Shown one piece after another: positions 1-14,955 of a stretch of DNA of 14,955 nt. Where the stretch lies: contig CBDHEC010000044.1 in assembly GCA_965261975.1 (NCBI GenBank), positions 1 through 14,955 on the forward strand. Direction: 5' to 3'. Position numbers and translations under genes: made by a program. A model generated the notes under the pieces. That model saw nothing but the letters and a program-made list of their open reading frames with translations. It was not told the origin of the DNA and searched no databases. How positions within the stretch are numbered: position 1 is the first letter of the stretch; each line of letters opens with the position of its first letter. Origin of the DNA: Alphaproteobacteria bacterium (lineage in GTDB: Bacteria; Pseudomonadota; Alphaproteobacteria; UBA6615).

Positions 1-1138
1 GACCGAGCTTGGGATCGACGATCTTAACCTTTCGGCGCCGATCGGCGGATTGCCCCTGGCCACCTTGCGCATCATCGATCTTGCAAGAGCGCTGGCAATC
101 GAACCCGATGTCCTGCTTCTAGATGAGATAACGGCGGCATTGCCGGCGGATCTCGTCGAGCGTGTCCTTAAGGTTGTTCGCCAGAAGGCGGATGACGGGA
201 TGGGCGTCATCTACGTATCCCACCGTTTCAGCGAGATATCGGAATTGTGCGATCGTGCCTTCGTTTTGCGCGACGGACGAACCATGGGCGACCTAAGCAT
301 CGAACCGGGCGTGGAGGAGCGCGCGGTGGAACTCATGCTGGGCCAAAAATTGGACCTCGGCGAGCGCAAGAATTTTGACGCGCGACGTGACCATGCCGGC
401 GTCCCGCGTGTACGGGTCAGGGGGTTGGCGATCGCCCCGAAGGTCGCGGATCTGACGCTGGACATTCACGAGGGCGAAGTGCTCGGGGTGGTGGCGCTTG
501 AAGGGCAGGGGCAAGACGAGTTGTTCGATTGCCTGGCCGGGTTCACATCGCCCACCGCCGGCGCAATCGAAATCAATGGTAGACCGACCAGTTTCAAACA
601 TCCGGCCGATGCTATTGCCGCCGGTCTGACCTTCGTGCCCGGCGATCGCGCCGATGCACTTTTGGCGCAACGGTCAGTGAGAGAGAACATCGCGCTGCCA
701 TTCTCCGCGCGCATCCGCTCCTGGGGCACCCTTAAGCTGCGCCACGAGCGCAACAGAGTCGGCTACGCGATCGAAAAGCTGCAGATCGATACGCGCGCGC
801 AAGGAGAGGTGCAGAGACTTTCCGGCGGCAACCAGCAGAAGGTGACGATAGGCCGGTGGCTCGCTACCAACGTTCAGACGCTTCTGCTCTTCGATCCCAC
901 CCGTGGCATCGATATCCGGACAAAGCGGCAGATCTATCCGCTGGTGCGCGAACTCGCCGACGACGGGGCCTCTGTCCTTTATTACACGTCGGAGCTTGAG
1001 GAAGTTCCCCTGGTTTGCGATCGCGTTGTCGTCATTTTCAAAGGCCGCGTCGTCAATATCATTGATGCCGAAGATGCCGACGAGCAAACGCTCATGCGGG
1101 CCGCCTACGGGCTGGTGGCCGAGAAGGGTGCAGCGTGA
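1..1138 (+). CDS. Sugar ABC transporter ATP-binding protein, CUT2 (RbsA/MglA-like) with tandem NBDs; 5'-truncated by window edge
   Basis: Frame is open from position 2 (TELGIDDLNLSAPIGGLPLA...). First NBD has Walker B LLLDE and H-loop YVSH. Second NBD has degenerate Walker A (VALEGQGQDE), LSGGNQQKV signature, LLLFDPTRGID and TSELEE. The stop overlaps the next GTG (GTGA). Confidence 0.95.
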   Translation, partial: TELGIDDLNLSAPIGGLPLATLRIIDLARALAIEPDVLLLDEITAALPADLVERVLKVVRQKADDGMGVIYVSHRFSEISELCDRAFVLRDGRTMGDLSIEPGVEERAVELMLGQKLDLGERKNFDARRDHAGVPRVRVRGLAIAPKVADLTLDIHEGEVLGVVALEGQGQDELFDCLAGFTSPTAGAIEINGRPTSFKHPADAIAAGLTFVPGDRADALLAQRSVRENIALPFSARIRSWGTLKLRHERNRVGYAIEKLQIDTRAQGEVQRLSGGNQQKVTIGRWLATNVQTLLLFDPTRGIDIRTKRQIYPLVRELADDGASVLYYTSELEEVPLVCDRVVVIFKGRVVNIIDAEDADEQTLMRAAYGLVAEKGAA

Positions 1139-2076
1139 GCGAGATCGTTCGAAAGAACGCCTGGGTCATTGGGCTTGCCGCGCTCTTGTTGTTGCTTCTC
1201 GCCATCACGAGGGTGATCCAGCCGACATTCGGAGCCTCGGGGCTGGAGAGCATTGCCCGGGCCGGGCTGCCCTTCGCGTTCGCCACGGCGGGAATGGCTG
1301 TGGTGGTGATTGTAGGCGGCATCGACCTGTCGGTCGCATCGATGATGGCGATTTGCGCCGTCACCGCTGCGGTCCTGATGGAGCATATGGCAGGACCTCC
1401 CGCCTTTCTCATCGTCTTGGCCGTCGGATTGGGCATGGGACTGATCAATGGCGGCCTAATCGTCCTGACCCGGGTGCCCGACATCGTGGTTACGCTGGCG
1501 ATGCTCTTTGTCTGGGAAGGTGTGGCCCTCTTAATTCTGGAAACGCCGGGCGGCTCGGCGGCGGACTGGCTTCAGCAGAGCATTCGCCGCAACTTCCTCG
1601 TTCCGGGCTTGCCCAATGCGCTTGTTATCCTCGTTATCGTTATTGCCCTTGTTTGGCTTCCAATTCGGCGATCCAAGCTGGGGCTTTCCATCTACGCGGT
1701 CGGGTCCGACGAGCGTGCCGCATTCCGATCGGGGGTGGCCGTCGGGCGAACCAAGATAGCCGCTTACGGAATTTGCGGTCTGTTCTGTGCGTTCGGAGGA
1801 TTGAGCCTTGCGGCGTTGACGGGGATCGGTGAGCCGGTCCCAGGTCCTTACTTGCTGGCATCCGTTGCTGCGGTCGTGCTTGGTGGCGTCGTATTAGGTG
1901 GCGGGCGCGGCGGATTGCTGGGGCCGATCATCGCCGTGTTCATTTTGCGGATCGTTCGAACGATCTTGACGCTGCTGGCTGTAGATCCAAACGTCACCAC
2001 CATCATTGAAGGCACCATCATGGTCGGTGTCGTGATGTTGGGCACTGCCCTTACCTTGCGGTCCGCACGACGATGA
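1135..2076 (+). CDS. Sugar ABC transporter permease (RbsC/BPD_transp_2 family)
   Basis: 313 aa, highly hydrophobic. GGIDLSV, IVVTLAM, GLSIYAVGSDERAAFRSGV and AAVVLGG motifs. Coupled to both neighbours by 4-nt overlaps. Confidence 0.95.
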   Translation: MSEIVRKNAWVIGLAALLLLLLAITRVIQPTFGASGLESIARAGLPFAFATAGMAVVVIVGGIDLSVASMMAICAVTAAVLMEHMAGPPAFLIVLAVGLGMGLINGGLIVLTRVPDIVVTLAMLFVWEGVALLILETPGGSAADWLQQSIRRNFLVPGLPNALVILVIVIALVWLPIRRSKLGLSIYAVGSDERAAFRSGVAVGRTKIAAYGICGLFCAFGGLSLAALTGIGEPVPGPYLLASVAAVVLGGVVLGGGRGGLLGPIIAVFILRIVRTILTLLAVDPNVTTIIEGTIMVGVVMLGTALTLRSARR

Positions 2077-3080
2077 ACATTGATGAAGCCGATCCGCCGA
2101 TGGTCCGCTTCGGGCGTTTTCTGCGCGGTAATCCGGTCATTCCGCTGCTCGTGTTCCTCTTTTTGTTGATTGCCGTGTTGGAGCTTATGCGGCCGGGAAT
2201 TGTCACGCCGATCCGGGCCGGGCGGGACGGCCTCATATCTGCGTTCTGGGTCGGAAATCTCATCAAGTTCGCGATCCCCCTGGCGATGCTGGCGGCTTGC
2301 CAAGTCCTGACGATGTTGACTGCGGGAATCGACTTGTCCGCCGGGGTCGTCGCGACGGTTGCAGCGTTTGTCTGCGCGACCCTTAGTTCGGTCTGGGGTG
2401 TCGCTCCGGCCGTCATAATCGCTCTATCCATTGGATTGCTCATCGGGGTGGTCAATGGCGTGGGCGTGGGGCTCGTTCGGGTTCATCCCCTTATCATGAC
2501 GCTCGGTACCGGGCTGATTGCCACGGGATGTCTTCAGGTCTACCAGCGGCTTTTCATCAATGCGGGCTCAGAGATCCCGGAATTTCTCTCCTGGCTGGGT
2601 ACTGGCCGAACCCTCTCGATGCCAAATGGGCTCTATTTGTTCATCCCGTTCGCGATCTTCATCTTCTGGCTGATGCGTTTCACCGGGCTTGGCAGGTTGC
2701 TGTTCGCGCTCGGCTCGAACGAACATGCAGCCAAGCTTTCAGGCGTGAGAGCGTGGCAAGTTTATTTGGCGCTATATGCCCTTTCCGGACTGATCGCCGC
2801 GCTGGCCGGTCTCCTGTATCTAGGCATGATCCGCCAAACTTCGTTGAGCCTTGCCAACCCCCTGCTGTTGCCCTCCGTCGCCGCCGCGGTTATTGGCGGC
2901 ACGTCGATATTCGGTGGGCGAGGCAGCTTTGCCGGCGCAATTGTCGGGGCGCTGATCATCCGCGTCCTAGACACGATGTTGACGCTACTTCAGATGCCGG
3001 AAGGCGCCAGGACCGCGCTGTTCGGTGCGATCATTCTCGCCGTCGCTGCCATGTATGTAAGGATCATTGGGACCAGATAG
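2073..3080 (+). CDS. Second sugar ABC transporter permease (RbsC/BPD_transp_2 family)
   Basis: 335 aa. AGIDLS, PLIMTLG, GRLLFALGSNEHAAKLSGV and AAAVIGGTSIFGGRGS motifs. ATGA overlap with the upstream permease. Confidence 0.95.
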   Translation: MNIDEADPPMVRFGRFLRGNPVIPLLVFLFLLIAVLELMRPGIVTPIRAGRDGLISAFWVGNLIKFAIPLAMLAACQVLTMLTAGIDLSAGVVATVAAFVCATLSSVWGVAPAVIIALSIGLLIGVVNGVGVGLVRVHPLIMTLGTGLIATGCLQVYQRLFINAGSEIPEFLSWLGTGRTLSMPNGLYLFIPFAIFIFWLMRFTGLGRLLFALGSNEHAAKLSGVRAWQVYLALYALSGLIAALAGLLYLGMIRQTSLSLANPLLLPSVAAAVIGGTSIFGGRGSFAGAIVGALIIRVLDTMLTLLQMPEGARTALFGAIILAVAAMYVRIIGTR

Positions 3081-3151
3081 AGGGTTCGGGCATTGTCGCG
3101 CCTGGAGGGCCAGCCAGGCGATTGCCGCTGCGTGACAGGAAGTAACGACGT

Positions 3152-4237
3152 ATGGATGTGATACTGAAACCAGACCCCGATATACGGGCGAAGTCGTTCA
3201 AGATCGGGTGTATCGGCGCCGGCATGATTATGGCCGAATGCCATCTGGCGGCATATGCCGAGGCGGGGTTTCCGGTGGCGGCCATAGCCTCGCGCACGCA
3301 GTCAAGGGCGGAGGAGGTGGCAACGCGCTGGTCGATCCCCAAGGTGCATCCCGATCCGGCGGCGCTGATTGCCGATCGCGACGTAGAAATCCTCGACATC
3401 GCATATCCGCCGGACCAGCAACCGGCGCTGATCCGCGCGGCCCTGAAGGCACCGCACATCAAGGCAATCCTGGCGCAAAAGCCGCTCGCGCTGAGCCATG
3501 AAGAAGCGCGTGCCCTTCGGGACGAGGCGGCCGCAGCCGGAAAGCCTTTGTCGGTCAATCAGAACATGCGTTTCGACCAGTCGATGCAGGTGCTCAAGCA
3601 ACTGCTGGACGAGGGCGTTCTGGGCGAGCCGGTGTTCGCGCAGATCGATATGCATGCGATCCCGCACTGGCAGGGTTTTCTGGAGGACTATGACCGGTTG
3701 ACCCTGTCGAATATGAGCGTGCATCACCTTGACGTGCTGAGGTTCCTGTTCGGTGATCCCGACGAGGTCACGAGCCTGGCGCGCACCGACCCGCGTACGG
3801 CATTCGATCACTCCGACGGTATCGTCGTGACCACCTTGCGCTTTCCGTCGGGCTTGATGGCGCTGTCGCTGGAAGATGTCTGGTCGGGCCCGCGTGAGGA
3901 GGGCTATCCGGACGACCAGCATATAGGTTGGCGCGTGGAAGGCACGAAGGGCGTTGCCAAGGGCACCATTGGCTGGCCCACTGGCGTTGCCTCAACCCTT
4001 AGCTATGCGAGCACATCGCACACAGCAGGCAAGTGGGTCACGCCGCACTGGGAAACGATGTGGTTTCCCCATGCCTTCATCGGCGTAATGGAACAGTTAC
4101 AATTCGCGCTGCAGACGGGTTCGGCTCCCGTACTGAATGTCGCCGACAATGTCCGGACCATGGCGCTGGTCGAGGCCGCCTACGCCTCGATTGCCGAGGG
4201 ACGCACGGTGAACTTCAAGGATTTCTTGGAAAATTGA
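3152..4237 (+). CDS. Gfo/Idh/MocA-family NAD(P)-dependent oxidoreductase (sugar dehydrogenase)
   Basis: 361 aa. N-terminal Rossmann IGCIGAGMI, AQKP (variant of the EKP motif), VNQNMRF, HHLD catalytic region, C-terminal EAAYAS...GRTV. Confidence 0.93.
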   Translation: MDVILKPDPDIRAKSFKIGCIGAGMIMAECHLAAYAEAGFPVAAIASRTQSRAEEVATRWSIPKVHPDPAALIADRDVEILDIAYPPDQQPALIRAALKAPHIKAILAQKPLALSHEEARALRDEAAAAGKPLSVNQNMRFDQSMQVLKQLLDEGVLGEPVFAQIDMHAIPHWQGFLEDYDRLTLSNMSVHHLDVLRFLFGDPDEVTSLARTDPRTAFDHSDGIVVTTLRFPSGLMALSLEDVWSGPREEGYPDDQHIGWRVEGTKGVAKGTIGWPTGVASTLSYASTSHTAGKWVTPHWETMWFPHAFIGVMEQLQFALQTGSAPVLNVADNVRTMALVEAAYASIAEGRTVNFKDFLEN

Positions 4238-4256
4238 AGCTAGGGAAGATAAGGCC

Positions 4257-5171
4257 ATGATGCAGACCGGAATCTTTACGGGGTATTTTCCCTATTCGCT
4301 GGGCGAGACCGCGAAGGTCATACGCGGGCACGGTTTCAATACCGTGCAACTCGACATGGCCTTCAAGGACATGGATTTGTCCCTCGGGCAGATCACCAAG
4401 GAGAAATGCTTCAAGATCCGCGAGACCTTCCGCGACCATAACCTGCCCATCTGCTGCATTTCGGGCTACACCAACATCGTGCATCCGGACGCCGGCGAGC
4501 GGGCCAAACGCAATGGCCTGCTGAAGGAGATCATCGCGCATGCGCAGTATCTGGGCAGCCCTTACGTGATCTCAGAAACCGGCACCTTCAACACGGAAAG
4601 TGATTGGGTCCACCACCCGAAGAATAAGACCAAGGAAGGGTGGGATGATTGCCGTACGGTGATCGCCGATCTCGCGCAGCATGCCCACGACCACGGCGCG
4701 ATCTTCCTACTTGAGACCTACGTCAACAATGTCGTGGGTTCCGTGGAGGAGACCCTGCGCATGTTCGCCGAGGTCGACCATCCGGGCCTGGGCCTGCTCA
4801 TGGACCCGACCAACTATTTCGAAGCCCACAACATCGACAGGATGGATGAGACCCTGAACTATGTCTTCGATGCGCTGTCCGACAAGATTTGCATCGGCCA
4901 TGCCAAGGACGTGATGCGCTCCGGCGACGACAAGTCCGAAAAACACAGCGATATCGGAAATGAGGACGCTTCCGAAGGCCTTACATTCCGGGGCGTGGGC
5001 GAGATCGAGCTGCCGGCCCCGGGCCTGGGTGAGCTGAACTACGATCTCTACTTCCAGCGGCTGGCCAAGAAGCATCCCAACATCCCAATGATCATCGAAC
5101 ATCTGGATGAGTCGGATGTGCCGAGGGCCAAAGCCTTCATCGACGGCAAGCTTCGCGCGAACGGTCTGTAA
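4257..5171 (+). CDS. Sugar-phosphate isomerase/epimerase family protein (AP endonuclease 2 / xylose-isomerase-like TIM barrel)
   Basis: 304 aa. Metal-binding residues in the canonical order: LLET (E), LMDPTN (D), GHAKD (H), IIEH (E). Also PGLGELNY. Confidence 0.9.
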   Translation: MMQTGIFTGYFPYSLGETAKVIRGHGFNTVQLDMAFKDMDLSLGQITKEKCFKIRETFRDHNLPICCISGYTNIVHPDAGERAKRNGLLKEIIAHAQYLGSPYVISETGTFNTESDWVHHPKNKTKEGWDDCRTVIADLAQHAHDHGAIFLLETYVNNVVGSVEETLRMFAEVDHPGLGLLMDPTNYFEAHNIDRMDETLNYVFDALSDKICIGHAKDVMRSGDDKSEKHSDIGNEDASEGLTFRGVGEIELPAPGLGELNYDLYFQRLAKKHPNIPMIIEHLDESDVPRAKAFIDGKLRANGL

Positions 5172-5271
5172 GATCGGATATAACGGTCGTCGCAACGGCT
5201 TGCGTCTGCCTGCCTGGCGCCAAATCGGAGAGACGATTCCGGCCACGTAAGGGTCGGCACATGGAGAGGTT

Positions 5272-6450
5272 ATGGTCAAACTCTACGGAAAAGAGATGAC
5301 ACGTGCCGAAGTCGAAGCTGCAAGCGGCTCGCTAGGCCATGCGGCCGGCGTGCGGCTCATGACCTTGGATGACGGGGTGGAGCGCGGCATCCGGCTGCTG
5401 GAGTTTCGTTCGGGTACCGGCTTGCGGTTCACGGTTCTGGTCGACCGTGCCATGGACATCGCCGATTGCGATTATCGCGGGCAGGGCATCGGCTGGCACT
5501 CGCCGGCGGGTTTCCGTCATCCCGGCCTGCACGATTACGAAGGCGAGGGTGGGCTCGCTTGGCTGCGCTCCTTCTCCGGCCTGCTGGTGACCTGCGGCCT
5601 TGACCACACCCTGTTTATGTATGATGCACCGGCGGACAATTATGTCTACACGCCAAGGCAGAGCGTGTCGCATTCCATCCACGGGAGGATCGCGACCATT
5701 CCAGCACGCCTGACGGGGTACGGAGAGCGCTGGGACGGCGATGCCTGCACCTTATGGGCGGAAGGTGTGATCACTCAGGGCACCGTCTTCGGCGAACATC
5801 TCGAATTGCATCGGCGCATCGAGATCGAAGTTGGCAGCAATGACATCCGCCTCGCCGACCGCGTCGTCAATCGCGGCTTTTACCGGACGCCGCACATGCT
5901 CTGTTACCACATCAATGTCGGCCATCCGGTTTTGGAGGAAGGCGCTCGGTACCTCGCGCCAATTTCGGACGTCGTTTGGGCCGCCCATGCGGACAGCTAT
6001 CGGGATCAGGGGGTGGGGTACCAGACCTTGTCCGGTCCTCAGTTGGATTTTCACGAGCAGGTCTGGCAGCACGAAATGGCGTCAGACGAAAAGGGCGAGG
6101 TGCCGGTCGCACTGGTAAACGACCGGCTTGGTCTCGGCTTGATGGTGGTCACCTGCAAAGACCAGTTCCCCTGCCAATACGAATGGCAGAATCTGCAGGC
6201 CGGCCAGTACGCGCTGGGCATCGAACCCTCCACGAACCATGTCCTTGGGCACGGTGCCGCGCGCGAGCGCGGGGAACTGATCTGGCTCACCCACGGGCAG
6301 GACAAGACCTATGACGCGGTCTTTTCGGTGCTGACCAACCAGCAGGCCATCTCGGCTGCGGAGGCAAGGATTGCCGGCATGGCGCAACAGCCGGAAGAAG
6401 ATTATCCCCAACCGTCTGGAGAATTCAGGCCGATCGAAGGGCGGGCATGA
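5272..6450 (+). CDS. Aldose 1-epimerase/galactose-mutarotase-like protein (DUF4432 type)
   Basis: 392 aa. GGAGAGG RBS. Motifs GLRFTVLVDRAMDI, GLLVTCGLD, SIHGRI, CYHINVG and LGIEP (the His/His/Glu pattern of the mutarotase fold). Confidence 0.88.
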   Translation: MVKLYGKEMTRAEVEAASGSLGHAAGVRLMTLDDGVERGIRLLEFRSGTGLRFTVLVDRAMDIADCDYRGQGIGWHSPAGFRHPGLHDYEGEGGLAWLRSFSGLLVTCGLDHTLFMYDAPADNYVYTPRQSVSHSIHGRIATIPARLTGYGERWDGDACTLWAEGVITQGTVFGEHLELHRRIEIEVGSNDIRLADRVVNRGFYRTPHMLCYHINVGHPVLEEGARYLAPISDVVWAAHADSYRDQGVGYQTLSGPQLDFHEQVWQHEMASDEKGEVPVALVNDRLGLGLMVVTCKDQFPCQYEWQNLQAGQYALGIEPSTNHVLGHGAARERGELIWLTHGQDKTYDAVFSVLTNQQAISAAEARIAGMAQQPEEDYPQPSGEFRPIEGRA

Positions 6451-6461
6451 CAGAGACGATT
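6447..6461 (+). pseudogene. 5' stub of a translationally coupled gene (MTETI...) interrupted by the IS6 element
   Basis: ATGA overlap with the stop of the upstream CDS and GAAGG upstream. The IS left IR starts exactly at codon 6. No recognisable continuation after the right IR. Confidence 0.5.
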
Positions 6462-7266
6462 GGCATTGTCACACGAACGGGGCTGGGTCGCAGAACTCCC
6501 CGAGAGCCAGTCGGAAGTCATCCAGCCACGGCAGCTGCCCTCCAGTTTTTCATGGCTTCAGCTCTGTGGATACGCAATGTCCGGCGGGTGATCAAATGTC
6601 GCTGACAGTTGAAGATGTTGTACACGGCGGAATGCATGGAGACGAACAGCTGAGCCGAGCCGTGCGATTTGAACCGCTGCATCTTTCGTTCACGCCGGCG
6701 GTCCGGTTGATGCGAGACTTCAGCCCGGTTGTTCTTCCTCAGACCCCGCTGGTGGCGCGCTAAAAGGCCTAAATCGCTGAACGCTGCTCCATAGGAGCGC
6801 AGGTTGTCGGTCGTGATCATGCAGGGCGCAAAGCCCTGCCTCTTCAGCGGAGAGCGCATCAACTTGCCTGCCGCCACCCGGTACCGCCGACGCCGGACGA
6901 GGATCTCAAGCACCTCGCCTTCGTCGTCTCCGGCTCGCCAAAGATAGAGTTACTTTCCGGAGATCTGGATGACCATCTCGTCGAGATGCCCGGGCGAACG
7001 TGGCTTGTGCCAAAGCCGTCGCAATCGGCGTGCAATCTGGGGGCCGAATTTCGACACCCGCCGGCAAACCGTGTCATAGCTGACGTCAACACTACGCTCG
7101 GCCAACAGATCCTCGACATCGCGATAGCTCAACCTGAACCGAAGATACAGCCAAACGGCATGCTAGATGATGATAGGAGGGACCTGATGGTGCGTGTAGG
7201 ACGTGGAAGGCATCGGCCAAGTCTATCAGCCATGTCGCCATTTGGCGCGGTTCCTGTGACAATGTC
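6462..7266 (-). mobile_element. IS6-family insertion sequence, 805 bp, degenerate
   Basis: Terminal IRs: GGCATTGTCACACGAACGGGGC (6462-6483) versus the reverse complement of 7245-7266, GACATTGTCACAGGAACCGCGC (18/22 identical). They enclose an IS6-type transposase. Size is typical of IS6. The flanks (agacgatt / atcggcac) are not a direct repeat. Confidence 0.9.
6518..7213 (-). pseudogene. IS6-family DDE transposase pseudogene (about 231 codons, two in-frame stops)
   Basis: One frame from ATG 7213 reads MPSTSYTHHQVPPIII*HAVWLYLRFRLSYRDVEDLLAER...HLDEMVIQISGK*LYLWRA.DDEGEVL...ITTDNLRSY...NNRAEVSHQP.RRRERKMQRFKS. Stops are TAG at 7165-7163 and TAA at 6952-6950. Confidence 0.93.
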
Positions 7267-7399
7267 ATCGGCACCCTTCTCGAGACATTGCCGTATTCCC
7301 ACAGAGTGGCTTCGATTTGGACACTCGGGAGGTCGCTCATGGGATCGTCATTTTGTCCCTCGACACGAATCGGCTTTGAAATGGGCGTGAGATTAGTCA

Positions 7400-7426
7400 G
7401 TATACAATAGTTTTCCTATTGTCGAC
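7400..7426. promoter_or_regulatory. Putative GntR-family operator (dyad) upstream of the hydrolase/Dpp operon
   Basis: GTATACAATAG-ttttc-CTATTGTCGAC has a perfect 7-bp core IR (ACAATAG/CTATTGT) and 9/11 overall. Each arm holds a GT-N2-AC box. It lies in an AT-rich patch about 50 bp upstream of ATG 7474 and overlaps a TACAAT -10-like hexamer. Confidence 0.5.
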
Positions 7427-7473
7427 TTAATGGTCCTCGGCTCGGAATTGCTCACATTCGCGGGGAGAGGCAA

Positions 7474-8170
7474 ATGGTACACGATCCATATTGGGATCTG
7501 GTCGCTGAGCCGGACGCGGTCGATGTAGATCCGTCCCGGACAGCACTTTTGATCGTCGACATGAACAAGCTGTGCGCGCATCCGGACGGTTGGATGGGGC
7601 GGCTGGGCCGTGATCAAGGCAAACCGGACCATCTCAAGGAGCGTTTCGACTTCATCGAGGAAATTACGCCACGCTTGCGCAAACTCCTCTTGCATTGCCG
7701 CGGGCATGGAATCGAGCCATTCCACATCCGCGTGAACTTTCGTACGGTGTCGAACCGCGATAGCGCCGCCGACCTGCGGGCACGTCGAGACCAAGGCATG
7801 CCATACTTGCCGCTCGACGCAGATTTCTTGGAGGCGGTCGCACCCGAGGGCGATGAAATCGTCATCGATAAGACCAGCGTGAGTACGTTCAACTCGACTT
7901 CCATCGACCAGATCCTGCGCAACATGGGTCGCGACCATTTGTGGGTCTGCGGAGTGGTCACTGAGGGTTGCGTTGAGCTAACCGCCCGCGATGCGCGCGA
8001 CCGGAGTTTCCACGTGACGCTCGTCACCGATGCCTGCGCCTCGTCACGCCGTGCTGCGCATGACGATGCTGTTCAACGCATGACCGATGGCAATGTCATT
8101 CGGGGGCCGCACCGTGGACGAATTAATCGCCATGACACCGTCCAAGGAATTCGAACTGGCTGAATCTTAA
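7474..8170 (+). CDS. Isochorismatase-like cysteine hydrolase (amidohydrolase), paralog A; apparent +1 frameshift near the 3' end (as written the ORF ends at 8163)
   Basis: GGGGAGAGG RBS. Asp-Lys-Cys triad at IVD29, IDK133 and TEGC166. Removing one G from the G5 run at 8102-8106 gives the tail IRGRTVDELIAMTPSKEFELAES* (TAA 8168-8170), which fits paralog B (IRVRKAAEIENLI) better. Confidence 0.9.
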
Positions 8171-8199
8171 CGACACCATCAATCCGAGGGGGACTTTCG

Positions 8200-9746
8200 A
8201 TGAGACTATTGACTACCGGAACTATGGTTGCGGCAAGCGTGCTCGCGGCCATCTCGGCTTCACCTCTCTTCGCGCAGGAGACACCGCAAAGGGGCGGGAC
8301 GCTCGTTGTTGCAAGACCGGCCGATGTGAACCTATGGGATCCAAAATACACCAACGACAACGCGTCTCTTTGGGCCCAGCATCAAGTCTATGCCAACCTG
8401 ATCCAGAACTCGGCAGACGGCTTGGAGTTGCGGCCTTCACTGGCCGAATCCTGGGAGATCTCTGAAGACTCGACCACCTACACCTTCACGCTCCGCGAGA
8501 ATGCGTTCTTCTGCAACGGGGACCCGATCACCGCGCATGACGTGAATTCTCCTTTGATCGGGCCATGGAGGACGACAGCAACGTCAGCTGGCAGTTCCCT
8601 GCAAACCCTCAGGTGAGCGTGATCGACGACCACACCGTCCAGATCGAGATCGACCGGCCAAACGTCGCCTTCGTGAGCTATCTCACGCTCTGGGGCAGCC
8701 ATATCTTGTCGAGGGACTACGCCGAGGAGGTTGGCCCGGAGGGACTGGCTGCCGCGCCAATGGGATCGGGGGCATTCTGCCTCGAGCGCTGGGACAGGGG
8801 GCAGGTCGCAGTGCTGACGCCCAACCCGGGATACTGGGAGCCCGACATGCCCTATGTCGATCGGGTCGAAATGCGCGTCGTGCAGGACGATAACGCGCGC
8901 ATCCTGCAACTGCGGACCGGAGAGGTCGACGTGGCGCTGCAGGTTCCGTTCAGTCAGGCAAGCTCTCTTGACGGTGTGCCGGGCGTCGATGCGACGATGG
9001 TGACGATTTATGGCACGGCCGCGGTCGTGCCCAATGTCAGCCGGGTCCCGGAACTTGCGGATGTCAGGGTGCGCCAGGCAATCTCCTACGCTGTCGACCG
9101 CGAGGCGATGATCGACGCGATCCTGCAGGGTAATGGTGAGCCGGCGGAGTCGCCATTCTACGGCCCCGGGATCCTTTACCACACCGATGAGTTCGCCACC
9201 GGCTACGATCTGGAGAGGGCGAGGGCGTTGATGGCAGAATCATCGGCCCCCGATGGTTTCGAGGTCGATCTGGTAATCCCGTCGGGTGACGAGATGGCCC
9301 AGCAGACAGCAGTCATCCTGAACGACCAGCTGGCCCAAATCGGCATTCAGGTCAATGTCGTGCCGGTCGAGGCCGGCACCTGGTGGCAGCTGTGGTCCAG
9401 CGGCGAGTTCGAAATGGTCTACAAGCTTGGGACCAACGACGTGATTGACCCGGCCATGAACATCCCCTTCGACTTCTGGCCGAGGGAGATCGGTGGGTCG
9501 GACTCGGCCTTCTCGGGCTACGTTAACGACCGAATTGTCGAGATCAGCATCGAGGCCGAGGGGGCGCAAGACCCTGACCTTCGTCGGGAACTCTATACCG
9601 AACTTCAACAGATCGCGATGGACGAGGTGCCGCAACTCTACCTGTTCCATCCGACGACCATCTACGGCACGCGCGACAACGTCCAAAACTTCGCCGTCTT
9701 CCCGACAAAGCTGCACCGCTTCTGGGAGGTCTGGATGACCGAATAG
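8200..9746 (+). pseudogene. Dpp/Opp-type (SBP family 5) ABC substrate-binding protein, about 515 aa, split by a 1-nt deletion (frameshift or sequencing error)
   Basis: Signal peptide MRLLTTGTMVAASVLAAISASPLFA|Q, then RGGTLVVA, PSLAESWEISED.TTYTFTLR...F.NGDPITAHDV. Adding one base at about 8546 restores DV(K)FSFDRAMEDD, joining ORF 8565-9746 (PMGSGAF, DVRVRQAISYAVDRE). Confidence 0.9.
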
Positions 9747-9758
9747 AGCGACCCTGCG

Positions 9759-10700
9759 GTGGCGCTTCTCTCATTCCTGCGCAGAAGGCTTATCCAGATT
9801 GTACCCGTCTTGTTCGGCATACTTCTGGTGGTTTTCATGGTCGTCCGGCTGGTGCCGGGCGACCCTGCCAGGATGATGCTCGGAGTCTACGCGACCGACG
9901 AACGACTTGACGCTCTCCGGGCCCAACTGGGTCTCGACCAGCCGATCTGGGCACAGTTCGGCAACTTCCTCTGGGACGTGATGCAGGGCGACCTGGGCAT
10001 TTCGCTCGTTTATCGCCGCCCCGTCCTCGAAGTCATCGGAGAGCGGCTTGCGCCCACGATCTCACTCATCAGCTATTCTGTCTTCCTGTCGGTCATCGTC
10101 TGCGTTCCACTCGCCATGCTCGCGGCTACCCGGCGCGGACAGCGAACTGATCAGGCCATTCGTGCCGGTGCGACGCTCACGCTGGCAATGCCGAGTTTCT
10201 GGCTGGGGCTGAACCTCCTGATCGTCTTCGCTGTCGTCTGGCCCGTTTTCCCCGTGGCGGGCTTCGGCGATACCGTTTTCGATCGTCTTTGGCACCTTTT
10301 CCTTCCGGCACTTACGATCACTCTCTCGCTGGCGCCGATCCTGATCCGCACTCTGCGCGCCTCCGTCATCGAGGCGATGTCGGCGCCCCACGTCGAGTTC
10401 GCCCGCACCAAGGGGTTGCCCGCACGCAAGCTTATGCGGCGCCACGTACTGCGCAATGGTCTGATGGCGACAGTGACGATCCTGGGCGTCAACATCGGTT
10501 GGCTTCTGGGCGGCACGGTCGTGATCGAACAGGTTTTCTCAATTCCCGGCATCGGAAACCTGATCGTGAGTTCGGTGACCGCGCGAGACTATCCGATGAT
10601 TCAGGGGATAGCCCTGGTCTTCGGGCTGCTCGTCATTTGCATCAATCTTGCGACCGATATTGTCTATGCTCTTCTGGACCCACGGGTGAGCTATGACTGA
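9759..10700 (+). CDS. Peptide/nickel ABC transporter permease (DppB/OppB-like)
   Basis: 313 aa. LVPGDPA, LGLDQP, HLFLPA, EAA-like FARTKGL...RHVLRN, C-terminal YALLDPRV. Confidence 0.95.
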   Translation: MALLSFLRRRLIQIVPVLFGILLVVFMVVRLVPGDPARMMLGVYATDERLDALRAQLGLDQPIWAQFGNFLWDVMQGDLGISLVYRRPVLEVIGERLAPTISLISYSVFLSVIVCVPLAMLAATRRGQRTDQAIRAGATLTLAMPSFWLGLNLLIVFAVVWPVFPVAGFGDTVFDRLWHLFLPALTITLSLAPILIRTLRASVIEAMSAPHVEFARTKGLPARKLMRRHVLRNGLMATVTILGVNIGWLLGGTVVIEQVFSIPGIGNLIVSSVTARDYPMIQGIALVFGLLVICINLATDIVYALLDPRVSYD

Positions 10701-11577
10701 CGAGCACGCCGCTCGCACCTTGCCCAGCCGACGCATTCCATCGCTGCCTGGACGCGCGCGTCTTGTAGCGGTACTCGGGCACCGTACGGCCGCCACGATC
10801 GGTGCCGGGCTGATAACGCTCATCGTACTTGCAAGTGTGATGGCGCCTTGGTTATCGCCTTACGATCCAATCGCACAGGATCTGCGCAACGCGCTCAAGC
10901 CGCCAAGCTGGGAGCACCTGTTCGGCACCGACAATTTCGGGCGCGATATCTTTACCCGTGTTCTCTATGCCGCACAGATAGACCTGCGCATCGCGTTCCT
11001 GTGTGTCTTCTTTCCTTGGGTCCTTGGCACGTTGCTGGGCTGCGTTGCAGGCTACTCGGGCGGATTTGTCGACACCGTGATCATGCGGACGGTCGATACC
11101 TTCACCGCTTTCCCTTTTCTCGTCATGGCGATCGGTGTGATCGCCGTTCTTGGCCCCGGCGTTACGTCGATGTATATCGCGCTCACGCTCGCGGGATGGA
11201 GCATGTACGCCCGTATCGTGCGCGCGGAAGTGCTCGTCGCCAAGCGAAGCGAATATGTCCTGGCGGCCCGTGCGCTAGGCTTTTCGCACACGCGGATCAT
11301 GCTGCGGCACCTGTTGCCCAACGTCATCACGCCAACGATCATTTTTGCCATGACCGACATCGTCCTGGTGATCCTATCGACCACGACACTCGCCTTTCTG
11401 GGCCTCGGACTTCCGCCCCCGACGCCGACTTGGGGCACCATGATTGCCGAGGGAAAGAGCTTCATCTTCACCGCGTGGTGGATGGTCACCTTGCCGGGCC
11501 TGGCCATTGTCCTTGTAGGCATTTCGCTAAGCCTTTTCGGCGATGGCGTGGCTGACTGGCTCCGAGAGAGGGAATAA
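10693..11577 (+). CDS. Peptide/nickel ABC transporter permease (DppC/OppC-like)
   Basis: 294 aa. HLFGTDNFGRDIFTRV, EYVLAARALG...RHLLPN, LAFLGLG, WGTMI motifs. Confidence 0.95.
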   Translation: MTDEHAARTLPSRRIPSLPGRARLVAVLGHRTAATIGAGLITLIVLASVMAPWLSPYDPIAQDLRNALKPPSWEHLFGTDNFGRDIFTRVLYAAQIDLRIAFLCVFFPWVLGTLLGCVAGYSGGFVDTVIMRTVDTFTAFPFLVMAIGVIAVLGPGVTSMYIALTLAGWSMYARIVRAEVLVAKRSEYVLAARALGFSHTRIMLRHLLPNVITPTIIFAMTDIVLVILSTTTLAFLGLGLPPPTPTWGTMIAEGKSFIFTAWWMVTLPGLAIVLVGISLSLFGDGVADWLRERE

Positions 11578-12596
11578 GCGTCATCGCCCTGCTCGAGGTC
11601 CGAAATCTGTCGACTGATATCCCGACCCGCCGCGGCGTGCTGCACGCTGTCGACGATGTGAGCTTTTCGATCCTGCCGGGCGAATGCCTCGGCATCGTGG
11701 GCGAGAGCGGCTCGGGCAAGAGTGTCACGTGCCGCTCCGTCCTTGGCCTGCTGGCCCCGCCCGTGCACATCAGGGGACAGGCGTTGTTCGACGGCGCCGA
11801 CTTGATAGCGTTGGGCGAGGAGGAGCGACGGCGAATTCGTGGCCACGACATCGCGATGATCGTACAGGACGCCGTGTCCGCGCTTAACCCCGTTTTGCGA
11901 GTCGGCAGACAGATTGCCGAAGGGTTGCTCGAACATGGCATCGTCCGGTCCCGTCGTGCCGCGCAGAACCGCGCGGTGGAATTGATGCGAAAGGTGGGCA
12001 TCCCCTCGCCAGAGGATCGCGTCAACGACTATCCGCACCAGTTCTCGGGAGGCATGTGCCAGCGCGTCGTGATCGCAACCGCGCTGGCCTGCGCGCCGCG
12101 GCTCTTGATCGCCGATGAGCCGACGACGGCGCTTGACGTTACGATTCAGGATCAAATCCTGAAGCTTCTAGTGCAGTTGCGCCAAGAGCTGGACCTCGCT
12201 GTGATCCTCGTTACCCACGACATGGGCGTCGTGGCGGAGACCTGCCAGCGCATCGCGGTTATGTACGCGGGCCAGATCGTCGAGACCGCGACGCCGACCG
12301 AGCTGTTTGAGAACCCTAGACATCCCTACAGTGCCGCGCTGCTCGATTGCGTGCCGACTTTGGACGGTCCGCACCCTGAACGTTTGCGACCGATCGAGGG
12401 ACTGCCGCCAGATCTCGTCGCGCCGCCCGAAGGCTGCCGGTTTCATCCGCGCTGCGCCATGGCGACTGATGCTTGCCGTGCCGGACCGGTGCCCCTGACG
12501 GAAATCGGTCCGGGCCGCTCCACCCGCTGTCTGCGCCATGCAGATATGATCCCAGGCGCTGGAGATGCAAGAAACCTGGCCGAGAAACGAGCCTGA
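11574..12596 (+). CDS. Peptide ABC transporter ATP-binding protein (DppD/OppD-like); start codon non-canonical or mutated (first canonical start is GTG 11637)
   Basis: Walker [28 protein letters not shown]-loop VTHD, HPY and GCRFHPRC C-terminal domain. The conserved N-terminal ALLEVRNLS lies in frame upstream of 11637, after ATA 11574 and ATC 11583. Confidence 0.93.
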
Positions 12597-13603
12597 TGAC
12601 CCCCTTGATAGAGATACGCGGACTTTGCAAAACCTATCCGGTCCAAGGTGGATTCCTCGACGGTATTCTGCCCGGCCGTCGAAGCCTGCTAACCGCGCTG
12701 GAGAGCATTGATCTTGACCTGGCACCAGGGGAAATCTTCAGCCTCGTTGGGGAGTCGGGGTCGGGCAAGACAACACTTGGCCGAACGCTTCTGCGGCTCG
12801 TGGAGCCGACCTCCGGAGAGATCCGTTTCAGAGGCGAGAACCTTCTCTCGATGGGTCCCGGTCGGATGCGTGCCATCCGCCGCGATCTGCAGATGGTGTT
12901 TCAGGATCCGTGGTCCTCGCTGAACCCGCGCCTGACCGTGGGCAAGATGCTCAGCGAGGTCCTTCTGGTGCACGGCATCGCCAAGGGCGCTGCCGCCCAC
13001 GCCCGCGTGGCCGAGCTTCTGGATCTCGTGGGACTGCCCGTAGAGGCCGCGAACCGCTATCCACGGCACTTCAGCGGGGGTCAGCGCCAACGCATCGGCA
13101 TTGCGCGTGCACTGGCCGTCGAGCCTGTGTTCATCGTGGCTGACGAGCCGGTTTCGGCCGTCGATGTCTCGGTGCAGGCACAGATCATGAATCTACTGCT
13201 CGACCTGCGCGACCGGCTTGGCCTGACGCTGCTGGTAATCGCCCACGACCTGAGCGTTGTGCGTTATGTCAGCGATCGGGTCGCGGTCATGTATCTTGGC
13301 CGGATCGTTGAAACCGCCCCTGCTGAAGATTTTTTTTCCAATCCGCGCCATCCGTACACGCGCGGTTTGATGGCTGCCGCGCCGCGCACGGGCCCGAAGA
13401 CCAGGCGTGGTTCCGCCGCGATCACCGGCGAGCCTCCGTCCCCGCTTGCGCCGCCGCTAGGTTGCCCGTTCAACCCGCGATGCCGCCATGCCGATGCAGG
13501 CTGCCGCGAGGCCATGCCCGAGCTGGAGGACCTCGGCGGCGGCCACCTCGTTCGGTGTTTCAAACATGACACTCTTGGCCACCAGGCAGTGGCCGAAGCC
13601 TGA
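12596..13603 (+). CDS. Peptide ABC transporter ATP-binding protein (DppF/OppF-like), 335 aa
   Basis: TGATG coupling gives the start at 12596 ([14 protein letters not shown]). [37 protein letters not shown] and GCPFNPRC motifs. Confidence 0.95.
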
Positions 13604-13623
13604 ATGTCACAGCGGAGATTTCA

Positions 13624-14328
13624 ATGGCCCACGATCCGTACTACGACCTCGTTCCACCCCCGCCGGAACCCGCTTTTGTTCCATCCAAAACGGCGCTTCT
13701 GACGATCGACCTTCAGTATCTCGACGCCCACCCCGATGGCTGGATGGGTAGGCTCTGCCGGGACCAAGGAAAACCCGATCATCTAAACGAACGCTGGGAG
13801 TTCATCGAAGAGATCTTGCCGACTGTAACCCTGCTGCAAAACGCCTGCCGCTCGGGCGGTGTGGAACTGATTCATATTCGCGTCAAATATCTCACGGCCG
13901 ACTGCCGCGATGGGCAACGCTCCCTTCAGCAGGAGACGAAGGCACGCTGGGCAGACGCGCGGGATGACGAATTCCTGCCGGAGGTTGCGCCGCACGGCGA
14001 CGAATTGGTGATCGACAAGACAAGTGCGGGGACCTTCAACTCGACTCCCATCGACCAGATCTTGCGCAACATGGGTATTGACCGGCTGCTTGTCTGCGGC
14101 ATCGTAACCGAAGGGTGCGTTGAACTCACGGCCCGTGACGCGGCCGACCGCGGCTACTACGTGACGCTCGTCGAGGATGCCTGCGCCTCATCAACACGCG
14201 TCGCCCACGATGATGCGCTGCAACGGATGTCGGACGGGGCCCTAATCCGTGTTCGAAAAGCGGCGGAGATCGAAAACCTGATTCAGTCCGCGGCCGTGGC
14301 AAGCGAACCGGAAGCCGTCCCGGGATGA
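13624..14328 (+). CDS. Isochorismatase-like cysteine hydrolase (amidohydrolase), paralog B
   Basis: 234 aa. GGAGA RBS. Triad at TID29, IDK132 and TEGC165. About 60% identical to 7474-8170 by hand alignment. Confidence 0.93.
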   Translation: MAHDPYYDLVPPPPEPAFVPSKTALLTIDLQYLDAHPDGWMGRLCRDQGKPDHLNERWEFIEEILPTVTLLQNACRSGGVELIHIRVKYLTADCRDGQRSLQQETKARWADARDDEFLPEVAPHGDELVIDKTSAGTFNSTPIDQILRNMGIDRLLVCGIVTEGCVELTARDAADRGYYVTLVEDACASSTRVAHDDALQRMSDGALIRVRKAAEIENLIQSAAVASEPEAVPG

Positions 14329-14488
14329 TATCTTGCGTTTTCCGCTTGCTGGAAGACGCGAGCCCTTCCGCCAGAATCGTGGCTGATACGAAGGGTCTAA
14401 TCTGATGGCTTATGCGCGCGACCATACCTCCGATGCGTTCGCAGCTGTCTTCCAGGACCTGTTTCGTCACCAGCTTGCCGCGTCCGCT

Positions 14489-14599
14489 CTCGCTGATGAT
14501 GACCCTTGCGCCGTCGTTCGACATGCGCTGTGCGATGGCCGCGCCGATGCCACCAATGGCACCCGCACCGCAGATCAGGACCGGCTCACGTATCGCCAA
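14489..14599 (-). pseudogene. Remnant of a Rossmann-fold oxidoreductase gene (ketopantoate-reductase-like and/or SDR-like N-terminus only)
   Basis: (I)REPVLICGAGAIGGIGAAIAQRMSNDGARVIISE overlaps the creatininase stop. After about 35 codons nothing is recognisable, and only about 160 bp remain before the convergent hydrolase B stop. Confidence 0.65.
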
Positions 14600-14955
14600 G
14601 ACCCGGCCACGGGCCCTCCAGCGCTGCGCGTGTTTCCCGCACACCCGTCTCCCAAATCGAAAACATTTCAGCGTCCGGTCGCTGCCAGCGCCCGCCGAAG
14701 GACCCGTCCCCCAGCAATTCGCGCACCTGCGTCGGGGGAGATGCCTTCATCAGGTCCATGTCGATAACCGGTTTTTCGCCTTGGGGTGCTGTGGCATGGG
14801 ACAGCCGCGTCCAGGGGAAGTTCTCCAGCCAGTTTGCATGGGACGCCGTGGGGTCAATTGACTGTGCCTTGGCCCATGTCTGGGGCGCGTTCCACCAGTT
14901 GTGGAACTTGATCGAGAGGTCGGCGTGCTCTGCCATCAAGTCCTGCGCCAGTGCA
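14586..14955 (-). CDS. Creatininase-family protein (creatinine amidohydrolase / formamide hydrolase-like), C-terminal part; truncated by window edge
   Basis: Frame is open to the window end (ALAQDLMAEH...). FHNWW, metal-ligand motif SHA.W.E (equivalent of HAGE.E), and LGDGSFGG near the C-terminus, which I recognise from alphaproteobacterial creatininase-family proteins. Confidence 0.75.
   Translation of the reverse strand, partial: ALAQDLMAEHADLSIKFHNWWNAPQTWAKAQSIDPTASHANWLENFPWTRLSHATAPQGEKPVIDMDLMKASPPTQVRELLGDGSFGGRWQRPDAEMFSIWETGVRETRAALEGPWPGLGDT

Follow-up and report, generated by a model that had tools for sequence, protein, structure and literature searches.

A conserved cassette of isochorismatase-like hydrolases and a Dpp/Opp-type importer, most likely present as a decaying copy in an alphaproteobacterial contig

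A Dpp/Opp-type ABC importer flanked by two paralogous cysteine hydrolases of the isochorismatase-like family is encoded in a 14,955-nucleotide stretch of alphaproteobacterial DNA (the window). The downstream hydrolase, HydB, is the core enzyme of a conserved cassette and accompanies the importer in at least three phyla. We regard an ‘import and unblock’ cassette as the best explanation of this arrangement, a view held with slightly better than even confidence. The periplasmic family-5 binding protein and the importer would bring in a small, approximately dipeptide-sized compound, and the hydrolases, presumably cytoplasmic, would cut a terminal carbamoyl (ureido) or amide C–N bond via a Cys thioester intermediate. 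Cleavage would yield ammonia, together with CO2 in the case of a carbamoyl, and ordinary peptidases or aminotransferases could complete the breakdown of the remaining product. Both the reaction type and the substrate class are what we infer from the enzymes and their surroundings; our best guess for the substrate is a compound about the size of a dipeptide that bears a carbamoyl or amide group. Most likely, the cassette on this contig was acquired, is decaying and no longer works as an importer.

The seven genes of the cassette are co-directional and fill positions 7474–14328 (Table 1). Their order, hydrolase–binding protein–permease–permease–ATPase–ATPase–hydrolase, is that given in an earlier, sequence-only reading of this DNA, which was also correct that none of the seven encodes a peptidase. 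Spacing ranges from a gap of 36 bases at the widest to an overlap of 8 bases, and the ATG of atpF overlaps the stop codon of atpD (TGATG). A scan for promoters and terminators returned one promoter-like site (2.0 expected) and two terminator-like sites (5.7 expected), none above chance.

Table 1. Features of the cassette and of the adjoining insertion-sequence remnant
Feature	Coordinates	Strand	Description
Decayed IS6-family transposase remnant	6518..7250 (upper bound approximate)	-	PF13610 and NF033587 on 6518–6913
hydA	7474..8163	+	Isochorismatase-like cysteine hydrolase, 229 aa as read; PF00857 109.1 bits; triad D29/K133/C166
Family-5 periplasmic solute-binding protein	8200..9746	+	Two frames, 8200–8616 and 8565–9746; PF00496 on both pieces
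permB	9759..10700	+	DppB/NikB-type permease, 313 aa, intact; PF00528 + PF19300 (BPD_transp_1_N)
permC	10693..11577	+	DppC/NikC-type permease, 294 aa, intact; PF00528 + PF12911 (OppC_N)
atpD	11574..12596	+	OppD/DppD-type ATPase; ABC_tran + oligo_HPY
atpF	12596..13603	+	OppF/DppF-type ATPase, 335 aa; ABC_tran + oligo_HPY
hydB	13624..14328	+	Isochorismatase-like cysteine hydrolase, 234 aa, intact; PF00857 116.7 bits; triad D29/K132/C165

HydA and HydB are 61% identical and both score above the PF00857 gathering score of 27 bits. The Asp-Lys-Cys triad previously noticed in each of them is indeed present; in an alignment of 48 sequences D29, K132 and C165 (HydB numbering) are invariant, and they align with the triad of the triuret hydrolase TrtA. 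The motifs that the two proteins had been said to share are real and mostly conserved in the same alignment, where H3, D4, P5, Y6, A35, H36, G39, M41–L44, T133, S134 and N139–T141 are each at least 90% conserved. HydB also keeps the segment V161-T162-E-G-C165, whose TrtA counterpart, V157-T158, forms a cis-peptide bond before the nucleophile. An AlphaFold model of HydB (pLDDT 88.5) predicts a Rossmann-like alpha/beta fold and has 140 PDB matches at E <= 0.001; the matches listed are family members with TM scores, normalised by query length, of 0.64–0.76. The top structural matches are ureide hydrolases, namely TrtA (TM 0.74–0.79, 29% identity), BiuH (24–26%) and RutB (22%).

Neither protein approaches any NCBIfam equivalog cut-off. 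Nicotinamidase/pyrazinamidase PncA (NF008623, 29.2 bits for HydA and 39.8 for HydB against a cut-off of 174) and RutB (TIGR03614, 60.7 and 54.1 against 377.95) are rejected as identities, and so is BiuH (NF050097, 68.0 and 76.6 against 370), although it is the best NCBIfam match. None of the 120 homologues listed carries a specific enzyme name, all being named generically, and identity to any solved enzyme is at most 29%. Judged from these comparisons, the suggestion that the two proteins form a distinct subfamily is supported; it would be uncharacterised but widespread. RutB has the fold and triad in common with HydA and HydB; no rutA-like gene is present in the window. Similarity to the N-carbamoylsarcosine amidases 1nba (E 8.9e-9) and 26st (E 4.3e-6) is weak.

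The known system that the cassette most resembles is that of TrtA and BiuH (Herbaspirillum sp. BH-1, Rhizobium leguminosarum and Rhodococcus sp. Mel; PDB 6xix, 6azo and 6xjm), which have the fold, the triad and a V-T-E-x-C segment in common with HydA and HydB. According to the accessible part of the published account (PMC7948467), TrtA and BiuH as a rule co-occur in one locus as paralogues with ~50% identity, and they offer a precedent for paired paralogues that catalyse successive steps. A paralogous isochorismatase-like pair adjoining an ABC importer, with TrtA and BiuH as its top sequence and fold matches, could therefore be a copy of the triuret/biuret system, but we consider this extremely unlikely. 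It is contradicted both by the BiuH model score and by the substrate residues. Identity to TrtA and BiuH is 24–29%, and HydB carries nine extra residues after the catalytic Asp. In the HMMER alignment (chain numbering = paper numbering + 3), TrtA F29, E72 and K132, given as ureide-binding in the same part of that account (PMC7948467), correspond to A35, V87 and A135 of HydB; Q202 of TrtA, contributed by the partner subunit, lies beyond the aligned stretch. With these residues replaced, any ureide would have to be held differently in HydB than in TrtA or BiuH. Furthermore, the transporter is Dpp-type, a different class from that of the triuret/biuret locus, and the window contains no allophanate hydrolase.

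The importer components fit the Dpp/Opp (peptide/nickel) pattern: a family-5 binding protein, two BPD_transp_1 permeases, one with OppC_N, and two oligo_HPY ATPases. None reaches the NCBIfam equivalog cut-offs for DppA, GsiB, NikA, OppA or CntA. The permeases come nearest to nickel-type models, NikB/NikC among them, the best matches being Opp2B for PermB (312 bits against a cut-off of 350) and Opp2C for PermC (269 against 300), both just under the cut-off. The binding-protein gene encodes an N-terminal signal-peptide-like segment, and the best NCBIfam matches of its N-terminal piece are NikA and CntA. These similarities might suggest an importer for a metal chelate, of the nickel or opine-metal type, with the hydrolases as functionally unrelated passengers. 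This is very improbable, as the intact 521-aa orthologue of the binding protein in locus L001 is closer to AapF (PDB 7kz8, E 9.5e-70) than to NikA (~1e-31), strict adjacency of hydrolase and transporter is retained across phyla, and urease, hydrogenase and metallophore genes are absent beside the binding protein in the loci examined.

AapF (7kz8/7kz9), of the plant-responsive PipR system, is thus the closest solved relative of the binding protein, yet a distant one. We take AapF to be the PipR-system transporter protein of the literature and its ligand HEHEAA to be an acetamide. Import of HEHEAA, which is ethanolamine-derived, depends on the solved transporter protein of the PipR system, according to the accessible part of PMC10134790. 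The PipR system comprises aminopeptidase genes and a LuxR solo but no isochorismatase-like hydrolase. The ddpXABCDF operon of E. coli offers a parallel in layout, with a cytoplasmic hydrolase gene heading a five-gene Dpp-type importer as in the cassette. In place of a cysteine hydrolase, however, the ddp operon has DdpX, a zinc D-Ala-D-Ala dipeptidase, and it lacks a second hydrolase.

The association between hydrolase and importer noted in the sequence-only reading holds in other genomes and across phyla; its absence elsewhere, which that reading would have counted against its proposal, is therefore not borne out. Of the 26 hydB-type genes in related loci that have 1 kb or more of sequence upstream, 24 lie directly 3' of a Dpp ATPase gene; among 14 hydA-type genes, 11 lie directly 5' of the binding-protein gene. 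The twin layout occurs on a single contig in five other loci (L001, L002, L003, L006 and L055) and is divided between two contigs of one MAG in five further cases. The hydA and hydB subtrees show matching genome groupings, the hydA clade having support of 99/99; HydA is an old paralogue that some Alphaproteobacteria and a single Trueperaceae genome have inherited along with the cassette. Importer and hydB without hydA are found in eight Chloroflexota loci and also in L056 and L059, and in three Rhodobacterales loci a hydA-type gene immediately follows the ATPase genes of a different Dpp system. In 36 Actinomycetota loci whose hydrolases are 49–55% identical, no Dpp system lies beside the hydrolase, which limits the transporter link to closer clades.

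As so many genomes have the importer with HydB alone, two hydrolysable C–N bonds are not required of the substrate, and the earlier proposal that it carries two is weakened; HydA is an added paralogue. It differs from HydB just after the catalytic Asp and therefore probably serves a second related substrate or a second step. By analogy with TrtA and BiuH, the two enzymes may make sequential cuts at two C–N bonds, in an uncharacterised catabolic route for a dissolved organic nitrogen compound that is common in aquatic and sponge habitats, a ureide, amide or cyclic amide resembling a blocked dipeptide. This proposal is quite doubtful. If it were true, the remainder of the pathway would be encoded in the larger neighbourhoods seen in Chloroflexota and sponge-associated Acidimicrobiia, with their aminotransferase, 2-hydroxyacid dehydrogenase, M24 and amidohydrolase genes.

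Neighbouring genes in relatives give leads to the substrate of the import-and-unblock cassette, but they vary by phylum and hint at several different chemistries: hydantoinase, dipeptidases, amidase with RidA, and aminotransferase with 2-hydroxyacid dehydrogenase. Chloroflexota and Actinomycetota homologues sit among aminotransferase, 2-hydroxyacid dehydrogenase, M20, M24 and amidohydrolase genes, so that the idea of a system serving mainly nitrogen release, without carbon genes, is not supported. RidA-family and amidase genes also occur near Actinomycetota homologues. A ureide is suggested by L017, where genes for a dihydropyrimidinase (670 bits against a cut-off of 647), HyuA and HyuB are followed by a hydA-type gene, and by L072, where HyuA–HyuB precede an isochorismatase-like hydrolase and then a Dpp-type binding protein and permeases. 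N-carbamoylsarcosine amidase acts in the creatinine/N-methylhydantoin route after a hydantoin ring-opening enzyme, and the order of genes in these two loci resembles that of N-carbamoylsarcosine amidase and hydantoinase–carbamoylase clusters. The hydantoinase context is found in these two of 80 related loci and is absent from the window. A peptide-like substrate is suggested by M20, M24 and Xaa-Pro-dipeptidase-like genes near homologues in Chloroflexota, L001 and L024, and by an M24 gene 3' of the hydrolase in 31 of the 36 Actinomycetota loci.

Alternatively, the hydrolases could be lactamases or cyclic-amide hydrolases that open an imported cyclic compound, such as a cyclic dipeptide or opine-type lactam, and pass the linear product to prolidase-type or M20 dipeptidases. 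In the accessible parts of two reports (PMC5353710, PMC12553813), gamma-lactamase activity is described for members of the isochorismatase-like family. Genes for M24 proteins with Creatinase_N, Xaa-Pro-dipeptidase-like amidohydrolases and M20 dipeptidase-like proteins recur beside homologues, and the transporter is of dipeptide type. Ring opening nevertheless seems unlikely to us, given that the closest characterised relatives in sequence and fold act on open-chain ureides, that minimal cassettes lack a dipeptidase and that we know of no natural cyclic-dipeptide hydrolase of the isochorismatase-like family.

The IS6 remnant, whose read-through translation contains two in-frame stops, separates hydA from an upstream sugar-type cluster; blastn found no further copy of it in the genome. 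The contig (C44) has no matching counterpart in 11 same-genus genomes, and homologues at E <= 1e-40 occur in none of these 11 and in one of 45 genomes of the family, which favours acquisition. In composition the contig deviates mildly (rank 11 among 178 chunks), and it could be mis-binned.

Three lesions mark this copy, of which the sequence-only reading had mentioned the binding-protein frameshift; those in hydA and atpD are additional. In hydA, DNA alignment with L001 and L023 shows a 1-base insertion in the G run at 8102–8106 that replaces the last ~19 codons, with loss of a conserved C-terminal segment (orthologues read ...VIRG/RTVDELIAMTP...); a ~95% identical relative in sequencing run X1 is without the extra base. 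The binding-protein gene is split by a 1-base deletion in the A run at 8545–8546 (alignment with L001 and L002), and contigs of runs X1, X2 and X3 all have an extra A at 8544. In atpD, ATA stands at 11574–11576 where the 95–96% identical relative L019 has ATG, as an ATGA overlap with the permC stop. The atpD frame is open from 11556, and its first canonical start, GTG at 11637, would cost ~20 N-terminal residues; the NCBIfam profile aligns from about position 19–21 onwards.

It is possible, though we think it doubtful, that the cassette is intact and functional here, the frameshifts being low-coverage homopolymer assembly errors and atpD using a non-ATG start. Both indels lie in short homopolymer runs, and the sole run that matches the window, probably the source data, has a word depth of ~2.7 and no contig covering 8553–8683, so that assembly error must be allowed for. 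PermB, PermC, AtpF and HydB, moreover, match their orthologues over their full length, HydB being 85% identical to its orthologue in L001. Decay is favoured by the occurrence of three lesions inside ~3.5 kb of an otherwise clean assembly, in which the rpoB and rpoC frames are open (~8.9 kb), coding density is 0.90 and the mean ORF is 323 aa, as normal. The change at the atpD start is a substitution, unlike a homopolymer error, the adjoining IS6 gene is itself interrupted by stop codons, and the related cassette in L023 is fragmented too.

The contig, the whole of which (14,955 b) is the window, belongs to a 59-contig genome of 3.03 Mb. The seven-gene cassette proposed from sequence alone is confirmed in order and coordinates by gene positions and Pfam domains; the interpretation put on it finds partial support. 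Neighbouring genes overlap or are separated by gaps of at most 36 b, and none of the seven encodes a peptidase. A scan of the window for promoters and terminators gave no signal exceeding that of shuffled sequences. Near the end of the window, a 122-aa open-ended ORF runs off the contig; it is protein-like in sequence and has no Pfam match.

Features of the window, with their positions, strands and domain content
Feature	Position	Strand	Domains or content
Sugar-type transporter region	2-6450		ABC ATPase and two BPD_transp_2 permeases; GFO/IDH/MocA oxidoreductase; xylose-isomerase-like TIM barrel; DUF4432 protein
IS6-family transposase remnant	6450-7470	-	N-terminus missing; two in-frame stops
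hydA	7474-8163	+	PF00857
Family-5 solute-binding protein, two frames	8200-8616 and 8565-9746	+	PF00496 on both pieces
permB	9759-10700	+	PF00528 and Dpp/Opp-specific N-terminal domain
permC	10693-11577	+	PF00528 and Dpp/Opp-specific N-terminal domain
atpD	11574-12596, in frame	+	ABC_tran and oligo_HPY
atpF	12596-13603	+	ABC_tran and oligo_HPY
hydB	13624-14328	+	PF00857
Open-ended ORF	14586-14954	-	

The cassette is a real, conserved set comprising an importer and cysteine amidohydrolases of an unstudied subfamily. Three scans of contigs from one genome per species gave 80 related loci, onto which the window proteins were mapped by tblastn; the scan with hydA as query returned 12 loci, L037 being the sole new informative one. 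Genes were counted as hydB-type if at least 63% identical, nearer to hydB than to hydA and with at least 1 kb of upstream sequence; three loci with shorter upstream sequence (L012, L021 and L048) were left out. A Dpp ATPase gene, its product 57-95% identical to that of the window, lies directly upstream at 24 of the 26 loci, the exceptions being L004, with a second hydrolase gene ahead of the hydB-type one, and the rearranged L053. A hydA-type gene is found immediately 5' of the orthologous binding-protein gene in 11 of 14 cases (all but L004, L014 and L017). The association with this transporter in other genomes, which the sequence-only reading had left to be checked, therefore holds, and it extends over Alphaproteobacteria, Chloroflexota and Trueperaceae. 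An Actinomycetota clade, many of its lineages sponge-associated by record title, has a hydrolase of 49-55% identity and no adjacent Dpp system at any of 36 loci. Around this hydrolase the Actinomycetota loci (L060-L096, e.g. L063 2558-17279) have a conserved neighbourhood of two amidohydrolases, a 2-hydroxyacid dehydrogenase, an aminotransferase, an epimerase, an M24 protein, a Zn-dehydrogenase, RidA, an amidase and a protein of ~460-500 aa with no Pfam or NCBIfam match.

The two hydrolases are 61% identical, and their Asp-Lys-Cys triads (D29/K133/C166 in hydA and D29/K132/C165 in hydB) are invariant across a 48-sequence alignment, in which most of the shared motifs picked out earlier are at least 90% conserved. 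Isochorismatase-like amidohydrolases have time and again proved the key enzymes for small molecules rich in nitrogen, among them biuret, triuret, guanylurea, ureidoacrylate and carbamoylsarcosine, and the closest analogues of the cassette are the triuret/biuret operon and ddpXABCDF. The AlphaFold model of hydB (pLDDT 88.5) is best matched by the triuret hydrolase TrtA (29% identity, TM 0.74-0.79), followed by biuret hydrolases (24-26% identity) and the ureidoacrylate amidohydrolase RutB (22%). Neither hydrolase reaches the cut-off of any curated enzyme family: hydA and hydB score 68 and 77 bits with the BiuH (biuret hydrolase) model (cut-off 370), 61 and 54 bits with RutB (cut-off 378), and 29 and 40 bits with PncA (cut-off 174). 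The residues that bind the ureide in TrtA, F29, E72 and K132, align by HMMER with A35, V87 and A135 of hydB, the residue roles being those given in PMC7948467. Because these residues are replaced, and because the hydrolases here differ from TrtA by a 9-residue insertion after the catalytic Asp, they are judged not to be biuret or triuret hydrolases. A database search found 687 homologues. Identity to hydB is 65-95% among the 120 listed, which come from more than one phylum and carry solely the names 'cysteine hydrolase' or 'nicotinamidase-related amidase'. The protein atlas held nothing beyond generic 'cysteine hydrolase' clusters. Titles and abstracts of the open-access literature yielded no paper on the subfamily and none describing a Dpp importer paired with an isochorismatase-like hydrolase, which does not imply absence from print. 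The failure to reach any curated cut-off and the generic names of the listed homologues uphold the view that this is a distinct, uncharacterised subfamily.

Within it, hydA and hydB form separate old clades. Support for the hydA clade is 99/99 with IQ-TREE (29 rows) and 99 with FastTree (60 rows, 15 of them in the clade; L013, L019-L022, L027, L029 and 22 near-duplicate Actinomycetota loci left out). The complete hydA-importer-hydB cassette is found on a single contig at L001, L002, L003, L006 and L055, and is divided between two contigs in five more MAGs (L005/L018, L015/L057, L024/L058, L016/L052 and L037/L048). The hydA and hydB subtrees from FastTree show matching genome groupings, and the pair has therefore travelled together, by descent or by transfer. 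An importer with hydB alone is also common (eight Chloroflexota loci, L056 and L059), which counts against the suggestion that the imported compound has two hydrolysable C-N bonds. At L006, L018 and L037, hydA lies immediately 3' of ATPase genes from another Dpp system (48-54% identical), which looks like two tandem importer-hydrolase units. The segment after the catalytic Asp reads IDLQYLDAHP in hydB as against VDMQNMCAHP-like in hydA; as the corresponding segment of TrtA closes over the substrate, according to PMC7948467, this difference in sequence suggests that the two clades differ in specificity. Two other arrangements were also seen. In the Hyphomicrobiales loci L015 and L024, hydA sits between two paralogous binding-protein genes (SBP-hydA-SBP-permB-permC). 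A Caldilineaceae contig (L053, 768-6118) has three isochorismatase-like genes, two of them distant (38-40% identity), on the opposite strand and adjoining the orthologous binding-protein gene, the hydB-type gene being placed behind an aminotransferase gene.

Several lines of evidence bear on the substrate. The nearest characterised enzymes, by both sequence and structure matches, all hydrolyse ureides. At L017, three ring-opening genes, for a dihydropyrimidinase/D-hydantoinase (670 bits, cut-off 647), HyuA and HyuB, are followed by a hydA-type gene, and at L072 HyuA-HyuB precede a hydrolase and then a Dpp-type binding protein and permeases. The expected product of ring-opening enzymes of the dihydropyrimidinase/Hyu type is an N-carbamoyl amino acid. 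Chloroflexota loci carry genes for M20 dipeptidase-like, M24 (with a Creatinase_N domain) and Xaa-Pro-dipeptidase-related amidohydrolase proteins, accompanied by a class I/II aminotransferase, a 2-hydroxyacid dehydrogenase and a GntR/FCD regulator; L001 has an M20 gene and an amidase gene upstream, and an M24 gene lies immediately 3' of the hydrolase at 31 of 36 Actinomycetota loci. Among solved binding proteins AapF comes nearest (E 9.5e-70); it is part of a HEHEAA-importing system. Import of this small compound by such a system is described in PMC10134790. Searches of the open-access literature for HEHEAA with a substrate-binding protein found nothing, and those for AapF gave unrelated uses only, among the matches listed. 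Taken together, the ureide-hydrolase kinship, the hydantoinase and dipeptidase-like neighbours and the kinship to AapF lead us to prefer a compound of dipeptide size with a carbamoyl or amide blocking group. The subfamily is well populated and tightly tied to one importer type; identification of the substrate would name a nutrient of Rhodobacterales, Chloroflexota, Trueperaceae and related sponge-associated Actinomycetota, and would put right many annotations that give no more than the generic 'nicotinamidase-related amidase'.

The copy in the window contributes little to this, being damaged and probably acquired. Directly upstream of it is the decayed IS6-family transposase gene, of which there is no second copy in the 3.03-Mb genome; beyond this remnant lies the unrelated sugar-type transporter region, its genes all apparently intact. 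At E <= 1e-40, a homologue is found in none of 11 same-genus genomes and in one of 45 family genomes, and no DNA in the 11 same-genus genomes matches the contig's first 6.45 kb. In composition the contig stands out mildly (tetranucleotide rank 11 of 178 chunks); it is either an acquired island or mis-binned.

Three genes of the cassette carry lesions. hydA has one G too many in the run at 8102-8106, so that a different sequence stands in place of its conserved C-terminal segment, the binding-protein gene is one A short at 8545-8546, and atpD has ATA at 11574-11576 where L019 (95-96% identical) has an ATG overlapping the permC stop; the next canonical start would remove ~20 residues. Contigs from sequencing run X1 are without the extra G, and those from X1, X2 and X3 all have the extra A; these are related populations with the intact state at the indels they cover. 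X19, the sole run to match the window exactly (word depth ~2.7, no contig covering 8553-8683), is probably its source data and hence not independent. Assembly error is a possible but rather unlikely origin of the lesions, as the assembly is clean overall: the rpoB and rpoC frames are open, the coding density stands at 0.90 and ORFs average 323 aa. On this ground real gene decay is rated above it, and is likely. Another Rhodobacteraceae MAG (L023, 10001-12410) has a likewise fragmented cassette, with hydA intact, the binding-protein gene in three pieces and permB kept in parts only, followed by an unrelated 670-aa ORF.
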